From an uncultured Candidatus Saccharibacteria bacterium (GTDB taxonomy: Bacteria; Patescibacteriota; Andersenbacteria; UBA10190): a stretch of DNA of 64,000 nucleotides. The position numbers were made by a program, and so were the translations under genes. This document shows, piece after piece, positions 1 to 64,000 of this stretch (its first letter is position 1; every line of letters starts with the position of its first letter). The notes under the pieces are model-generated. The model did not search any database. It saw only the letters and a list, made by a program, of their open reading frames with translations, and was not told the DNA's origin. The stretch covers positions 16,094 to 80,093 of the forward strand of contig CAYUBL010000001.1 in assembly GCA_964443125.1 (NCBI GenBank). The letters are read 5' to 3'.

Positions 1-1
1 A

Positions 2-265
2 GCTATTGCTACATCTCGAAACATAAAGGCGCTCGTATGGCTCCCTGGTACGGCGACGGAGCGCATGAAAGCAACTGTGCTTCGCGCCGCATCGCTTCCT
101 TCATATGACGCGTCATCCATGCAAGAAGCCGTTGCGCTTGCCGCAAAACAGGCATCCGCCGGCGATATTGTCTTGCTTTCGCCGGGTGCGACGAGCTTCG
201 GGCTCTTTCTCCATGAGTTCGATCGGGGCTATGCATTCAATCGGGCAATAGAGGGTGTATACTAA
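2..265 (+). CDS. murD: UDP-N-acetylmuramoylalanine--D-glutamate ligase MurD, C-terminal fragment (5' end outside the window)
   Basis: The frame is open from the window edge. The tail ...DIVLLSPGATSFGLFLHEFDRGYAFNRAIEG matches the conserved MurD C-terminus (LLSPACASFDQF..ERG..F) and sits directly upstream of ftsW-murG-murC (dcw order). Confidence 0.75.
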   Translation, partial: AIATSRNIKALVWLPGTATERMKATVLRAASLPSYDASSMQEAVALAAKQASAGDIVLLSPGATSFGLFLHEFDRGYAFNRAIEGVY

Positions 266-272
266 GGAGGCT

Positions 273-1373
273 ATGCCTTCCGCGCCCAAGCACGCCGACT
301 CCGTCTTATTAATCACGATTTTCGCGCTTACCATCTTCGGGCTGATTATGGTAGGCTCGGCATCCTCCGTGATCGCCACCCGCTTTCAGGAAGATCCTTT
401 TTTCTTTCTCAAGCATCAATTAATCTACGGTATTACTTTTGGAGTTGTCGCATTTACTATCGGCTTGTTTACCCCCTACGCAAAACTCCGCAAGCTTGCC
501 GTGCCCGCAATCCTCATTGCGCTTATTCTTTTGATACTCGTGTTCGTTCCCGGCCTGCGCGTCGCATCCGGCGGCGCTACCCGTTGGATCGGAATCGGAT
601 CGTTCACGCTCCAGCCCAGCGAGCTCGCAAAGCTGGGATTTATCCTGTACCTGGCGGCATTGCTTGAACGGAAAAAAGAGGATATCCGAGACTTCAAGCA
701 AACGGTTGTTCCATTCCTTGTGATTGTTGCGGTAATCGGCTTTCTCATTATTCTTCAACCGGACATCGGAACGCTCTTTGTTATTACCGCAATCGGGCTA
801 TCCATGATTTTTTCTGCGGGATTTAAAATAAAGCATTTGGCGTTTATCGGGCTTGCCGGACTGGCTGTATTTTCCCTCCTTGTCAGCACAGCTCAGTACC
901 GCCTTGCCAGATTATTCGTGTACTTGCACCCGGAACTCGATCCGCAGGGAATCGGGTACCAAGTAAACCAAGCGCTGCTTGCAGTCGGCACCGGAGGACT
1001 GTGGGGGCTGGGGTTCGGCAGAAGCCGCCAAAAATACAATTATCTGCCAGAACCTGCCGGAGACACGATCTTTGCGGTGACCGCGGAAGAGCTCGGTTTT
1101 TTCCGCACGCTTCTTTTAATCGGCGCGTTTGCGCTCATCGCATACCGGGGATACGAAATTGCACGCAATGCGCCGGATATGTTCGGCCGCCTGCTCGCAA
1201 CGGGAATTACGTCATGGATCGTGGTGCAAGCGTTCGTGAATATGGCTTCCGTTCTTGCCATTACCCCGCTTACCGGAATTCCGCTCCCGTTTATCAGTTA
1301 TGGAGGATCCGCGCTTGCCGCGCTTTTCTTTGCATCGGGAGTGCTTTTAAATATTTCGCGATATACTAAATAA
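273..1373 (+). CDS. ftsW: SEDS-family peptidoglycan glycosyltransferase FtsW/RodA
   Basis: Polytopic membrane protein of about 366 aa with SEDS-like content. AAGGAGG at 264-270 lies just 5' of the ATG at 273 (an alternative GTG at 255 is the track start). Position between murD and murG. Confidence 0.8.
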   Translation: MPSAPKHADSVLLITIFALTIFGLIMVGSASSVIATRFQEDPFFFLKHQLIYGITFGVVAFTIGLFTPYAKLRKLAVPAILIALILLILVFVPGLRVASGGATRWIGIGSFTLQPSELAKLGFILYLAALLERKKEDIRDFKQTVVPFLVIVAVIGFLIILQPDIGTLFVITAIGLSMIFSAGFKIKHLAFIGLAGLAVFSLLVSTAQYRLARLFVYLHPELDPQGIGYQVNQALLAVGTGGLWGLGFGRSRQKYNYLPEPAGDTIFAVTAEELGFFRTLLLIGAFALIAYRGYEIARNAPDMFGRLLATGITSWIVVQAFVNMASVLAITPLTGIPLPFISYGGSALAALFFASGVLLNISRYTK

Positions 1374-1379
1374 ACCGTT

Positions 1380-2549
1380 ATGCGAATCGTACTTACCGGA
1401 GGGGGAACAGGAGGACACATCACTCCGTTCGAATCGATCATCGAACACCTGCGCATGGTGCATGCGAAAGAAAAAGGCAACTTGCCGAAGTTCCTCGATC
1501 CAGAAACGATTGAAATCTCGTTCATGGGTCCGCTTACGCCGGAGGGGCAAGAGATGTTCTCGTCATACCACATCCCCGCTATCCATATTCCGTCAGGGAA
1601 GATGCGGCGTTACGCTTCGCCGCTTACCATTATCGACATGCTATTCCGGCTGCCGTACGGCATTCTTCGCGGGCTGGCAATACTGTGGCGCATTATGCCC
1701 GATGTCGTCATCAGCAAAGGCGGATACGGGAACATTCCTGCTATTATTGCCGCCATCGTATATCGCATTCCGATCGTCATTCACGAATCAGACGTCGTAC
1801 CCGGCGCTTCAAACCGGTTTACCATGCGCTTTGCTGCGGCCATTACGCTCGGATTCGCCGTATCCCGAGAATATATCAGCGAGTGGAAACACAAGCTGTT
1901 CGTAACCGGTACTCCTGTCCGAGTGAGCTCGACCACTACGAATAAAAACGGGGCAAAGGCAACATTCCACATTCCGGAATCAGAACCGCTCATTCTGGTT
2001 ATGGGCGGAAGCCAAGGGGCGCAGCAAATCAATGAAGCGCTGCTTCCGGCCCTTCCCGAGCTGATTGAAAAAATGGCGATTGTACATATCGCCGGTCCGC
2101 GACAGTTTGAAGCGGTCCAGAAACTCGCATCAGAACTGCTGGCGAGCAGCTCTCGCAAAGCATTGTATAAAGTATTTCCATATGTGCAGAACAACATGAC
2201 TGCCGCGCTTCTTGCATGCGATGCTGCGGTGACACGAGCGGGTGCCAGCAGTCTTGCTGAAATTGCGCGATTTCGCATTCCTGCTCTCATTATCCCGCTC
2301 GCATCCGCCGCAAACGATCATCAGCGCAAAAACGCTTTGGCATTTGAAGCGGCTGGAGGAGCGCTTGTACTGGACCCCGACAATGTAAGTCCGAACTTGC
2401 TCAAGCAAAGCATCCTTCGGCTTATCTCAGACGCATCGCTGCAAGAGACACTCAAGAAAAACCTTGCCGCACTCGACTTTCCCAATGCCGCGCAAGATAT
2501 CGCCGCGCTATCTATAAAAATTGCCAGCGGCCTGCGCCCCTCCGTATGA
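1380..2549 (+). CDS. murG: Undecaprenyl-PP-MurNAc-pentapeptide GlcNAc transferase MurG
   Basis: N-terminal MRIVLTGGGTGGHITP motif, GT28 C-terminal domain (GGSQGA...), dcw context. Confidence 0.9.
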   Translation: MRIVLTGGGTGGHITPFESIIEHLRMVHAKEKGNLPKFLDPETIEISFMGPLTPEGQEMFSSYHIPAIHIPSGKMRRYASPLTIIDMLFRLPYGILRGLAILWRIMPDVVISKGGYGNIPAIIAAIVYRIPIVIHESDVVPGASNRFTMRFAAAITLGFAVSREYISEWKHKLFVTGTPVRVSSTTTNKNGAKATFHIPESEPLILVMGGSQGAQQINEALLPALPELIEKMAIVHIAGPRQFEAVQKLASELLASSSRKALYKVFPYVQNNMTAALLACDAAVTRAGASSLAEIARFRIPALIIPLASAANDHQRKNALAFEAAGGALVLDPDNVSPNLLKQSILRLISDASLQETLKKNLAALDFPNAAQDIAALSIKIASGLRPSV

Positions 2550-3772
2550 ACCGGGTACTGTTTCTCGGCGCGGGGGGAACAGGCATGCAAGGACTTGCGT
2601 ATTTGTTCCGTGAAAAAGGAGATGCGGTACTTCTTACCGACGATAACCCCGAGTTTCCCGGCTTGAGCCAAGAGGAAGCCGCGGCGCATCTTCAGGACAT
2701 TTCGCTCATGGTGTACACCGATGCGGCTCCTGAAACGCACGAACTTCGCCGACTGGCTCGAGAAAAATCCGTCCGGCAAATCCCATATCACGAAGCGCTC
2801 GGCGAATTCTCGCGCGCATATACGACCATTGCCGTCACCGGAACGCACGGAAAATCTTCCACCACCGCATTCCTTGCGCATATGTGCATTGAAGCGGGCA
2901 TCGACCCGACCGTATTGGTGGGAGCCCGCATGCCTTCGCTTCCTGGAGGACACGCACGGCTGGGCAAAAGCAAATATTTTATCGTAGAAGCGGACGAATA
3001 CCGCCAGCATTTTCTTCCTCTTGCTCCTGCGCACGCCATTATTACCAGTATCGACTTCGATCATCCGGATGCATTCACTTCGCTCGTCGATGTAGAGCTG
3101 GCGTACAGCGAGTTTCTTGCCCGTGTTGCGTCCGGAGGAACAGTTGCGGTTCCGAGGCATGAATACGAAAACCACCCCGGCATTTCTTGGCCGCACGGCA
3201 CCGACCCCGTAGAGCTCACCCTTGCCGCGCCGCTCCCCGGAGCGCATATGGCGGTCAATGCCGGCTTGGCTGCTCGTATTGCAGCCGTGATCGGTATCCC
3301 GCAAGAACAAGCACGTGTCTCCTTGCAAACTTTTCCGGGACTTGAGCGACGATTTGAATACATCGGAACGGTGCGCGGATGCGACATTCGCTCCGATTAT
3401 GGCCACCATCCTGCCGAACTTCGTGCGACCATCTCCGGCGCCCGCACTGCATACCCGGGTAAACGGCTCGCCGTGCTATTCGAAGCCCATATGCCGCTTC
3501 GGCTGCGAACGTTTTTTGATGAATTTGCGGCAGCCCTTTCGCTTGCGGACAGCATTGCCATCACACCTCCGTTCGCGCCGGCAGGCAGGGATGAAAGCGG
3601 CAGAGAAGATGCGCGGCGCCTGGTAAATACGCTCAAAAACGAAGGGAAAGACGCGCAATACGTTGAAGACGTGGATGCGTATCTCTCCCAAGGCCTTTCC
3701 GCGGATATTCTCCTCTTTTTTAGCGCCGGGCCGCTGGATTCGTTGATCCGAAAAACTGTCAAAAAGGGCTGA
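2546..3772 (+). CDS. murC: UDP-N-acetylmuramate--L-alanine ligase MurC
   Basis: Mur ligase P-loop VTGTHGKSSTTAF. ATGA overlap with the murG stop (translational coupling). Confidence 0.85.
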   Translation: MNRVLFLGAGGTGMQGLAYLFREKGDAVLLTDDNPEFPGLSQEEAAAHLQDISLMVYTDAAPETHELRRLAREKSVRQIPYHEALGEFSRAYTTIAVTGTHGKSSTTAFLAHMCIEAGIDPTVLVGARMPSLPGGHARLGKSKYFIVEADEYRQHFLPLAPAHAIITSIDFDHPDAFTSLVDVELAYSEFLARVASGGTVAVPRHEYENHPGISWPHGTDPVELTLAAPLPGAHMAVNAGLAARIAAVIGIPQEQARVSLQTFPGLERRFEYIGTVRGCDIRSDYGHHPAELRATISGARTAYPGKRLAVLFEAHMPLRLRTFFDEFAAALSLADSIAITPPFAPAGRDESGREDARRLVNTLKNEGKDAQYVEDVDAYLSQGLSADILLFFSAGPLDSLIRKTVKKG

Positions 3773-3891
3773 CAAAAAATAGATTTATCCAGAGTGGACA
3801 AAAATCAATAAGTCTCGTACGATAATTGGTCATATTTGCATATTGTGCATCATATTTGACAATATTTAATTCATATGCTAAAAAGGTATAT

Positions 3892-4965
3892 ATGAACCAA
3901 GAAACTGCGCACCAAGAATCGCAAACTGCAGTCCAAGACAAGCAAACAGTCAATTTTGCGCTTCTTACCGACGCCGCGCTTCAGGCGCTTGATGCACGCT
4001 CCCGGGATATCATTACCCGCCGATTTGGCATTGGAAAAGAGGAGAAAGAAACGCTGGAAAGCATCGGAAAAGAATACGGCATTACCCGAGAACGGGTGCG
4101 CCAAATCGAGTCAAATGCAAAGAAGGAGCTTACATCGATGCGGGATTCTTTCCAAAGCATCGAAGGGCTTTTGGTGGATATTTTCCGCCAGCATGGAGGC
4201 TTGATGGCGGAAAACCATGTGGTTTCCGAAGTGGAATCTCGCGTAGGCGATGAGATTTCCGCGCATGTCATTCATTTCTATCTGACGATTATTCCCGTAT
4301 TCTCTCTGCACCAGCCCAATGCGATGTTCGAGGCTCACTGGAAGCACGAAGCATCCCTCCATGGCAAAGAAGAGCAAATCGTACTCACCGCCATGGAAAC
4401 GCTGAAAGAAAAATCCCAGCCGATGCAGCTCTCGGATTTGATTTCTGAAATCAAGAAAACGATCGGCGAGGATGTTACCGACGCATACATTCATGCTGCG
4501 CTCGCCGCAAGCAAGAATATCGCCAAGACTGCATTTGGAGATTGGGGCCTTATCGGATGGGCAGAAACGTCTCCTCGGGGCGTAGGCGACAAGGCATTTG
4601 CCGTACTTCGCCGCAATAATGCCCCTGCGCATTTTCGGGATATTACGACCATGATCAATGCCGCAAATTTCGACCATAAGAAAGCAAATCCGCAAACCGT
4701 ACACAACGAACTTATTAAAGACGGTAGATTCGTCCTGGTGGGACGCGGCCTCTACGGGCTCAAAGAATGGGGATACGTCGCCGGAACGGTTGCCGATGTA
4801 TTGGAATCCATTTTGAAAAAATCGACTCGGCCGATGAAAAAGCAAGAACTGGTAGAAGAAGTTCTCAAGCAGCGCATGGTAAAAAAGAATACGATTCTGC
4901 TCTCGCTGCAGAATACAGCCCGCTTCGAACGCACAGACAAAGATCTGTACACGCTGCGCGCATAA
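3892..4965 (+). CDS. Protein with an N-terminal sigma-70 region-4 (HTH) domain and a roughly 280-aa uncharacterised C-terminal region
   Basis: Residues about 20-75 (LTDAALQALDARSRDIITRRFGIGKEEKETLESIGKEYGITRERVRQIESNAKKEL) are a canonical sigma-70 r4.2 HTH. No region 2/3 was recognised. AT-rich 116-bp intergenic region upstream with TTGACA-like elements. Start taken as MNQETAHQ. Confidence 0.6.
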   Translation: MNQETAHQESQTAVQDKQTVNFALLTDAALQALDARSRDIITRRFGIGKEEKETLESIGKEYGITRERVRQIESNAKKELTSMRDSFQSIEGLLVDIFRQHGGLMAENHVVSEVESRVGDEISAHVIHFYLTIIPVFSLHQPNAMFEAHWKHEASLHGKEEQIVLTAMETLKEKSQPMQLSDLISEIKKTIGEDVTDAYIHAALAASKNIAKTAFGDWGLIGWAETSPRGVGDKAFAVLRRNNAPAHFRDITTMINAANFDHKKANPQTVHNELIKDGRFVLVGRGLYGLKEWGYVAGTVADVLESILKKSTRPMKKQELVEEVLKQRMVKKNTILLSLQNTARFERTDKDLYTLRA

Positions 4966-4997
4966 CCAACCGTTTTGCGGTACAATGATGGAAGCAT

Positions 4998-6275
4998 ATG
5001 CTTTTGCTTCCTGACATCGTGGCCGCTCTGGCCCCCCAACTGATGACGATCGGGTGGCTTATTGTCGTATGGCTCATTCTCCTTGTTGCATGGAAGACAT
5101 ACATGCTCATGAAAATGATCGACTACATCAGCACGATCGAATGGACGCATCTGCAAGTCACGCTGCCGGAAGATACCGAAGAGACGCCCAAGTCCATGGA
5201 GGTCGTCTACGAAGTCATGGGCGGCATGCATAAAAATCCGGATTTCAATGAACTTTATTTCGACGGATATCTGGAGCCTTGGGTGAGTTTTGAGATGTAC
5301 TTTACCCCCAACAGCGTGCGCTATGTCATGGTAGTGCCCACCGCGCACCGCCGGCTCTTCGAAAGCGTCGTGTACGCCCAGTACCCGAAAGCAAATATTC
5401 AGGAAGTGGAAGATCAATCACTGCGATACGATTGGCATGATCTGCGGAAGAAGTACGAGATGTATGGAACAGAAATAACGCTCGCAGAAGATGACATTCT
5501 GCCCATTCGAACGTATCGCGAATTCGAAGCTACTCTTGCAGAACGAATTCCGTTTGTAGACCCGCATCAAATCATGATCGAAACGCTTACCAACGTGGAG
5601 CCGGGCGAGGAGTTCTGGATCCAGATCTTAGTCCGCCCCATGGATGGCAAAGCAATTAAGAAATGGGAAAAGAACGGAGAAAAGAAAGTTGCGGAAATAT
5701 CCGGCCAAGCCAAAAAGGAAAAGCCCGGCATGTGGGAAAAATTCCGCGATATTGTATTTGCGCTTCCCGGAGAACTGCTGACAGCGATATTCAAAGGCCC
5801 AATTACCGTTGAAAGCGAAAAAGAAGAGAAAGTGCTTCGGTTTTTCAATCCCGTAGACGAGGCGAAGATGAAAGCAATTCTCCAGAAAACATCCGTAAAC
5901 GGGTATAAGGTAAAGATCCGCGCCCTGCATATCGCTCCGGTGGGGCAGCTCAAGAAGCCGAATATCGGACGCCTCATCGGCGTATTCAAACAATTTGCGA
6001 CATTCCATTTAAATCATCTTTACCCAGACTCGACTACAAAGACGAACGGTCCTAATTTTATTATGAGAGACAGGCGCCGCCTGTGGCGAGAGAAAACGAT
6101 TCTCCAAAACTTCCAATGGCGCGACTTTTTCGGGCGGGATTCCGGATATGTCTTAAATGCGGAAGAACTTGCGACGTTGTATCATTTCCCTGTGAAGTAC
6201 GTATCGGCTCCGAGCGTTGCGCGGGCGAAGGCAGGCAAGCAGACGCCTCCTCCGAATTTGCCGTATGTATCCTAG
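4998..6275 (+). CDS. Hypothetical membrane-anchored protein (two N-terminal TM helices plus a large soluble domain); first gene of a pair with the downstream ATPase
   Basis: Hydrophobic N-terminus (IVAALAPQLMTIGWLIVVWLILLVAW), then a 380-aa charged domain. A 6-nt gap separates it from the next gene. Confidence 0.55.
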   Translation: MLLLPDIVAALAPQLMTIGWLIVVWLILLVAWKTYMLMKMIDYISTIEWTHLQVTLPEDTEETPKSMEVVYEVMGGMHKNPDFNELYFDGYLEPWVSFEMYFTPNSVRYVMVVPTAHRRLFESVVYAQYPKANIQEVEDQSLRYDWHDLRKKYEMYGTEITLAEDDILPIRTYREFEATLAERIPFVDPHQIMIETLTNVEPGEEFWIQILVRPMDGKAIKKWEKNGEKKVAEISGQAKKEKPGMWEKFRDIVFALPGELLTAIFKGPITVESEKEEKVLRFFNPVDEAKMKAILQKTSVNGYKVKIRALHIAPVGQLKKPNIGRLIGVFKQFATFHLNHLYPDSTTKTNGPNFIMRDRRRLWREKTILQNFQWRDFFGRDSGYVLNAEELATLYHFPVKYVSAPSVARAKAGKQTPPPNLPYVS

Positions 6276-6281
6276 CTTCCT

Positions 6282-7994
6282 ATGGATAGCGAAGAAATAA
6301 CCGTTATCGGCCAGACGAATTTCCGGAACCAGCGCAGGGCATTCGGCATTTACCCCGATGACCGCAGGCGCCACGTGTATGTGATCGGAAAAACCGGCGT
6401 AGGAAAAACAACCCTCCTCGAAAACATGATCATTCAAGACATCAAGAACGGCAAAGGGTTGGCGCTTGTCGATCCGCACGGCGACGTGGCGGAAAAAATC
6501 CTCGATATCATCCCGCCGGAACGCACCAACGACGTCGTATACTTCGACCCGGCAGACGTTGATTTTCCGGTTGCGTTTAACCCGCTGGAAGCCGTAAATC
6601 CGCAATACAAATATCTCGTCGCATCAGGACTGGTCAGCTCGCTCAAGAAAATATGGGCGGATTCTTGGGGGCCTCGCCTGGAGTATATCTTGCGGAATGT
6701 CATTTTGGCGCTTCTCGACTATCCGTCCAGCACCATGCTGGGAATCATGCGGATGCTCGCGGACAAGGCATACCGGAAGAAAGTTGTGGATACCATCCAA
6801 GACCCCGTCGTGAGAGCATTCTGGACGAACGAATTTGCCAACTACAACGAGCGATTCCGCAGCGAGGCCATTTCTCCCATTCAAAACAAAGTCGGGCAGT
6901 TTTTGAGCTCATCGATTATCCGTAATATCGTCGCCCAGCCCAAGAGCACCATCGACATGCAAGATATCATGGATAACGGAAAGATTTTGCTCATCAACGT
7001 ATCGAAGGGGAGAATCGGAGAAGACAATTCCGCACTCTTGGGCGCCATGCTCATCACCAAGCTTCAACTGGCAGCCATGGACCGCGCAAGCATTCCCGAA
7101 GAGGAGCGGCGAGATTTTTATCTGTACGTAGACGAATTCCAAAACTTCGCGACGGAGTCGTTCGCGACCATTTTGTCTGAAGCCAGAAAATACCGCCTCA
7201 ATCTTATCATTGCGCACCAATATATCACCCAGATGGAAGAAGTGGTCCGCGATGCCGTTTTTGGGAACGTAGGGACCCTCATTTCATTCCGAGTGGGCGC
7301 GTTCGATGCAGAGTACCTGGAAAAAGAATTCGCTCCCTATTTTACCCAGACCGATTTGGTAAATCTCGATAAGTACAACGCCTACATCAAGCTCATGATC
7401 CGCGGAGTAACGAGCGCTCCGTTTTCCATGGAAACCATTCCTCCCGTCTCCGAAACCTATCACAGCAGAGAGAAGGTCATTGCAGTATCGCGCGAGCGAT
7501 ACGGAAACAGGCGGGAAGTCATCGAAGAGAAAATTGCACGATGGAGCGGGGTAGCATTCCAAGCGGAGGCGGAAGAAATCGCGAAAGAAAACCAGCGGCT
7601 CGGACGACAGCTTCCATCCGATGCCCGCCCTCAACAGCAAAGGCAGCCAAAACCGGAAGAGTTGGAAGATATTGTTCTTGCGCCGAAAAAAGAAGAAATG
7701 ATTACGGACTTGTCAGCGCTGCTTGGAAAGAAGGATACTCCTCCTAGTTCATCGCGTGAACAAACCTCCTCTACCCCCTCCCCGCCATTACAGCCGGCAG
7801 GATTTGTAAGGAAGGGAAAGTCGCCCGAACTTTTCGACGCTATCTGTTCCAATTGCGGCAAGCAAACCCAAGTACCCTTCAACCCGGATCCGGAAAAAGA
7901 CGTGTTCTGCAAAGAATGTTACGAAAAGCGCAAAGCGGAGAAGAAAACACTTGCACCAAAGCGCTTCACCGGCCCGCGCCCGCCAAAACTATAG
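6282..7994 (+). CDS. TraD/VirD4/HerA-like P-loop ATPase (type IV coupling-protein-like) with a C-terminal Cys4 zinc ribbon
   Basis: Walker A YVIGKTGVGKTTLL followed by ALVDPHGD, and a Walker B-like LYVDEFQNF, as in TraD/TrwB/HerA-family DNA translocases. The C-terminus carries CSNCGKQ-x15-FCKECY. Confidence 0.65.
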   Translation: MDSEEITVIGQTNFRNQRRAFGIYPDDRRRHVYVIGKTGVGKTTLLENMIIQDIKNGKGLALVDPHGDVAEKILDIIPPERTNDVVYFDPADVDFPVAFNPLEAVNPQYKYLVASGLVSSLKKIWADSWGPRLEYILRNVILALLDYPSSTMLGIMRMLADKAYRKKVVDTIQDPVVRAFWTNEFANYNERFRSEAISPIQNKVGQFLSSSIIRNIVAQPKSTIDMQDIMDNGKILLINVSKGRIGEDNSALLGAMLITKLQLAAMDRASIPEEERRDFYLYVDEFQNFATESFATILSEARKYRLNLIIAHQYITQMEEVVRDAVFGNVGTLISFRVGAFDAEYLEKEFAPYFTQTDLVNLDKYNAYIKLMIRGVTSAPFSMETIPPVSETYHSREKVIAVSRERYGNRREVIEEKIARWSGVAFQAEAEEIAKENQRLGRQLPSDARPQQQRQPKPEELEDIVLAPKKEEMITDLSALLGKKDTPPSSSREQTSSTPSPPLQPAGFVRKGKSPELFDAICSNCGKQTQVPFNPDPEKDVFCKECYEKRKAEKKTLAPKRFTGPRPPKL

Positions 7995-8038
7995 CGAAAC
8001 GCTACAGGCGAACAGCTAATTCGTGCTACAATACTTCC

Positions 8039-8728
8039 ATGCGCTACGACAAATCGGAAAGCAAGAAGATGCCGATCGACAAGCCGTTCGATTTCCACGA
8101 AGACGCAAACTGGAGAATATTCCGCATCATGTCGGAATTCATCGATGGATTCGAGTTCTTATATCCGCTCCGAAAAGAAGTAACATTTTTTGGATCCGCC
8201 CGGTTCCCCGAAGGGCACAAATGGTATGAAGAATCCCGCAAACTCGGCCGCATCCTCGCGGAAAATCAATTCACGGTCATAACGGGCGGCGGTCCCGGCA
8301 TCATGGAAGGCGGCAATCGAGGCGCATACGAAGGCGGCGGAAACTCCATTGGGCTCGACATCGAATTGCCAACTGAGCAACGGCGCAATGCATACGTGAA
8401 GAAGGGGATCGGATTCCATTATTTCTTCACTCGCAAAGTCATGCTTTCCGCGTCCGCCCAAGCATACGTATTTTTTCCCGGCGGGTTCGGTACGCTCGAT
8501 GAATTTTTTGAAATGATAACCCTCATCCAAACGGGCAAGATGATTCCCGTCCCCATCGTTTGCATGAGCAAGCATTTCTGGACTCCGCTGGATAGCTGGA
8601 TTCGGTCGCATCTATTGCAGGAGTACCAGGCAATTTCTCCGGAAGATCTTGACCTGTATACGATTGTCGATACGGCGGAAGACGCGTTCGATATCATTAA
8701 AGACTCAAAAGAGCGGAAATACTTTTAG
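8039..8728 (+). CDS. LOG-family protein (cytokinin riboside 5'-monophosphate phosphoribohydrolase-like; TIGR00730 Rossmann fold)
   Basis: Motifs VITGGGPGIMEGGNRGA and FFPGGFGTLDEFFEMITLIQTGK. Start taken as MRYDKSE. Confidence 0.8.
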   Translation: MRYDKSESKKMPIDKPFDFHEDANWRIFRIMSEFIDGFEFLYPLRKEVTFFGSARFPEGHKWYEESRKLGRILAENQFTVITGGGPGIMEGGNRGAYEGGGNSIGLDIELPTEQRRNAYVKKGIGFHYFFTRKVMLSASAQAYVFFPGGFGTLDEFFEMITLIQTGKMIPVPIVCMSKHFWTPLDSWIRSHLLQEYQAISPEDLDLYTIVDTAEDAFDIIKDSKERKYF

Positions 8729-8752
8729 GCGGCATCCGAGCGTCAGGTTTTT

Positions 8753-9370
8753 TTGACTAAACGCGACGAAATCATTCTTGACCATGCTGCATATGCTATT
8801 CATAGTAAAAGCATGAATGGAGCGTTTACCCATCGGCTTCGCCATCGCGCAAACCGGGAAACCGTAGAAAAACTGCTTCGTACATGGCCTGCAAATTCGC
8901 GAAAACTCGCAAACGAGATGATACATACCTACGGCATGCCATACGAAGCAACTGACACTTTGCTTATCTGGCATTACAACGGTCCCTGGAAGCGCACGGT
9001 GGTCCACCGCAATGGCGTACAGCACAAGGTTCCGCACAATCATACCGATTTGCTTGAACAAACCGTGGATGCAAAGGTGCGTCCTGAGATGTTTTCCGAA
9101 GTCGCAAAGTTCGACGGAAGCATCATTATCGACAAGACAAGAGGGGAAATGACGGCATTCTGTGAAAGCGAGCGGGCAAATACGCTTTTGCTCAACCTTG
9201 CGCACGACATCTGTATCGGCAATAAAACCGCGCAAGAAGCGCGAGCGGAGCTCTTGAGATCTTCGGGTTTTTTCTACTCTCAGCTGCCCAATCCCTATCG
9301 GGAATCTCTCTTGTTCACATCTACCGTGGAAACAAATAATCCGGACATGGTTACGGCCGAGCCGAATTGA
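8753..9370 (+). CDS. Hypothetical protein
   Basis: 205-aa ORF co-directional with its neighbours. A competing 224-aa antisense ORF (8705-9379) is Cys/Arg-rich and less protein-like. No family recognised. Confidence 0.4.
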   Translation: MTKRDEIILDHAAYAIHSKSMNGAFTHRLRHRANRETVEKLLRTWPANSRKLANEMIHTYGMPYEATDTLLIWHYNGPWKRTVVHRNGVQHKVPHNHTDLLEQTVDAKVRPEMFSEVAKFDGSIIIDKTRGEMTAFCESERANTLLLNLAHDICIGNKTAQEARAELLRSSGFFYSQLPNPYRESLLFTSTVETNNPDMVTAEPN

Positions 9371-9404
9371 AATATTCATCCCTACCGAGTACCTTTAAGA
9401 GCGT

Positions 9405-11264
9405 ATGAAAACGCTCAACGAGGCTCGCGAGGCATATCTTTCTTTTTTTCAGGAGAAAGGACACGTTCGCATTCCGTCCGCATCGCTCGTCCCGGACAAT
9501 GATCCTACCACGCTGTTCACCGGATCCGGCATGCAGCCGATGGTGCCCTACTTGCTCGGACAAAAACACCCGCAAGGAAGCCGTATCACCGATTCGCAAA
9601 AATGTTTTCGGCTAAACGACATCGAGGACATCGGCGATAACCGCCATACCACATTTTTTGAAATGCTGGGGAATTGGTCGCTGGGCGACTACTTCAAAGA
9701 AGAACAAATTCCCTGGATGTATGAATTTTTAACCAAAAAACTGGGGCTTGATCCGCGCAACCTCTACGTAACATTTTTTGTCGGCAATGAAGAACTAGGC
9801 ATTGTAAAAGACATGACAAGCGCAACTATCTGGCAGAAGATGTTCCAAACAGACGGCATTGAAGCGATTATCAAAGATGATGCGGAATTAAAAGGAATGC
9901 AAGGCGGGCGGATTTTTTCGTACGACGAAAAGAAAAACTGGTGGTCTCGCGCGGGAGTTCCGGAAAATATGCCGATAGGGGAGCCGGGGGGCCCGGACAC
10001 GGAAATGTTTTGGGATTTTGGGGCAGATCTTTTGCTGCATGAAAAGTCTCCGTATAAAAATCAGCCATGCCATGTTAATTGCGACTGCGGACGCTTTATA
10101 GAAATCGGAAACAACGTATTTATGGAGTACATAAAAACGGAAACCGGATTTTCTCCGCTGCCGCAAAAGAACGTGGACTTCGGAGGAGGCCTGGAGCGAA
10201 TTACTGCCGCGCTCAACAATAATCCGGACGTATTTCTCATCGATGCGTTCAAGCCGGCGATGGACAAGCTTTCAGAGCTATCTCAAACCTCGTACGCCGA
10301 TACACAAGAGATTACGACCGCATATCGCGTCATCCTCGATCACGTGCGCGCCGCGGTATTTTTGATCGGAGACGGCGTACTTCCCGGCAATAAAGAACGC
10401 GAATACTTCGTCCGCCGGCTCATCCGCCGTGCGTCCGTATTCGGAAACCGCTTGAATATCAAAGAACCGTTTTTGTCGAAGCTCGCCGACGGCGTGATTG
10501 CGACATATGCCGATGCATACCCGAACCTTACCGATGCGCGCGACACGATTTTACAAGAACTCACCAAAGAAGAAGAAAAATTCTTGCCCACACTCGTGCA
10601 AGGCTTAAAGAAACTTGCGCAGATATTCCACTCACAGGAAGAAGTTTCCGGCGCGCAGGCATTCGAACTGTATGCAACATTCGGATACCCGATTGAAATG
10701 CAGCTGGAAGAAGCCGAAAAAGCGGGGAAGCGCGTTGATACGGAAGGCTTCAAAGAAGAAATGAAGAAACATCAGGATCTCTCTCGCACGGCTACGGAAG
10801 GAAAATTCAAAGGCGGCCTTGCCGATCACTCCGAGATGTCCGTGAAATATCACACGGCAACGCATTTGCTTCACCAGGCGCTGCGCACCGTGCTGGGCGA
10901 ACACGTATTTCAAAAAGGAAGCAATATCACCCCCGAACGGTTGCGGTTCGACTTTTCGCATCCCGATAAAATGACGCCTGAACAGATCAGGCAAACGGAA
11001 GACCTGGTGAATGAACAAATCCAAAGAGACTTGAATGTTACGCACGAAGAAATGAGCGTTGAGGAAGCAAAAAAACGAAACGCGCTTGGGCTATTCGAGC
11101 ATAAGTACGGCGATACGGTAAGCGTGTATACGGTCGGCGATTTCTCGTGTGAAATTTGCGGCGGCCCGCATGTTGAACATACCGGCGTGCTTGGAAAGTT
11201 TGTGATTACAAAAGAAGAATCCGCCGGTGCAGGCGTGAGGCGGATCAAGGCGGTGTTGAAATAA
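9405..11264 (+). CDS. alaS: Alanine--tRNA ligase, short form (catalytic, tRNA-recognition and editing domains; no C-Ala domain)
   Basis: Class II AlaRS N-terminal motifs (FFQEKGHVRIPSASLVP, FTGSGMQP, GNWSLGDYFKEE). Editing-domain HxxxH (HTATHLLHQALR) and CxxxH (CGGPHVEHTG). 619 aa against a typical ~870. Confidence 0.85.
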   Translation: MKTLNEAREAYLSFFQEKGHVRIPSASLVPDNDPTTLFTGSGMQPMVPYLLGQKHPQGSRITDSQKCFRLNDIEDIGDNRHTTFFEMLGNWSLGDYFKEEQIPWMYEFLTKKLGLDPRNLYVTFFVGNEELGIVKDMTSATIWQKMFQTDGIEAIIKDDAELKGMQGGRIFSYDEKKNWWSRAGVPENMPIGEPGGPDTEMFWDFGADLLLHEKSPYKNQPCHVNCDCGRFIEIGNNVFMEYIKTETGFSPLPQKNVDFGGGLERITAALNNNPDVFLIDAFKPAMDKLSELSQTSYADTQEITTAYRVILDHVRAAVFLIGDGVLPGNKEREYFVRRLIRRASVFGNRLNIKEPFLSKLADGVIATYADAYPNLTDARDTILQELTKEEEKFLPTLVQGLKKLAQIFHSQEEVSGAQAFELYATFGYPIEMQLEEAEKAGKRVDTEGFKEEMKKHQDLSRTATEGKFKGGLADHSEMSVKYHTATHLLHQALRTVLGEHVFQKGSNITPERLRFDFSHPDKMTPEQIRQTEDLVNEQIQRDLNVTHEEMSVEEAKKRNALGLFEHKYGDTVSVYTVGDFSCEICGGPHVEHTGVLGKFVITKEESAGAGVRRIKAVLK

Positions 11265-11326
11265 AATCCCTCCGAACCACGATGGTCCGGAGGGCCGCTG
11301 GGGAACAGAAAGGAAAACCCAGCGAG

Positions 11327-11455
11327 TTACTTTTTGCGTCGTTGAGGTTTCTTCATCGCCGGAGCGAAGTTACGCCGTTCGCCGCGCGATTTTTTCCGAG
11401 AAGTCTTGGGCAGTTTATGTCCGTGACGCGTGGACGTAGGATCCATGATAGCCAT
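11327..11455 (-). CDS. 42-aa highly basic peptide (MAIMDPTSTRHGHKLPKTSRKKSRGERRNFAPAMKKPQRRKK), ribosomal-protein-like composition
   Basis: Below the track's length cut-off. Strong RBS AAGGAGAG 6 nt upstream of the ATG and 16 nt downstream of the preceding minus-strand gene. Lys/Arg-rich. Confidence 0.45.
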   Translation of the reverse strand: MAIMDPTSTRHGHKLPKTSRKKSRGERRNFAPAMKKPQRRKK

Positions 11456-11471
11456 CTGTACTCTCCTTCAT

Positions 11472-11705
11472 TTACTCCAGAAGATCCAATTCTTTAAGAA
11501 ACCTCTCGACTTCTTCCGGTGAAACGATTTTCGGGTGCATCTTGCGATCTTTTTCCGGCAATGCATATTCGCATGCCTTGCAGTCCCATCCATCAAAGGG
11601 AGTGCTGCATTTCGGGCAGCACGGCAGCGCCGGCTCCACATTGGATTCTTCAGTAATATCCTGTGACCAGGAAATCTCGGGATCGGAATTGGTATCCATC
11701 ATCAT
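11472..11705 (-). CDS. Small zinc-ribbon protein (CxxC...CxxC)
   Basis: 77 aa with PCCPKCSTPFDGWDCKACEY. Minus-strand ORF in an otherwise + strand region, with a co-oriented downstream peptide gene. Confidence 0.45.
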   Translation of the reverse strand: MMMDTNSDPEISWSQDITEESNVEPALPCCPKCSTPFDGWDCKACEYALPEKDRKMHPKIVSPEEVERFLKELDLLE

Positions 11706-11782
11706 GAACCCCCATTAATTGTACGAATTGGCAGAGAACGACTCTTGGCTCTTTATACACCAATGCGCTACAATTACAATCA

Positions 11783-13180
11783 ATGCGAGACATTAAGCCA
11801 ACCGGGAATATCCGCAAAGTTCCGTCGCACAAGCATTCCGATACGCTGCCGCCGGAAGCGGCAGAGCTGTTGCATACGCATGCAAAGAAAGCGAAAAAGC
11901 GCCGCTTTACCGGATCGAAGGTTTCCATTACGAACGTGCATGTCCCGAGGCAATCCGTAGCAAAGCGAAGCGAATCTCGCCCGCTGTTTGCGAGCGTTCC
12001 CACGAATACAAAGAAACGGCGAGCGCGTCGCATGAGCATGAGTCTTGGCGGCAAAGAGCGGACCATCGCGCTTGGACTGCTGGGGGCGCTCCTTGTCATG
12101 GGGGGCATTGCGGCACTTATCTTTCTTCCCACGGCTTCTATTGCGCTGACGATCCAGACCGCTCCGCTCCTGGTCGATCAAAAACTGACCATTGCAACAA
12201 ATCCTTCCGCCATTCCCAATGCTATTCCGGGAAGCGTCTTCACCCAACAAGTGGACGTCCAGGGATCATCTCCCGTTACGAGCACGGAAGTAGTCGGAAA
12301 CAAAGCGACCGGCAAGGTACAGCTCATCAACAAAACCTTCGATGAACAAAAAATCAAAGAACGAAGCAGGCTCGTCACTAAAGAAGGAACGCTCTTTTAC
12401 ATGAAAGGATCTGCAACAATTCCCGCAGCAAGTCCGTCTGGCGTGACAAGCGTCATTGTTGACGTGGAAGCTGCGGAGGCGGGCGAGCAGGGGAATATAT
12501 CGGCCCAGCGCCTTGACTTCGCCGCGCTTGATTCTTCAGCGCAATCGCTTGTATACGGACAAAGCCTTGACACCTTTACCGGCGGAAGCGGGGAGACGGT
12601 CTCCGTAGTGAAAGAAGCCGATATCGAACAAGCTAAAGCAGCAGCGGCATCAGAGGCACGCTTACAAGTAGAGCAAGCAGCCCAAAGCCAATTGCAGAAA
12701 GGCTGGCTTTTATTGGATGAAAGCTGGGATGTCGCGCTGTCTCAATTCACCCCGAGCAGCGCCGTCGGCGATCGCGTCGAATCCATTCCCTATACCGCTC
12801 AAGCAACCGTACGCGTCATGGCATTTCGGGAAGACGCGATGAATGCGGCTGTCGAGCAGGCGCTTACCAGCCAGCTTACAGAAGACTACATGCTGTTCCC
12901 CGGTCCTATTTCCTATACAAAATCCGTTGACACCTCCAACTGGGATGCAGGGCAAGTTTCCATGACGGCACGCGTGACCCATACCACCATTCCAAGTTTT
13001 TCCATCGCAACATTAAAAGAGAAGCTTGCAGGCCGCAAGGAAGAGGAAGCGAAAAACTATCTGACTGGCCTTCCGGGTGTCCAGAACGCATCGGTTACCC
13101 TCTGGCCGTTCTGGGTACAGCGAGTGCCAGAAATCCAGAAGCGCATCGATATCCAGCTGGCCTCAGACCGAGAGCTCTAA
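11783..13180 (+). CDS. Hypothetical membrane-anchored protein (basic N-terminus, single TM, large extracytoplasmic domain)
   Basis: TM segment TIALGLLGALLVMGGIAALIFL, then a Ser/Thr/Ala-rich domain. The start is uncertain (alternatives near 12032/12038). Confidence 0.5.
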   Translation: MRDIKPTGNIRKVPSHKHSDTLPPEAAELLHTHAKKAKKRRFTGSKVSITNVHVPRQSVAKRSESRPLFASVPTNTKKRRARRMSMSLGGKERTIALGLLGALLVMGGIAALIFLPTASIALTIQTAPLLVDQKLTIATNPSAIPNAIPGSVFTQQVDVQGSSPVTSTEVVGNKATGKVQLINKTFDEQKIKERSRLVTKEGTLFYMKGSATIPAASPSGVTSVIVDVEAAEAGEQGNISAQRLDFAALDSSAQSLVYGQSLDTFTGGSGETVSVVKEADIEQAKAAAASEARLQVEQAAQSQLQKGWLLLDESWDVALSQFTPSSAVGDRVESIPYTAQATVRVMAFREDAMNAAVEQALTSQLTEDYMLFPGPISYTKSVDTSNWDAGQVSMTARVTHTTIPSFSIATLKEKLAGRKEEEAKNYLTGLPGVQNASVTLWPFWVQRVPEIQKRIDIQLASDREL

Positions 13181-13189
13181 ATAGAGGAT

Positions 13190-13218
13190 TTGACAGCCTT
13201 TTTGCTCTCCTCTATACT
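13190..13218 (+). promoter_or_regulatory. Sigma-70-type promoter upstream of infA (-35 TTGACA, 17-nt spacer, -10 TATACT)
   Basis: TTGACA at 13190-13195 and TATACT at 13213-13218, followed by a roughly 145-nt untranslated leader before infA. Confidence 0.6.
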
Positions 13219-13363
13219 ATAGTTTATCTGCGCTGCACGATTTCGGACTGATGCGTATTTCCCTCTTCTGGAGGATAAGCATGTGTCTTGAAATCCGTTC
13301 AGCTTAGCGGATTTTCTTCATTTTTAATCGTATTATCCTCTGCCAAAACCCAATACCGTCGAA

Positions 13364-13558
13364 GTGGATGGGGAAATCGTCGACACCCTTCCAAATACCC
13401 AGTTTAAAGTCCAGCTCGATACCGGGCAGGAAATTATCGGGCACCTTTCCGGAAAAATGCGCGTCCACAGGATCCGCGTCATGCCGGGAGACAGAGTCCG
13501 GGTAGAAATGTCGGCATACGATCTCACAAAAGGCAGAATCATTCTTCGATTGCAATAA
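13364..13558 (+). CDS. infA: Translation initiation factor IF-1
   Basis: S1-like fold sequence ...[56 protein letters not shown]. Apparent GTG start. Upstream of rpmJ-rpsM-rpsK-rpsD-rpoA-rplQ. Confidence 0.85.
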
Positions 13559-13565
13559 TACCCAT

Positions 13566-13679
13566 ATGAAAGTACGAGCTTCCGTAAAAAAGATGTGCGC
13601 AAAGTGCAAAACAACCCGCCGAAAAGGGAAGGTTGTTGTCATTTGCGAAAATCCGAAACATAAGCAACGTCAACGATAA
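13566..13679 (+). CDS. rpmJ: 50S ribosomal protein L36
   Basis: [37 protein letters not shown] (37 aa, Cys3His zinc ribbon). Short, so not in the ORF track. Confidence 0.9.
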
Positions 13680-13682
13680 CCT

Positions 13683-14075
13683 ATGCCTATTCGAATCAGC
13701 GGAGTAACACTCCAAGACAAAAAGCGGATCCTCTTCGCCCTTACCGATATTTACGGAATCGGGCGGTCGGCTTCCGCGAAAATCTTGCACACGCTCAAGA
13801 TCGATCCGACCATTTTTACGCGCGACCTGACAGACAAGGAAGAGCAGGCGTTGCGCGAATATATCGAAAAGAATATCCGGGTTGAAGGAGAACTGCGCCG
13901 CGATGTCTCGATGCATATCAAGCATCACCGAGATATCGGAACCTATCGCGGAATCCGCCATGCAAAACACCTTCCCGTACGCGGACAGCGAACAAAGACG
14001 AATTCCCGCACGGTGCGCGGAAACGTCCGCAGAACAGCAGGAAGCGGAAGAAAATCATCTAACGAAAAGACCTAA
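13683..14075 (+). CDS. rpsM: 30S ribosomal protein S13
   Basis: S13 sequence (ALTDIYGIGRSASAKIL...GIRHAKHLPVRGQRTKTNSRT) in alpha-operon order. Confidence 0.9.
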   Translation: MPIRISGVTLQDKKRILFALTDIYGIGRSASAKILHTLKIDPTIFTRDLTDKEEQALREYIEKNIRVEGELRRDVSMHIKHHRDIGTYRGIRHAKHLPVRGQRTKTNSRTVRGNVRRTAGSGRKSSNEKT

Positions 14076-14078
14076 CCT

Positions 14079-14477
14079 ATGGCATCACCAACAAAGGCAA
14101 CTCGAGGAAAAAAGGCTAAGCCCCGCCGAAAGGTAAAGTCGGGCGTTATCCATATTACGTCCACCTTTAACAACACGCTGATTTCCGTTACGGATCCCGC
14201 CGGAGCAGTGCTTGTGTGGAGCAGCGCCGGCCGCGTAGGGTTCGGAGGAGCGCGCAAAGCAACTCCGTATGCGGCAATGCAAGCGGTTGCAAATGTTATG
14301 GAACAACTCAAACCGTTCCAGATGGAAGAAGCGCAAGTCATCGTGAAAGGAATCGGAAGCGCTCGAGACTCCGCGATCCGCGCTATCGGCTCATCGGGAA
14401 TCACGATTACTGCTATCCGCGACATTACCCCTATTCCTCATAACGGAGTCCGTCCCCCTCGACGGCGCCGAGTATAA
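14079..14477 (+). CDS. rpsK: 30S ribosomal protein S11
   Basis: S11 sequence (GVIHITSTFNNTLISVTDPAG...ITDITPIPHNGVRPPRRRR). Confidence 0.9.
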   Translation: MASPTKATRGKKAKPRRKVKSGVIHITSTFNNTLISVTDPAGAVLVWSSAGRVGFGGARKATPYAAMQAVANVMEQLKPFQMEEAQVIVKGIGSARDSAIRAIGSSGITITAIRDITPIPHNGVRPPRRRRV

Positions 14478-14487
14478 CCATATTCCT

Positions 14488-15045
14488 ATGCCATCCCCAA
14501 CTCCAACCCAGACACCAAACCCTACCCAGCAGAGGCGGCAACAGCAGTCCCGCCGCCCTCGCCAGAAGAGCCGCTACGGCGCAAGCTTGAGCGAAAAGCA
14601 AAGCTTGAAGAATATTTTCTCCGTCCGCGAAGAACAGTTGCGAAAATATTACCGCCAGGCGCAAAAGGCTCATGGGCAGACCGGATCCATGCTTATCTCG
14701 CTTTTGGAACGCCGCCTGGATAATGCCATTTTCCGCGCAGGTTTCGCTCAAACTCGACGCCAAGCTCGCCAAATGGCAACGCACCGTCTCTTTACGGTAA
14801 ACGGAAGGCCCGTAGATATCCCTTCGTACTCGCTGCGCGTGGGGGATGTCGTGGCAGTAAAAGAAAGCAAGCGGGGCAAGTCGTACTTTACTTCATTCGA
14901 AAAACGCATGCAGAACGCAAGCAGCCCATCCTGGATCCTCATTGATCCTGCAGCGTTCAGTTTCAAAGTTACCGCACTGCCGGATGCAGCAGAAGCAAAC
15001 CTGGGCATCGATATCCGAGCAGTCGTGGAATTCTTCGCCCGCTAA
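14488..15045 (+). CDS. rpsD: 30S ribosomal protein S4 (atypical Pro/Thr/Gln-rich N-terminus, no zinc-finger cysteines)
   Basis: S4 core (YGASLSEKQSLKNIFSVREEQLRKYY...LERRLDNAIFRAGF...NGRPVDIPSYSLRVGDVV). N-terminus is MPSPTPTQTPNPTQQRRQQQSRRPRQ. Confidence 0.85.
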   Translation: MPSPTPTQTPNPTQQRRQQQSRRPRQKSRYGASLSEKQSLKNIFSVREEQLRKYYRQAQKAHGQTGSMLISLLERRLDNAIFRAGFAQTRRQARQMATHRLFTVNGRPVDIPSYSLRVGDVVAVKESKRGKSYFTSFEKRMQNASSPSWILIDPAAFSFKVTALPDAAEANLGIDIRAVVEFFAR

Positions 15046-15077
15046 TCAAGAGCATTTTATTTAATCCTTATCACACT

Positions 15078-16043
15078 ATGTTGCAAGAAATTTATCTCCC
15101 AGAAACCGTAGAAGTAAAGGCCGAGGAGCAGAACACCGGCCACTTCACGATCAAGCCATACCATCCCGGATACGGTCCGACGGTAGGCAATGCGCTTCGC
15201 CGAGTACTCCTTTCATCGCTCCCCGGCGCAGCTGTTACCCAAATGAAGATCGAGCATGTCGATCACGAATTCTCCGCACTCCCGGGGGTGAAAGAAGACA
15301 TGGTTTCCATCATGCTCAATATCAAAGGGATCCGCGTATCCTCTACAAGCAAAGATCCGGTAGAGATCCGGCTCGAAAAGAAGGGAAAGGGAGTTGTTAC
15401 CGCAGGAGACTTCCAGACTCCTCCCGAAGTAACGATTATTAACGCCGACCATGTCATTGCCACCATCACGGACGAAAAAGCGTCTTTGGAAATGACATGC
15501 ACAGTAGAGCAAGGCCGCGGGTATGTTCCGTCTGAAGTTCAAGATCCGAAAGCGCGAACCATCGGTACCATTGCATTGGATGCGGCATTCACTCCGGTTG
15601 AGCGCGTAAGCTTTTCCGTAGACAACGTCCGCGTAGGGCAAGCAACCAATTACCACCAGCTGAACATGACCATCACGACCGACGGCAGTATCACGCCGAA
15701 AGAAGCGCTGCAGCAAGCAGCATCCATCCTCCGCGACCACTTTGCGCAGCTCACTGGTGAATTTACCGACTCCCTTACCTCTTCCCGCCCGCAAGAAGCG
15801 GAACCGGAAGCAGTCGTGGAAGAAGTAAAAGCTCCGGAAAATACGCTGAACCTCTTGCAGCTGCCATCTCGCGTGCATAATGCGCTCGAACGAGTCGGCA
15901 TTACGACCGTAGACCAGGTAATGGAACTCTCTGACGAACAAATCAGCGACATTCCGGGACTGGGGGCAAAGGCGGTACAAGACGTCGCTCAGGCACGAGA
16001 CGATTTCAAGAAACGCCTTACAGAAGAACAATCTAACGAATAG
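15078..16043 (+). CDS. rpoA: DNA-directed RNA polymerase subunit alpha
   Basis: RpoA NTD/CTD sequence (GYGPTVGNALRRVLLSSLPGAAVT...; C-terminal LNLLQLPSRVHNALERVGITTVDQV). Confidence 0.9.
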   Translation: MLQEIYLPETVEVKAEEQNTGHFTIKPYHPGYGPTVGNALRRVLLSSLPGAAVTQMKIEHVDHEFSALPGVKEDMVSIMLNIKGIRVSSTSKDPVEIRLEKKGKGVVTAGDFQTPPEVTIINADHVIATITDEKASLEMTCTVEQGRGYVPSEVQDPKARTIGTIALDAAFTPVERVSFSVDNVRVGQATNYHQLNMTITTDGSITPKEALQQAASILRDHFAQLTGEFTDSLTSSRPQEAEPEAVVEEVKAPENTLNLLQLPSRVHNALERVGITTVDQVMELSDEQISDIPGLGAKAVQDVAQARDDFKKRLTEEQSNE

Positions 16044-16045
16044 TC

Positions 16046-16408
16046 ATGCGTAAGAAAAAAAGCAACAGAATATTGGGACGTACCTCCAACCAGCGGCTGC
16101 ATCTCATGCGCAATCTGACCAGCTCGCTGCTTGAGCATGGCTCGATCGTCACGTCGGAAGCGAAGGCCAAAGAGTTGCGCCGCCATTTCGAACCGCTTGT
16201 TACCAAAGCGAAGAGCGAACTGACGCTGGCAAATCGCCGCCGCCTGCTTTCCGAGGTATCGGGAAAAGAAGAGCTTGTCCGCTTGCTGGATGTTGCAAAG
16301 AGCAACCAGAAACGCCCCGGGGGATACCTTCGCATTACCAAGCTTCCCGTAGACCGCACCGATGCGGCAAAAATGGCACGGGTTGACATTGTCGCCCAAT
16401 CGAAATAA
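16046..16408 (+). CDS. rplQ: 50S ribosomal protein L17
   Basis: L17 sequence (LGRTSNQRLHLMRNLTSSLLEHGSIVTSEAKAKELRR...). Confidence 0.9.
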   Translation: MRKKKSNRILGRTSNQRLHLMRNLTSSLLEHGSIVTSEAKAKELRRHFEPLVTKAKSELTLANRRRLLSEVSGKEELVRLLDVAKSNQKRPGGYLRITKLPVDRTDAAKMARVDIVAQSK

Positions 16409-16420
16409 TACTGGAAGACT

Positions 16421-16822
16421 ATGGATACGAATATTACCTGGCACGTTATCGACGCAAAGACCGCGACACTTGGGCGCATTGCGACACAGGCTGCATCGCT
16501 TCTGCTTGGAAAACACCTAACGAACTCCCAAAAGCATGTAGCATCTCCGGTACGCGTCGTTATCATCAACAGCGATAAACTGAAAGTGACTGGACAGAAG
16601 ATGAAGCAAAAAATGTATCGGCACTATTCCGGATACGCAGGGGGATTAAAAGAACGATCGCTTGAAAATCAAATGAAGCGGGATTCCCGGTTTGTTATCC
16701 GCGAAGCGGTGTCCGGCATGCTGCCGAAGAATAACCTCCGCGCCGTTCGGATGAGAAACTTATACGTATATCCAGGTGCGGAGCATCCTCATATGGCACA
16801 GACGAAAGGAGAGACAGTATGA
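16421..16822 (+). CDS. rplM: 50S ribosomal protein L13
   Basis: L13 sequence (WHVIDAKTATLGRIATQAASLLLGKH...). Confidence 0.9.
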   Translation: MDTNITWHVIDAKTATLGRIATQAASLLLGKHLTNSQKHVASPVRVVIINSDKLKVTGQKMKQKMYRHYSGYAGGLKERSLENQMKRDSRFVIREAVSGMLPKNNLRAVRMRNLYVYPGAEHPHMAQTKGETV

Positions 16823-17211
16823 ACAAAAATCTCAAGCACGGATTAGGCCGAAGAAAGACCGCGGTTGCGCGCGTGCTGCTTACCGACGACAAGGCGGAGC
16901 GGCTCATAAACGGCATCGCGCTTTCTGAATATTTTCCTGCACAGGCGATGCAGGTAGTGGCAGTAAAGCCTTTGGAAGTAACATCCCAAGACTCCGAATA
17001 CGGCCTGAAGATCAAGGTTTCCGGCGGAGGAAAACAAGCACAAGCGGAAGCAGTATCTCTGGGAATCGCGCGAGCGCTTCTCACCGTTGATGAAGGGTTC
17101 CGCAAGCAGCTCAAGACCGCAGGACTTCTGCGTCGAGACTCTCGCACCAAGGAGCGAAAGAAACCGGGACTCAAAGGCGCACGCCGCGCACCTCAGTTCA
17201 GCAAACGATAA
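16819..17211 (+). CDS. rpsI: 30S ribosomal protein S9
   Basis: S9 sequence with the C-terminal ...RKKPGLKGARRAPQFSKR. ATGA overlap with rplM. Confidence 0.9.
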   Translation: MNKNLKHGLGRRKTAVARVLLTDDKAERLINGIALSEYFPAQAMQVVAVKPLEVTSQDSEYGLKIKVSGGGKQAQAEAVSLGIARALLTVDEGFRKQLKTAGLLRRDSRTKERKKPGLKGARRAPQFSKR

Positions 17212-17217
17212 CACTAT

Positions 17218-17233
17218 CCCCGCACATGCGGGG
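17218..17233 (+). terminator. GC hairpin (CCCCGC-acat-GCGGGG) immediately after rpsI, a terminator-like element
   Basis: Perfect 6-bp stem directly after the S9 stop, followed by an AT-rich stretch with no clean U-run. Confidence 0.35.
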
Positions 17234-17265
17234 ATATATCGTCTCTGTAGTGTATACTGCCTAAT

Positions 17266-19662
17266 ATGCCAACGCGCTCAACTCTCGCTATTTTGGTATC
17301 TGCCATCGTCGCGGCCGCCTTCTTCGCGTATAGCATCCGGGTGCCTGCGGGAAATACAATCACCATCGAGCATACGGGCAACTTCGGCGAGATTACCGGA
17401 AACACGATAGTAGGACAGACGTTCACAGCATCGCAAGATAACCTCTCGTCACTCAGCGTCATGATGGCGACGTATTCCGGGCGCGAAAATACGCAGCCGG
17501 TTCTGTTTGAGTTAAAAGAATCCCCGACGTCGGAGATGATACTCCGTACGGCAACCGCCGATCCGCGTACGTTCGGAGATAATCAATTTTATGCATTTTC
17601 TTTTGATCCGATCGCAGAGTCGAAAGGAAAACAATTCTTTTTCGCAATTTCATCTCCTGAAAGCATGCCCGGCGACGCGATCGCGATAGACGTAAACGCC
17701 GCCGATCCGTATCCGCTCGGCGCAGCATACCTCGTACGAGACACGGGAGAGACTCCTTCGCTGCGCCTTATCGAACGCTCCGGCAAGCAGGATATCGACC
17801 TGGTATTTTATCCTTCCTACCGCGTACCTCTTGGCGCGTATCTTGTCCGCAGCGTCAAGCAAGCGATTATCACGTTCTTTGCGACGTGGAATGACTCCCG
17901 GCATGTATATGCGCTGTGGGCGGGAGCATTCATCCCGATTGCGGCATACGCGCTATTTTGCCTCTTCATATTTCGCACAGGCGCCATGCCGCCTGCAACA
18001 TACCTGTTGCCCGGCATCTTTCTCGCTGCGCTTTTCATGCGGTACATGTACGCCAGATCTCTTCCGCTTACCGTAGATGAAGGGAATTACCTGTATGATG
18101 CATGGTCGCTGCGGCATGGCGTGTTTGCAGGAGGCGACGGATACGTGAAAGCCCCTATCTTCATTGCATGGACGGCATTCTGGCAGATGCTGCTCGGCAA
18201 CACCATCATGGCGGGGAGAGTAGGGTCTGCCGTTGCCGGAGCCGCGGTTGCACTTCCCATATTCCTGCTCGTCAAAACGCTGTGGAATGCACGCGCCGCA
18301 TATCTTTCCGCGGCGCTCTGGGCCGTTGCCGGAGCTGCGGTTGTTTCCAATGCGTATGTGCATACGCAAAGCGTCGCCGTATTCTTCGGCGTTTCCGGTA
18401 TTGCGCTGCTTGCATACGCACTCAAAGAAAAATCAGGTTCATGGCGTCATCTGCTGCTATCCGGACTTGTCATCGGAACCGCAGTTGCATCTCGCAAAAG
18501 CATGCTCGCGTTGGGACTTGTAGTGGTTCTGCTTCTTTTTGCGCTGTCTCCCTCATGGAAGCTACGCCTGCGCAATACCGGTATTGTCGGCGCAGGCTTT
18601 ATTGCGGTACTTGCCCTTTTCTACTTGTTTGCATATTCCATATATGGAATGGAGGGCGTGATCGAAGCCATCGGAATCAATTCCGCAACAGACGGAGTAT
18701 CAAGCATCGAACCATCCGAACGAGAGCAGGTACGCGCATATTCCTTGCGAGGGATGACGCCGTTTTTCCGAGAATCTTTGCCCCTTATTCTGCTCTCCTT
18801 GCTCGGCGTTGGGTATTCCATGAAGCGCCGGCTCTTCTGGATTTTGCCGCTTGCCGTATGGTGGTGGGCGTGGGGGTTCTTTTCGGAATATGAAGGAGCG
18901 GCATTTATGGCATACGGCATTCCACTTCTCTGGCCGCTGTTCGGCGCCCTTTTATTTATTTCGTCCAGCCTGAAACCCGCTTCCTCTTCCAAAGAAGAAG
19001 AACAGGGGGCGCGGTTCGCACGCGGACTCATCGGACCTCTTTGGGTGGGAAGCTTTGTATTCTTTTACATGAACTGGATTAAATTCCACGCAAATTATAT
19101 TTCTGAATTTATTCCGCCGCTCGCCATTCTCGGAGGCGTCGGCGTGTGGTATTTTCTTGATCGCGTTCGAGATACGGCCAATTCGTGGATTAAAAATATC
19201 CTATTTACCCTCTTCCTCATTACCTCGCTATGGGCAGGTACCGTATCCAATTACATCACCTACTTGTTCGAACATACCGGACAGTTCAGCCAGCAAGCAG
19301 CTAAAGAGGCTGCGATATGGGCGCAAGAACATATCCCGCAAGATGCGGCAATCTTTACCGGCGCTGCGCTTATTCCATACCTTTCCGGACATCGGGTATC
19401 GCTCGATATCGCGCATCCTCGATGGTACGCATACGAGTTCACCCGCACCGACCCTATGCGCCTGGAAACCTTCTTACCGTCAACACAAGCAATGCTTGCG
19501 GCATATCGCGATGCAGATTGGTTTCTCCTTGAAAGCCAGACCGGATTTTCATTCCTTATGGAGTATTCGGAAATAGAGAAGGGGCTTGAGACAGACTGGG
19601 AGCGCATCCATGGCATCGAGAACGGATCGAATACCATGACGTTCTACAAGCGAATACGATAA
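17266..19662 (+). CDS. GT-C fold membrane glycosyltransferase (GT39/GT83, PMT/ArnT-like)
   Basis: 798 aa, about 12 or more predicted TM helices. A periplasmic-loop DE motif (LTVDEGNYLYDAWSLRHG) after TM1 is typical of the PMT/ArnT family. Confidence 0.6.
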   Translation: MPTRSTLAILVSAIVAAAFFAYSIRVPAGNTITIEHTGNFGEITGNTIVGQTFTASQDNLSSLSVMMATYSGRENTQPVLFELKESPTSEMILRTATADPRTFGDNQFYAFSFDPIAESKGKQFFFAISSPESMPGDAIAIDVNAADPYPLGAAYLVRDTGETPSLRLIERSGKQDIDLVFYPSYRVPLGAYLVRSVKQAIITFFATWNDSRHVYALWAGAFIPIAAYALFCLFIFRTGAMPPATYLLPGIFLAALFMRYMYARSLPLTVDEGNYLYDAWSLRHGVFAGGDGYVKAPIFIAWTAFWQMLLGNTIMAGRVGSAVAGAAVALPIFLLVKTLWNARAAYLSAALWAVAGAAVVSNAYVHTQSVAVFFGVSGIALLAYALKEKSGSWRHLLLSGLVIGTAVASRKSMLALGLVVVLLLFALSPSWKLRLRNTGIVGAGFIAVLALFYLFAYSIYGMEGVIEAIGINSATDGVSSIEPSEREQVRAYSLRGMTPFFRESLPLILLSLLGVGYSMKRRLFWILPLAVWWWAWGFFSEYEGAAFMAYGIPLLWPLFGALLFISSSLKPASSSKEEEQGARFARGLIGPLWVGSFVFFYMNWIKFHANYISEFIPPLAILGGVGVWYFLDRVRDTANSWIKNILFTLFLITSLWAGTVSNYITYLFEHTGQFSQQAAKEAAIWAQEHIPQDAAIFTGAALIPYLSGHRVSLDIAHPRWYAYEFTRTDPMRLETFLPSTQAMLAAYRDADWFLLESQTGFSFLMEYSEIEKGLETDWERIHGIENGSNTMTFYKRIR

Positions 19663-19697
19663 TTGCCAGCACGAACAGATTGCGATACCATGGCTTG

Positions 19698-20861
19698 ATG
19701 CCTGAAAAAGTCGCAATTGTCCATGATGAGCTTGTCCGCCGGGGCGGGGCGGAAATGGTGCTTGAAGAACTGCTGCGAATGTACCCGCAAGCGGACGTGT
19801 ACGCGCTCTATGCCGGAAATATCCCAAAAATGACGATCGACGGCAAGACGTACGCCATCAAGACGTCTTCGCTCCAAAAATTGCCGGTATTTTTCCGAAC
19901 GCACATGAGCCGCATGCTCCCGCTATTGCCGCAATCCGCGGAGCAGTTCGACCTTTCCGGGTACGACCTTGTCATCAGCAGCGCAAGCGGGTTTGCAAAG
20001 GGGATTATCACCAGGTCGAGCGTGCCGCACCTCTGCTACTGCCATACGCCCACGCGGTACCTTTGGGATGCATCCCAATCAGTCCTCCGCGAAAGCGGGC
20101 TGGCGAAGCCGTTTTTGCGCCTCTTGTTTCATTATCTTCGGATGGTGGACTTTGCTGCAGCCCAGCGTCCGGATGCGTATGTGGCAAACTCCCTCTATAC
20201 GAAAGAAAAAATTTCCCTGTATTACCGAAGGGATGCAGCTGTCGTATATCCGGCAATCGATACGAATTTCTTCACCCCCGCCTTCGGCTCTCCCAGCGGC
20301 AGCGCTGCGGCAAATCGGCCTCGACGATATTTCTTGTGCGTAGGAAGACTGACCAAAGAAAAGCGATTTGACCATGCGATTCAAGTCATGGAGAAGCTCG
20401 GATTTCCGCTTATCATCGCCGGATCCGGGAGCGATGAAGCTCGGCTTAAGTCGCTCGCGCGAAAGAATACTACGTTCGTCGGACGCGTGTCGCAAGAAGA
20501 TTTGCGAGAGCTGTACCGGTCCGCCCGCGCGCTTATTCAGCCCGGAGTAGAGGATTTCGGCATGTCTGCAGCGGAGGCGCTCGCGTGCGGAACCCCCGTC
20601 ATTGCATTCGGAAAAGGCGGCGTCCGGGAGATTGTGGTCAACGGCGTGCACGGCGTACTATACAAAGACCAGCTTCCCGAGATGCTTGCAGAGTCTCTCC
20701 GGCAATTCCTTCGCATCGAGCGGGCGTTTTTCCCGGGCAATCTGCAGAAGCGCGCCCTCTCTTTCTCTCGAGAAGCGTTCCAAAACGGAATCCGGGAGCA
20801 AGTTGAACATCTGCTCCAAGTAAGGAATACTACAAAGTATGAAACACTCTCTTCGTCTTGA
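19698..20861 (+). CDS. Glycosyltransferase family 4 (GT-B, retaining)
   Basis: N-terminal KVAIVHDELVRRGGAEMVLEEL and C-terminal EDFGMSAAEALACGTPVIAFGKGGVREIV (GT4 EX7E-type motif). Confidence 0.8.
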   Translation: MPEKVAIVHDELVRRGGAEMVLEELLRMYPQADVYALYAGNIPKMTIDGKTYAIKTSSLQKLPVFFRTHMSRMLPLLPQSAEQFDLSGYDLVISSASGFAKGIITRSSVPHLCYCHTPTRYLWDASQSVLRESGLAKPFLRLLFHYLRMVDFAAAQRPDAYVANSLYTKEKISLYYRRDAAVVYPAIDTNFFTPAFGSPSGSAAANRPRRYFLCVGRLTKEKRFDHAIQVMEKLGFPLIIAGSGSDEARLKSLARKNTTFVGRVSQEDLRELYRSARALIQPGVEDFGMSAAEALACGTPVIAFGKGGVREIVVNGVHGVLYKDQLPEMLAESLRQFLRIERAFFPGNLQKRALSFSREAFQNGIREQVEHLLQVRNTTKYETLSSS

Positions 20862-21144
20862 GCACATTACGCTCACCGAGCTTGATGCCAAGCATTTGGA
20901 AGACAAGCTCGATCGCATCGAGAAGCATCTTACGGCTCCGTATACGGCAGATGTGCACATTCTCCGCGACGCCCATCACATAAAGGGCGATGTTATTACC
21001 TGTACCATTATCATTGAACAAGGGAAAGAAATGTTTCGAGTAGAGAGGACAAGCGACACCGTTCCAAATGCAATCGATGCGTGCATCGCCGCATTAAAAT
21101 CAAGCCTTCTTTCGAGCCACGACCGCCGAAAGGAACACAACTAA
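20839..21144 (+). CDS. hpf: Ribosome hibernation factor HPF/RaiA (short form)
   Basis: About 100 aa with a beta-alpha-beta-beta-beta-alpha pattern (LTELDAKHLEDKLDRIEKHL...VHILRD...). Classic position immediately upstream of secA. Confidence 0.6.
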   Translation: MKHSLRLEHITLTELDAKHLEDKLDRIEKHLTAPYTADVHILRDAHHIKGDVITCTIIIEQGKEMFRVERTSDTVPNAIDACIAALKSSLLSSHDRRKEHN

Positions 21145-21151
21145 AGCCGCT

Positions 21152-23812
21152 ATGGCGTTTTTCCGAAATCTTCTCCCGTTTACGGGTTCATCGCGGCATG
21201 AAAAAGCCGCGCAGGATCTTTTGCCGACTGTCGCCAAGATTACCTCTCTCGAACAAACGGTTTCCGCGATGAGCGATGACGAGCTCAGAGAGTTCGTATT
21301 GCAATGGAAAGGAAAAGCGCGGCAAGAGCTCCATGACCATGTAACAGAAATCTTTGCCGGCATTCGAGAGGCGGGGCGCCGCACGCTCGGCATGCGGCTA
21401 TTCGACGTCCAACTCATCGGAGGATTGGCGCTTTTAACCGACTCCATCGCGGAAATGAAGACAGGAGAGGGGAAAACGTTCGTTGCTACGCTTCCGCTGA
21501 TATTTAATGCATTGGCGGAAAAAGGCGCGCATTTGGTAACCGTGAACGAATACCTGGCGCAGCGCGATGCCGATTGGATGCGGCCGATATACGAATTCTT
21601 CGGGCTCTCGGTAGGAGTAATCCTTGCCGGCCAAACGCCAGAAGAAAAGCGGGCGGCATATGCGGCCGATATCACGTACGGAACGAATAATGAATTCGGT
21701 TTCGATTATCTGCGCGATAACATGGCGCAGAGCTTATCATCGCTTGTACAACGGGACTTGTATTACGCGCTCGTGGATGAGGTGGACAGCATTTTAATCG
21801 ATGAAGCGCGTACGCCCCTTATCATATCCGCCCCCGATACGGACTCCACTGCGCTGTACGACCAATTCTCGCGGCTCGTGCCGCTTCTGAAAGCGGGAGA
21901 ACACTACAACGTCGACGAAAAACGCAAAGCTGCAACGCTTACCGATGACGGCGCGACTTTCGTCGAGCAACAGCTCGGCATAGACAACATGTATGCGGAC
22001 AAAGGCATTCGGTTCGTCCATCATTTGGAACAAGCGTTGCGGGCGCATACCATGTACCATCGTGACAAAGATTACATTGTCCAAGACGGCCGCGTCGTCA
22101 TTGTCGACGAATTTACCGGCCGCCTGATGGAGGGCCGCCGATATTCCGAAGGGCTCCACCAAGCTCTTGAAGCGAAAGAGCGGGTTCCCGTCCAGCAAGA
22201 GAGCAGGACATTGGCGTCGATTACGTTCCAGAATTTCTTCCGCCTGTATTCGCATATCGGCGGCATGACCGGTACGGCAATTACATCTGCGGAAGAATTC
22301 GAGCAAGTATACAATCTGGATGTCGTCGTAGTTCCGACTAACAAACAGATGATCCGCAAAGACCAGCCGGACAAGATTTACATGAACGAACAGGCAAAAT
22401 ATCGCGCGCTGGTTGCGGATATTAAAGACCGACATGCAAAGGGCCAGCCGGTATTGGTGGGAACAATCGCAATTGAAAAGTCCGAATATATTTCCGATCT
22501 GCTGAAAGCAGCCGGGGTTCCGCATGAAGTGCTGAACGCCAAACACCACGCCCGGGAAGCAGAAATCATATCCCGCGCAGGCCAAAAAGGCGCCGTTACC
22601 ATTTCCACGAACATGGCAGGCCGCGGAACGGATATCAAGCTCGGCGAAGGTGTCGCCGAAATCGGCGGACTTGCCGTGCTGGGTACCGAGCGGCATGAAG
22701 CCCGCCGCATCGATAACCAGCTGCGCGGACGGTCCGGCCGCCAAGGAGATCCGGGCGAGACGCAATTTTACGTCAGCATGGAAGATGACATGATGCGCGT
22801 ATTCGGCGGAAGCAGGATTCAGAGCATCATGGAGCGGCTCAACGTCCCGGAGGACGAACCAATCGTGAATAAAATGGTAAGCCGCGCGCTCGAAGGAGCG
22901 CAGGAGCGGGTAGAGGGCTATTACTTCGACATGCGCAAGCAGGTGCTGTCCTATGACAACGTATTAAACAAACAGCGGAACGCAATCTATACGCTGCGCC
23001 GCACCATTCTTCGGGACGGCAAGTGGAAAGACCCAAACAAAGACCCGGAAGACCTCCACACGTACATCCTTTCTTTGGCAGAAAACCAGGCATCGCTTCT
23101 GACCGCAACGCATACGACAACATCCCATGAAGAAGACTGGAATCTGGAGGAAATCGCGGAATCCGTCCATGCGGCAGCCAACACGCCGACCGATGAAGTG
23201 CAGAGAAATCTTTCCGGGATCGTCGCTGAACATATCCCATCCGGTCCGGATGAGGCGCGCAATGCGATTACCGTATACATTCGAGATATCATTGCACATC
23301 GCATTACAGAAAAACAAAACCAGCTAGGCAATGAAACGATGGATCAGCTGGAGCGCGCAGCGGCGCTGCGCTCTATTGATGCGCTCTGGATGGACCACCT
23401 CGACACGATGGACTATCTGCGTACGGGAATCGGCCTTCGCGGGTACGGACAGCGAGATCCGCTGGTGGAGTATCAAAAAGAAGGCCACCGCATGTTCCAA
23501 GAGCTGCTCGCATCCATCCGCTCATCGCTGCTCGATACCGTTCTGCGCGCAGAAGCGATCCGCCAAGAAACGACAGCGCAAGGAATCGCGCATCATGATC
23601 AAGCTGCATCTCCGATGGCCCAGCCTTCGCCCGGCCAGCCGGCCGAGCTTCGGCAGGCAAGCCAGTCCCATGTACACGAGAGACATTCGCATGCTGCAAC
23701 AGATACCGATTCCAGCGGCACCATCCGCAATCCGTATAAAGATGTAGGCCGAAACGACCCATGCCCGTGTGGATCGGGGAAAAAATTTAAGAAGTGTCAC
23801 GGAAAAAGCTAA
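21152..23812 (+). CDS. secA: Preprotein translocase ATPase SecA
   Basis: 886 aa with DEAD-motor motifs (MKTGEGKT, DEVDSILIDEARTPLIIS) and the C-terminal zinc motif CPCGSGKKFKKCHG. Confidence 0.95.
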   Translation: MAFFRNLLPFTGSSRHEKAAQDLLPTVAKITSLEQTVSAMSDDELREFVLQWKGKARQELHDHVTEIFAGIREAGRRTLGMRLFDVQLIGGLALLTDSIAEMKTGEGKTFVATLPLIFNALAEKGAHLVTVNEYLAQRDADWMRPIYEFFGLSVGVILAGQTPEEKRAAYAADITYGTNNEFGFDYLRDNMAQSLSSLVQRDLYYALVDEVDSILIDEARTPLIISAPDTDSTALYDQFSRLVPLLKAGEHYNVDEKRKAATLTDDGATFVEQQLGIDNMYADKGIRFVHHLEQALRAHTMYHRDKDYIVQDGRVVIVDEFTGRLMEGRRYSEGLHQALEAKERVPVQQESRTLASITFQNFFRLYSHIGGMTGTAITSAEEFEQVYNLDVVVVPTNKQMIRKDQPDKIYMNEQAKYRALVADIKDRHAKGQPVLVGTIAIEKSEYISDLLKAAGVPHEVLNAKHHAREAEIISRAGQKGAVTISTNMAGRGTDIKLGEGVAEIGGLAVLGTERHEARRIDNQLRGRSGRQGDPGETQFYVSMEDDMMRVFGGSRIQSIMERLNVPEDEPIVNKMVSRALEGAQERVEGYYFDMRKQVLSYDNVLNKQRNAIYTLRRTILRDGKWKDPNKDPEDLHTYILSLAENQASLLTATHTTTSHEEDWNLEEIAESVHAAANTPTDEVQRNLSGIVAEHIPSGPDEARNAITVYIRDIIAHRITEKQNQLGNETMDQLERAAALRSIDALWMDHLDTMDYLRTGIGLRGYGQRDPLVEYQKEGHRMFQELLASIRSSLLDTVLRAEAIRQETTAQGIAHHDQAASPMAQPSPGQPAELRQASQSHVHERHSHAATDTDSSGTIRNPYKDVGRNDPCPCGSGKKFKKCHGKS

Positions 23813-23923
23813 TTCAAAGGATTATCCTTGGAATTGCATTTAGACGGCTTCTAGGCACAATATTTCAAGCTGGAGAAATAAATCTCGACTAAACCACATG
23901 AGAAATGTATACTTGTTAATGCT

Positions 23924-24118
23924 ATGTGGAGCTTTATACCAAAATTCTTTTCGAAAGATAACGAAACAACTCTCTTAACCTCTTCGGTTAATGAAGATGT
24001 TATTTCTGATGCGTATAAAAGCGTAGAGAAAGAAATTGAATCTCTTCAAAAGTACGATAAGGGCGAAAAAGAAATAAATGCACCCGATCTCAAAAGTACT
24101 TTGCGAAGCGTATCGTAA
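23924..24118 (+). CDS. Small ORF upstream of and overlapping doc; candidate antitoxin (Phd-like position)
   Basis: 64 aa, acidic/charged. It overlaps the doc start by 41 nt in another frame. No sequence family recognised. Confidence 0.3.
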   Translation: MWSFIPKFFSKDNETTLLTSSVNEDVISDAYKSVEKEIESLQKYDKGEKEINAPDLKSTLRSVS

Positions 24119-24467
24119 GCTTCATGAGAAAGGACAAGTTGCTTTTCCGTTGCACAAAAAGCAACAGGATGCAATTGATAGTGTAGTTAAAACTGTAAAT
24201 GCTACATATTTTGACATTGAGCGCTTCTCTTCACCGGAGGACAAAGCAGTAGCATATCTTTGTTTTATTATTAAGAATCATCCCGTCACTGATGGAAATA
24301 AAAGGCTCAGCATTCTGTGGTTTCAAGTGTATTGCGACGTTCATAACTTAGATCCAGATATAACAACATACGGGGGACTTGATATTCTTGCAGTTTCAAT
24401 TGAAAAATCCGACCTAGAAATGGAAACTTTAATAGAAATAGTAAAATCCATACTATTTGGAAAATAA
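24078..24467 (+). CDS. doc: Doc (death-on-curing)/Fic-family toxin
   Basis: 129 aa, starts MHPIS (compare P1 Doc MRHIS). Fic/Doc motif HPVTDGNKR (HxFx[DN]GNKR). Lies in a locally AT-rich segment between secA and the NUDIX genes. Confidence 0.75.
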   Translation: MHPISKVLCEAYRKLHEKGQVAFPLHKKQQDAIDSVVKTVNATYFDIERFSSPEDKAVAYLCFIIKNHPVTDGNKRLSILWFQVYCDVHNLDPDITTYGGLDILAVSIEKSDLEMETLIEIVKSILFGK

Positions 24468-24475
24468 TTTCTTTT

Positions 24476-24889
24476 ATGCCAACTGACATCCACAAAAGCG
24501 CATTACTGATCCTGAACGAAGATGCTACGGCGTTTTTGGTTTCTATGAACAAGGGAAAAGAACACTGGATTATGCCAGGAGGGAAGATTGAAGCAGGCGA
24601 AACGCCGGAAGATGCGCTGGTGCGAGAAATACAAGAAGAACTCGCGTGCGATCTGGATAAAGAAAGTTTAGAGCACATTACGGACTATGTCGGCCCTGCG
24701 GCAGGCATGCCGGGCGTGATGGTGCATATTAAGCTGTATGCAGGCACGATAAACGGCACGCCGACGCCGAATGCGGAAATCGAGAAACTCGGCTGGCTGT
24801 CGAAAGAAGATATCGGCAACATGGTAGCCAGCGAAACCATCCGCACGCTCATTATTCCGGATCTCGTGAAGCGTGGTATTTTGAAATAA
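24476..24889 (+). CDS. NUDIX hydrolase
   Basis: Nudix box GGKIEAGETPEDALVREIQEELA. Confidence 0.8.
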   Translation: MPTDIHKSALLILNEDATAFLVSMNKGKEHWIMPGGKIEAGETPEDALVREIQEELACDLDKESLEHITDYVGPAAGMPGVMVHIKLYAGTINGTPTPNAEIEKLGWLSKEDIGNMVASETIRTLIIPDLVKRGILK

Positions 24890-24945
24890 GTATGATACCG
24901 GATAAAGAAGTTCCCCTTGGTGGACGCATGTTTTAATATCAACAT

Positions 24946-25125
24946 ATGGACCCATTAATCCCAGAGCAACGGCCAAGGGTTGGCATCGGCGTCATGGTGA
25001 TGAAAGATGGCAAGGTGCTGCTGGGCAAACGCAAAGGGTCGCATGGTGCAGGCGAATACGCGTGGCCGGGCGGACATATGGAATACATGGAGAGCTTTGA
25101 AGATGTGGCCAAGCGCGAAGTATAA
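24946..25125 (+). pseudogene. Truncated NUDIX hydrolase remnant (59 codons ending inside the Nudix box)
   Basis: MDPLIPEQRPRVGIGVMVMKDGKVLLGKRKGSHGAGEYAWPGGHMEYMESFEDVAKREV, then TAA. The stop falls right after the REV of the Nudix box, 4 nt before the next intact NUDIX gene. Confidence 0.65.
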
Positions 25126-25129
25126 GTAT

Positions 25130-25612
25130 ATGGCCAACAAACTTCTTACGCTTTGCATTATCCGCCAAGGGGACAATGTTCTGCTCGGTATGAAAAAGCG
25201 CGGCATGGGAATAAACAAGTGGAATGGATTCGGAGGGAAAGTGGAAGCAGGGGAGACAATCGAAGAGGCGACGATGCGAGAGGTTTCGGAAGAGGCGGGG
25301 ATCACTGTTTCGTCCGTAGAGAAAATGGGTGTGTTGGACTTTACCCTGCCAAATGAAGAAAACGTGTGGCAAACACATATATTCCTGGCACGAGACTTTA
25401 CCGGAACTCCGATAGAAACTGATGAAATGAAACCGCAATGGTTTACTATCGACACCATTCCCTATGAGCATATGTGGGCGGATGACAAATACTGGATGCC
25501 GCTGTTTTTACAGCATAAACCGTTTACGGGTACATTTCGATTTAAAGATTTCGACACGATTATCGATCAGGAGCTTCGAGAAATACCCTTGGCAATGCAA
25601 TGGCACCTATGA
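25130..25612 (+). CDS. NUDIX hydrolase
   Basis: Nudix box GGKVEAGETIEEATMREVSEEAGI. Start taken as MANKLLTLCII (the track ORF extends upstream in the same frame). Confidence 0.8.
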   Translation: MANKLLTLCIIRQGDNVLLGMKKRGMGINKWNGFGGKVEAGETIEEATMREVSEEAGITVSSVEKMGVLDFTLPNEENVWQTHIFLARDFTGTPIETDEMKPQWFTIDTIPYEHMWADDKYWMPLFLQHKPFTGTFRFKDFDTIIDQELREIPLAMQWHL

Positions 25613-26520
25613 TCCTCGGATTTAAGACAGGACCGAAGAATTGGGAAGAGGGCCAGCGGGTTGTTACAGAAACGGGCGCTTTGATGTGCGAAATCTGGTT
25701 CGACGTGACAAAGGCGGATACATACACCGATATGCTTCGGTGGCTAAAAAAACACGACGTCACAATCGGTCTGCACCATTGGGGAGTTATCGACGGCAGC
25801 ATCAAAACAAATCTGGCCACAAGCGATGCGTACATTCGCATGGAAACAATCGAGCAGGTAAAAGATACGATTGATATCGGATCCACTATCGGCTGCGCCT
25901 ACGTCAACGCCCATCCGGGAGCTCAAGAGATTGAAACCATTGATTTTGCCGACTGGAACCAGGGCATTATTCCAGGAAAAGGAACCAGCCAAGAGGACGC
26001 GAAAAAATACTTTTTAGAATCAGCGATGTACCTTGGGCACTACGCCCAGAGCAAGGGCGTAGTGCTTACCATTGAAACAATTACCGCACGAGAAGCAGCA
26101 TCCAGCAGCAACAGGGCGTCGATCTACGATCCCGGCAACATGCCGCCGGAAGCGCTTGTGGCACTGGCGCAGCATGGCGGATGGATTGCGAATGATATTT
26201 CCCATACCGGAAGCCATTTTCTTTTATCGGAGCAAAGCACCGCAGCAGTATGGGAGGCGACACTGGAGTTTTCCCGCCGCATTGCGCCGCGAACCCGACT
26301 CTTGCATACGAATGTCATTACTCCGCCTTATAATGGCACAGATTCGCACGATGGCATTACGGATACGGATTTTATGCGCGAGACATTTCCGAACAAAGAA
26401 GGGTTTATGGAATTTCTCTCGCTGTTTTCCGGACGGGATGACGTATTTGCCGTCAATGAGCCGAAAGAGGACATAGCAGGCAACTATGAAGCGCTGAAGG
26501 CATTTGCAGAACAACAGTAA
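25600..26520 (+). CDS. Hypothetical protein, possibly a xylose-isomerase-like TIM-barrel (sugar phosphate isomerase/epimerase family)
   Basis: 306 aa with alternating beta/alpha pattern and His/Glu-rich strands (IGLHHWGV, VVLTIETI). Weak family assignment. Confidence 0.3.
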   Translation: MAPMILGFKTGPKNWEEGQRVVTETGALMCEIWFDVTKADTYTDMLRWLKKHDVTIGLHHWGVIDGSIKTNLATSDAYIRMETIEQVKDTIDIGSTIGCAYVNAHPGAQEIETIDFADWNQGIIPGKGTSQEDAKKYFLESAMYLGHYAQSKGVVLTIETITAREAASSSNRASIYDPGNMPPEALVALAQHGGWIANDISHTGSHFLLSEQSTAAVWEATLEFSRRIAPRTRLLHTNVITPPYNGTDSHDGITDTDFMRETFPNKEGFMEFLSLFSGRDDVFAVNEPKEDIAGNYEALKAFAEQQ

Positions 26521-26538
26521 ACCCATTACAACTAGGAT

Positions 26539-27852
26539 ATGCAGAGAACCATGAAACGACGGTTGTTGTGGGGGATTTTGACCCTCATACTCGTTGGAAC
26601 TGCCGGCTGGATTGCCAGCCCCAAGCATCCGAGCATTACGATCGGATCATTCCATCGCGATCTGAACATTAAGCTTGGTCTGGATCTGCGCGGCGGCACG
26701 CGGCTTGTATACCGCGCCAATGTGGATACCTCCACCCAGCAAGACCCCGCGGAAGCGCTTGCGGGCGTCCGCGACGTGATCGAGCGGAGAGTAAACTCGT
26801 TCGGGGTATCGGAACCGCTCATTCAGACAAACCGCGTCGACGATGAATACCGGGTTATTGTGGAGCTTGCAGGAGTCCAGGACCCGGATGAAGCCAAGCG
26901 CCTGATCGGCCAGACTCCACTGCTCGAATTTCGAAAAGAAGGAAATCTTGAAAACCTGAATATCGATGCTGAAAATCAGGATCAAATACTCGGCAACTTC
27001 TTCGAGAAAACCGAATTGGGAGGCAGACACTTAAAACGCGCAGCCGTCAATTTCGACCAGGTGACGGGAGTGCCACAAATAAACTTGGAATTCGACAAAG
27101 AGGGATCGGACCTGTTTGCGCAACTGACAAAGGAAAACATCGGCAAACGGCTTGCAATCTACCTGGATAACGTTCCCATTAGCGCTCCGGTCGTGCAATC
27201 CGAAATCACGAACGGCCAAGCCGTTATCAGCGGGGGATTTTCTATCGAGGAGGCGAAGCAGCTGGTGCGCGATTTGAACTCCGGCGCGCTGCCAGTTCCC
27301 ATCGAGCTCATCGGACAGAGCATTATCGGCCCCAGCCTGGGGCAGACGGCTATTCAAAAGAGCCTCTACGCCGGTATCGCCGGGCTCGCGCTCGTGATGG
27401 TATGGATGACCGTGTACTATCGCTTGCCCGGGCTCGTATCGTCGATTGCGCTTGTTATTTACGTGGTGCTTTTCCTGGCAATTATTAAAATCATTCCGAT
27501 TACCCTGACGCTTGCCGGCATTGCAGGGTTCATTATGTCGATCGGTATGTCAGTAGATGCAAACGTGCTTATTTTTGAACGGTTCCGCGAAAACTTAAAA
27601 CAAAAGAAGACGGTTCCATTCGCGCTCAAAGAAGGATTTAATGCCGCATGGAGCTCTATCAACGCATCAAACGTATCCAGCTTGTTGACCGGCCTGGTAT
27701 TGTACGCTTTCGGAACATCCATCGTGCGCGGATTTGCGCTTACCTTCTCCATCGGCATTATCCTTTCCTTGCTTTCCGCCATCACGATAACGCGCGGATT
27801 ACTGCACATCATCCTCGCACACCCCGCTACTCATAAAAAATGGCTCCTATGA
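26539..27852 (+). CDS. secD: Protein translocase subunit SecD
   Basis: N-terminal TM helix, LGLDLRGGTRLVY motif and C-terminal 6-TM domain. Followed by secF. Confidence 0.9.
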   Translation: MQRTMKRRLLWGILTLILVGTAGWIASPKHPSITIGSFHRDLNIKLGLDLRGGTRLVYRANVDTSTQQDPAEALAGVRDVIERRVNSFGVSEPLIQTNRVDDEYRVIVELAGVQDPDEAKRLIGQTPLLEFRKEGNLENLNIDAENQDQILGNFFEKTELGGRHLKRAAVNFDQVTGVPQINLEFDKEGSDLFAQLTKENIGKRLAIYLDNVPISAPVVQSEITNGQAVISGGFSIEEAKQLVRDLNSGALPVPIELIGQSIIGPSLGQTAIQKSLYAGIAGLALVMVWMTVYYRLPGLVSSIALVIYVVLFLAIIKIIPITLTLAGIAGFIMSIGMSVDANVLIFERFRENLKQKKTVPFALKEGFNAAWSSINASNVSSLLTGLVLYAFGTSIVRGFALTFSIGIILSLLSAITITRGLLHIILAHPATHKKWLL

Positions 27853-28721
27853 TGAAACAACCAAAACTTTGGATGGCAATTTCCGCTGCGACCATCATCG
27901 CAAGCATCGCGATTATTATTGCTATTCCGCCGAAATGGGGAATCGATTTCGTAGGCGGATCGCTGCTGGAAATAGAAACCAATCCGGAGCATGCCCGAGC
28001 AATCCAAGACCATATTACGCAAACATTCTCCCTTTCGGCCACCGCCCAAGGAACACAAGACAATACGGTAACCATCCGCACGCCGGTTCTCGACGATGCG
28101 ACTCATGAATCGATTATTACCTCCCTCAAAGAAGCAAACCTGATGTCCGGAGAAGAATTGAGCTTCGAGGCGGTTGGTCCGACGATCGGAAAAGAACTGC
28201 GCGAGAAATCCTTCACCGCCATCCTGCTTGTTCTCGCAATTTTGATCGTATACCTGACATACACGTTCCGAGCGGTACAGGGGTTTGTGTCTCCTTGGAA
28301 ATTGGGCGTTGCGGCAATCTATGCGCTCGTCCACGATCTCGTATTTATCACCGCATGTTTCTCCATATTCGGCAAGCTATGGAATGTGCCGGTAGACACG
28401 CTGTTCGTGACGGCGCAGCTCGCCATTCTGGGATACTCCGTCAACGATACGATTGTCATCTTCGACCGCTTGCGATGGGAACACAAGTCGCACCGCGACA
28501 CAGACCTGCTGGAGCTCATTGACCGTTCGCTCAAGCTCACGCTGGGGCGCTCCATGAATACCTCCTTTACCGTCTTGCTTACCTTGGTTGCCGTGCTGGT
28601 GCTCGGCGGCGCTTCTATCCGCTGGTTTATCGTCGCCCTTACGATCGGGGTGGTAACGGGAGTATATTCATCGCTCTTTGCCGCTCCGCCGCTATTGTAC
28701 TACCTGGCAAAACGCAAATAA
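27840..28721 (+). CDS. secF: Protein translocase subunit SecF
   Basis: SecF periplasmic domain plus 6-TM domain. Overlaps secD by 13 nt. Confidence 0.9.
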   Translation: MAPMMKQPKLWMAISAATIIASIAIIIAIPPKWGIDFVGGSLLEIETNPEHARAIQDHITQTFSLSATAQGTQDNTVTIRTPVLDDATHESIITSLKEANLMSGEELSFEAVGPTIGKELREKSFTAILLVLAILIVYLTYTFRAVQGFVSPWKLGVAAIYALVHDLVFITACFSIFGKLWNVPVDTLFVTAQLAILGYSVNDTIVIFDRLRWEHKSHRDTDLLELIDRSLKLTLGRSMNTSFTVLLTLVAVLVLGGASIRWFIVALTIGVVTGVYSSLFAAPPLLYYLAKRK

Positions 28722-29476
28722 TGGAGGAATATCCGAAGATATACGCCCGCATCTTCTCATGGGTCGCATCAGATTCGGCCGAGGCGCCTCTGCTACTGCT
28801 CTCTCACCGGGAAGAAGATAAAATGCGTGCATCGCTTTTCGCCCGCCAAGCTGCTGCGTGCACATCGCCCGGCACAGATCATCCGTGCGGCACCTGCAAA
28901 GGATGCATTCAGGCGCAACGCGGGACGCATCCCAATGCGTATGAGCTGCTCGGAGAAAACGGATCGATCAAAGTGAAAGACATTACGGCTGTTTCCGGTA
29001 CGTTTTCCCGCACCGCAGAAAAGCGAGTCATTGCCATACCCCATGCGGAACACCTGCTGCCGGAAGCGGCAAACATGCTGTTAAAATCGCTTGAAGAGCC
29101 TCTCGCGCATACGCGATTTTTCTTATGCGCCTCCGCGAAACGATCGGTTCTGCAGACAATCCGCTCGCGATGCACTATTTTGTTTGCAGGTTCCCCTCCG
29201 GAACAGGCAGGCTCCATCGATACCTCCGCGCTGCTTGCAAAACTCGCACGCCTGCGGCCCACGGATCCGTTTTCGGACGAAGAGCTCCGCGAGATATCCC
29301 TCTTGATACGCCATATGCTCCGCGAGCAGGGAGCGAGCCCGGCCCTTTTCCGCGTCTCGATGCGGCTGCGCGACTACCACAAAACGGCATCCAGTCCCGG
29401 AGGAAACAGAAAACTTGCGGCAGACATCCTCCTTGCATCGCTAGCCCAACTGCGAAATACTATGAGTACAACTTGA
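28721..29476 (+). CDS. holB: DNA polymerase III delta' subunit (HolB)-like
   Basis: Degenerate P-loop, Zn module CGTCKGCIQ, LLKSLEEP, and sensor TIRSRC. TAATG overlap with secF. Confidence 0.7.
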   Translation: MEEYPKIYARIFSWVASDSAEAPLLLLSHREEDKMRASLFARQAAACTSPGTDHPCGTCKGCIQAQRGTHPNAYELLGENGSIKVKDITAVSGTFSRTAEKRVIAIPHAEHLLPEAANMLLKSLEEPLAHTRFFLCASAKRSVLQTIRSRCTILFAGSPPEQAGSIDTSALLAKLARLRPTDPFSDEELREISLLIRHMLREQGASPALFRVSMRLRDYHKTASSPGGNRKLAADILLASLAQLRNTMSTT

Positions 29477-29495
29477 TATATTTTATCACTATCAT

Positions 29496-30056
29496 ATGCC
29501 TATCGCCCAAGCGGAAAAAACATTTTTAGCGTCAAAGGAAGAAGCCTTTTCTTGGTTTGAAAAGGAAGTAGCCGGCCTCAGGTCAGGCAGGGTAAAGCCC
29601 GCACTGGTGGAATCCATTCAAGTAGAGCTCTACGGAACGCGCAATCCGCTCAAGGGCATCGCTTCCATTTCCAGTTTGGATGCCCGCACTATCCTCATTT
29701 CCCCGTGGGATAAAAACGCAATTACGGCAATCCAAAAAGCGCTTACAGAGGCGAATATCGGAGTGATGCCGACCGTAGACGGGCAGAATATCCGACTGGC
29801 ATTCCCATCGCTGACAGAAGAAATCCGCAACCAAACCATTAAGACCTTGCATGCGCGGGCGGAGGAGACCCGCATCCGCATGCGGCAGGGGAGAGATGAA
29901 GCTCTCAAAACACTCAAGGCAGAAAAGGAAAAAGGCACGATTTCCGAAGATGATTTTTACGGCGGCAAAAAGCGCCTCGATAACCTGATCGGCAAAGCGC
30001 AAGACGAATTGGAATCTCGCATCAAAGCAAAAGAAGAGGATATCTTGACCATATAA
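29496..30056 (+). CDS. frr: Ribosome recycling factor
   Basis: 186 aa of RRF sequence (ITAIQKAL...NIRLAFPSLTEE...DDFYGGKKRLDNLI). Confidence 0.9.
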   Translation: MPIAQAEKTFLASKEEAFSWFEKEVAGLRSGRVKPALVESIQVELYGTRNPLKGIASISSLDARTILISPWDKNAITAIQKALTEANIGVMPTVDGQNIRLAFPSLTEEIRNQTIKTLHARAEETRIRMRQGRDEALKTLKAEKEKGTISEDDFYGGKKRLDNLIGKAQDELESRIKAKEEDILTI

Positions 30057-30164
30057 TCCGCTTCCGAATCCGGGCGGATTTCTTGACTATACAAGCTACC
30101 TGTTGCACAGTGGAGGAAGGGTCACCATACGCTGTAACTTCACACCAACATACGGAGGACTACA

Positions 30165-30671
30165 ATGTACACGCAAATTCCCTGGGATCCCGAAGCCGAG
30201 AGGGCGCTCGATCGCGCCAACGCGAAGGCTCGGTACTACAATCGTACCCTGGTCGGCACGGAACATCTCCTGTGCAGCCTCCTGTCCGACGAAAACTGTA
30301 CGGCAGTCCAGGCGCTGCGCCGCCTCAATCTGCTGGAAAGCGTACGGATAAAGCTTGATAATTTGTTGCCGTGCGGGCAAGGGGATACACAACACCCGCA
30401 AGAGCAAGAGATGGAGTTGTCCAACTTTGTCCGATCCGTTATCGACCGGGCAAATGCCCACGGCGCATCACGCAAGGAACCGCGCGTCTATACGGACGAC
30501 TTGCTCGTCGCACTGCTCCAAGACGAGGTATGCCAGCGCCTGCTGGCAGACGTAACGATTCCATCTCTCGAACAAGCGTTGTGCGATATCGGCAAACCAT
30601 TCGTGAGACGACCGGCAATCTCGGTGCAGAGCATGACGATAGGAGGCAAGCCGCCTTTATTGCCTCGCTAA
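30165..30671 (+). CDS. Stand-alone Clp N-terminal (Clp_N double-repeat) domain protein
   Basis: Two Clp_N repeats (ALDRANAKARYYNRTLVGTEHLLCSLL and VIDRANAHGASRKEPRVYTDDLLVALL). No AAA+ module follows. GGAGGA RBS. Confidence 0.65.
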   Translation: MYTQIPWDPEAERALDRANAKARYYNRTLVGTEHLLCSLLSDENCTAVQALRRLNLLESVRIKLDNLLPCGQGDTQHPQEQEMELSNFVRSVIDRANAHGASRKEPRVYTDDLLVALLQDEVCQRLLADVTIPSLEQALCDIGKPFVRRPAISVQSMTIGGKPPLLPR

Positions 30672-30731
30672 GCACCCACTCATACACCCGCTCGCCACTT
30701 CGGCAGAAGCGGGTGTTTTTACGCCTTCGCG

Positions 30732-31856
30732 ATGAACCCTCTAGCGCTCGGGGGCGTTTCGAGATACGCTGAAAGAACTATGGTTTTGGCCACGATTCTT
30801 CTATTTCTCGGGATGCTGCTCGCACTCGTGCTGGTCCATGAATGGGGCCACTTTATCGTCGCCAAGAAGGCCGGCTGCAAGGTGGAAGAGTTCGGATTCG
30901 GCTTCCCTCCCCGCATCGCCTCGAAAATGTGGCGGGGAACGCTGTACTCGCTCAACCTGCTTCCAATCGGCGGATTCGTCAAAATAGAGGGTGAAAATAT
31001 GGATGAAGCAGTCGTGACCCCTACCAGCTTTGCCAGCAAAAGCGCTTCCTGGAGGATCGCCATCTTATCCGCCGGCGTCATCATGAACCTTGTATTTGCC
31101 GCGCTGCTCTTGAGCGTGGAAAGCACGGTCGGCGCCCCCACAATCGCCACGCCAGACAATCGTGCGTCCCTGACGAATATCATGACCTATATTCTCGATG
31201 TAGCGCCAGAATCCCCTGCGGCACACGCGGGCATCATGCCCTACGACCGCATCGTTTCGTACGGCTCCATACAAAATCCCGACATCTCCGACATCCAGAC
31301 CATTACGCAAAACCAGGCAGGAAAGGAAGTTGCACTTGAAGTCGATCGGGCCGGAAAGAACATCGCTGTTTCCATCACCCCAAGAGAACATCCGCCGGAA
31401 GGAGAAGGAGCGCTCGGCATCAGCTTGAGCGAAACCGGACTGCTCAAATCGCCTTGGTATATGGCTCCATGGGAAGGGATCCGGCGCACGGCGCTCATGA
31501 CGGGAGCTATCGTCGATCAATTCGCAAGTCTGCTGCAAAAAGTATTCCGGCAAGAACAGGTCGGGCAGGTACTCACTGGCCCTATCGGCATTGCCGTATA
31601 TACGCAAGAAGCTGCGTCGCTGGGGCTTTCGCATTTCCTGGAATTCGCCGCAATGATCAGTATCAATCTCGCAATCATCAACATTCTGCCACTGCCCGCA
31701 CTAGATGGCGGACGCATTCTCTTCGTCTTGTTCGAAAAGCTCCTCGGCAAGCGAGTGCCAGGCAAGGTAGAAGCATACGTGCACACGGCGGGATTCGTGC
31801 TGCTCATCGGGCTCATGATCGCAATTACGTTTAAAGATGTCGGCCGTTATTTTTAA
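30732..31856 (+). CDS. rseP: Site-2 protease RseP (M50 family intramembrane zinc metalloprotease)
   Basis: HEWGHFIVAKKAGCKVEEFGFGFPPR (HExxH in TM1), central PDZ-like region, and C-terminal LDGGR motif. Confidence 0.85.
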   Translation: MNPLALGGVSRYAERTMVLATILLFLGMLLALVLVHEWGHFIVAKKAGCKVEEFGFGFPPRIASKMWRGTLYSLNLLPIGGFVKIEGENMDEAVVTPTSFASKSASWRIAILSAGVIMNLVFAALLLSVESTVGAPTIATPDNRASLTNIMTYILDVAPESPAAHAGIMPYDRIVSYGSIQNPDISDIQTITQNQAGKEVALEVDRAGKNIAVSITPREHPPEGEGALGISLSETGLLKSPWYMAPWEGIRRTALMTGAIVDQFASLLQKVFRQEQVGQVLTGPIGIAVYTQEAASLGLSHFLEFAAMISINLAIINILPLPALDGGRILFVLFEKLLGKRVPGKVEAYVHTAGFVLLIGLMIAITFKDVGRYF

Positions 31857-31859
31857 TCT

Positions 31860-33092
31860 ATGAAATACTCCTCCACATTCCTGAAAACAAATAAAGAAGC
31901 AAAAGCGTTCGATTCCGTTAATGCCACGCTCCTGCAAAAGGGCGGCTTTATCGACCAAGTTGCATCCGGCATCTATACCATGCTGCCCTTGGGGCTTCGC
32001 GTCCTGACAAATATCGAGAATATTGTCCGCGAGGAAATGAACGCTATCGGTTCGGAACTACTCATGCCATCGCTCTCTCCGGTCGACTTGTGGGAAAAAA
32101 CAGGCCGAACAGACATGGATGTGCTCCTGCGGGCGCAGGGCGCGAACGATGCATCGAAAAAACGCAACGATGCGTCCTACATGCTCAACCCCACGCACGA
32201 GGAAATCGTGACGCCGCTGGCAAAGAAAACAAAATTCAGCTACAAGGATTTTCCATTCGCGGTGTATCAAATTCAGACAAAATTCCGCAACGAAGAGCGG
32301 GCGAAAAGCGGCCTGATGCGAGGACGGGAATTTCGGATGAAAGACATGTACAGCTTCCATACGAGCGAAGAAGACATGCTTGCATTCTACGAGCGCGTAC
32401 AAACGGCTTACATGAATATTTTTGAGCGGCTTGGCATCGGCAACGATACGAAAATCACCAAAGCGTCGGGCGGAGACTTTACGAGCGGATTTTCCCATGA
32501 ATTCCAAACTATCTGCGAATCGGGAGAAGATACGATTTATGTGGACGAGACGACCGGAGAAGCGTTCAACGAAGAAGTCGTGGGGGACAGGAAAGGGTCT
32601 CTTACCGCCCGCCAGGCATCGGAAGTGGGCAATATCTTTCCGCTCAAGACGAAATTCTCCGAGGCATTCGGATACTCGTATACCGACAAAGACGGCAAGC
32701 AACAGCTTGTTCATATGGGGTGCTACGGCATCGGAACATCGCGCCTGATGGGAGTATTGGTCGAAAAATTCCACGACGAAAAGGGGATTGTTTGGCCAGC
32801 GAGCGTGGCGCCGTTTGCCGTATACCTTGCCGGATTGAACCGGGAAGATGCATCGGCAACAGCCGCTGCCGATCGCGCATACGAAGCGCTCATGGCGGCA
32901 GGAATCGAAACGCTCTATGATGATCGGGATGTACCGCCGGGGGCGAAGTTTGCAGACGCGGATTTGCTAGGCATACCGTGGAGGGTTGTCGTATCGAAGC
33001 GGACCGGAGATACCGTTGAAGCAGTTTCTCGCCATGGCCAGGAACAATATAACGAACCTATCTCTGCATTTATCAAACGGATCACAGCCTAG
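31860..33092 (+). CDS. proS: Proline--tRNA ligase, short form (no INS editing domain)
   Basis: Class II ProRS motifs (ASGIYTMLPLGLRVLTNIENIVREEMN, FRNEERAKSGLMRGREFRMKDMYSFH, GCYGIGTSRLMGVLVE) and a C-terminal anticodon-binding domain. 410 aa. Confidence 0.75.
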   Translation: MKYSSTFLKTNKEAKAFDSVNATLLQKGGFIDQVASGIYTMLPLGLRVLTNIENIVREEMNAIGSELLMPSLSPVDLWEKTGRTDMDVLLRAQGANDASKKRNDASYMLNPTHEEIVTPLAKKTKFSYKDFPFAVYQIQTKFRNEERAKSGLMRGREFRMKDMYSFHTSEEDMLAFYERVQTAYMNIFERLGIGNDTKITKASGGDFTSGFSHEFQTICESGEDTIYVDETTGEAFNEEVVGDRKGSLTARQASEVGNIFPLKTKFSEAFGYSYTDKDGKQQLVHMGCYGIGTSRLMGVLVEKFHDEKGIVWPASVAPFAVYLAGLNREDASATAAADRAYEALMAAGIETLYDDRDVPPGAKFADADLLGIPWRVVVSKRTGDTVEAVSRHGQEQYNEPISAFIKRITA

Positions 33093-33100
33093 GGAGAAAT

Positions 33101-34159
33101 ATGGGATTTATCAATGACTTTCTTGGCAAATTCTCCCAAGATATCGGCATCGACCTCGGAACAGCAAATACGCTCGTGTACGTCCGCGGCAAGGGTATCG
33201 TAATCAATGAACCGTCGGTAGTCGCTATCAACAAAAAAACGGGGGACGTGCTTGCGATCGGAAAAGAAGCCCAGCGCATGGTCGGAAAAACGCCTGCGCA
33301 TATCGTCGCCATCCGCCCGCTCAAGGACGGCGTGATTTCCGACTTTGAAGTGACCGAGCAAATGCTTTCCTACTTCATTCAAAAAGTGCACGAAGACGGA
33401 TTTCATGTGCTGCCGCGTCCGAGGATCGTTATCGGCATCCCATCTTCCGTGACGGAAGTGGAGCGCCGCGCAGTGGAAGAGGCGAGTCTTCGCGCCGGTG
33501 CGCGGGCCGTCTTTCTGATCGAGGAATCCATGGCGGCCGCTATCGGGTCTCGCTTACCGGTCCATGAAGCGACGGGAAATATCATCGTGGATATCGGCGG
33601 AGGCACATCGGAAATATCCGTGATATCGTTCGGCGGCATTGTCGTCAACCGCACGCTGCGTATCGCCGGCGACGAGCTGAACGCCAACATCGTCCAATAC
33701 GCCCGCAACAACTTCAACATGCTCATCGGAGAACGCACTGCCGAAGAGCTGAAAATACGGATTGGATCCGCCCATCCGGACACGGATCTTTTGGAAGCGC
33801 CGGTGCGCGGACGCGACCTGGTAACCGGATTGCCGAAAGAAGTCATCATGAACGGATCCCAAGTGCAGGAAGCCATGCAAAAGTCTATCGCCACCATCGT
33901 GGAAGCCGTCAAACAGTGTATCGAAGACACTCCTCCGGAATTGCTTTCGGACATTATCGAGCAAGGTATTTATTTGGCAGGCGGCGGCGCGCTGCTGCGC
34001 GGACTTGCGGACGTTATTACCGATGCAACGCAAATTCGATCCCATATCGCAGACGACCCGCTTACCGCAGTTGTCCGCGGTACCGGAATCGTGCTGGAAG
34101 ACTTGGAATCGCTGCAAGAAGTCCTCTTGCCAAGCATCCACGGCTCCGAGTTAAAATAA
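33101..34159 (+). CDS. mreB: Rod shape-determining protein MreB
   Basis: Actin-fold motifs (IGIDLGTANTLVYV, IIVDIGGGTSEISV). Confidence 0.95.
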   Translation: MGFINDFLGKFSQDIGIDLGTANTLVYVRGKGIVINEPSVVAINKKTGDVLAIGKEAQRMVGKTPAHIVAIRPLKDGVISDFEVTEQMLSYFIQKVHEDGFHVLPRPRIVIGIPSSVTEVERRAVEEASLRAGARAVFLIEESMAAAIGSRLPVHEATGNIIVDIGGGTSEISVISFGGIVVNRTLRIAGDELNANIVQYARNNFNMLIGERTAEELKIRIGSAHPDTDLLEAPVRGRDLVTGLPKEVIMNGSQVQEAMQKSIATIVEAVKQCIEDTPPELLSDIIEQGIYLAGGGALLRGLADVITDATQIRSHIADDPLTAVVRGTGIVLEDLESLQEVLLPSIHGSELK

Positions 34160-34165
34160 CAAGAT

Positions 34166-34930
34166 ATGAAGAAGCGCAACGTTGCAGCTTTGACGATTCT
34201 CGGAACAATTCTGCTGGGATTCGGATTTCTTGCGACCCCGCTCATGCGGCACGTACGCGCGCAAGCATGGGATGCATGGGTGTATGCGAACGCAAAAGTA
34301 TTCCGTATCGATAATATTTCCGTATCGGATTCCGACCTTACGGCGATCACCAAGCTCACAAACGATACGCTCCGGCTCAATGCCGAACTTCGCGAATACC
34401 GGCGACTCAAAGACCAGCTGGGCATGCCTGCATTCGATGACAGAAAGAAAATTCCCGTCGCGATTATTTCCCGTCCCAGCGATGCAACTTCATCCCGGTA
34501 TGTCATTAATAAAGGCGTTGCCGACGGCATCGTGCAGGGCGCTCCTGTCGTCATCCAAGGATCGGTCCTCATCGGATTCACAAAAGAGCTCTCCCAGCAT
34601 GCCAGCGTAGTGGAAACGCTGTTTTCTCCCAATACATCCGTAACGGTCGAGACGATTGCGCCCGACGACTCCACCCCGTCCGCACGCGGCCTGCTTGAGA
34701 GCAAATTCCAAACATCGCTGTACATGCATACGGTTCCGCGCGACGTCCCGCTTTCTGAAGGACAGCAGGTGATTACCTCGAATAAAGATGCGGCCATTCC
34801 GTTCGGCATGATTATCGGGAACATTGCAACTATCCATAATTCCGAAAACGAAGCGTACCAAAGCGCTGTCATAGACGTGCCGTACGACCTGAATTCTCTC
34901 GATGCGGCCGTTGTCCTCGTCCAACCATGA
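34166..34930 (+). CDS. mreC: Rod shape-determining protein MreC
   Basis: N-terminal TM, coiled-coil and beta-rich periplasmic domain. Position after mreB. Confidence 0.7.
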   Translation: MKKRNVAALTILGTILLGFGFLATPLMRHVRAQAWDAWVYANAKVFRIDNISVSDSDLTAITKLTNDTLRLNAELREYRRLKDQLGMPAFDDRKKIPVAIISRPSDATSSRYVINKGVADGIVQGAPVVIQGSVLIGFTKELSQHASVVETLFSPNTSVTVETIAPDDSTPSARGLLESKFQTSLYMHTVPRDVPLSEGQQVITSNKDAAIPFGMIIGNIATIHNSENEAYQSAVIDVPYDLNSLDAAVVLVQP

Positions 34931-35382
34931 AAAAACCGCTTATCTTTGCATGCGCCATCGCGATTGCAATCACTCTCCACATTGCAACGCAGTATCATGC
35001 GTTCTCGCTTTTCCTTGCTCCTCTGAGCATCCCGCTGCTCCTTCTGTTCGTACATCCATTCCCGCTTGTCGTGAGTATCGGAGTCTTTGTGATTCTTGAG
35101 GCGTTTTCCAGCCTCTTCCAGGGGTCCATGCTTGTACTCTTCGCCGTCCCGTTTGCCCTGCGCTGGGTATGGGGCGATGTGCAACCCGACATTACCTGGA
35201 AATTTTTCTTTTTTACGCTTACTGCGGTATGCTTGCAGCTTGCAGCGCTTACCGGCATATCTCTGATAGGCGTCCACAACGCCGGCATGGGAATTCCATG
35301 GGCCATCTTGGGCATCCAGGCGATCACGACAACGCTTGGCACGTGTATCCTTGCATTTCTCTATCATGAATATTCTTCCTAA
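34927..35382 (+). CDS. mreD: Rod shape-determining protein MreD-like membrane protein
   Basis: 151-aa polytopic membrane protein. ATGA overlap with mreC. Position between mreC and mrdA. Confidence 0.55.
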   Translation: MKKPLIFACAIAIAITLHIATQYHAFSLFLAPLSIPLLLLFVHPFPLVVSIGVFVILEAFSSLFQGSMLVLFAVPFALRWVWGDVQPDITWKFFFFTLTAVCLQLAALTGISLIGVHNAGMGIPWAILGIQAITTTLGTCILAFLYHEYSS

Positions 35383-35390
35383 ATAGGCAT

Positions 35391-37193
35391 ATGCACGAAG
35401 ATTCTTCGGATATCATCGACCACATTACGCCTCGGCGCAAAGCCCAGCGTCCTCGTATGGGCGTGCTTCCGCTGCTCTTGGCAAGCGTTCTTGCGCTTAT
35501 TCTCGGACGGGGAGGATACCTGCAAATCGTGCAAGGAAAAGAATTTCGGGAACGCGCGGAACACAATCGCGTAGAAACTGTTTCTATTCCCGCGCCGCGC
35601 GGAGTCATTTACGATCGGGCGAATGTCCAGCTGGTAGAAAATATATCCAGCACCGATATCGTCTTCGATCCGGTATACCTGCCCGCTGCCGAACATGAAG
35701 CGCATCTTGTTGATCGCATCATGGAACTGCTGCCGGACCTTCCTCCGGAAACCATTACCAACGCCCTTGCGAGAAGCCGAAAAACACAGCAGCAAGTGCT
35801 CCTCGCCAAGGCAATCGATCACGACACCGTTCTTCGCATCGAGCAGGCATCGGCCGATCTTCCCGGCGTACGCCTGGTATCGTCTCTCGTACGCAAGTAC
35901 CCGCTTGGGCAGCCGCTCGCGCATGTCCTGGGATACACGAGCAGCGTTACGGCGGAAGAGCTTGCAAAAGACAGTACGCTGATTGCAACGGACACGACAG
36001 GAAAACAGGGTATCGAACAGGAATACGACAAGGCCCTGCGCGGGCAGCATGGCATGATGTATCGGGAAGTCACCGCGTCCGGACAACAGAAAGCGGATCT
36101 GGGTGAAAAGCCGCCCATCCCCGGACAGGACATCACGCTTACCATCGACTCCAGCCTGCAGACATTTGCATACGGACTCTTCTCCGAAAAAGATGCAAAA
36201 AGCGAATCATCCAAGCCCGTGCGAGGAGCTGCGATCGTGCTGCGCGCAAAGGACAGCGCAGTGCTCTCGATGGTGAGCTACCCCTCATTCGACCCCAATG
36301 CGTTTTCGCAGCCGTCGCTCCGCACGCAAACGACCGATATTTTCTCCAACCCGCTCAATCCGCTCTTCAACCGAGCAGCCGACGGCACCTACCCGTCCGG
36401 ATCCACGATTAAGCCGTTTCTCGCTGCGGGCGCGCTCCAAGAGGGCGTCATCACGCCCAATACCACCATCTATTCCACTGGGGGTATTTCGGTCGGCCCC
36501 TGGCATTTTGCCGATTGGAAAAGCGGCGGGCACGGCATCACCGACGTTCGCAAAGCGCTGGCAGAGTCGGTCAATACCTTCTTTTACATGGTTGCCGGCG
36601 GCATTGATTCGTACAACGGCCTCGGAGTAGAGAAAAGCATTTCGGTACTGCAGCAATTCGGATGGAATGAGCGGACCGGCATCGACTTGCCAAGCGAAGC
36701 TGCCGGCTTTCTTCCGACTCCGGAATGGAAGCTCAAGGCAACAGGGCAGCCCTGGTATATCGGCGACACCTACCACTTGGGAATCGGACAGGGAAATGTG
36801 CTCGTCACCCCGCTGCAAGTTGCTGCCGCGACGGCGGCTATTGCGAACGGAGGTACATGGCATCAGCCCCGGCTTTCCGGAACCTCCTCCAAAGAGCATC
36901 CCGTGGGCATTGCTCCTGCAAATATCCGCGTCGTGCAAGAAGGTATGCGCCAAGCGGTCACCGACGGATCGGCGCGTTCGCTCAATTCGCTTCCGTTCCC
37001 CATAGCGGGAAAAACAGGCACGGCGCAGATCGGGGGAACGGAAGATACCCATGCATGGTTTACCAGCTTTGGACCGTACGAAAATCCTGAGTATGTGGTG
37101 ACAATTTTGCTGGAACGAGGAGGTGCGGGGGACGTGGATGCGGTGCCGATTGCGAAAGAAATATGGCAGTGGCTGAGCGAAAATCCCGTATAG
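35391..37193 (+). CDS. mrdA: Penicillin-binding protein 2 (peptidoglycan D,D-transpeptidase MrdA)
   Basis: N-terminal anchor and dimerisation domain. Transpeptidase motifs STIKPF (SxxK) and KTGTAQ (KTG). Confidence 0.9.
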   Translation: MHEDSSDIIDHITPRRKAQRPRMGVLPLLLASVLALILGRGGYLQIVQGKEFRERAEHNRVETVSIPAPRGVIYDRANVQLVENISSTDIVFDPVYLPAAEHEAHLVDRIMELLPDLPPETITNALARSRKTQQQVLLAKAIDHDTVLRIEQASADLPGVRLVSSLVRKYPLGQPLAHVLGYTSSVTAEELAKDSTLIATDTTGKQGIEQEYDKALRGQHGMMYREVTASGQQKADLGEKPPIPGQDITLTIDSSLQTFAYGLFSEKDAKSESSKPVRGAAIVLRAKDSAVLSMVSYPSFDPNAFSQPSLRTQTTDIFSNPLNPLFNRAADGTYPSGSTIKPFLAAGALQEGVITPNTTIYSTGGISVGPWHFADWKSGGHGITDVRKALAESVNTFFYMVAGGIDSYNGLGVEKSISVLQQFGWNERTGIDLPSEAAGFLPTPEWKLKATGQPWYIGDTYHLGIGQGNVLVTPLQVAAATAAIANGGTWHQPRLSGTSSKEHPVGIAPANIRVVQEGMRQAVTDGSARSLNSLPFPIAGKTGTAQIGGTEDTHAWFTSFGPYENPEYVVTILLERGGAGDVDAVPIAKEIWQWLSENPV

Positions 37194-37210
37194 AACCTTG
37201 CCATTTTTCC

Positions 37211-37228
37211 TGTCAGAAAATGCTGACA
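37211..37228. promoter_or_regulatory. Perfect inverted repeat TGTCAG-aaaatg-CTGACA between mrdA and the greA promoter
   Basis: 6-bp arms with a 6-bp spacer at 37211-37228, 20 bp upstream of the greA -35 box. No U-run. Confidence 0.35.
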
Positions 37229-37247
37229 AAATGTTAATAAATGGAGC

Positions 37248-37275
37248 TTGACCTGCCCCGCGAGGGCGCTACACT
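37248..37275 (+). promoter_or_regulatory. Sigma-70-type promoter for greA (-35 TTGACC, 16-nt spacer, -10 TACACT)
   Basis: TTGACC at 37248-37253 and TACACT at 37270-37275, 35 nt upstream of the MKEQ start. Confidence 0.5.
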
Positions 37276-37309
37276 AATCCAACTTCTTAATTTTAATATC
37301 TCACGAAGC

Positions 37310-37765
37310 ATGAAAGAACAATACCTTACCAAGCAAGGAATGAATGAATTGCAAGAGCGCTTGCACCAGCTCAAGACCGTCCGGAGACGAGAAATAGCAG
37401 ATGCCATCCAAGCTGCCAAAGAGCAGGGGGATTTGTCTGAAAATGCAGAATACTCCAGCGCAAAAGAAGAACAAAGCCGTATCGAACAAGAGATTTCAGA
37501 ATTGGAAATGACGCTAAAAAACGCGCATGTTGTCGCAAAGCGAAAAACCGACCAAGTAAGCATTGGAAGCATGGTGCTTGTGGAATGCAACGGACAGGAG
37601 AGGGAGTACCACGTCGTGGGGTCCAATGAGGCCAATCCGCTGGAAGGCAAAATCAGCAATGAATCCCCGATGGGGGAAGCGCTTTTAGGAGCAAAAGTAG
37701 GCGATTTGGTCCATATTCCCGTCCCGAGCGGCACGAAGGAGTGCACGATCAAAAAAATTAGCTAA
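37310..37765 (+). CDS. greA: Transcription elongation factor GreA
   Basis: N-terminal coiled-coil (LTKQGMNELQERLHQLK...), acidic tip DLSENAEY, and C-terminal FKBP-like domain. Start chosen downstream of the promoter (the track ORF starts at 37241). Confidence 0.85.
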   Translation: MKEQYLTKQGMNELQERLHQLKTVRRREIADAIQAAKEQGDLSENAEYSSAKEEQSRIEQEISELEMTLKNAHVVAKRKTDQVSIGSMVLVECNGQEREYHVVGSNEANPLEGKISNESPMGEALLGAKVGDLVHIPVPSGTKECTIKKIS

Positions 37766-37794
37766 TCCCCCCATTTTCGGCTACACTTCACCGC

Positions 37795-39264
37795 ATGGCC
37801 GAAGAGCGATTAGAAGAAATACGAGCGCAACGCCTCAGCAAACGCGAGGAGCTGCTCAAGAAGGGAAATCTGCCATACCCATCGGAAGTACGGCGCACTT
37901 CTTCCGTGCACGAGGTAACAGACACGTTCGACGACCGCGTACGAGATGCGTCTGCCGTCGTCTTGCTGGGGCGAATCATTGCCATGCGGCATCATGGGGC
38001 AATCGCCTTTGCAGACCTGGCCGACGCGAGCGGAAAGATACAACTTCAATTTACCCAGAAAAACCTACAAGAACGCTTTGAAGAGCTCTCGCTCTTTGAT
38101 ACCGGAGACTTCTTAGAAGCAACCGGCATACCGGGATACAGCAAGCGAGGAGAGAAAACGATCGTTGTCACGGCGTTTTCCATGGCAAGCAAGGCGATCC
38201 GTCCCATTCCCAGCACGTGGTTCGGAATCAAGGATATCGAAATGCGATCGCGAGAACGGGAACTGGACTTGCTTGCAAACCCCGACACGAGAACAGCATT
38301 TGCAAAGCGGAGCGCGCTCATAAAATTCTTGCGAACATATCTGGACGAACAAGGGTTCATCGAAGTGGAGACTCCCATCCTCCAGCCCATTCCGGGCGGC
38401 ACGCTTGCCGAACCGTTTTCCACCCACCACAACGCACTCGATGCAGACTTGTTTTTGCGCATTGCGCCTGAGCTGTACTTGAAGCGCCTGCTCATCGGAG
38501 GATTCGAAAAGGTTTTCGAAATCGGAAAGAATTTCCGCAATGAAGGAGTAGACAAGTCTCATAATCCGGAATTCACGATGCTCGAATTCTATCTTGCGTA
38601 TGCGGATTACGAGGACCTCATGGATATCGCCGAAGATATGATTTCCAAGGCAGCACAGGCGGTTGTCGGCTCGTCCGAAGTACCTTGGAATGATGCCACG
38701 ATCTCATTCCACGCCCCGTTTACCAGACTCTCATTTGTCGACAGCATCCGCGAGCATACCGGCATCGATATTCTGGAAGAAAAAAATCCGGACGCATACC
38801 TTGCGGCATTTATCGACCACAAAATCACTCCTCCGGAAACGCAGACATATGCCAAATTAGTAGACGAACTCTACAAAGAAATCGTCCGGCCGACCATCAT
38901 CGCGCCCGCTATCCTGTACGACTACCCCGCAGAACTGGTACCGCTTGCAAAACGAAGCTTGCAGGATGATCGACTGGTGGAAATGTTCCAGCTCGTCATT
39001 GCCGGCATGGAAATCGTCAAAGCATACACGGAACTCAACGATCCCGTCGAACAGCGGCAGCGCTTCGAAGAACAGCAGGCGTCCCGCGACAAGGGCGATC
39101 GCGAAGCGCATGCAATCGACGAAGCATATCTGAAGGCGATGGAGTACGGCATGCCGCCGGCTGCCGGATTCGGGCTTGGAGTAGACCGTCTGACCATGCT
39201 GCTTACCAATACGAGCCATCTGCGAGACACCATTTTATTCCCGCTCTTGCGCAAAGAAGAATAA
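37795..39264 (+). CDS. lysS: Lysine--tRNA ligase (class II)
   Basis: OB anticodon-binding N-domain and class II motifs (FIEVETPILQP, KNFRNEGVDKSHNPEFTMLEFY, GFGLGVDRLTMLL). Confidence 0.9.
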   Translation: MAEERLEEIRAQRLSKREELLKKGNLPYPSEVRRTSSVHEVTDTFDDRVRDASAVVLLGRIIAMRHHGAIAFADLADASGKIQLQFTQKNLQERFEELSLFDTGDFLEATGIPGYSKRGEKTIVVTAFSMASKAIRPIPSTWFGIKDIEMRSRERELDLLANPDTRTAFAKRSALIKFLRTYLDEQGFIEVETPILQPIPGGTLAEPFSTHHNALDADLFLRIAPELYLKRLLIGGFEKVFEIGKNFRNEGVDKSHNPEFTMLEFYLAYADYEDLMDIAEDMISKAAQAVVGSSEVPWNDATISFHAPFTRLSFVDSIREHTGIDILEEKNPDAYLAAFIDHKITPPETQTYAKLVDELYKEIVRPTIIAPAILYDYPAELVPLAKRSLQDDRLVEMFQLVIAGMEIVKAYTELNDPVEQRQRFEEQQASRDKGDREAHAIDEAYLKAMEYGMPPAAGFGLGVDRLTMLLTNTSHLRDTILFPLLRKEE

Positions 39265-39267
39265 CCT

Positions 39268-40533
39268 ATGATCAATATCGATCTTCTCAGAAATGCCCAG
39301 ACGCGAGAACAGGTCGTAGCTCAACTCGGCATACGAGGCGTCGAACTTGCTCGTATTGAAGAACTCCTCGCGGCAGATACCGCATGGAGAGAAGCAACGC
39401 GCCGCATGGAAGCGCTTCAGGCGCAAAAAAACGAAGCGAGCGAACGCATCGCAAATGCTTCTTCGGAAGAAAAGCAACAGCTGATCGCACGCATGCAAGA
39501 GATAAAAATGCAAGAACAGGATGCGAAACAGGAGCTTGAGCAGGCCGTCGCATCGCGAGATGCCCTGTGGCGCTTTATTCCGAATATTCCGCTTCCGGAT
39601 GTTCAAGCAGGCGGAGAAGAAGACAGTCAGATTATCGCAGAAAGCGCCGTACAGCCTCTTGTGAAAGAAAAAACGCCGAGAAGCTACTTAGATTTGATGG
39701 GGGATAGAATTGATCTTCGTCGCGCGGCAAAAGTATCCGGCGCCCGTTTTGCATACCTTGCGGGAGATCTCGCTCGCCTGGAATTCGGTATCGTTTCATT
39801 TGTCCTCGATTCTCTTGCGTCTCACGGCTTTACGCAGGTCGTGCCGCCGGTCCTCATCCAAGAGCAGGCCATGGCGGGTATGGGATACTTGGACCAGGCA
39901 GGGGATGAAGTGTACAAAACGCAAGACAATCTTTACCTCGTCGGCACCAGCGAACAATCGCTGGGAGCCATGCACATGGATGAAATACTCTCAAATGAAC
40001 GCTTGCCGCTGCGCTACGTGTCGTTTTCTTCCTGCTTCCGCCGAGAAGCCGGCAGCCACGGGAAAGATGTAAAAGGAATCCTGCGCTTGCACCAATTCGA
40101 CAAAGTGGAGATGTTCAGCATCACGACCCCCGCAACATCCGAACAGGAGCACCAATTCCTCTTGGAACGGCAGCGGGACATCATGGATGCACTCCGTCTT
40201 CCATACCGCATCGTGCGCCTTGCGGCAGGAGACCTCGGTGCGCCATCCGCGAAAACATACGACATCGAGACATGGATCCCGAGCGAAGGGGTATACCGCG
40301 AAACCCACTCCACCAGCAACACTACGGATTACCAATCTCGGCGGCTCAATATCAGATACAAAGACGCAAACGGCAATACGGGAAAGGTTCATATGCTCAA
40401 CGGCACGGCAGTTGCGCTCAGCCGGCTGCTGATCGCCTTGATAGAAAACCACCAGCGTCCTGATGGATCCGTCAAACTTCCAGAACCGCTCGTTCCCTAT
40501 CTTCCGTTTGCATCGCTTGCTCCAAACCGGTAA
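39268..40533 (+). CDS. serS: Serine--tRNA ligase
   Basis: N-terminal coiled-coil arm and class II core (SSCFRREAGSHGKDVKGILRLHQFDKVE, NGTAVALSRLLIALIENHQ). Confidence 0.9.
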   Translation: MINIDLLRNAQTREQVVAQLGIRGVELARIEELLAADTAWREATRRMEALQAQKNEASERIANASSEEKQQLIARMQEIKMQEQDAKQELEQAVASRDALWRFIPNIPLPDVQAGGEEDSQIIAESAVQPLVKEKTPRSYLDLMGDRIDLRRAAKVSGARFAYLAGDLARLEFGIVSFVLDSLASHGFTQVVPPVLIQEQAMAGMGYLDQAGDEVYKTQDNLYLVGTSEQSLGAMHMDEILSNERLPLRYVSFSSCFRREAGSHGKDVKGILRLHQFDKVEMFSITTPATSEQEHQFLLERQRDIMDALRLPYRIVRLAAGDLGAPSAKTYDIETWIPSEGVYRETHSTSNTTDYQSRRLNIRYKDANGNTGKVHMLNGTAVALSRLLIALIENHQRPDGSVKLPEPLVPYLPFASLAPNR

Positions 40534-40545
40534 GTCTTTGCCAGC

Positions 40546-41319
40546 ATGAACCGTGCACGTTTCCGGCTCTTCCAGCGCAAGCTTCTTGAGTGGTCGTCGC
40601 TCGTATTTTTGATATTGCTCTTCGTCGGGCCGATCGCCATACTGGGATGGCTGGTATTTTTCACCACCACGTTCTCCGTCGTATCCGTTACCGTTGTGGA
40701 TGCCAAAGAAAATACGGAGGCGGCCGTGCGGGCCATAGCCGAGGAGCACAAGGGCGAGAACATTCTGTTTGCCCCCACGGAACAAATTGAGCAGCGCATC
40801 CTCCGGGACGTGCCGCAAGTGCGCGACGCGCATATCATACGCAAGCTGCCGGGAACTTTAAAAATCATCGTGCAAGAAAAAACCCCCGCACTGCTGTTAA
40901 TCTCGAACGGCTCCTACTATTTCGTCGATCAAGACGGTATCGCATATGCAAATGTATCGCTCGATTTGCTCCCCGGAGTCGTTCTGCCGACCGTCAAAAC
41001 AACCGAAAGCACGGCGAGCGTCACCCTCGGCGCGCGGGCGGTGGATGCGGCATTCGTAGACTTTATTTCGGAAATCCAGCAGTCGCTTCCGGACATTGCG
41101 CACGCCCAGATCGTGGAGATGAGCATCCCGTCGCTTGCCGCGCGCGAAGTCCATTTCTTCCTGGACCGCAATTGGAAAATCATGATGGATACCACTCGCA
41201 GCGCAGCAAGCCAGCTTACGATTCTCTCGCGCCTGCTTGCATCCACCATATCAGAAGAAGAGGCGAAGACCTTGGTCTATATCGACCTGAGAATTCCGAA
41301 TCGGGTGTATTACAAGTGA
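40546..41319 (+). CDS. ftsQ: Cell division protein FtsQ/DivIB-like (POTRA domain)
   Basis: Single N-terminal TM, POTRA-like VVSVTVVD, and a beta domain. 257 aa. Confidence 0.6.
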   Translation: MNRARFRLFQRKLLEWSSLVFLILLFVGPIAILGWLVFFTTTFSVVSVTVVDAKENTEAAVRAIAEEHKGENILFAPTEQIEQRILRDVPQVRDAHIIRKLPGTLKIIVQEKTPALLLISNGSYYFVDQDGIAYANVSLDLLPGVVLPTVKTTESTASVTLGARAVDAAFVDFISEIQQSLPDIAHAQIVEMSIPSLAAREVHFFLDRNWKIMMDTTRSAASQLTILSRLLASTISEEEAKTLVYIDLRIPNRVYYK

Positions 41320-42830
41320 AATTCTCGAACGATAATATCTCCCTGATGGACGAATACTTCAGGGAACACTTCTTTTGAACCCTCTCGCCAGGAGGATGGC
41401 GTTTGCATCGGCTGCTCGGTAAACCCCGTCGTATCTACTACCCATACGGTACCGTCATACGCTGCGATATCGTTGTCTCCCGCAATATCCTCCTGCACCA
41501 TGATCGGGCCTCCGCTAAAATGGGACAATTCGCCGGAAGGGGAATACAACCGCACGGCATCTCCATTGCCGAATGTTTCCGATGCATAGTGCAAAATAGC
41601 AAAATACACGTATGGAGAGCTGACCAAAATGCGATCGCTCGGCGACCGGCGCTCAAAGATATGCCGTACCGCGCCTTGCGCCCCCGCTTTGTGCGGAATA
41701 TCCAGCTCGTTCCAATACCGTGCATAGCTTGCACATAGCCCCACAATACACAACACCAGTAGCGCCGTGCGCAGATGTGGCTTCTTGATTGTCGATACGA
41801 TATGCGCAATGAGCGCAAATACGAATATCCCGGCAAAGGCAAAAAACCGATCGTTGTACAAGCTTCTTCCTGTCAGAGAAACGGCAACGGCAACCGTCAT
41901 GGGAACCGCCGTTAGCAAGACGGTCAGCCACGCAGCATCCATTTTTTTGTACCTTGTAATTGTGTACCCCCACAGCGCCATCGTTCCTATAATCGGCAAC
42001 AGCGAAATCACGAGAATCCAGCCGCGATGCGGGGGGATGGCGGGCGTCGGAGCGAAAAATTGATAGAACGTATCCGGCACGGACGTAATGGCGAGCGGCG
42101 GAACCCAATAGGATTCCTGCACCTGATTTCGCTGGCGCAAAAAGGTGGGGATCCACGGTGAAAACAGCCCCGCGGAGAGCGTTGCCGCAAGAAGAGCCCC
42201 CCAGAATACGCGGGATTGAACGATTTCTCCGATGCGCCATTTTGTTGCGGAAATCAAGGATCCCGCAACGAAGAGCGCTTGCGCAATCACCGTAAAGAAT
42301 CCGAAGTAATGCGTATATATGAGCGCCGTTGCATACAGCGCATACAGCGCCGCATAGGAAATGGATTTTTCTCGCACCGCCTTGAGCAGCACATGAGAGG
42401 AGAGAAACGCAAAGATCATTCCGAACGGATACATTCTTGCTTCCCATGCATAGGATGCAACCCATGGAGAAAGCGCAAGAAACGCCGCGGCATACACCCC
42501 GGCGCGCCGAGACCGGAATGCGTATGCGGTATACACGTACCCTGCCGCAATCGACACCGCAGCGCACAGCACCGAAAACGATCGGAGCGCCAGCGTCGAC
42601 GATCCGAACACATACGCCCAGCCTTTCAGGAGAATATAGTAGAGCGGCGGATGAACATCGGCAGCCGCGCGCGCAATCATTTCAGAAAACGGAAAAGAAA
42701 CAAGCCTCCAAGAAAATGCTTCGTCGAACCACAGGCTCCGATCGGTAATATGGTACGAACGGATGGCGGCCCCAAGGACGCACATGGCCAAAACAATCCA
42801 AAATACTCGGGTACGTGACATACTATTCAC
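41310..42830 (-). CDS. GT-C fold membrane glycosyltransferase (ArnT/PMT-like, GT83/GT39)
   Basis: 506 aa polytopic. SLWFDEAFSWRL DE-motif loop after TM1. Convergent with ftsQ and overlaps it by 10 nt. Confidence 0.6.
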   Translation of the reverse strand: MNSMSRTRVFWIVLAMCVLGAAIRSYHITDRSLWFDEAFSWRLVSFPFSEMIARAAADVHPPLYYILLKGWAYVFGSSTLALRSFSVLCAAVSIAAGYVYTAYAFRSRRAGVYAAAFLALSPWVASYAWEARMYPFGMIFAFLSSHVLLKAVREKSISYAALYALYATALIYTHYFGFFTVIAQALFVAGSLISATKWRIGEIVQSRVFWGALLAATLSAGLFSPWIPTFLRQRNQVQESYWVPPLAITSVPDTFYQFFAPTPAIPPHRGWILVISLLPIIGTMALWGYTITRYKKMDAAWLTVLLTAVPMTVAVAVSLTGRSLYNDRFFAFAGIFVFALIAHIVSTIKKPHLRTALLVLCIVGLCASYARYWNELDIPHKAGAQGAVRHIFERRSPSDRILVSSPYVYFAILHYASETFGNGDAVRLYSPSGELSHFSGGPIMVQEDIAGDNDIAAYDGTVWVVDTTGFTEQPMQTPSSWREGSKEVFPEVFVHQGDIIVREFHL

Positions 42831-42884
42831 AGTAGTATATCATAAGAAGTAGCCAAACGAACCAACACAAACACGTTATGCCAT

Positions 42885-43415
42885 ATGACTCTTGATCCCA
42901 AAACCATCGCTCTCATTACGACTCGTCTGGATGATGCGGAGCGGAGCATTCAATTCGTCCGACAAACTCTCGAAGAAGCCGCGAGCAAAGAGGCTCCTGC
43001 AAGCTCCTCCTCTCCTGCTGAAGCGCATGCGCCGCTTCCGGAAGGAGAACGAATTATCGAAGGCGTATTCGACGGTCAGAACATGCAGGGCAACGATGGC
43101 GAGGAATATCCTGTCCCGCCCAACTACGCATCCAAATCCAAGCTCGTGGAAGGGGACGTGCTTAAGCTGACAATCGGAACCGACGGAAGCCTTACCTACA
43201 AACAGATCCATCCGATCGACCGCAAGCGGGTCGTAGGAACGCTCACGGTCGACGAGAGCGGCAATTTCGGCGTACAGGTAGGGGATACAACGTATAAAAT
43301 TCTGCTTGCCAGCGTTACGTTTTACAAAGCGCAAGAAGGAGACGAGGTAACCATTCTGATCCCCGAACACGGAGAAGGGCAATGGGGCGCCGTCGAACAC
43401 GTCATTCATCATTAA
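42885..43415 (+). CDS. Hypothetical protein
   Basis: 176-aa soluble ORF, acidic, with a His-rich C-terminal end. No family recognised. Divergent from the GT-C gene. Confidence 0.45.
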   Translation: MTLDPKTIALITTRLDDAERSIQFVRQTLEEAASKEAPASSSSPAEAHAPLPEGERIIEGVFDGQNMQGNDGEEYPVPPNYASKSKLVEGDVLKLTIGTDGSLTYKQIHPIDRKRVVGTLTVDESGNFGVQVGDTTYKILLASVTFYKAQEGDEVTILIPEHGEGQWGAVEHVIHH

Positions 43416-43433
43416 TTTTCTTTTTCATTCTCC

Positions 43434-43919
43434 ATGCTTTCCGCCACGGCAGACCGCCTGCTGCACTTTGTCCCTTCCCGGTACCAGGCAACCGCGAAGC
43501 AGTTCATTAAATTTGGTATTACCGGCACCATCGGCGCAGTCGTCGATTTCGGAACATATGCGCTGCTTACTCGTGCGCTCGGCTGGACGACGCGATACAC
43601 CGTGCTGGGCACGGAGATCATTGCCGCAAACAACGTGAGCGTATTTCTCGCCATTTGCAGTAATTTCATCATCAACCGCACGTGGACTTTCCATGACGTC
43701 CACGGAAATGCGGCAAAACAAGGGGCAGGATACCTCGTTCTAAACGTGTTCACCTGGGCGCTCAATCAGGTGTTGGTCGCGCTCTTTTCCGACTGGGGGC
43801 TGTTCATGGCGCTCTTCGGCGAAAGCCGCGACTTCGTCGCCAAAGCCCTTGCGATTGTTCTCATATTGTTCGTAAACTTCTTCGGGAGCAAATTCTTCAT
43901 TTTCCGAAAAGGAGCATAG
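43434..43919 (+). CDS. GtrA-family membrane protein (polyisoprenol-sugar translocation)
   Basis: 161 aa, 4 TM, KFGITGTIGAVVDFGTY and IINRTWTFH motifs typical of GtrA. Confidence 0.7.
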   Translation: MLSATADRLLHFVPSRYQATAKQFIKFGITGTIGAVVDFGTYALLTRALGWTTRYTVLGTEIIAANNVSVFLAICSNFIINRTWTFHDVHGNAAKQGAGYLVLNVFTWALNQVLVALFSDWGLFMALFGESRDFVAKALAIVLILFVNFFGSKFFIFRKGA

Positions 43920-43979
43920 AAACACCCCCACTCCATCTCTGGCATCGACGGCCGCTTTGGGCTATTCTGGAAGGTACCC

Positions 43980-45548
43980 ATGCCTGCGCTTTACCGACAA
44001 TACCGCCCTGCAACATTCGCCGAAATTACCGGCCAGGGCCACATTACCGCCATTCTTGAGCAAGAAATCCTGAAGGAGAAAATCGCGCATGCGTATTTAT
44101 TCCAGGGCCCTCGGGGAACAGGCAAAACCACGACTGCCCGCGTGTTCGCCAAGCGCATCAACTGCAGCGCATCAAAAACCGCAGAACCCTGCAATTCATG
44201 CGATGCCTGCACTGCATTCAACGAGAAGCGTTCGCTGGATGTTTTGGAAATAGACGCCGCATCCAATCGCGGCATCGACGATATCCGCTCGCTGCGGGAA
44301 ACCGTCGCCCTCGCTCCGACAAACGGAACATACAAGGTATACATCATCGACGAAGTCCACATGTTGTCCGCTCCTGCGTTCGCCGCGCTGCTCAAAACGT
44401 TAGAAGAGCCGCCTCGCCATGTCGTCTTTATTTTAGCCACTACCGAGCTCCATAAAGTGCCGGCAACCATCGCGAGCCGCTGCCAATTGTTCCGCTTCCG
44501 CCGTGCTACTGCAGAAGAGATGCATGCGCGCCTCACGCACTTACTGCAGCAAGAGAAACGCGACGTGTCTCCCGAAGTTATTTCGTTTATCACGGCTCGC
44601 AGCGAAGGGTGCTACCGAGATGCGGAATCTCTCCTCGGACAAATTCTCTCCCATTCGCAGCAAGACATTTCCCTCCAAGACGTCTCCGACCTGCTCGGAA
44701 TTCCCGCGCCGGAAATGATCGAGCAATTCCTCTCAGCGCTTGTGGCAAGCAATGCGAAAGAAGCCGCAGCGATTGCAACCAAAGCGTACAGCGACGGGTT
44801 CGATCCCGAACAGTTCCTCCAAGAATCCATCCGCGCCGCGCGCGACGGAGCGGTACGAGCGGTAACCGGAGACAATCCTCCTGCATTCGCTTCGGCGCCA
44901 AACGCGCTCAACCGCATTACGGTCATCATGCGCGCCTTCCTTGTTGCACTGCAAGACATTGCGTATGTTCCGGACCCTTTAATCGCGCTCGAGCTTGCAA
45001 TTTTAACATCGTGCATAGGCTCTTCTTCCGCCCAAGCCCCAGTGCAACGCATATCTTCGCCGCAGCCAGCAACGCCGCATGCAACACCTGCCCCCAGCAC
45101 CCGGACTATGCCAGCTCCAAAAACTATCGACGCTGCAGCCAGCAAACCTGCAAGCCCGGCGATGCCCGCGCCTTCCGACGCTTCCGTACAACACCTCAAA
45201 TCGTCATGGGAAGATATCGTCCAAGCCGTGCGGAAAGATAACCCTGTGGCTTCCACGTTCTTGCGCGCCACGCATCCGCTTCGCATTCAGAACGACACCC
45301 TTGTGCTCTCCATGCAATTCCCATTGCACAAAACATTTTTCGAAAAGCCGCCCAACGCGCTCATTGTCCGCCAGGCAATCAAAGATATTACGGGAACAGA
45401 TCTTCGGCTCGCATGCGAACTGGATCGCAATGTACCCGCTCCTGCCGCACCTCGGGTGCAGCAGAGCCAAGGAAGCGCAAACGCCGAACCCGCGCAACAA
45501 GAAGATATCGTCCAAACGGTGCAGGAAATATTCAGCGCACCGGCATAA
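43980..45548 (+). CDS. dnaX: DNA polymerase III subunit gamma/tau
   Basis: AAA+ motifs (YLFQGPRGTGKTT, IIDEVHML, Zn module CNSCDAC, sensor ASRCQ). The C-terminal region is Pro/Ala-rich. Confidence 0.9.
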   Translation: MPALYRQYRPATFAEITGQGHITAILEQEILKEKIAHAYLFQGPRGTGKTTTARVFAKRINCSASKTAEPCNSCDACTAFNEKRSLDVLEIDAASNRGIDDIRSLRETVALAPTNGTYKVYIIDEVHMLSAPAFAALLKTLEEPPRHVVFILATTELHKVPATIASRCQLFRFRRATAEEMHARLTHLLQQEKRDVSPEVISFITARSEGCYRDAESLLGQILSHSQQDISLQDVSDLLGIPAPEMIEQFLSALVASNAKEAAAIATKAYSDGFDPEQFLQESIRAARDGAVRAVTGDNPPAFASAPNALNRITVIMRAFLVALQDIAYVPDPLIALELAILTSCIGSSSAQAPVQRISSPQPATPHATPAPSTRTMPAPKTIDAAASKPASPAMPAPSDASVQHLKSSWEDIVQAVRKDNPVASTFLRATHPLRIQNDTLVLSMQFPLHKTFFEKPPNALIVRQAIKDITGTDLRLACELDRNVPAPAAPRVQQSQGSANAEPAQQEDIVQTVQEIFSAPA

Positions 45549-45582
45549 AGAAAAGACCGCTTGAGAAAATCTCGAAGCGGTC
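45546..45582 (-). terminator. Rho-independent terminator for the minus-strand gene 45593-46156
   Basis: GACCGCTT...AAGCGGTC 8-bp stem. Read on the minus strand it is followed by TTTTCTTT. Also lies 3' of dnaX. Confidence 0.55.
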
Positions 45583-45592
45583 AATGTGCCGA

Positions 45593-46156
45593 TTATCTGT
45601 CGTTCACCCAAACGCGGTTCGGCTTCCACGTTTGCGTGTAGTGCGGATGATACCCCCGCACGCTTAGCTCTCCTTTTAAAAACACGTGCGGAACCCTGGA
45701 AAACCACAGTGGCTTCTCTTGATTCCGCTTTGCCTGAAGCAAATACTTGTACTGCGCCGATGGAATCCCTTCCGGTTCTCGGTACTTTCGCGCATCGAAT
45801 TTCTCTACCTCTGCCTCGGTATATTGCGATGCGTTATTATGCCAGTATGCCAGAGAGTGGCAGGGCAAATCCCGAATCGAAAATTCGTAGTAGGGAATCG
45901 GCGGCACCTCTCTTTCCATGCATACGGCAACCGCCTTGCAAATCAGGTTGGGATGCGCAGGCGTAAGAAAGATTACGTCGCCCCACGAGCAACCCAATGG
46001 AGGAATCTTGCGATCAAGCACTTCCTCCCTCCCGGCATACTTCAGGCGCTTTGCTTCGGCAATTGACGGCAGATGCTCCGCCAACTTGTTGATCGGGTAC
46101 AGCATGAAATTTGCAATCCCCGGCTTGCGATCCAAAAGCATATGGTATACGTTCAT
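45593..46156 (-). CDS. Hypothetical protein (187 aa)
   Basis: Minus-strand ORF with a strong RBS (AGGAGA, 6-nt spacer) at the MNVYHMLL start. Lower-GC segment. Divergent from the 46411 gene. No family recognised. Confidence 0.5.
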   Translation of the reverse strand: MNVYHMLLDRKPGIANFMLYPINKLAEHLPSIAEAKRLKYAGREEVLDRKIPPLGCSWGDVIFLTPAHPNLICKAVAVCMEREVPPIPYYEFSIRDLPCHSLAYWHNNASQYTEAEVEKFDARKYREPEGIPSAQYKYLLQAKRNQEKPLWFSRVPHVFLKGELSVRGYHPHYTQTWKPNRVWVNDR

Positions 46157-46248
46157 TTTTTGTCTCCTGAAAAGAACAGGGAAGACGGCCAACAGCACCG
46201 CAACAATCTGTTTTTCTCATACCATGTACATAAATATATGTCAATGCT

Positions 46249-46273
46249 AATTCCAAGGATCATTCCTGGAATT
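46249..46273. promoter_or_regulatory. 25-bp near-perfect palindrome (AATTCCAAGGA-tcat-TCCTGGAATT) in the divergent promoter region
   Basis: Lies in the AT-rich 46200-46410 intergenic region between two divergent genes. Operator-like. Confidence 0.4.
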
Positions 46274-46367
46274 GCGCCTATTTATCTCATAGGGAAATTT
46301 GTGCATATTGACAAAATAATTATTTTATGCAATAAGAATCACAGAGGAAGTAGATCTCTTGATCTAA

Positions 46368-46390
46368 ATTCCAGAACATTTCCAGAACAT
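46368..46390 (+). repeat. Tandem direct repeat (T)TCCAGAACATT x2 immediately upstream of the RBS of the 46411 gene
   Basis: TTCCAGAACATT then TCCAGAACATT head-to-tail, 8 nt before GAGAGGAG and the ATG. An AGATCtcttGATCT palindrome lies at 46351-46364. Confidence 0.45.
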
Positions 46391-46410
46391 TCTCACGAGA
46401 GGAGTTAGTT

Positions 46411-46773
46411 ATGATGACCGTCCAAGAAGACAGGGTTGAAGTCCTTATAGATTTGATTTTCGGCCCTGGCGCATTTACACCTCTCGCGAGCCGTTCTCCG
46501 ATCGAGCAGGAACTTCTTCGAAACGCCGTACGGCACGCGTGCATGTACCTACCTGAGGTCGAAAGGATCATTCTCGCGCTTCGGTATGGCGTAGGAGACC
46601 AGGATATTCACAGCTTGAAAGAAACCGCATTACTCACGAACATGACAGAGCTGGATGCATACTATATTGAGAGCAAGGCACTCAAGAGGCTTTATAAAAC
46701 ACCTCTCATGAATCTTCTTCGGTCGCAAATCGACGAGTTCCTGTTTCAATGCGGAGCTCTCTGTCGTCGCTAA
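46411..46773 (+). CDS. Small sigma-70 region-4-like HTH protein (120 aa)
   Basis: LPEVERIILALRYGVGDQDIHSLKETALLTNMTELDAYYIESKALKRL resembles a sigma-70/ECF region 4. No region 2 is present. Strong RBS. Confidence 0.5.
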   Translation: MMTVQEDRVEVLIDLIFGPGAFTPLASRSPIEQELLRNAVRHACMYLPEVERIILALRYGVGDQDIHSLKETALLTNMTELDAYYIESKALKRLYKTPLMNLLRSQIDEFLFQCGALCRR

Positions 46774-46792
46774 CGACCTGGCACAACAACGC

Positions 46793-46834
46793 AAAAGCCG
46801 GTGATGTACTTATTACCTCATCGGCTTTTTCTTT
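46793..46834 (+). terminator. Rho-independent terminator (bidirectional)
   Basis: AAAAGCCGGTGATG...CATCGGCTTTTTCTTT. A-run 5' and T-run 3'. Confidence 0.65.
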
Positions 46835-46845
46835 GTTGACCGTTA

Positions 46846-46863
46846 GTTCCCGGGCAGGGATTC
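46846..46863. repeat. 18-bp exact direct repeat of the 3' end of tRNA-Gln (GTTCCCGGGCAGGGATTC), att-like
   Basis: Identical to 47094-47111 (T-loop end, acceptor 3' strand and discriminator of the tRNA). The copies are 248 bp apart. Confidence 0.6.
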
Positions 46864-47048
46864 CTCTCCGGTACATCTCCTGACGGAGATTTCCTTCGAG
46901 CCCGGGCTCGCGGTGTTCGCCTTTTCGTCCGCCAGCTGGCGGACTCAAAACTCACACAACGCTCCGCCCTTCGAATCCCTAAGAAGTGAAGCAGTTCACT
47001 TCTTAGGGTACCCCCAAAGTGTGATGCGAGGGCGCCGGGCGCCAATGC

Positions 47049-47073
47049 AAAAACCACCGCTTCGGTGGTTTTT
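47049..47073. terminator. Bidirectional rho-independent terminator AAAAACCACCG-ctt-CGGTGGTTTTT (downstream of the minus-strand tRNA-Gln)
   Basis: Perfect 6-bp GC-rich stem with an A-run on one side and a T-run on the other. Confidence 0.7.
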
Positions 47074-47094
47074 AGTCGCATTTCTACTTTGGGG

Positions 47095-47165
47095 TTCCCG
47101 GGCAGGGATTCGAACCCCGATTCAGAGATCCAAAGTCTCTTGTCCTGCCTTTAGACGACCCGGGA
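47095..47165 (-). tRNA. tRNA-Gln (anticodon UUG)
   Basis: Manual fold of the reverse complement: acceptor UCCCGGG/CCCGGGA (the U1-A72 pair typical of bacterial tRNA-Gln), D arm GTCT/GGAC, anticodon stem AGAGA/TCTCT with loop CTTTGGA (U33, UUG, G37), T arm CGGGG-TTCGAAT-CCCTG, discriminator A. CCA is not encoded. Confidence 0.8.
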
Positions 47166-47310
47166 TGAATATGTTAGGTGAACATACCAAAAAAAGGACA
47201 AAACAGCAACTATGGGCGCTTTCTTTGACACTCTGCCCATTTGAGCATAGGGTGGAAGCAGGACGCGAGCACACTACCCAATTTACCCATTCCCATGAAA
47301 GGCTCTCGCC

Positions 47311-47967
47311 ATGTCAAAGTCTCGCAGAAACCTTTCAGATCCCTGCAACAAGCTCATGGATGCCCTGCGCACGAATTTTGAAGACGCACTGGATGCCGCG
47401 CGGGTGTACGATAAAATCATCGTATCTGCTCCGGCAAAAAAACAGCAAGGATTATTTTTTCTCATTGTTACGCGGCACCGCTTGCTTCGAGAAAAGAAGA
47501 GTAAGCGAGTAAAGCAGTCTCAATTCTCCCATGCCACTGCAGCCCAAGACGCATCCCTCCTGAGCAAGTACGGCGCCCTCGTTGCAAAATGGTGGAAGTC
47601 CATTTCTTTGCATAATCCCACCCAAGGAAAAGCAGCAGAGCATCTATACAACAACCTCATGCAGATAGAAGTGCCGTATGAACGGGTTGTTGCGCTGAGT
47701 TTGCTGCTCTACCATCTTCCGTACGCCCCATTCAATCCCCAGTCGCTTTCTCTCGCGCCGCCTGAAAAGCGATCGTATAATCAAATGCGAGAGCATATCC
47801 TGCCGGCGCTTGCACTCCACTACCGCCTCAACATCCAAGAAGCGGATTTCATGAATCCGCTCGATATAGCGAACGAAACCCTTGCCATTCTGGAGGGAAT
47901 TTCCGACCGCCTTGAACGCGCCGTACTTCTCCGCGAGATCCTCCGGAGTAAATTCCGGCTTGAATAA
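47311..47967 (+). CDS. Hypothetical protein
   Basis: 218-aa alpha-helical ORF. No family recognised. Confidence 0.45.
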   Translation: MSKSRRNLSDPCNKLMDALRTNFEDALDAARVYDKIIVSAPAKKQQGLFFLIVTRHRLLREKKSKRVKQSQFSHATAAQDASLLSKYGALVAKWWKSISLHNPTQGKAAEHLYNNLMQIEVPYERVVALSLLLYHLPYAPFNPQSLSLAPPEKRSYNQMREHILPALALHYRLNIQEADFMNPLDIANETLAILEGISDRLERAVLLREILRSKFRLE

Positions 47968-48070
47968 TGCGCCCTTTATTTTGCCACGAGTAGCTGACAC
48001 TTTCGTGGCATTTTTTCTTGCGTCTTCCTGGCGCATGGTACGATGAAATCATATCTTTTTCTCCACCCGC

Positions 48071-51000
48071 ATGGCATTTTCCGCTCAACATAAGAAGACC
48101 GTGTTGTATCTCGTACTTGTGGGGGGAGTTGCTATCGTCGCCGCGGCCATGCTGTATGGGCAAATTATCAAACCAACCGATATCGCCACCCAAGTCGTCC
48201 CGGATTCCGGGGCGGCTATTTGTGAAACGGAAAACGAAGTCTCTTTTCCGGACAATGCCCCTTGGGGGTTAACGGAACTGTACAAACGGCGCTTGCGCGG
48301 AGAAGCGAGCGCGCGACCGACAAGCATCGATACGCGCAACGGAACGTACACATGGACGGCGGCAAACGGGCATTTTGATTTGGCACAGCCGGAGATGGCG
48401 ATTTTCCATGACTTGCAGTGTACCAACCCAACCGACTATTCCGGCGGAGCCGGCGGCCGGGAATACGTGCGTTTAACCAACGCCGCCGGACTCAACAGCG
48501 CGCGCAACAAGAACTACGCCGGAAGCGTTTCGTACGGCACCGACCAGCGGACCTTTTCCAGCGACGGAAGTTGGGCATCGATTACTTCTTCCGGGCGATG
48601 CGTGCCGGGAGTTACCAGCTGTTCTACGTCGACATCAACGCCGATGCTGTACAAGTCCGATGGATCCGTCGGCAGATACGTCCGATTTGAGCCGAACGTG
48701 AACCCCCCTTCAGGATTCAACTTCGGGTGGGGAGGTGCGACCGAACCGAATATGCTGTACTGGACGGCAAACTTCAAGTACCTCGCCGATCTGTTTGTCA
48801 CTGACCTTGCGACCGGAACGTCTTCGCGGGTAGCGTCGGATATATTCAAAAATTCCAGCCATGGCTCGGATCAGCGGAAAATCGTCCGTTCTCCCGTCGC
48901 CGACAACGGCCTATTGCTTGTGAGCGATACGGTAGAAATCGGCGTCGGCAATGGGCTCGATTGGAAACTGATGCCGGTTGCCGTTGCGTCGGTTTCCGAC
49001 GGACCCAATGGCGCCAATACGCGGATCACGTTCACCGGAGAGCACGGGCTTGAGGTCCGCGATCGACTGCGCATGCAAGGCCCGCCCGATATTTCATGCA
49101 AATCAGACAATTCATGCAACTCGATAGGAGAGCGGCGCGTGGTGACCGACATCGTTGATAGCGTGACGGTCGATATTGCAGACGGCCAATTCACCGATTG
49201 GATCAACACGCATCGAAACGAATTCGACTTGGTAGACGTTACCGGATTTACGCTCAAGTATGAGCGATACCGGCAAAAAGTATTCATGTATGACGTGCTC
49301 AACAAAGAAATGGCCGGAGAATACTTTACCGACATCGGACTTGTCGACACCACCGGCCGAGGGTACATCCACAACCAAGGCGAAGAATACCGCATGCACT
49401 CATTCGGCATGTCGCAAACAGGAACGTTCTGGAACGGAACATTCGGTTCCATTTCCGCGACAAGCGAAGGAATTCCGTTCCGTTTCCCCACAAATACGAC
49501 ATCGCCTTCGCCTGAAGACGTGCAAATGCTCGGGAAAAATCCCTGCGAAGCGGGCAGCTGGCCATACTTCGGACATTCCGCATTCGGCCCGCTGGCCGAC
49601 CAGGTCGTGGTGGCAGACGGCACAAAATGCGGAGCGAATGAACACAACATGTCGCTCTGGAGACTGCACGATGCCACGTTTCTTAAAACAATCGAACTTC
49701 CCGCAACGGCAGGGGGCGTGCTTCATGCGCGCTGGCAATCCAACAACAAGTGGATGTATGTGAGTGTAAAGCCGAAAGGGGAAACCACAACCAGCCGCAT
49801 GCTTCTGCGATGCGATACGGACGCCGACAGCGACCATTGCGAAACGATCGCGCGAGGGTATGTAGGAGAAACTCCATCGACCGACAGCGGCACCATTCGT
49901 CCGAAGAGCAGTCCTGACGGCACGAAAGTACTGCTCAATTCCAGCGAATTCAACGGCAGAGGAAACCAGTCGGGAGTCGAATACAAGAATATCGTCGACG
50001 TATTCTATGCCGTCAGCTTTATGCCGGAACCTCCAAGCACGCTTGCTGCCGACAGTGCGGGAGTCCTTTCTTGGTCCGTGCCTACGATTCCTCTGCAAGG
50101 AGAAAACATCCCCATCCAAGAAGCGAAGGGATACCATGTGTACGAGAGCAGCAATACCGCGGCAAATAACTGCACGGGGCCATGGACGCGCATCAGCGCC
50201 GAAGCTTCATCAGCTCTATCCTTGAATGTATCCGGCCGCATCGGCGCAGGACAGAGCAAATGCTACGCCGCCACAACGGAAGAGACCTCCTCGCTCGAAT
50301 CCAACATGCTCGGCAATCGCGTCATTGTCACCAATACCGGCAGCGGCTTTACATCCGCACCCGGGGGAGAGAAAGGCGTTACCGGATTCGACACAACGGC
50401 GCCTGTCGCCCCGACGCTTACGCTCGCATCGTTCCGTTCGATTTATGGACAGGCAAACGCATACGTCAACGGACTCACGTTCACTGCTCCGGAAGATTCG
50501 GACACCAGGTATTACAATATCTACTACGCAAGCGAAGGCACTCCCGCATGCGATCAAGCACATCTTGCATGGTCGATTCCGCGCGCTTCGATTGCAACGT
50601 TTGCAACTGAAGGCGGGGAGCGTCCGTTCTTCGATTACCTTGCCGACCCCGACTCTTCCGGAGCATACTACGCCATCCAAGCCATCGACCGCGCCGGCAA
50701 TGCATCCTCCTGCGCATACGGCGGAACAGGTGGCCCGTCCGTAGCGCCCGCCACACCAACCCCGACGCCCAGCGCTACGCCGACACCAACGCCAACTCCG
50801 ACCGCAACACCATCACCAACTCCTGCTGCAACACCGACACCTACCCCCGCTCCCACCCAGAACGTTACCCAAGCAAGCTCGAGCGAAGAGAAAAGCTCTT
50901 CGTCATCAGGAGATGGCGGAGGAGGACGCGAGAATGAAGCGCCTGCCCCGACTCCGAAGCCGCGCATCTATACCTTCCAATCAGAAACCGGGCACAAGAT

Positions 51001-51364
51001 TTCCGGCCCGTATTCCGGTGTAGAGCCATCCAAAAAAACGATCGTGCTTGCCGCGAATAATTCCAGACTGGAACGATCCGTATCTGTCCCGCGTGGCGAC
51101 TACTGGCTCGACGTGCAAGTAAAGAACGATACTCCCGCTCCGGTATATTTTGCGGTATATCTTGACGGCAAAGCATGGAAAATCGTCCGCGCAATCCAAG
51201 GAACCAATGCCTATCGGCTTGAGCGCGCAGGGCTGCTGAGAAACTTCAGCAGCGGAACGATCGCATTTCGCATGATCAACGACACCTACGATAAATCGCA
51301 GCCTACCAATGCAGCTAAAGACCGCAACCTGCATATCGACTGGTGGCGCCTGGTATCCTACTAG
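48071..51364 (+). CDS. Large secreted/cell-surface protein (1097 aa) with N-terminal signal anchor, Fn3/Ig-like regions, a PT-repeat linker and a C-terminal carbohydrate-binding-module-like domain
   Basis: N-terminal [20 protein letters not shown]. Gly/Ser/Thr-rich beta-type composition. Linker [35 protein letters not shown] roughly 130-aa C-terminal beta-rich domain ending ...[10 protein letters not shown]. Confidence 0.6.
50755..50860 (+). repeat. Low-complexity ACN/CCN codon repeat encoding the Pro-Thr linker
   Basis: Degenerate tandem CCAAC/CCGAC/ACACC repeats within the large surface-protein gene. Confidence 0.7.
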
Positions 51365-51379
51365 TGATATACTTGCAGC

Positions 51380-51910
51380 ATGGTTTCCGAATATGTCTTT
51401 TCTCCCATCTTTCTCACGACCGTCCTGTTGCCGCTTACGCTGTGGTCTGCGTTCTGGAAGGGAGTCGCGCTCTGGCGTGCCGGGCGCAATAAGCAAACAT
51501 CATGGTTTATCGCACTTCTCGTCATCAATACGGCGGGTATCTTAGAAATCATCTACCTACTCTTCTTCGCTGAAAGCCAAGCGCAAAAACGCCGGGAAGC
51601 ATACCAATCCAAAGATACTGCGCTCTCAAAAACTGCGGCAACCATGGAGCATTTTCCCGCACGGAAACAGGCAATTATTTCCATTCTCATGAGCCTGCTG
51701 GATACCGAACACCAAAACACCATCTCCCAACAATCCCTCGACCGCATCGTCGATGCCATAGAAAAACGGCTGGACGGAGAACTCAATCAATCGGATTTCC
51801 TCAACATGCTCGATGCAGACATGAGCAAAGGGGGAGCGGGGCTCTATGCCCAAACGGCGCAGAAAATCGCTTCCCACATCGAAGCTGTCATCAACGCATC
51901 CAAGAAATAG
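51380..51910 (+). CDS. Hypothetical membrane protein (two N-terminal TM helices plus a soluble helical domain)
   Basis: 176 aa starting MVSEYVFSPIFLTTVLLPLTLWSAFWKGVALW. Confidence 0.45.
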   Translation: MVSEYVFSPIFLTTVLLPLTLWSAFWKGVALWRAGRNKQTSWFIALLVINTAGILEIIYLLFFAESQAQKRREAYQSKDTALSKTAATMEHFPARKQAIISILMSLLDTEHQNTISQQSLDRIVDAIEKRLDGELNQSDFLNMLDADMSKGGAGLYAQTAQKIASHIEAVINASKK

Positions 51911-51917
51911 GGGAATC

Positions 51918-51946
51918 TTGCCAATAGTTCCCATCCATGGTATATA
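51918..51946 (+). promoter_or_regulatory. Sigma-70-type promoter (-35 TTGCCA, 17-nt spacer, -10 TATATA)
   Basis: TTGCCA at 51918-51923 and TATATA at 51941-51946, upstream of the 51996 small ORF. Confidence 0.45.
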
Positions 51947-51995
51947 GGATGGGGTTCCGTTTTTCCGTTGCCCCTGCACAGAAAGCACCTTACCA

Positions 51996-52190
51996 ATGAG
52001 GGAAACGTTTCAGGTTTGGTTTATGCCGGTGTATCTCATCTTGTATGCCATGTGCGCCGGGATGGCGACGCTGCTTTTGGTCGTCTTCCTCGCAGGCACC
52101 GGGAGCATACTGATCATCGCGAGAAAGAAATTCATCGCAAGCTTTCTCGCGATCATCACGCTCATCGCGACAATCACTCTGTTGTACTAA
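51996..52190 (+). CDS. Small hydrophobic protein (64 aa, 2 TM)
   Basis: Hydrophobic ORF downstream of a promoter-like element. No convincing RBS. Confidence 0.3.
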   Translation: MRETFQVWFMPVYLILYAMCAGMATLLLVVFLAGTGSILIIARKKFIASFLAIITLIATITLLY

Positions 52191-52205
52191 TATCAGGAGA
52201 TCTCT

Positions 52206-52769
52206 ATGCATCAAGACAAAATATTCGACTACGCCACACGACTCGATTGCATAGATGCCATGCACACTGCCGCCCAGCTGGCAGTAAACAGGCTTCCCAA
52301 CGAAGCCATCATGAAAGCGCTCCTGGCCGGCTTCATGCTGGACAATGCGGAGGAACCGATCGAAACCGTACTTGCCGGCTTTCTATGCGACGCAGTTGTG
52401 TGCGAGCGCATTCCGATCTCCCAGGTATGGAAGCAGTTCGGCGTTATCGTCGCCGAGAGAATCCAGGTCTGCAGCGAAGACAGCGCTCTGCAAGATGCAG
52501 CGGCGAAGAGTGCGGATCTTTTCCGCACCGTACAAGACTACGGAAGAGACGCGATTGTCCTGCAAACCGCACGAATGGCGGTACAATCAAGGATCTTCAG
52601 CTCTTCCACTCAGCACAAGCAACCGGCAGAAAGCGACTTCGATACGCTCAAGGCGTTCGAACGATGGTATGCGTTGGCGAAAGAGGAGATCCCCAACCAT
52701 CCCGCCACACGATCGCTCGCGGGGAACATTCGTCTGATTCAGCAAGATTTGCAATCGATCAAACCGTAA
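52206..52769 (+). CDS. Hypothetical protein
   Basis: 187-aa helical ORF with AGGAGA RBS 7 nt upstream. No family recognised. Confidence 0.5.
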   Translation: MHQDKIFDYATRLDCIDAMHTAAQLAVNRLPNEAIMKALLAGFMLDNAEEPIETVLAGFLCDAVVCERIPISQVWKQFGVIVAERIQVCSEDSALQDAAAKSADLFRTVQDYGRDAIVLQTARMAVQSRIFSSSTQHKQPAESDFDTLKAFERWYALAKEEIPNHPATRSLAGNIRLIQQDLQSIKP

Positions 52770-52854
52770 CCACAGAGCGCTCCCTCCCGGCCGTCTTACG
52801 TATCTCGTACTCTTCGGGAATGCGTAGGGCGGCCTTTTTCTTCCTCTGATACTT

Positions 52855-53205
52855 TTGTATACTGACAATATGAATCTCTTTATCCGCTGGCTTATCTCTG
52901 CGCTTGCAGTCGGAATCACGGCGCTTCTCTTGCCCGGCGTCTCCGTTTCCGGATTTTTCACTGCGCTCACCATCGCCGCAGTTATCGCTCTCATCAATAT
53001 ATTCCTCAAACCCATCCTCGTACTGCTCACACTTCCCATTACGCTGCTCACCCTTGGGCTGTTTCTCATCGTCATCGACGCGGTGCTCATCCTCATCGCA
53101 TCCGCAATCGTCCCGGGCTTTGCCGTTGCGGGATTTTGGTCCGCGCTGTTTTTCGCTATTATCCTTTCCATCGTCAACTCCATTCTCTCAGCCTTCGAAA
53201 AGTGA
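52855..53205 (+). CDS. Four-TM membrane protein of the phage-holin-4_2 / DUF360-like family
   Basis: LFIRWLISALAVGITALLLPGVSVSGFFTALTIAAVIALINIFLKPILVLLTLPITLLTLGLFLIVIDAVLIL...VPGFAVAGFWSALFFAIIL matches the PF04020-type pattern. Confidence 0.55.
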   Translation: MYTDNMNLFIRWLISALAVGITALLLPGVSVSGFFTALTIAAVIALINIFLKPILVLLTLPITLLTLGLFLIVIDAVLILIASAIVPGFAVAGFWSALFFAIILSIVNSILSAFEK

Positions 53206-53257
53206 TACGATACAAGTGAAGTTCTGAACATTTCACACACCCCCAGAAAAGGAGCTT

Positions 53258-53623
53258 GTGGTGGCTTTGCACTTTTCGCCCCCTACGGCAGACATCACGG
53301 ACTGGGATATCCTCAAGCTGCTTCCGCCGAATTCCAATACCGTGCGGGAAGCTCTTGAGGACCAGCTCCATCGCCTGGAGCACTTGCCGGTTACGATTCC
53401 CGAAGCAGACTATGCAACCATCCTCGAGAACATCGCCTGTATTTGCGATAGCGCAATCACACATGGCCTGCACCACGACCCGCTTCGTTCCATCAAGTTC
53501 ACGCTCAGACAAATCCTGGATACCGCCGAGTTTCTCTATCCCCGCGTCCCGTTCAACGGATCGGCAGATGCCATCAATCTCACGCTACTCAACCTGCGCC
53601 ACTTGTATGCATCCGTTTACTAG
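53258..53623 (+). CDS. Hypothetical protein
   Basis: 121-aa ORF with an apparent GTG start after GGAG. A terminator follows it. Confidence 0.4.
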   Translation: MVALHFSPPTADITDWDILKLLPPNSNTVREALEDQLHRLEHLPVTIPEADYATILENIACICDSAITHGLHHDPLRSIKFTLRQILDTAEFLYPRVPFNGSADAINLTLLNLRHLYASVY

Positions 53624-53654
53624 GAAACAAGCGCACCATACACCCTCTTTTTAT

Positions 53655-53681
53655 CGCCCGGACTTTCCCCGGGCGTTTTTG
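53655..53681 (+). terminator. Rho-independent terminator CGCCCGG-actttcc-CCGGGCG-TTTTT
   Basis: 7-bp GC stem plus T-run directly after the 53258-53623 ORF. Confidence 0.7.
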
Positions 53682-53757
53682 CGCGTATCGTTGCAATACA
53701 CGTCATCATATGCCGTAGTAGGCGCACAAACACGAACATTCCAATAAGGAGAAACCA

Positions 53758-53982
53758 GTGCACCTTCAATCCATCGCAGAACCCCGCCCGATCGTCCAAG
53801 CCCTCTTGACCATTCTGTCCTTGGTTCTCGCGCCTCCTCTTATCCTGTGCTTCGCCTGCATTGCCGTTGCGCTCAATCTGTTCTTTACAAGACAAGGACA
53901 AAGAGCTCTCGTGGTGTTCATAATCGGCGTCCTCATCCTATCCTTTTGGATATGGATTATAGGCGCCATCCGAACCCCTTGA
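53758..53982 (+). CDS. Small membrane protein (74 aa, 2 TM)
   Basis: GTG start with AAGGAGA RBS (6-nt spacer). Two hydrophobic helices. A terminator follows. Confidence 0.5.
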   Translation: MHLQSIAEPRPIVQALLTILSLVLAPPLILCFACIAVALNLFFTRQGQRALVVFIIGVLILSFWIWIIGAIRTP

Positions 53983-54008
53983 TGACAGAGCGCATCAACT
54001 CAACCCCC

Positions 54009-54036
54009 AACGCCGATCACCCGATCGGCGTTTTTT
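54009..54036 (+). terminator. Rho-independent terminator CGCCGATC-accc-GATCGGCG-TTTTTT; left edge of the AT-rich island
   Basis: 8-bp perfect stem followed by T6. GC content drops sharply to its right. Confidence 0.7.
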
Positions 54037-54481
54037 CTTGCTCAAGTTTTTCTAGTTGTATTTTGCGGAGTTGTTCATATATAGCATCAACCTCTTGCTC
54101 TATTACAGAGCGATCATGCCCTTGAGTCTCTAGCTCCCAAAGTACTTCTTCTACCGCTTTATCAAAATCATTGCCATATTTCACATTAATCTTTTTCCAA
54201 TGCACATTTGCAAATAGCTTTGCAATATCGGGGGAATAGGCAATTTTACCAAGCAGCATGAGCACAGCGATCATCGGATACCCGATGTACTTCTGCCAAT
54301 ACGTTCCATTATCATTTGAAATCATCGCGCTTGCGTCCGCATTCCATTTCACCACATACGATTTATCGCGAGATGAAGACGTAACTTTTGCCTTGTTCCC
54401 ATCCAGCAGATCGACACGCCCATCTGCCACGGTAGATAGCGCCTCATATACTTTTGCCTTTGGTGGAACTTTCCAGAGCAT
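54017..54481 (-). CDS. Hypothetical protein (minus strand, divergent from the nuclease-like gene)
   Basis: About 154-aa ORF (start taken as MLWKVPPKAK). Its 3' end runs into the terminator stem, so the exact end is uncertain. No family recognised. Confidence 0.35.
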   Translation of the reverse strand: MLWKVPPKAKVYEALSTVADGRVDLLDGNKAKVTSSSRDKSYVVKWNADASAMISNDNGTYWQKYIGYPMIAVLMLLGKIAYSPDIAKLFANVHWKKINVKYGNDFDKAVEEVLWELETQGHDRSVIEQEVDAIYEQLRKIQLEKLEQEKTPIG

Positions 54482-54538
54482 ATACTCATCATATCGAAAA
54501 ATATTCGGTTTTTGTACGTTATAAGATAGAATACAAAC

Positions 54539-55030
54539 ATGCCTATCCAGAAACAAAATGTTGGCAATGCAGGAGAGTATTACATTGCTGCTAGACTATC
54601 TGCAGAGAATTTTATCGCGACAATAACTCTGGGCCGTGCTGAAAAGTACGATATTCTTGCGCTAAGCCCAACCTCTAGAAGTGTACGACTTTCCGTCAAA
54701 ACGCAATTCTTAAAAACATCAAAATCATTCCCCCTGTCCGAAAAGGATGAAAGAGGGGAGTCAGAAGATTTTTACTATTGTTTTATCCGACTCAATGAAT
54801 TTCAGCAAGAGCCTGATTTTTGGATCATACCAAGCACTATTGTATGTCCGATACTAAAAAATTCACACGCAAAATGGCTAAGCGGAATGGGTAAGAACGG
54901 CCACATCAGAAAAGATACCTCGATGAGACTCCTGCCGCTGATCGTTTCGAGCGGATTACTAGAATTCTATCCCGAAAAATGGGAAGATGACTTAGCGCAG
55001 TATTACAAAAATATTGAACAATTGACCTAA
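54539..55030 (+). CDS. PD-(D/E)xK-fold (Hjc/restriction-endonuclease-like) nuclease candidate
   Basis: N-terminal VGNAGEYYIAARLSAENF...AEKYDILAL...VRLSVKT reproduces the GxxGE-x(n)-DIxA-x(n)-(E/S)VK pattern of Hjc-type resolvases and small restriction-like nucleases. The third acidic position is Ser. Confidence 0.45.
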   Translation: MPIQKQNVGNAGEYYIAARLSAENFIATITLGRAEKYDILALSPTSRSVRLSVKTQFLKTSKSFPLSEKDERGESEDFYYCFIRLNEFQQEPDFWIIPSTIVCPILKNSHAKWLSGMGKNGHIRKDTSMRLLPLIVSSGLLEFYPEKWEDDLAQYYKNIEQLT

Positions 55031-55043
55031 AAGAATATAAGAA

Positions 55044-55544
55044 ATGAGAAAAACAATTATAATATCACCGACAAAACCATTAATAGTAACAATAACACCA
55101 CTTGCTCTTGCTATAATATCCGATGATTTTCATAACGCAGCAGAAAAACTCTCGATTAAAGATCGTATTTCTTTGGTAAAATATTATTTGTACCTAGCGG
55201 CAATAGAGAGAGGATTAAAAGCAGCTATCCTAAGCAAAGAATTCACGAAAGAAAAAAAGGGGTATCTGAAAAATAGAATCGGACATGATATCGAAAGGCT
55301 ATATCAAGATTTTAAAAAATCATTTGCTTTGGATTTATTCAACAAAAGTGACCTAAAATCTTTAAAAAAAGCTAACGCGAGATACAGAGACAAGGGATTT
55401 GAATACTTTGACAGTGATATGCTGTATCAAGCAGCAATAGGGTTTAAAGATTTACCAAGCCTAGAAGGGATTCGCAGTATAAGCAAGAAAGTTAATGCTT
55501 TTCTTATACGAAATAAGTCTTTCATAGAACAGGGGTCCAGCTAA
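55044..55544 (+). CDS. Hypothetical alpha-helical protein (loose HEPN-like resemblance, unconfirmed)
   Basis: 166 aa with ERGLKAAILSKEF...LKNRIGHDIERLY. A charged R-x-x-H-D-x-E patch in a helical scaffold, which does not cleanly fit the Rx4-6H motif. Confidence 0.3.
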   Translation: MRKTIIISPTKPLIVTITPLALAIISDDFHNAAEKLSIKDRISLVKYYLYLAAIERGLKAAILSKEFTKEKKGYLKNRIGHDIERLYQDFKKSFALDLFNKSDLKSLKKANARYRDKGFEYFDSDMLYQAAIGFKDLPSLEGIRSISKKVNAFLIRNKSFIEQGSS

Positions 55545-55592
55545 TATTCGGTTTTTGTATCTAGTAAAAATGGGATACTATTAATATTAGGT

Positions 55593-56549
55593 ATGTCTAC
55601 AAGACAAGCAGTCAAGAATATACAAGAGGAATTTGGCCTTAGTCCAATATATGCTGAACGAGTTTACTCGTTAGCAAATAAAGATAATTTATCTGAAGAC
55701 GTGGCACGGATTATCGCGGAAAAGCCCAAACCTTTTGTAAAATGGGTAGGAGGCAAACGCCAGCTTTTGACACAGTTTAAAACTCTCAATCTCTACCCTC
55801 CATCTCGTTTTGATATTCATAAAGGAACGTATTATGAGCCTTTTATTGGTGGAGGCGCTGTATTCTTCGATCTCCTACCAGCAAAGGCGGTTCTATCTGA
55901 TTTAAACGAAGAACTCGTCATCACATACAAAGTTATTCAACATGATGCACAAAAACTCATTGAATCTTTAAAAAAGCATAAGAACAACAAAGAATATTTT
56001 CTAAAAGTACGAGCGCTGGACTGGAAAGACTTGAGCGACATTGAAACTGCTTCTCGATTTATTTTCTTAAATCGAACTTGTTTTAATGGGCTGTATCGAG
56101 TTAACAGCAAAGGGCAATTCAATGTTCCATTTGGAAAGTATGTAAAACCTCTTATTTGCGATGAAGAGAATATAAGAAAAGTATCAAAAGCACTACAGGG
56201 CATTAAGATCATACATAGTGACTATAAAAAAACAGTACGCAAAGCTCAAGAAGGAGACTTTGTATATTTTGACCCACCTTACTATCCAATCAGTAAAACG
56301 TCGTCATTTACCTCGTATACAAAAGAGTCTTTTTTAGAGAACAATCAGATAGAGCTTCGAGACACGTTTGCAGAATTGCACAAAAGGGGCTGTTTTATAA
56401 TGCTCTCGAACTCTGATACACCATTTATTAATGATATTTACTCTACAATCAAAGGGGCCACTATTACAAAGGTTCGTGCCGGTAGGGCGGTAAACGCCAA
56501 TGCGAGAGGGAGAGGGAAGATTGCCGAGATTCTCGTAACTAATTACTAA
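55593..56549 (+). CDS. Dam-family (D12 class) N6-adenine DNA methyltransferase
   Basis: Collinear with E. coli Dam/DpnM: FVKWVGGKRQLL, YYEPFIGGGAVFF (motif I), FLNRTCFNGLYRVNSKGQFNVPFGKY, and DFVYFDPPYYPISKTSSFTSYT (motif IV DPPY). Confidence 0.85.
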   Translation: MSTRQAVKNIQEEFGLSPIYAERVYSLANKDNLSEDVARIIAEKPKPFVKWVGGKRQLLTQFKTLNLYPPSRFDIHKGTYYEPFIGGGAVFFDLLPAKAVLSDLNEELVITYKVIQHDAQKLIESLKKHKNNKEYFLKVRALDWKDLSDIETASRFIFLNRTCFNGLYRVNSKGQFNVPFGKYVKPLICDEENIRKVSKALQGIKIIHSDYKKTVRKAQEGDFVYFDPPYYPISKTSSFTSYTKESFLENNQIELRDTFAELHKRGCFIMLSNSDTPFINDIYSTIKGATITKVRAGRAVNANARGRGKIAEILVTNY

Positions 56550-56556
56550 AAATAAT

Positions 56557-57816
56557 ATGACGAAGATATCTGATGCCTGGGAGAAAGTGTTTGCAATAAA
56601 AAACTACGACCTAACAAAGAACCTGCATTCCATTACAGCTAAAGAGATTAAACAGATTACAGGTGAAGAGCCACGTATAATGGCAAAGTTCGATTCTTCT
56701 ATGGACCTACCAAACATCATGAAGAAAAATGGATATTTTTTATTGCCAGTAAAAAACGGAGAATACGCTATAGTTCGCGGTAACGGCTTCCATACACTTG
56801 AAAAAACAAGAGATTGGACAAACCACACATCACGTATCAAATTTAATTTAACAACAGCTGGTCGCGGGTTAAGTGAAATGCAGTATTTGGACTATAGCTT
56901 TAACTCTGGAGCGCTTGAGGACATTCTAGACATTACGCCCCTGTACCAATCTATTCGTGGACGTGAATACAGCAAACAATTTCACTTTGCGGTCGACAAG
57001 ACCAAAATTAACGTTGAATCCGTTCAGCTTGAAGTAGATTCTGGTCTTGAGGGCGAAGATTCCATTGTCCTTATTGAAGCTAAAGTCAAAAGTCCCGAAG
57101 ATTTTATTATTCGTCAACTTTTCTACCCATATAATCATTTTAGAATTGTATCTCCAGACAAGAGAGTAATTCCTGTCTTTTTTGTTTATGAACCATCATC
57201 ACAACTTTATCATTTCTGGATATACGAATTTACAGATCCCGCCAATTATAACTCTATTCGCCTGAAAGAGATCAAATCACTAATGATAAGCACTGAACAA
57301 GAGATAAAACTATCCGACATCAAGCCAAAGGGAATAGTTAATTACAAGGATCTCATTCCTCAAGCAAATGACCTGAATAAAGTAATTGAGCTCGCATTTA
57401 AGGTTAAAGAAGGCGTAAATCATTATAAAAAAGTTGCGGAATATTTTAAATTTAATGAACGACAAAGTAGCTACTACAGAGAAGCAGCAGAGGCCCTGGG
57501 ACTAGTCATAAGCGAAAAAGGTGCTTACCAATTAACCGACATTGGTAAACATTTAGTAGCCCTGCCGGCAGAAAAACGTAATTTATTTATGGTGGAACTA
57601 TTAAGTGATTTCAGCTTAATTAAAAGAAGTCTGAATATTCTTGAGAGCAACGGTAAATTACTCCAAGATGACCTAGAAAATATTATTGAGCAACAATCTT
57701 ACTTAAGTCAGTCGACAATTTCGCGTCGCGCTGGATCTCTTAAAAGGTGGCTTGAATGGATATCAGAAGCCACTGGTTCCTTTACAAACGAAGAGAATGA
57801 GTTCCGAACAGAATAA
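56557..57816 (+). CDS. Putative type II restriction endonuclease (PD-(D/E)xK core) with a C-terminal winged-helix-like extension
   Basis: Lies between two DNA methyltransferase genes. EVDSGLEGEDSIVLIEAKVKS fits a D-x(n)-E-x-K nuclease motif. No match to DpnII recognised by eye. Confidence 0.5.
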   Translation: MTKISDAWEKVFAIKNYDLTKNLHSITAKEIKQITGEEPRIMAKFDSSMDLPNIMKKNGYFLLPVKNGEYAIVRGNGFHTLEKTRDWTNHTSRIKFNLTTAGRGLSEMQYLDYSFNSGALEDILDITPLYQSIRGREYSKQFHFAVDKTKINVESVQLEVDSGLEGEDSIVLIEAKVKSPEDFIIRQLFYPYNHFRIVSPDKRVIPVFFVYEPSSQLYHFWIYEFTDPANYNSIRLKEIKSLMISTEQEIKLSDIKPKGIVNYKDLIPQANDLNKVIELAFKVKEGVNHYKKVAEYFKFNERQSSYYREAAEALGLVISEKGAYQLTDIGKHLVALPAEKRNLFMVELLSDFSLIKRSLNILESNGKLLQDDLENIIEQQSYLSQSTISRRAGSLKRWLEWISEATGSFTNEENEFRTE

Positions 57817-58567
57817 ACCCGGGATAGATCTACATGACTTTGAGCTAGAATGCACTACCGTTTGGGCTTTTCCACGCAGAGGCAACTGGGCAACACATAC
57901 TTCGGACTGGAGAGGCAATTGGGCGCCAGAAGTAGTACGAAATCTTATTTTGAGATATTCGAAAGAAAAAGATATTCTCTTCGATCCAATGATTGGTGGC
58001 GGAACTACTGCCATAGAAGCCAAGATTCTAAACCGGAATATCATCTGCTCAGATGTTAACAAAAAAGCCCTAAAAAGAACTAAGGATTGTCTAAACTTCG
58101 AAATTGACAATACATCTTGGCAAAAAATCTATAGGTGGGATGCGCGCGACTTAAATAAACTCCCCAATGAAAGCATTGATTTTATCCTCACACATCCTCC
58201 ATACGCCGACATTATAAAATATAGCGAGGGTAAAATAAATTCCGATATGTCAAACATCCATGATTTGGAAGAGTTTGCGAACGAGATGGAGAAAGTTGCT
58301 AAAGAGTTATATCGGGTACTTAAGCCTGGTAAGTTTTGTGCAATACTCATAGGAGACACTCGACGCAAAAAGATGTATCAACCCTTGGCGTATAAAGTAA
58401 TGGATAGATTCCTAAAAGCAGGATTCCAGCTGAAAGAGGATATTATTAAAAGACAATTCAACTGCAAAGCAACTGGTTTCTGGGCTAAGAGGTCACAAGA
58501 GTCAAATTTTCTCCTAATCATGCACGAGCATTTGTTTGTGTTTCAGAAAATTAGACCTAATGATTAA
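57797..58567 (+). CDS. N6/N4-type DNA methyltransferase (PF01555-like; DpnA/MboC-like second methylase)
   Basis: Motif I-like FDPMIGGGTTAIEAKILN. Motif IV is THPPY (His in place of D/N/S). Start taken as MSSEQNK (GAAGAGA RBS), 20-nt overlap with the upstream gene. Confidence 0.7.
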   Translation: MSSEQNKPGIDLHDFELECTTVWAFPRRGNWATHTSDWRGNWAPEVVRNLILRYSKEKDILFDPMIGGGTTAIEAKILNRNIICSDVNKKALKRTKDCLNFEIDNTSWQKIYRWDARDLNKLPNESIDFILTHPPYADIIKYSEGKINSDMSNIHDLEEFANEMEKVAKELYRVLKPGKFCAILIGDTRRKKMYQPLAYKVMDRFLKAGFQLKEDIIKRQFNCKATGFWAKRSQESNFLLIMHEHLFVFQKIRPND

Positions 58568-58699
58568 ATCTTTAATCTTTATTAGAAATAATATTAATAT
58601 CACAGGTCTGTTCTTTGACAGCTAAGGAAGTTGTCGCCAGAACATCAATACTCCCTTAAACTAATTAACAATAAGATACCATAACCTTTCGTTGAATAT

Positions 58700-59845
58700 A
58701 TGAAAGTAACAGTGAGGCCAATAGTCCTAAAAGGATGGCGTATCAGAAAAGGATTACCGCTCGAGGCTGTAGTAGCAAAAACAAAGATCGAAGAGTCCGA
58801 AATAAGTCACTGGGAAACTCACAGAAGCGAGATAAGTGTTGCCGATCTCAAAAAGATAGCGAAGTTTTATAGGTTATCGTGGACAGCATTTTTACTAGAT
58901 GAACTGCCTCCATCAAAAAAAGATCCAGTAAACCACAGGCGGCGACCTGATGCTAAGGATTTTTCTCCGGAGACATTGCAAGCTTTTACGCGTGCTAGGC
59001 ATATTCTTGAGTTTGCATCTGACATTGGCTTAGTAAAAGAAAATAAACTCACGGAGAGGTTCCCCACCGCAATAACTCATAATCCTGAACTTGTTGCCTC
59101 AAAGGTCAGAAGTTATATAGAAACACCTTTTGATCATCAACTAAAATGGCGCAATGCCAATGTGGCGAAACGTAAATGGATTGATATTCTTGAGCGAGAG
59201 GGTATTTATATTGCCGAAATGGATATGCCCGAAGTTGAAGCGAGGGGTTTTTCACTGAAGGAAAGCGGAAGGGATATTATAGTCTTGAGTAAAAATGATT
59301 CCGTAAACGGTCGTATATTTTCTCTATTTCATGAGGTAGCCCATTTGTTACTTAAAAAGTCCGGTGTTTGCGACATGTATGAAGGTAATGGTCCCGATCA
59401 AAGAGTGGATAGAACCGAAGTATTTTGCAATGCATTTGCGGGTGCTTTTCTTTTACCGAGTCAAAGCTTCCTAAATGATAGTTTAGTTATATCAGCAATA
59501 AGGGAAAAGAACTTTTCCGATTCGGTCCTACAATATTTGGGAAAACGCTTTAATGTTAGTGCTGCCGTTGTACTAAGAAGACTAAATAACTTTGGATATA
59601 TTTCTAGTCAAGAATATAAACGTCGCTACACAGACGAACAAGATATGTATGTTGAGAGTGAAGAGAAAAATAAAAAGGGCTTCGCACGACATGAATACAA
59701 AGTTATCAATCAAAATGGGCGCGCGTTCACGTCTGAAGTGATTACTGCGTATGCTTCGAATATTATTACTGCTCATGATGTTAGCAATTACCTCAATACA
59801 ACCGTAAGAAGTATTTCGCGTATTGAGCAAGCGCTTTCTAAATAG
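58700..59845 (+). CDS. ImmA/IrrE-family (COG2856) zinc metallopeptidase with an N-terminal XRE-like HTH
   Basis: HEXXH site FHEVAHLLL and an N-terminal HTH-like segment (SVADLKKIAKFYRLSWTAFL). Confidence 0.7.
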   Translation: MKVTVRPIVLKGWRIRKGLPLEAVVAKTKIEESEISHWETHRSEISVADLKKIAKFYRLSWTAFLLDELPPSKKDPVNHRRRPDAKDFSPETLQAFTRARHILEFASDIGLVKENKLTERFPTAITHNPELVASKVRSYIETPFDHQLKWRNANVAKRKWIDILEREGIYIAEMDMPEVEARGFSLKESGRDIIVLSKNDSVNGRIFSLFHEVAHLLLKKSGVCDMYEGNGPDQRVDRTEVFCNAFAGAFLLPSQSFLNDSLVISAIREKNFSDSVLQYLGKRFNVSAAVVLRRLNNFGYISSQEYKRRYTDEQDMYVESEEKNKKGFARHEYKVINQNGRAFTSEVITAYASNIITAHDVSNYLNTTVRSISRIEQALSK

Positions 59846-59850
59846 TTTCC

Positions 59851-60360
59851 ATGAACGCTCAACTCAGCATGGAGCAGCTCTACTGCATAGACAGCTCAGC
59901 TCTTATAGAGTTGTGGAATCCTGACAACTGGCAATTGCCAAAGGATGTATCCCAACTGATTTGGTCTCATGTAGATACTCTTGTTGCCCAGCAACGAATC
60001 ATTTCTTCACGCGAGGTTTACGATGAAATTAAGGATGATTTAAATGATGGCTTCAGGCAATGGATGCGAGTGCATCGCGACATATTCCTAGAGCTAGATA
60101 GTGAACAAATTAAACTGGGCAAGGCGATAGTTAATAAATATCCCCTACTGACTGATGGGGGTAGAAATCATGCCGACCCATTTGTGGTATCAGTGGCCAA
60201 AGCTCATGGTGCGACTGTCATTGGCTGCGAAAAACCTGTGACTACAACGCACTCACAGATAAGACCAAAAATCCCTAGCCTATGCCACGAACACGCAGTT
60301 GAATATGTCACAATTAAAGATTTTTGCATGAAGGAAAGACTGAGTTTCCGGTTAGCGTAA
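59851..60360 (+). CDS. DUF4411-family (PIN-like) protein, partner of the ImmA/IrrE peptidase
   Basis: 169 aa. PIN-like N-terminus YCIDSSALIEL with conserved Asp. 5-nt spacing from the upstream peptidase gene. Confidence 0.55.
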   Translation: MNAQLSMEQLYCIDSSALIELWNPDNWQLPKDVSQLIWSHVDTLVAQQRIISSREVYDEIKDDLNDGFRQWMRVHRDIFLELDSEQIKLGKAIVNKYPLLTDGGRNHADPFVVSVAKAHGATVIGCEKPVTTTHSQIRPKIPSLCHEHAVEYVTIKDFCMKERLSFRLA

Positions 60361-60540
60361 AGAAAGACTAGGTCCATGAGCTGAATAGAGATACGTTTAT
60401 CATTCCCGTAAGCGACAAAACGGATGCGATGCGGATCGGGATGGGACTAGAGCTGCTGACAATTGTATATTTTAACGGGCGGACAACTGAAGAAATCCAG
60501 CAGGCCGAAAAATACGGTGTTCGACGAAACGGGCAAGGGA

Positions 60541-60759
60541 ATGACGCTTCGGCAGTTCGGGAAGAAAACCCTGAAAGACGTTCAGACGCGATGTCTGCGA
60601 AAATCGGATATTATCAAGCAGGGAATCGTGACGAAGAAGCGGCTGCAAGCGGCGATCGAGCGCGGGCAGGTGCAGGAGATTAGGATAGGCAAAAGCGTAT
60701 ATATCGATCGGAAAGAGCTCCTCGGAATCTTGCAAGGACAGCAGCGGTTGGGCGTTTAG
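60541..60759 (+). CDS. Excisionase/AlpA-like HTH DNA-binding protein (orphan)
   Basis: KKRLQAAIERGQVQEIRIGKSVYIDRKELLGIL fits the HTH_17/excisionase pattern. No integrase gene is visible in the window. Confidence 0.5.
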   Translation: MTLRQFGKKTLKDVQTRCLRKSDIIKQGIVTKKRLQAAIERGQVQEIRIGKSVYIDRKELLGILQGQQRLGV

Positions 60760-60989
60760 TCTTTTCTTAAATCAATCCATTTAATAGATCCTTCTGTATC
60801 AGACAATGCAAGTGATGGCAAGGACACATAGCCACTCTGCCTAATCGCCTGCACTTCATGCAGAGTCGGAGCAGCATACTCTACGTGAGGTATGTGTGGA
60901 GGCAAATGTTTATGAGCTTCTACAGCTGCTACTTCACCAGCAAGCGCACAGGATAAGCAAAAACATCCTATAAAATGGTTTTTGTTCAT
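60756..60989 (-). CDS. Small secreted hypothetical protein
   Basis: Signal-peptide-like MNKNHFIGCFCLSCALAGEVAAVEA. Convergent with the excisionase-like gene. Confidence 0.3.
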   Translation of the reverse strand: MNKNHFIGCFCLSCALAGEVAAVEAHKHLPPHIPHVEYAAPTLHEVQAIRQSGYVSLPSLALSDTEGSIKWIDLRKD

Positions 60990-61121
60990 ATTTTTATTAT
61001 TCTCCCACTGGCCATAGGTTTGCAAGAGTCTTTCCTATGGAGCTCCACCCCTACCATTGCGAAACATAGGAAGAGCAATGCCAATTTGCTGACCTCATCC
61101 ACTGGCAGTAGGGTAAACCTC

Positions 61122-61415
61122 ATGGAGCTGACGTTTCGCGCGAGGGTGTGGTTGTATCCGGGCCCGGCGGCGTGGCATTTTATTACGCTGCCGAAAAAGC
61201 ATGCGAAAGAAATTCGGGAAGTGTTCGGGGAATCCGCCCGCGGCTGGGGGTCGTTTCCTGTTGAAGCAACGATCGGATCGTCAACCTGGAAGACGTCTAT
61301 TTTTCCGGACAAGAAAAGCGGGTCGTATCTGCTGCCGCTAAAAAAAGAAGTACGGAAAAAAGAAGAAATAGACGCGGAGGAGCAAGTGGACGTTTTCCTT
61401 ACGATACAGCCGTAA
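61122..61415 (+). CDS. DUF1905-family protein
   Basis: LYPGPAAWHFITLPKKHAKEIREVFGESARGWGSFPVEATIGSSTWKTSIFPDKKSGSYLLPLKKEVRKKEEIDAEEQVDVFLTI fits the DUF1905 beta-barrel pattern. Start taken as MELTF. Confidence 0.5.
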   Translation: MELTFRARVWLYPGPAAWHFITLPKKHAKEIREVFGESARGWGSFPVEATIGSSTWKTSIFPDKKSGSYLLPLKKEVRKKEEIDAEEQVDVFLTIQP

Positions 61416-61534
61416 GGCGAAATGACAAGCCGATCGTAATTCACCGCGAAACTATTGACTATTATCTGTTAATATGCTTTATTACGTATTACTGTAACGG
61501 GTGTTCCACAATCTCACAGCAAAAGGAGAAAAAC

Positions 61535-62074
61535 ATGTTCTTTACCCATTTCTCGTTTACGCTCGCTCCCACCCCCGAAATCATCCGCGAGTGGGGACCT
61601 TTGTTAGGGCCTTACAGCATGGAGATCCTACGCAAGCCTGCTTCCGAGGTAACAATTCACCTTGAGCCAGAAGGAATTGAGCTCTGGTCAATGAAAGGTG
61701 GTAATCGTGCCAGCTTTCGCTTGCACGGCCCTTCTTTCAAAGAGCCCGTTCTCCTGGACGTTCATTTCTATGACCTAAAGAGGTTTAAACTCAAGCCAGC
61801 CAGCCAAGAAATTGTGAAGGAGGTCATTCGGATTCTCGAATATGACCCGCAGAGCATCCATCCACTTTTACGAAAAACGGATGCCGTTCCAGGATACCGA
61901 CGGGCCGAGCGTAGCATGCAAAAGAGATGGGTGCTCGAAATCGCCGACGGAGAACACTTCATAAAAGGTGAAGACGTGAACCTGGACTATATGAAGCAGC
62001 TTCGTGAGCTCGGCATGACGGTTCTCAAGTGGCTCTATGAGAAAGAAGGGCAAATCAACGAAATCGAAAAATAG
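61535..62074 (+). CDS. Hypothetical protein
   Basis: 179-aa ORF with AAGGAGA RBS. A terminator follows. Confidence 0.5.
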   Translation: MFFTHFSFTLAPTPEIIREWGPLLGPYSMEILRKPASEVTIHLEPEGIELWSMKGGNRASFRLHGPSFKEPVLLDVHFYDLKRFKLKPASQEIVKEVIRILEYDPQSIHPLLRKTDAVPGYRRAERSMQKRWVLEIADGEHFIKGEDVNLDYMKQLRELGMTVLKWLYEKEGQINEIEK

Positions 62075-62096
62075 AATCAAAACGATCGCAAAAAAT

Positions 62097-62133
62097 AGGG
62101 ACCCGAAGCAATTGCTGAGGGTCTTTTTCTTTT
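62097..62133 (+). terminator. Rho-independent terminator (GGGACCC...GGGTC plus T-run, with an inner GCAATTGC palindrome)
   Basis: Compound hairpin followed by TTTTTCTTTT after the 61535-62074 gene. Confidence 0.6.
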
Positions 62134-62196
62134 CACCTGGATTCCGACTGCGGAGGCCGGAATGACAAGCGGCATGCAACATAGTAGGCTTTTAGC

Positions 62197-62703
62197 ATGG
62201 ATAGCTTAACAAAAAAATGCCCTTCCTGTGGAAGCGAAAGCATCCGCGAGTTGTCCGACTCTGTTATTCAATGCACTCACTGTCCACTCATATGGCAAGT
62301 GAAGAAAGAAACGCCTAGCTATCGCGGCATTATTATTAAAGAAAGTCTTTTAGACGATTCAATCCTTAATAGCGTTACCATTCTCTCAGAGAAAGAAGTG
62401 CAACTTGAGAATGGAACCATGTGGCATATGGTAAAAGCTTCGATTCCAGTGGAATCCGTACATGAATTTCGAGGTAAGTTACAGAGCCTTATTCGAAAAG
62501 ATGGCACTTGGTATATACATCTTTATCACGAAGACCCAAAACGAACGAACATGATTATTATCTTTGATGATGCATACTTTAATGCTTCGAAAAATTTAGA
62601 CCATCCTCAGACACAAAAAGCTATCCACCATGGTTTGTCAATGGGAATACCAAAGGATCAACTAGATTTTGAACCACGAGAAGTGGCAAGCGAAAAATGG
62701 TAA
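62197..62703 (+). CDS. Hypothetical protein with an N-terminal zinc ribbon
   Basis: CPSCGS...CTHCP at the N-terminus. 168 aa. Confidence 0.45.
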   Translation: MDSLTKKCPSCGSESIRELSDSVIQCTHCPLIWQVKKETPSYRGIIIKESLLDDSILNSVTILSEKEVQLENGTMWHMVKASIPVESVHEFRGKLQSLIRKDGTWYIHLYHEDPKRTNMIIIFDDAYFNASKNLDHPQTQKAIHHGLSMGIPKDQLDFEPREVASEKW

Positions 62704-62712
62704 CAAAAACGT

Positions 62713-63135
62713 ATGAATCTCGACAAAAAATATAACGTATTTTCTGTAAGTGCTTTTATTATTTGGGATGGAAAAGCCCTTATAGCGAAGCGCGCGGATA
62801 ACGACAACTACTTGCCCGGTTACTGGGAGCAAGTAGGAGGGAAGGCCGATCCCGGGGAGACGCACGAACAAGCAGCTATTCGAGAAGTGAAGGAGGAAGC
62901 CGGTATACGCATACAGCCTATTCGCTTATACAACACATACGAGTACACGCATCGAACAATGGGGCCCATGTGCGAATATGCATATCTATGCAAGATAGCA
63001 GGAGACTCCACTGTGACAATAAGCGAAGAACACTCGGACTATAAATGGATAACTCCGGAAGAGCTTGAGCAAATACAGCCCATGTCAGACTACATGCGCG
63101 AAGTGATCCGAAAGGGATTTATGGAGAAAACTTGA
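62713..63135 (+). CDS. NUDIX hydrolase
   Basis: Nudix box GGKADPGETHEQAAIREVKEEAGI. Confidence 0.8.
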   Translation: MNLDKKYNVFSVSAFIIWDGKALIAKRADNDNYLPGYWEQVGGKADPGETHEQAAIREVKEEAGIRIQPIRLYNTYEYTHRTMGPMCEYAYLCKIAGDSTVTISEEHSDYKWITPEELEQIQPMSDYMREVIRKGFMEKT

Positions 63136-63227
63136 GAAATTGTAAAAGCTCCCACCTCCCCTAACCCCTCCTCGGGCAGGAGGGGAAATTTTATGCGCTG
63201 TATTTTGCAGATGATTCACCGTATCCT

Positions 63228-63809
63228 ATGGATATGTTCGGCCTTTCTCTTACCCCGACACAAAAGGTTCTATGGGCGATTGTGTTTCTGTTCGGAATCC
63301 AGATCGGAGCGCTTTTGACTATGGGGCAGCCTGCCATCTGCGAGTGCGGATTCGTGAAGTTGTGGGAGGGGCAGGTTTTGAGCCAAGGGAATTCCCAGCA
63401 TATTGCAGACTGGTATACGTTTTCGCATATCATCCACGGGTTTGTGTTTTATGCGCTTGCGCGGCTGCTGTTTCCGAAAGCGTCGATGTGGACGCGGCTG
63501 CTGCTTGCCGTTGCGGTTGAGATAGGGTGGGAAGTGTTTGAGAATACTCCGCTTGTCATCAATCACTATCGGCAACAGGCGCTTGCGGTAGGATATACGG
63601 GAGATAGCGTGCTCAATTCGGTATTCGATGCGCTGTGGATGGTGTTTGGATTTTTCGTCGCATCCAAAGCGCCGGTAAAGCTCACGCTGCTCATCATTGT
63701 CGCGATGGAACTGCTGGTGCTATTTGCGATTCGAGACAATCTGACACTTAATATCATCAACCTGATGTACCCGTTCGACGTTATCAGCAAATGGCAGGCA
63801 GGCGGATAG
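63228..63809 (+). CDS. DUF2585-like polytopic membrane protein
   Basis: 193 aa, 5-6 TM. The DWYTFSHIIHGFVFY motif resembles the UPF0314/DUF2585 family. Confidence 0.4.
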   Translation: MDMFGLSLTPTQKVLWAIVFLFGIQIGALLTMGQPAICECGFVKLWEGQVLSQGNSQHIADWYTFSHIIHGFVFYALARLLFPKASMWTRLLLAVAVEIGWEVFENTPLVINHYRQQALAVGYTGDSVLNSVFDALWMVFGFFVASKAPVKLTLLIIVAMELLVLFAIRDNLTLNIINLMYPFDVISKWQAGG

Positions 63810-63867
63810 CCGTGCAGGCAACCTTGTGGGAAACGGAATCATTCTGCATGCTGAAGGTATGCAGACT

Positions 63868-64000
63868 AGGACCATCGTTATTGCACTAGCAGCCATTGCG
63901 GCAATCGCGCTGTTGGGATGGGCAGCTTCTCGCGTTATCGGCATCCGCACAGAAGAACCGCTGCCAACGCCGCCATCGGGCGCAGCGAGCATGGTGCGTT
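63868..64000 (+). CDS. 5' fragment of a gene encoding a signal-anchored protein (continues past the window)
   Basis: MQTRTIVIALAAIAAIALLGWAASRVIGIRTEEPLPTPPSG..., open to the window end. Confidence 0.3.

What the first reader, a model, noticed from the sequence alone, without database searches (positions are those of the whole stretch)
55593..58567. Two-methylase type II restriction-modification cassette in M-R-M order (Dam-family methylase, PD-(D/E)xK endonuclease, N6/N4 methylase)
A clear Dam/DpnM-family methyltransferase (all motifs collinear with E. coli Dam) is followed by a 419-aa nuclease candidate (D...EAK motif plus a C-terminal winged-helix-like region) and a second PF01555-type methylase whose motif IV reads HPPY rather than D/N/SPPY. 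Two methylases flanking an endonuclease recall MboI/DpnII/LlaDCHI-type GATC systems, in which the second methylase protects single-stranded DNA. The endonuclease does not obviously resemble DpnII, and the HPPY variant is unusual, so the specificity and methylation type (m6A or m4C) are open.
Basis: partly seen in the sequence, partly recalled or inferred. Interest (0 to 1): 0.5.

Follow-up and report, generated by a model that had tools for sequence, protein, structure and literature searches.

The report
GATC-type two-methylase restriction-modification cassette
This is an ordinary kind of bacterial defence, a restriction enzyme gene flanked by two protective DNA methylase genes that most likely targets GATC, but the cutting enzyme belongs to an unstudied family and sits in a slot where related cassettes carry quite different nucleases.

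Summary
Three co-oriented, tightly packed genes lie in a low-GC island (38% against 52%) of a Patescibacteria-like chromosome.

- **M1 (55593-56549):** a Dam/DpnM-family methylase.
- **R (56557-57816):** Pfam calls its three domains DUF6996, DUF6997 and DUF7226. It has a predicted PD-(D/E)xK nuclease core (E107, D161, E174-x-K176, each kept in 143-146 of 150 distant relatives) and a C-terminal tandem winged-helix domain.
- **M2 (true start 57797, ends 58567):** a PF01555 methylase with motif I ahead of motif IV. Its HPPY motif is kept across the whole family.

R relatives sit next to a DNA methylase gene in nearly all of about 70 informative loci, and some are fused to a Dam domain.

Orthologues of M1 (60-70% identical) and M2 (about 80%) flank genuine DpnII-family, MutH-like or DUF6997 nucleases in other cassettes. 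DNA similarity stops exactly at the methylase gene borders. This argues strongly for GATC specificity and for R being a working substitute for DpnII/MboI, although it is not related to them (hhalign probability 1.4%).

M2 is not of the DpnA/M.MboIC type, and its product (m6A or m4C) remains open. Verdict: a new member of a known kind, of moderate interest. No activity was tested.

The parts
55593..56549 (+). M1: Dam/DpnM-family (D12 class, alpha-type order) N6-adenine DNA methylase, 318 aa. Motif I (FIGGGAV) lies at nt 55842-55862 and motif IV (DPPY) at nt 56271-56282. Residues 1-45 form an N-terminal extension seen only in cassettes that also carry M2.
   Evidence: PF02086 at E 1.3e-62. TIGR00571 at 285.8 bits against a cut-off of 114.85. 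DpnM structure 2dpm at E 2.4e-71. Motif coordinates. The extension is kept in L001, L004, L007, L009, L015 and in the M2-bearing loci, but not in cassettes without M2.
56557..57816 (+). R: candidate type II restriction endonuclease, 419 aa, made of DUF6996, DUF6997 and DUF7226.
   Evidence: Pfam hits at 9e-21, 7e-44 and 9e-22. PADLOC REase_II model PDLC03513 at E 1.3e-41 over residues 12-403. No PDB sequence match even at E 10. AlphaFold2 model with pLDDT 91.3.
56572..56772 (+). R residues 6-72: DUF6996, a small N-terminal alpha/beta domain of unknown role, possibly DNA recognition.
   Evidence: PF22515 at E 9.3e-21. R40 and D46 are kept in 143 and 133 of 150 distant representatives.
56782..57273 (+). 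R residues 76-239: DUF6997, the predicted PD-(D/E)xK nuclease core. Candidate catalytic residues are E107 (nt 56875-56877), D161 (57037-57039), E174 (57076-57078) and K176 (57082-57084), followed by R186-Q187 in the next helix.
57379..57771 (+). R residues 275-405: DUF7226, a tandem winged-helix domain and a likely extra DNA-binding module. It is dispensable in the family, since short forms of about 250 aa lack it.
57797..58567 (+). M2: small (256 aa) PF01555-related DNA methylase with permuted motif order. Motif I (DPMIGGGTT) lies at nt 57983-58009 and comes before motif IV (HPPY) at nt 58193-58204.
   Evidence: PF01555 at 91.3 bits in two stretches, and UPF0020 at 4.7e-10. PADLOC MTase_II model PDLC03376 at E 2.6e-86. 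In the alignment to TTHA0409 (2zie), the query's motif IV region matches the chain's N-terminus and the query's motif I region matches its C-terminus. More than 6000 relatives, those listed being 78-85% identical. The start at ATG 57797 equals P0121.
54010..60400 (.). Low-GC island (38.5% against 52.5% for the rest of the window) that carries the cassette, three unannotated ORFs upstream and an HTH-M78/DUF4411 pair downstream. This indicates horizontal acquisition.
   Evidence: Composition profile and GC values. A terminator-like hairpin at 54009-54032 sits at the left edge.

Best explanation
The three genes form one operon encoding a type II restriction-modification system that most likely recognises GATC.

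- **M1:** a Dam/DpnM-type enzyme that methylates the adenine of GATC on the host chromosome.
- **R:** a PD-(D/E)xK endonuclease that cuts DNA whose GATC sites lack that mark. Its likely metal-binding and catalytic residues are E107, D161, E174 and K176. Its C-terminal tandem winged-helix domain probably adds DNA binding.
- **M2:** a second, accessory methylase of a permuted PF01555-related class. It always travels with this particular M1 lineage and adds a second layer of modification. Its exact product is not known.

The cassette arrived by horizontal transfer. It belongs to a widespread Patescibacteria-centred cassette family in which the two methylase genes are conserved and the nuclease gene between them is exchanged as a module.

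Shown here: gene content, fold, residue conservation, gene linkage and the exchange of the nuclease between cassettes.

Inferred: GATC specificity, cleavage activity, sensitivity to methylation, and the role of M2.
For: 1. Identity of M1. It scores TIGR00571 285.8 bits against a cut-off of 114.85 and aligns to DpnM at E 2.4e-71.

2. R looks like a nuclease.
- The models are confident (pLDDT 91-92).
- The best structural matches of the N-terminal half are PD-(D/E)xK nucleases.
- E107, D161, E174 and K176 are each kept in 143-146 of 150 representatives that are no more than 50% identical to one another. The family has 942 such representatives.

3. R is linked to methylases.
- A Dam-like gene lies upstream of the R homologue, directly so in nearly all cases, in 29 of 36 genome loci.
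- A PF01555 beta-class methylase takes that place in 5 more.
- A Dam-like gene is adjacent in 32 of 37 viral contigs, and on Lactiplantibacillus and Enterococcus plasmids.
- Four representatives of about 725 aa are single ORFs joining a D12 methylase to DUF6996, DUF6997 and DUF7226. One joins R to a MutH domain.
- PADLOC's type II REase model matches R end to end at 1.3e-41.

4. GATC specificity.
- Orthologues of M1 (62-66% identical over the full length) and of M2 (about 80%) flank PF04556 DpnII-family nucleases.
- Of 68 complete cassettes, the slot holds DpnII in 28, DUF6997 in 21, MutH-like in 5 (3 called by the script plus L087 and L088, which it left as 'other'), and two unknown small families in 14.
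- One further locus, whose M1 is truncated, carries a DpnI-family gene in the slot.
- L099 (DpnII) and L087 (MutH-like) share 95% identical methylases. Their DNA is 90-91% identical across exactly M1 and M2 and unrelated in between.
- DpnII/MboI, MutH/Sau3AI and DpnI are all GATC enzymes (established knowledge; PMC2441816, PMC5608340).

5. All three window genes are full length with their motifs intact.
Against: - No biochemical or methylome evidence exists for this locus or for any member of the R family that I could find. NCBI names them 'hypothetical protein' and Pfam calls the domains DUFs.
- The PADLOC label may rest only on REBASE predictions.
- GATC is not clearly avoided in the window: observed/expected is 0.82, similar to several other palindromes. 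A recent island would not be expected to show avoidance anyway.
- R could recognise a longer site that contains GATC.
- M2's specificity is not constrained by any direct evidence.
Confidence: 0.75

Rival explanations
1. The system is a real restriction-modification system, but its site is not plain GATC. Either R reads a longer or different sequence, or M2 has a specificity of its own unrelated to R, as a hitch-hiking or anti-restriction methylase like the orphan relatives on conjugative plasmids.
For: M2's more distant relatives (about 31% identical, also HPPY) are solitary methylases on conjugative Vibrio, Neisseria and other plasmids with no nuclease beside them. Most R homologues work with a Dam-like gene alone and have no M2, so M2 is not needed to protect against this nuclease family. 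In L097 an M2-like reading frame survives next to a DpnI-family gene while M1 is truncated. This hints that M2 may not make Gm6ATC on duplex DNA.
Against: In this clade M2 is almost never seen without the M1 lineage. All 68 complete cassettes have both genes, and contigs lacking M1 are mostly too short to tell. M1 is about as close to DpnM as to the Dam-like partners of R in other phyla. The slot is shared with three GATC-specific nuclease families.
Confidence: 0.15
2. The middle protein is not a restriction enzyme. It is instead a DNA-binding regulator or a methyl-directed nicking or repair nuclease working with Dam, as MutH does, so the locus would be an epigenetic or repair module rather than a defence system.
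For: The C-terminal half is a tandem winged helix resembling MarR-type regulators and BrxA. MutH-like proteins occupy the same slot in other cassettes, and one R relative is fused to a MutH domain.
Against: - The catalytic PD-(D/E)xK residues are nearly invariant across 150 distant representatives.
- Short forms lack the winged-helix half altogether.
- The genes sit on plasmids, prophages, giant-virus contigs and low-GC islands with a patchy spread across phyla, which is typical of mobile defence genes and not of repair genes.
- Extra defence genes (GmrSD, AIPR, Mrr, DndB-like) are inserted into the same cassettes.
- Some cassettes carry a small HTH controller gene upstream, as C-protein-regulated R-M systems do.
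Confidence: 0.07
3. The cassette is a genuine R-M system by descent but is silent or decaying in this genome, for example through an inactive R or lack of expression.
For: No convincing sigma-70-like promoter was found upstream of M1: promoter-like sites are fewer than in shuffled sequence (12 against a mean of 18.3), though the scan does not cover other promoter types. Two unrelated ORFs sit between the island edge and M1.
Against: All three reading frames are full length with every conserved residue in place. Gene junctions are tight or overlapping. Closely related M-R-M copies exist in four other genomes.
Confidence: 0.05

Closest known systems
MboI system of Moraxella bovis (M.MboIA - R.MboI - M.MboIC), GATC
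   Same: The gene order is the same: methylase, endonuclease, methylase. The first methylase is Dam-like. GATC is the inferred target. Genuine DpnII/MboI-family nucleases sit between orthologues of this window's M1 and M2 in other cassettes.
   Different: R has no detectable relationship to the MboI/DpnII family PF04556 and carries an extra tandem winged-helix domain. M2 has motif I ahead of motif IV and reads HPPY, whereas M.MboIC is, from my own knowledge and not tested here, a DpnA-like beta-class enzyme.
DpnII system of Streptococcus pneumoniae (dpnM, dpnA, dpnB) and LlaDCHI
   Same: M1 is a close relative of DpnM (E 2.4e-71). The system has two methylases and one nuclease. The alternation of DpnII-type and DpnI-type cassettes at one locus in pneumococci (PMC3812788) is mirrored by L097, where a DpnI-family gene replaces the nuclease and the 3' end of M1.
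   Different: The gene order differs (M-M-R in DpnII). The nuclease is unrelated. M2 is not of the DpnA type: matches to the solved chains deposited as DpnA (5hek, 5hfj) cover only about 55 residues around motif I, at E 2.5e-4 and 6.4e-4. Methylation of single-stranded DNA by M2 is untested.
R.CviAI / M.CviAI of chlorovirus PBCV-1 (A579L / A581R), GATC
   Same: CviAI is a GATC-specific PD-(D/E)xK enzyme reported as unrelated to both the MboI and Sau3AI families (PMC2441816; PMC7248222). Short-form relatives of R occur next to Dam-like genes on giant-virus contigs.
   Different: Whether R.CviAI belongs to the DUF6996/DUF6997 family could not be tested, because no sequence was available to me. 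The giant-virus relatives found here are all annotated as hypothetical.
Cas4/RecB-like and Hjc/YraN-like PD-(D/E)xK nucleases
   Same: R shares their fold and their acidic-acidic-lysine catalytic arrangement, followed by a conserved Q in the next helix.

Membership tests
Dam/DpnM family (D12 class N6-adenine DNA methylases) - for M1 | The protein scores above the curated family cut-offs. | tested here: met
   PF02086 at 212.2 bits against a cut-off of 22. TIGR00571 at 285.8 against 114.85. The E. coli Dam equivalog NF008152 is not reached (161.6 against 441), so M1 is a family member and not a Dam orthologue.
Dam/DpnM family - for M1 | Motif I (FxGxG) lies ahead of motif IV (DPPY), with the target-recognition region between them (alpha order). 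| tested here: met
   FIGGGAV at residues 84-90 and DPPY at 227-230. M1 is collinear with DpnM residues 12-282 and with E. coli Dam residues 3-266.
Dam/DpnM family - for M1 | The enzyme methylates the adenine of GATC. | not testable with these tools
   Inferred from closeness to DpnM and from orthologues that flank DpnII-family and MutH-like nucleases, and in one locus with a truncated M1 a DpnI-family nuclease.
DpnII/MboI restriction endonuclease family (PF04556) - for R | Detectable sequence or profile similarity to the family. | tested here: not met
   No PF04556 hit at E up to 0.01. BLASTP against two DpnII-family proteins from sister cassettes finds nothing. hhalign of a 35-sequence DpnII profile against a 50-sequence DUF6997 profile gives a probability of 1.4%.
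PD-(D/E)xK nuclease superfamily - for R | The alpha-beta-beta-beta-alpha-beta core fold. | tested here: met
PD-(D/E)xK nuclease superfamily - for R | A conserved acidic residue on the second strand and (D/E)xK on the third strand. | tested here: met
   D161 lies in strand 157-165 and E174-A-K176 in strand 169-177. They are kept in 145, 143 and 146 of 150 representatives.
Type II restriction-modification system | A separate nuclease gene and methylase gene are adjacent and inherited together. | tested here: met
   A methylase gene lies beside the R homologue in 34 of 35 informative genome loci, in 32 of 37 viral contigs and on plasmids. Methylase-R fusions also exist.
Type II restriction-modification system | The nuclease cleaves at or near a defined site unless that site carries the cognate methylation. 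| not testable with these tools
Beta-class N6/N4 methylases of the DpnA / M.MboIC type - for M2 | A match to PF01555. | tested here: met
   91.3 bits against a cut-off of 26.7.
Beta-class N6/N4 methylases of the DpnA / M.MboIC type - for M2 | Motif IV ((D/N/S)PPY) is N-terminal and motif I (FxGxG) is C-terminal. | tested here: not met
   M2 has DPMIGGGTT at residues 63-71 and HPPY at 133-136. The PF01555 match is split into two stretches in swapped order, and the alignment to TTHA0409 (2zie) is likewise swapped.
Beta-class N6/N4 methylases of the DpnA / M.MboIC type - for M2 | The first residue of motif IV is D, N or S. | tested here: not met
   It is H in the window, in 120 of 120 close relatives, in the 57% identical Fusobacterium relative and in the 31% identical Vibrio plasmid relative.

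The most novel reading that the evidence does not exclude
The conserved pair M1 + M2 forms a recombination scaffold. The two methylase genes act as homology arms between which at least five mutually unrelated families of GATC-directed nucleases are swapped in and out: DpnII-type, DUF6996/6997 in short and long forms, MutH-like, and two unnamed small families, with a DpnI-type gene in one locus where M1 is truncated. On this reading the window's R represents a further, independently evolved and biochemically unexplored GATC restriction enzyme family. M2, with its HPPY motif and permuted order, would be a distinct class of DNA methylase whose product differs from that of M1. One possibility is N4-methylcytosine within GATC, which would shield Dam-marked DNA from DpnI-like enzymes.
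Probability: 0.3. Interest if true: 0.6.

Novelty: new member of a known kind. Interest (0 to 1): 0.4.

Why it matters
As a defence system it is ordinary. Standard tools already label all three genes as type II R-M parts, and unrelated enzyme families converging on GATC is a known theme (PMC2441816).

Three things give it some value:

1. **An untested nuclease family.** R belongs to a large family (942 representative clusters) that Pfam and NCBI still leave unnamed. It could supply a new GATC enzyme with a distinctive winged-helix appendage.
2. **A clear case of gene replacement.** The cassette family shows a restriction gene being replaced by unrelated ones between fixed methylase genes. This bears on how R-M systems diversify while keeping the host's methylation pattern unchanged.
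3. **A testable methylase.** The very highly conserved HPPY methylase is an easy experimental target for settling whether it makes m6A or m4C. That matters for reading the methylomes of Patescibacteria, and of Fusobacterium, which carries a 57% identical copy.

Tried and rejected
- **Relation of R to DpnII/MboI.** Tested with Pfam, BLASTP and profile-profile comparison. Rejected.
- **Names for the R family.** All relatives are 'hypothetical protein', or carry spurious labels such as 'translation elongation factor' or 'AAA-associated domain'. No paper in the searchable library mentions DUF6997.
- **Provenance of the PADLOC REase label.** The two PADLOC papers only cite REBASE and give no detail.
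- **GATC avoidance in the window.** Uninformative: 0.82, within the range of other palindromes.
- **Integration signals for the island.** No flanking tRNA gene and no convincing terminal repeats; only an internal 17-nt repeat.
- **Link to R.CviAI.** Not testable without the sequence.
- **A published methylome for an isolate carrying an R homologue.** L. brevis UCCLB521 has an unassigned GATC motif (PMC6533708). I could not connect that strain to the gene.
- **Whether the long form of R replaces the separate HTH controller gene.** The controller is absent from the five long-form cassettes but also from many others, so the test is inconclusive.
- **Exact look-up of the window's R contig.** Nothing was returned.
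Full report
**What is in the window.** Three + strand ORFs occupy 55593-58567. They lie inside a stretch of about 6.4 kb (54010-60400) with 38.5% G+C, against 52.5% for the rest of the window. The rest of the window is chromosomal, with SecA, AlaRS, PBP2, DnaX and LysRS. The nearest named relatives of its SecA are Candidatus Andersenbacteria, in the Patescibacteria, at 62-69% identity. The cassette is therefore a horizontally acquired island in a candidate-phyla-radiation genome. Seven bases separate M1 from R. R and M2 overlap by 20 bases once M2 is started at ATG 57797, the start supported by relatives and by the 256-aa database protein P0121, and not at the mechanical TTG 57752.

**M1.** M1 is a clear Dam/DpnM-family enzyme.
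- It scores PF02086 at E 1.3e-62 and TIGR00571 at 285.8 bits against a cut-off of 114.85.
- It aligns with the DpnM structure at E 2.4e-71 and with E. coli Dam structures at about 1e-35.
- Motifs I and IV are in the alpha order.
- It is not an E. coli Dam orthologue by NCBI's equivalog threshold.
- Its first 45 residues form an extension found only in cassettes that also carry M2.

**The middle protein.** Pfam sees three domains of unknown function: DUF6996, DUF6997 and DUF7226. NCBIfam sees nothing, and no solved structure matches by sequence. PADLOC's type II REase model PDLC03513 matches end to end at E 1.3e-41.

A separate model of residues 1-253 (pLDDT 92.2) mostly matches PD-(D/E)xK proteins:
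- Cas4-like ACE1, NucS, AddB and RecU.

The similarity is at superfamily level only.

The family is large, with 942 representative clusters at E up to 1e-3. Across 150 representatives the candidate catalytic residues are nearly invariant: E107 in 144, D161 in 145, E174 in 143, K176 in 146 and Q187 in 146. D161 and E174-x-K176 fall on consecutive strands of the model.

**Linkage to methylases.**
- In 36 genome loci from many phyla (Patescibacteria, Chloroflexota, Bacteroidota, Bacillota, a Haloferax), a Dam-like gene lies upstream of the R homologue in 29, directly so in nearly all.
- In five more, a full-length beta-class PF01555 methylase takes that place.
- The same pairing holds in 32 of 37 viral contigs, including giant-virus contigs where a short R form converges on a Dam-like gene.
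- It also holds on Lactiplantibacillus and Enterococcus plasmids, annotated 'DNA adenine methylase' followed by 'hypothetical protein'.
- Four representatives of about 725 aa are single reading frames that join a D12 methylase to the three R domains. One joins R to a MutH domain and one to a Schlafen AlbA_2 domain. These fusions come from automatic gene calls on metagenomes, so some may be artefacts.
- Short forms of about 250 aa lack DUF7226, so that domain is an accessory.

**M2 and the wider cassette family.** M2 has more than 6000 relatives, and those listed are 78-85% identical to it. Their contexts gave the most informative result.

- In the first three looked up, the M2 homologue sits directly after a nuclease gene that follows an M1 orthologue. 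In two cases the nuclease is a genuine PF04556 DpnII-family protein of about 285 aa. In the third it is a short DUF6996/DUF6997 protein.
- The window's M1 is 62-66% identical over its full length to those M1 proteins, and M2 is about 80% identical to those M2 proteins. R and the DpnII-type proteins share nothing by BLASTP or by profile comparison, where hhalign gives a probability of 1.4%.
- A first pass over 80 metagenome loci found a DpnII-family gene upstream of M2 in 30 and a short DUF6997 form in 17.

I then restricted the count to the 68 cassettes, drawn from the metagenome, genome and look-up loci plus the window, in which both methylase genes are complete. The slot between them holds:

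| Slot content | Cassettes |
|---|---|
| DpnII family | 28 |
| short DUF6997 | 16 |
| long DUF6997 (the window, L001, L004, L007, L015) | 5 |
| MutH-like (PF02976); 3 called by the script, plus L087 and L088, which it left as 'other' | 5 |
| unnamed families of about 213 and 176 aa | 14 |

The two unnamed families have sequences that also contain PD...ExK-like strings. Extra defence genes (GmrSD, AIPR, DndB-like, DUF5655, Mrr) are sometimes inserted as well.

Slot type does not follow methylase relatedness. For 29 of the 68 cassettes, the nearest neighbour by M1+M2 carries a different nuclease.

DNA comparison of three such pairs shows 80-91% identity across exactly the M1 and M2 genes and nothing in between. 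The nuclease gene is therefore exchanged as a module between conserved methylase genes.

DpnII/MboI and MutH/Sau3AI act on GATC (established knowledge; PMC2441816, PMC5608340). Methylases that are 95% identical cannot plausibly differ in specificity. GATC is therefore the well-supported inference for the window's system, and R is a functional stand-in for DpnII.

One locus, L097, carries a DpnI-family gene in the slot. DpnI cuts only Gm6ATC. There M1 is truncated just after motif IV, while the M2 part looks largely intact. This fits M1 making Gm6ATC. It hints, from a single case, that M2 may not.

**What M2 is.**
- It matches PF01555 above threshold, but in two stretches in swapped order. Its alignment to the beta-class enzyme TTHA0409 (2zie) is likewise swapped.
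- Motif I (residues 63-71) comes before HPPY (133-136). M2 is therefore not a DpnA/M.MboIC-type enzyme.
- NCBI names relatives 'TRM11 family SAM-dependent methyltransferase' or 'DNA methyltransferase'.
- HPPY is invariant in 120 of 120 listed relatives. It is also kept in a 57% identical copy in cultured Fusobacterium vincentii SB055, within a cassette reading Dam - DpnII - Mrr - M2, and in a 31% identical solitary methylase on a conjugative Vibrio plasmid. It is a family hallmark and not a local oddity.

Whether M2 makes m6A or m4C, and at what site, cannot be decided here. MboI-type enzymes are blocked by either modification of GATC, and DpnI is blocked by cytosine methylation (PMC5608340), so both options would make biological sense.

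In pneumococci the second methylase, DpnA, acts on incoming single strands (my own knowledge; see PMC3573125 and PMC3812788). That role for M2 is analogy only.

Most R homologues have a Dam-like partner and no M2, so M2 is not required for protection against this nuclease family.

**Mechanism proposed.** M1 marks the host's GATC sites. R binds DNA and cuts where the mark is missing. Its DUF6996 and DUF6997 domains, helped by the winged-helix tail, would do the binding, and E107, D161, E174 and K176 would do the cutting. M2 adds a second modification.
- Shown: gene content, fold, conservation, linkage and modular exchange.
- Inferred: activity, site and methyl sensitivity.

**Rivals.** I considered three: a different or longer recognition site, or an independent M2; a regulatory or repair role for R; and a silent remnant. 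The evidence for and against each is given in the rival section.

**Comparison with known systems and novelty.** The arrangement matches MboI in gene order and DpnII in its first methylase. It differs from both in the nuclease and in the class of the second methylase. Independent origins of GATC enzymes on the PD-(D/E)xK scaffold were already noted for MboI, Sau3AI and CviAI (PMC2441816). Whether R is related to CviAI could not be tested.

Automated defence annotation already recognises all three proteins. I therefore rate the window's feature a new member of a known kind, of moderate interest. The interest lies in the unexplored nuclease family, the HPPY methylase, and the nuclease-swapping behaviour of the cassette family.

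Noticed in passing
L048-L127, L040-L047 (metagenome loci), compared with window 55593-58567: The conserved M1-[slot]-M2 cassette carries mutually unrelated nucleases in the slot: DpnII family, short or long DUF6997, MutH-like, and two unnamed families of about 213 and 176 aa that contain PD...ExK-like strings. In three pairs compared, DNA identity of 80-91% covers exactly M1 and M2 and stops at their borders (for example L099 against L087).
   Followed up: yes
L097 2212-4726: A DpnI-family gene (PF06044 + PF17726) sits in the slot. M1 is cut short at 245 aa, just after DPPYYP. The M2 part keeps HPPY but has DSM in place of DPM in motif I and a foreign stretch of about 100 aa at its N-terminus. 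This mirrors the pneumococcal DpnI/DpnII cassette alternation and hints that M2 may not make Gm6ATC.
   Followed up: partly
P0246, P0247, P0273, P0366, P0385, P0303 (representative proteins): Some single reading frames fuse a D12 Dam-type methylase to DUF6996, DUF6997 and DUF7226 (about 725 aa). Another fuses R to a MutH domain, and another to a Schlafen AlbA_2 domain. I did not check whether these are true fusions or gene-calling read-through.
   Followed up: partly
window 58700-59845 and 59851-60360 (+): Directly downstream in the same island lies an HTH + M78 peptidase (ImmA/IrrE-like) protein. It matches PADLOC RmrA models at E 6e-23 and the spr1629 antitoxin family below its cut-off. It is followed by a DUF4411 protein. 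The pair looks like a toxin-antitoxin or a second defence module.
   Followed up: partly
window 54500-54516 and 55543-55559: A perfect 17-nt direct repeat, AATATTCGGTTTTTGTA, lies 22 nt before the ATG of ORF 54539-55030 and 33 nt before the ATG of M1. It brackets two unannotated ORFs. It may be a duplicated promoter or operator, or the scar of an insertion.
   Followed up: no
window 54017-54556 (-), 54539-55030 (+), 55044-55544 (+): Three ORFs of 163-179 aa in the low-GC island have no Pfam or NCBIfam match, apart from one weak PADLOC hit (PDC-S36, E 1e-3). They are not conserved next to the cassette in related loci.
   Followed up: partly
window 55593-55727 (M1 residues 1-45): M1 has an N-terminal extension of about 45 aa, predicted to be helical from its sequence pattern and conserved (IYA...ED...EKPKP). 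It occurs only in cassettes that also carry M2 and is absent from the Dam-like partners of R elsewhere. It could be a regulatory or interaction module.
   Followed up: no
L155, L156, L158, L159, L161-L163 (giant-virus and other viral contigs): Short-form R relatives (27-31% identical) sit tail to tail with, and sometimes overlap, a Dam-like methylase gene on giant-virus MAG contigs. This raises the untested possibility that the chlorovirus GATC enzyme R.CviAI belongs to this family.
   Followed up: partly
L165 (NZ_CP084075.1, Fusobacterium vincentii SB055) 2345-5711: A cultured Fusobacterium carries a cassette reading Dam - DpnII - Mrr_cat - M2-like (57% identical to M2, HPPY kept). The 2.1-Mb record is filed in the plasmid collection as 'plasmid pSB055A' with a single annotated feature, so it is evidently a chromosome.
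   Followed up: partly
L043 3056-3283 and about 18 other loci: A small HTH_3 protein, which looks like a controller (C) protein, is encoded just upstream of M1 in cassettes of every slot type. It is absent from the window and from the other long-form M-R-M loci.
   Followed up: partly
window 6282-7994 (+): A 570-aa protein shows weak VirD4/TraD-like coupling-protein similarity (E 1.5e-13 and 5e-12, far below both family cut-offs) and has a C-terminal CxxC-x17-CxxC domain. It lies far from the cassette and I did not pursue it.
   Followed up: no

Follow-up and report, generated by a model that had tools for sequence, protein, structure and literature searches.

The locus studied here closes a low-GC island on its 3' side and raises the question of what its two tightly coupled genes are doing, the first encoding a zinc peptidase with a helix-turn-helix (HTH) domain and the second a DUF4411 protein. 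In the window, by which I mean the whole stretch of 64,000 nucleotides that was analysed, this pair (ORF1 and ORF2, Table 1) is a divergent but complete copy of the VapBC52-type module, a type that has already been solved and tested in M. tuberculosis. The pair probably serves as a type II toxin-antitoxin or abortive-infection module of the VapBC52 kind, similar to the RosmerTA systems but with a DUF4411 PIN toxin. This reading is supported directly by the domain content, by homology to VapB52 and VapC52 along their whole length, by catalytic and switch residues that are all conserved, by the folds predicted, by the co-conservation of the two genes and by the purifying selection that acts on them.

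An earlier note on this DNA had described an HTH domain and an ImmA/IrrE-type M78 peptidase in one gene, followed 5 nt later by a DUF4411 gene. Both open reading frames are indeed present at the positions given in Table 1, joined by the junction TAG-TTTCC-ATG, and the Pfam searches proposed in that note all return matches above the cut-offs. Peptidase_M78 is found in residues 165-296 of ORF1 (E = 5e-18, 65 bits, cut-off 22), HTH_3 in residues 11-62 (E = 1e-6), and ORF2 matches DUF4411 over the full length of the profile (positions 1-159 of 159, E = 2e-23, 83 bits, cut-off 23.5). A consensus scan of the AT-rich spacer in front of ORF1 gave no convincing sigma-70 promoter or terminator and identified no operator; in the promoter and terminator scan, promoter-like sites were fewer than in shuffled sequences and none was usable upstream of ORF1, and no clear Shine-Dalgarno sequence was found before the ORF1 ATG.

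Table 1. Position of the gene pair, its domains and residues, and the adjacent restriction-modification (R-M) genes in the window
Feature	Position	Strand	Basis or remark
Dam-family D12 methylase	55593-56549	+	Pfam, PADLOC, NCBIfam
Type II endonuclease, DUF6996/DUF6997/DUF7226 domains	56557-57816	+	Pfam, PADLOC, NCBIfam
N6_N4 methylase	57752-58567	+	Pfam, PADLOC, NCBIfam
Type II R-M cassette (context, outside the module)	55593..58567	+	ends 132 nt upstream of ORF1
AT-rich 132-nt spacer, second methylase gene to ORF1	58568..58699	+	presumed promoter/operator region, from position only
ORF1, VapB52-type antitoxin, 381 aa: HTH N-terminal, M78 zinc peptidase middle and four-helix C-terminal domain	58700..59845	+	
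ORF1 N-terminal domain, residues 1-66, five-helix XRE/Cro-type HTH	58700..58897	+	HTH_3, model, Foldseek
ORF1 linker, N-terminal to middle domain, residues 67-89	58898..58966	+	
N78-H79-R80 in ORF1 linker, counterpart of the D-[F/Y]-R 'FR' motif	58931-58939	+	column counts
ORF1 middle domain, residues 90-300: IrrE/CapP-like M78 peptidase and four-helix HTH-like subdomain	58967..59599	+	
ORF1 zinc site H211-E212-x-x-H215	59330-59344	+	
ORF1 putative cysteine-switch residue C224	59369-59371	+	
ORF1 zinc-site E240	59417-59419	+	
ORF1 C-terminal domain, residues 331-381, four helices	59690..59842	+	
Spacer TTTCC, 5 nt, ORF1 stop to ORF2 start	59846..59850	+	
ORF2, DUF4411 / VapC52-type PIN-domain toxin, predicted tRNase, 169 aa	59851..60360	+	
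ORF2 acidic residue D14	59890-59892	+	
ORF2 acidic residue E59	60025-60027	+	
ORF2 acidic residue D109	60175-60177	+	
ORF2 acidic residue E127	60229-60231	+	
ORF2 C145, invariant	60283-60285	+	

The assignment to the VapBC52 type follows from sequence searches of the PDB, in which the profile of the antitoxin family matches VapB52 (9vzy_A) over positions 9-385 of 389 with E = 1.3e-99, and the profile of the toxin family matches VapC52 (9VZY chain D) over its full length with E = 6e-48. In pairwise comparison ORF1 is 24% identical to VapB52 (residues 9-378, E = 3e-32) and ORF2 is 26% identical to VapC52. The C-terminal region of ORF1 aligns to the C-terminus of VapB52 in both the profile and the pairwise comparison, and H211, H215, C224 and E240 of ORF1 stand at a constant +5 offset to H216, H220, C229 and E245 of VapB52. 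The window pair shares with VapBC52 the antitoxin-first gene order and tight coupling, a three-domain antitoxin of about 390 amino acids with an HExxH motif, a glutamate zinc ligand, a switch cysteine and an invariant linker arginine, and a DUF4411 PIN toxin with four acidic residues. It differs in its linker (N-H-R instead of D-F-R), in its genomic setting, a low-GC island where an R-M cassette is its neighbour, and in that ORF1 has no counterpart of the roughly 23 disordered residues at the N-terminus of VapB52 that were removed for crystallisation. Because the two pairs share only 24-26% of their residues, the trigger and the substrate specificity could differ.

The crystal structures 9VZY and 9VZZ are those of the M. 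tuberculosis VapB52-VapC52 complex, with Rv2515c as antitoxin and Rv2514c as toxin (Singh et al., Nucleic Acids Res 2026, PMC13273310). One VapB52 binds a toxin dimer (1:2), which is held open; the N-terminal domain, without which there is no binding, grips the toxin on its outer face, while the C-terminal domain occludes the PIN active site (PMC13273310). Self-cleavage of VapB52 is triggered specifically by single-stranded DNA (ssDNA), at a site in the linker FR motif that the authors call only 'probable', and the freed VapC52 cuts tRNAs (PMC13273310). The same study describes an ssDNA-activated cysteine-switch logic common to VapB52 and CapP, and reports that overexpression of VapC52 protected M. 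smegmatis against phage D29, whereas co-expression of toxin and antitoxin did not (PMC13273310). The description of such pairs in the earlier note as poorly characterised experimentally is therefore outdated, since structures, ssDNA-dependent self-cleavage, tRNase activity and phage data are all available for VapBC52 (PMC13273310).

The predicted structure of ORF1 (AF2, pLDDT 92, pTM 0.89) agrees in its layout of secondary structure with the published VapB52: five N-terminal helices (residues 7-16, 21-28, 32-40, 47-57 and 61-65), the peptidase sheet, the four-helix subdomain and four C-terminal helices (331-339, 341-352, 358-365 and 369-380). Model confidence dips in the linker (pLDDT 71-77) and in the loop of residues 221-240, the switch loop (66-68). 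In Foldseek searches the N-terminal domain matches C.BclI, SinR and the N-terminal domain of CapH with target-normalised TM scores of 0.7-0.9, and resembles the R-M controller (C) proteins C.BclI and C.Esp1396I, while the neighbours of the middle domain are IrrE (3dti), PrpR (6cyy), CapP (7t5t) and ssDNA-bound PprI (8sln). The HExxH residues H211, E212 and H215 as well as E240 are invariant in all 94 antitoxin homologues, as is R80 in the linker; C224 is present in 90 and C243 in 93 of them. By homology with VapB52, C224 would be a zinc ligand. The two residues before R80 are less typical. Most homologues have Asp at position 78 (85 of 94), where the window has Asn, like 4 of the 94, and position 79 is Phe in 50, Tyr in 36, Leu in 4 and His in 4, the window being among the latter. 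N78-H79-R80 is a rare variant of D-[F/Y]-R and may be the site of self-cleavage.

For ORF2, the closest solved structures are VapC toxins with a PIN fold, in a Foldseek search against the PDB to April 2026 that did not include 9VZY. Its four acidic residues are conserved in the alignment of 96 toxin homologues, with D109 and E127 present in all, D14 in 95 and E59 in 91, the other five carrying Asp, which bears out the earlier PIN-like call. Two residues before E127, the window has the only Gly among the 96 (G125), where 85 have Thr or Ser. C145 is invariant in the family as well.

Taken over from the M. tuberculosis experiments by homology, the 1:2 complex, the ssDNA trigger, the self-cleavage, the tRNA targets and the anti-phage outcome suggest how the pair might work. 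ORF1 would be a three-domain antitoxin and ORF2 a PIN-fold endoribonuclease, and in the resting state one ORF1 would clamp a dimer of ORF2, gripping the outside of one toxin subunit with its HTH domain and covering the active site with its C-terminal four-helix domain. Meanwhile the M78 peptidase would be auto-inhibited, with C224 as the fourth ligand of the zinc (the 'cysteine switch'). Single-stranded DNA from phage replication or DNA damage may then bind the middle domain and displace the switch loop, upon which ORF1 would cut its own linker near N78-H79-R80, and the antitoxin, deprived of its N-terminal domain, would release the toxin. The freed ORF2 is expected to cleave tRNAs in the anticodon or variable loop, so that translation would stop in the infected cell. 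Defence against phages by the intact module is likewise a prediction from this analogy. The idea of a proteolytically controlled toxin or abortive-infection switch, as proposed in the earlier note, is thus supported by the homology to VapBC52 and by the conserved protease and toxin residues.

The unusual residues could also mean that the copy in the window is decaying or inactive, the N-H-R linker and G125 having disabled self-cleavage or the nuclease and left a harmless remnant. N78 and H79 (each in 4 of 94 homologues) and G125 (the only Gly in 96) are indeed rare, and several related loci (L029, L039, L051, L052, L048, L055 and L057) carry split or truncated DUF4411 genes. However, both open reading frames in the window are intact and of full length with every catalytic residue in place, and the comparison with an 85% identical relative (L060) gives pN/pS values of 0.10 for ORF2 and 0.21 for the C-terminus of ORF1, with synonymous sites near saturation. 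This relative has the same N-terminus, and the spacer between its two genes is of the same length, there CTTTT. Both genes are under continued purifying selection, and I consider a decayed copy very unlikely.

Conservation of the pair as a unit is apparent from its distribution. Among 51 genome loci, retrieved with a 6-sequence alignment from unrelated bacterial and archaeal genomes, 50 have a full-length ORF1 homologue directly upstream of the DUF4411 gene and on the same strand, and in the sole exception (L054) the contig extends just 231 nt upstream of the DUF4411 open reading frame. In most of these loci the called ends of the antitoxin and toxin open reading frames are no more than about 10 nt apart, or the two frames show a slight overlap. 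The same pairing was found in all three plasmid loci inspected. The genomes concerned belong to Nitrospirota, Acidobacteriota, Planctomycetota, Bacteroidota, Alphaproteobacteria, Thermoplasmata and Methanothrix; homologues occur on conjugative and mobilisable plasmids, and there are phage-encoded families for both proteins (phrog_2439 and phrog_11126). The pair is therefore the recurrent two-gene module that the earlier note took it for. The placement of this module in defence islands, as claimed in the same note, holds only in part: most of the genes closest to it in the 51 loci are unrelated or have housekeeping functions, and of 55 comparison loci only 4 had a DNA methylase within the retrieved flanks. 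In its behaviour the pair is an independent mobile module, which in some cases has come to lie next to an R-M system.

Such heterogeneous neighbourhoods are what one would expect of a selfish mobile cassette, and together with the occurrence on conjugative and mobilisable plasmids and the location at the end of a low-GC island they fit a plain addiction module, which would stabilise the horizontally acquired R-M island, or plasmids bearing the pair, by post-segregational killing and sense no phage at all, the toxin being freed only upon loss of the genes and decay of the antitoxin. The observation that intact VapBC52 gave M. smegmatis no protection from phage D29 (PMC13273310) points in the same direction. 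However, a passive, unstable antitoxin has no need of a conserved, auto-inhibited sensor protease (HExxH, E240, C224), VapB52 cleaves itself specifically on ssDNA (PMC13273310), and ORF1 is matched by PADLOC RmrA models that were built from a phage-defence system. Addiction on its own thus appears unlikely as the function of the pair. A role in addiction and one in phage sensing are not mutually exclusive.

Alternatively, ORF1 may be an anti-repressor in the style of ImmA/ImmR, IrrE/DdrO or CapP/CapH which controls its neighbours, be it the R-M genes or a mobile element, with the DUF4411 protein as regulated cargo rather than a neutralised toxin. These systems, CapP/CapH being known from the regulation of CBASS, have the same M78 peptidase fold (Foldseek 7t5t, 3dti and 8sln), and the middle domain of ORF1 is structurally closest to IrrE, PprI, CapP and PrpR; its N-terminal domain is like C.BclI and C.Esp1396I, and the gene lies directly downstream of the R-M operon. 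In the known pairs, however, the protease cleaves a separate repressor and thereby induces transcription, whereas in ORF1 protease and substrate would be one polypeptide, with the release of a bound toxin as the output. The HTH domain is fused to the protease, and no separate gene for a small XRE repressor was found adjacent to ORF1 in the window, where a methylase gene lies upstream and the 98-aa open reading frame downstream of the pair (60463-60759) has a sub-threshold HTH_17 match only (E = 0.044). Moreover, the conserved partner in 50 of the 51 loci is DUF4411 and not an R-M or integrase gene, the island holds no integrase or recombinase gene, and the crystal structure of the homologue reveals direct 1:2 binding of antitoxin and toxin with the active site occluded (PMC13273310). 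A role as anti-repressor is therefore highly improbable.

With the VapBC52-type module as the preferred reading, its relation to catalogued systems can be considered. The RosmerTA systems share an RmrA-type antitoxin with an HTH domain and an ImmA/M78 zinc peptidase (Millman et al. 2022; Ernits et al. 2023, PMC10440598), and 16 PADLOC RmrA models match ORF1, the best being PDLC03949 (E = 6.4e-23, residues 10-374). The validated RmrT toxins, in contrast, are of unknown function or depolarise membranes, none of those described being a PIN nuclease, and no PADLOC v2.0.0 model, RmrT included, matches ORF2 at E <= 0.01. The locus is thus Rosmer-like in its working without being a catalogued member, and PADLOC v2 would probably not call it as a Rosmer system. 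PIN-like toxins are reported among the partners of the ImmA antitoxin node of NetFlax (Ernits et al. 2023, PMC10440598); literature searches for RmrA and RmrT brought up no work on the mechanism of a PIN-type Rosmer toxin. The same architecture, with DUF4411.1 downstream of a fused HTH-DUF955 gene, was predicted as a 'three-component' DUF955-HTH-PIN system by Matelska et al. 2017 (PMC5499597), and Makarova et al. 2009 had made a related in silico prediction of COG2856-Xre systems. Both were predictions without a mechanism, of which the window locus is one more instance. The pair has the PIN-fold toxin of canonical VapBC systems, for which tRNase activity is known in the case of VapC52 (PMC13273310), but the canonical VapB is a protein of 8-13 kDa which assembles with a closed VapC dimer into complexes of 2:2 or 4:4 (PMC13273310), whereas ORF1 has 381 amino acids and contains an enzyme domain.

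The value of these observations lies mainly in annotation, and they do not overturn the current understanding. The labels in RefSeq for such pairs are 'XRE family transcriptional regulator' and 'DUF4411 family protein', and since PADLOC v2 also lacks a model for the toxin, these loci are probably missed in counts of toxin-antitoxin or defence systems. The link to VapBC52 provides this family of pairs with a tested mechanism. VapBC52, although described as 'unique' among VapBC pairs (PMC13273310), belongs to a family that extends over bacteria, archaea, plasmids and phages; for the toxin by itself there are 1,277 representative clusters. The N-H-R linker of the distant copy in the window and C145 of the toxin offer natural test cases for the requirements of the self-cleavage site.

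The position of the pair in the window brings up the question whether its adjacency to R-M genes has a function. The island extends from about 53950 to 60400 with a GC content of 0.32-0.45 against about 0.52 in the flanks, and as the earlier note stated, the pair caps it next to an R-M cassette in the order methylase, endonuclease, methylase, all on the same strand. Of the nuclease genes that the note placed in this island, the restriction endonuclease is confirmed; otherwise the claim is weakly supported, by a sub-threshold PD-(D/E)XK match (E = 0.12) in the open reading frame at 54539-55030 alone. A repeat search found no convincing direct repeats flanking the island at its boundaries. Elsewhere, the pair of a Nitrospira genome (L009) lies between the mod and res genes of a type III system with gaps of about 10 nt, and the pair abuts DNA methylases in a copy on a Leptospira plasmid and in two other loci.

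A precedent for a suicide nuclease in such a place is PrrC of EcoprrI, a latent anticodon nuclease whose gene lies within a type I R-M locus; the R-M proteins themselves keep it inactive until a phage peptide sets it free. The likeness is that of a tRNA-cleaving suicide nuclease by an R-M operon, as the window pair, a predicted tRNase, follows a type II cassette and the Nitrospira pair lies inside a type III system; PrrC is, however, without any relationship to the window pair in sequence or fold, and what ties the latter to R-M genes is its position. The same-strand cassette upstream, the mod/res location and the loci abutting methylases hint that the pair might be a suicide nuclease coupled to R-M, in a second line of defence. 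Incoming phage DNA would first be restricted and then processed by exonucleases, giving rise to the ssDNA that trips the cysteine switch of ORF1, and translation would be shut down only when restriction had been engaged but had failed to stop the phage. I regard such a functional coupling as quite unlikely.

GATC sites, counted because their avoidance might point to the specificity of the R-M cassette, number 270 in the window against 353 +/- 15 in dinucleotide shuffles; relative to the mononucleotide expectation no depletion is seen, and the island has 21 sites where 22 are expected. As part of a bacterial chromosome, the window also carries the genes for AlaS, SecA, SecD, MrdA, LysS and DnaX.

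The ORF1-ORF2 pair is a divergent member of the VapBC52 kind of toxin-antitoxin module, already experimentally characterised in Mycobacterium tuberculosis. Searched against PDB sequences, the two family profiles matched a pair of chains from one entry over their full length, 9vzy_A ('HTH cro/C1-type domain-containing protein', E = 1.3e-99) and 9vzy_D ('DUF4411 family protein', E = 6e-48), and also matched 9vzz, a DUF4411 protein in which Ala replaces the first active-site Asp. Both 9VZY and 9VZZ were deposited by Singh et al. (Nucleic Acids Res 2026, PMC13273310), whose subject is VapB52/VapC52 (Rv2515c/Rv2514c). The view in the earlier note that such modules are poorly characterised experimentally is thereby overtaken. 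The window's two proteins align end to end with this pair, and H211, H215, E240 and C224 of ORF1 correspond to H216, H220, E245 and C229 of VapB52 with a constant offset of +5; the antitoxin is just 24% identical (E = 3e-32) and the toxin just 26% (E = 5e-16).

The two genes lie where the earlier note had placed them, to the nucleotide, with the proposed domains found by Pfam and the 5-nt spacing visible in the junction TAG-TTTCC-ATG. They close a low-GC island of about 6.4 kb (GC 0.32-0.45 vs about 0.52 in the flanks), which also holds the restriction-modification (R-M) cassette named as their neighbour; the remainder of the window carries genes of an ordinary bacterial chromosome (AlaS, SecA, SecD, MrdA, LysS, DnaX).

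Features of the gene pair and its island (residue counts are homologues sharing the residue)
Feature	Position	Strand	Details
Low-GC island	roughly 53950-60400		
R-M cassette (island core)	55593-58567	all same strand	D12 methylase (Dam-family), type II endonuclease (DUF6996/6997/7226; PADLOC REase_II), N6_N4 methylase
ORF1	58700-59845	+	381 aa
HTH_3	ORF1 residues 11-62		Pfam E = 1e-6, above curated cut-off
Peptidase_M78	ORF1 residues 165-296		Pfam E = 5e-18, above curated cut-off
HExxH and E240	ORF1 H211, E212, H215; E240		94/94
R80	ORF1		94/94
C224	ORF1		90/94
C243	ORF1 (59426-59428)		93/94
Model part 1	ORF1		N-terminal HTH domain, five helices
Model part 2	ORF1 residues about 67-89		linker, poorly ordered, pLDDT 71-77
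Model part 3	ORF1		peptidase core, low-confidence loop near C224 (pLDDT 66-68), then four-helix subdomain
Model part 4	ORF1		C-terminal domain, four helices
ORF2	59851-60360	+	169 aa
DUF4411	ORF2 end to end		Pfam E = 2e-23
D14	ORF2		95/96
E59	ORF2		91/96; other 5 Asp
D109	ORF2		96/96
E127	ORF2		96/96
C145	ORF2 (60283-60285)		96/96

In a library of 1.84 billion proteins, relatives of ORF2 at E <= 1e-3 fall into 1,277 representative clusters, and conservation was counted in an alignment of 96 diverse homologues. The PIN-like character that the earlier note assigned to the DUF4411 protein stands, as four acidic positions (D14, E59, D109 and E127) are kept in 91-96 of the 96; they are those expected of a PIN active site. 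Gly at position 125 is unique among these homologues. The cysteine C145, in a P-K-I-P-x-x-C motif, equals the catalytic D109 and E127 in conservation, and has a counterpart in VapC52 (PRIPDVC). Canonical PIN domains are not known to have an equivalent cysteine. The available part of PMC13273310 gives no role for it. C12 (Y-C-I-D) is also common (72/96).

For ORF1, full-length relatives are found at 25-35% identity, and 94 of them were used for counting. Its linker carries N-H-R, a rare natural variant of the motif D-[F/Y]-R (His in 4/94, Asn in 4/94). C243, which is not the switch cysteine C224, lies in an E-x-F-C-N motif three residues past the zinc ligand E240 and is followed by N244 (93/94); no counterpart is mentioned in the available part of PMC13273310. 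The AF2 model (pLDDT 92, pTM 0.89) has four parts. Foldseek places IrrE, ssDNA-bound PprI, CapP and PrpR next to the core. The N-terminal domain is similar to C.BclI, SinR and the N-terminal domain of CapH.

Scanning one genome per species yielded 51 loci encoding DUF4411 relatives, from bacteria (Nitrospirota, Acidobacteriota, Planctomycetota, Bacteroidota, Zixibacteria, Alphaproteobacteria, Actinomycetes, Bacillota) as well as Thermoplasmata, Methanothrix and Methanobacteria. In 50 of the 51 an ORF1 homologue on the same strand directly precedes the DUF4411 gene (E values between 3e-8 and 1e-61), the called ORF ends mostly being within about 10 nt or slightly overlapping; at the remaining locus, L054, just 231 nt of contig precede the DUF4411 ORF. 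The same arrangement occurs on eight metagenome contigs and on plasmids of Leptospira, Arthrobacter and Bradyrhizobium, and phage-encoded families exist for both proteins (phrog_2439, full length, 2e-43; phrog_11126). The pair is thus co-conserved elsewhere, and the description of a recurrent two-gene module was apt. Compared with L060, an 85%-identical relative from another sample with the same spacer length and an unrelated downstream flank, ORF2 has a pN/pS of 0.10 and the ORF1 C-terminus one of 0.21, with synonymous sites near saturation. Both are real, functional genes.

About a fifth of the related loci have a disrupted toxin or antitoxin gene: DUF4411 is split in L029, L039, L051 and L052 and truncated in L048, L055 and L057, and the ORF1 homologue is split in L026 and L056. 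These could reflect genuine module decay or assembly errors in metagenome-assembled genomes. In L040, also among them, an intact toxin lies beside no more of the ORF1 homologue than its C-terminal 137 aa; this would be of interest if real, as such a fragment might by itself still shield the active site of the toxin.

A DUF4411.1 gene downstream of a fused HTH-DUF955 gene was predicted as an architecture in 2017 (PMC5499597), and the NetFlax network reported an ImmA-type antitoxin node pairing with PIN-like toxins (PMC10440598). The pair is not a canonical VapBC, because its antitoxin includes an enzyme and is much too large, nor an ImmA/ImmR-type two-protein switch, because a separate repressor is absent. 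PADLOC models of RmrA, from RosmerTA, match ORF1 (best E = 6e-23), whereas ORF2 is matched by no PADLOC model; the locus would work in the manner of RosmerTA but is not catalogued as such.

For VapBC52 itself, PMC13273310 describes one VapB52 binding two VapC52 (Kd about 270 nM). The N-terminal domain contacts the toxin's outer face and is required for binding, an IrrE/CapP-like peptidase that includes an HTH motif forms the middle domain, and the C-terminal domain, of four helices, blocks the PIN active site. At rest, H216, H220 and E245 bind zinc together with C229, the 'cysteine switch'; ssDNA triggers self-cleavage and releases the N-terminal domain, while an HExxH mutant stays uncleaved. 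The cut probably falls at a conserved 'FR' motif where the domains join. VapC52 cuts tRNAs, among them the full set of five from phage D29, in the anticodon loop or the variable loop, and its overexpression shields M. smegmatis from D29. The intact pair gave no protection, only free toxin did, and for this family defence by the native module is therefore hypothetical.

What is established here is limited to the sequences, their fold, the conservation of residues, the linkage of the genes and selection; complex, trigger, cleavage and substrates are predicted by homology to VapBC52. ORF1 would clamp an ORF2 dimer, its peptidase kept shut by its own C224, until ssDNA from phage replication or DNA damage opened the switch; it would then cut its own linker near N78-H79-R80 and lose its grip on ORF2, which, once freed, would cleave tRNAs and arrest translation. 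The proteolytically controlled toxin of the earlier note gains support from this homology. The main value of these results is a correction of annotation; they also show how widespread the VapBC52 architecture is, and this copy supplies a natural variant of its linker motif.

The placement in defence islands held only in part. R-M neighbours do recur, but the 119 nearest neighbours from the 51 loci are mixed, with three DNA methylases, three integrases and genes of general metabolism or housekeeping, for example those for ribose-5-phosphate isomerase, GcpE and a Na+/H+ antiporter, and a homology search with the window's R-M proteins found a methylase within the fetched flanks of just 4 of 55 comparison loci; R-M adjacency is therefore a recurrent, yet minority pattern. 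At the most striking of the four, L009 (Nitrospira sp. MAG, VGWY01000016.1, 3097-9004), the pair lies between type III mod and res genes (PADLOC MTase_III, E = 1e-198; REase_III, E = 3e-184), and as all four genes share a strand and stand about 10 nt apart, the module is embedded in an R-M operon. At L016 (Methanosarcinales) it abuts a Dsr1-like gene. There is a small chance that the pair is functionally coupled to R-M, for which position is the sole support here.

In the window's cassette, two methylases of different classes stand either side of an endonuclease built of DUF domains only, whose ORF, as called, overlaps that of the second methylase by 65 nt. GATC occurs 270 times in the window vs 353 +/- 15 in dinucleotide shuffles, and is not depleted against the mononucleotide expectation. 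Upstream of the cassette, Pfam, NCBIfam and PADLOC assign nothing to the island genes at 54539-55030 (+), 55044-55544 (+) and 54017-54556 (-). The first of these gives a sub-threshold PDDEXK_5 (PD-(D/E)XK) hint (E = 0.12), and two phage families whose function is unknown, phrog_29029 (3e-7) and phrog_26985 (5e-6), match it. An exact 17-nt repeat, AATATTCGGTTTTTGTA, is located at 54500-54516 and 55543-55559, a short way 5' of the plus-strand gene starts at 54539 (by 22 nt) and 55593 (by 33 nt). No integrase gene is present in the island. Directly 3' of the toxin gene and just past the island, where GC is back at host level, a 98-aa ORF (60463-60759, +) has as its sole hint a sub-threshold, excisionase-type HTH_17 (E = 0.044), and may be what is left of the element that brought the island in. 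Far from the pair, a 570-aa protein (6282-7994, +) with a C-terminal CxxC-x17-CxxC domain shows weak VirD4/TraD coupling-protein similarity, far under curated cut-offs; its gene may mark a second mobile or conjugative remnant. The alanine-tRNA ligase (9405-11264, +), which may hint at the lineage of the host, is a short form of 619 aa, matching NCBIfam PRK01584 (595 positions, E = 2e-208), vs 847 positions in the usual bacterial AlaS model TIGR00344.
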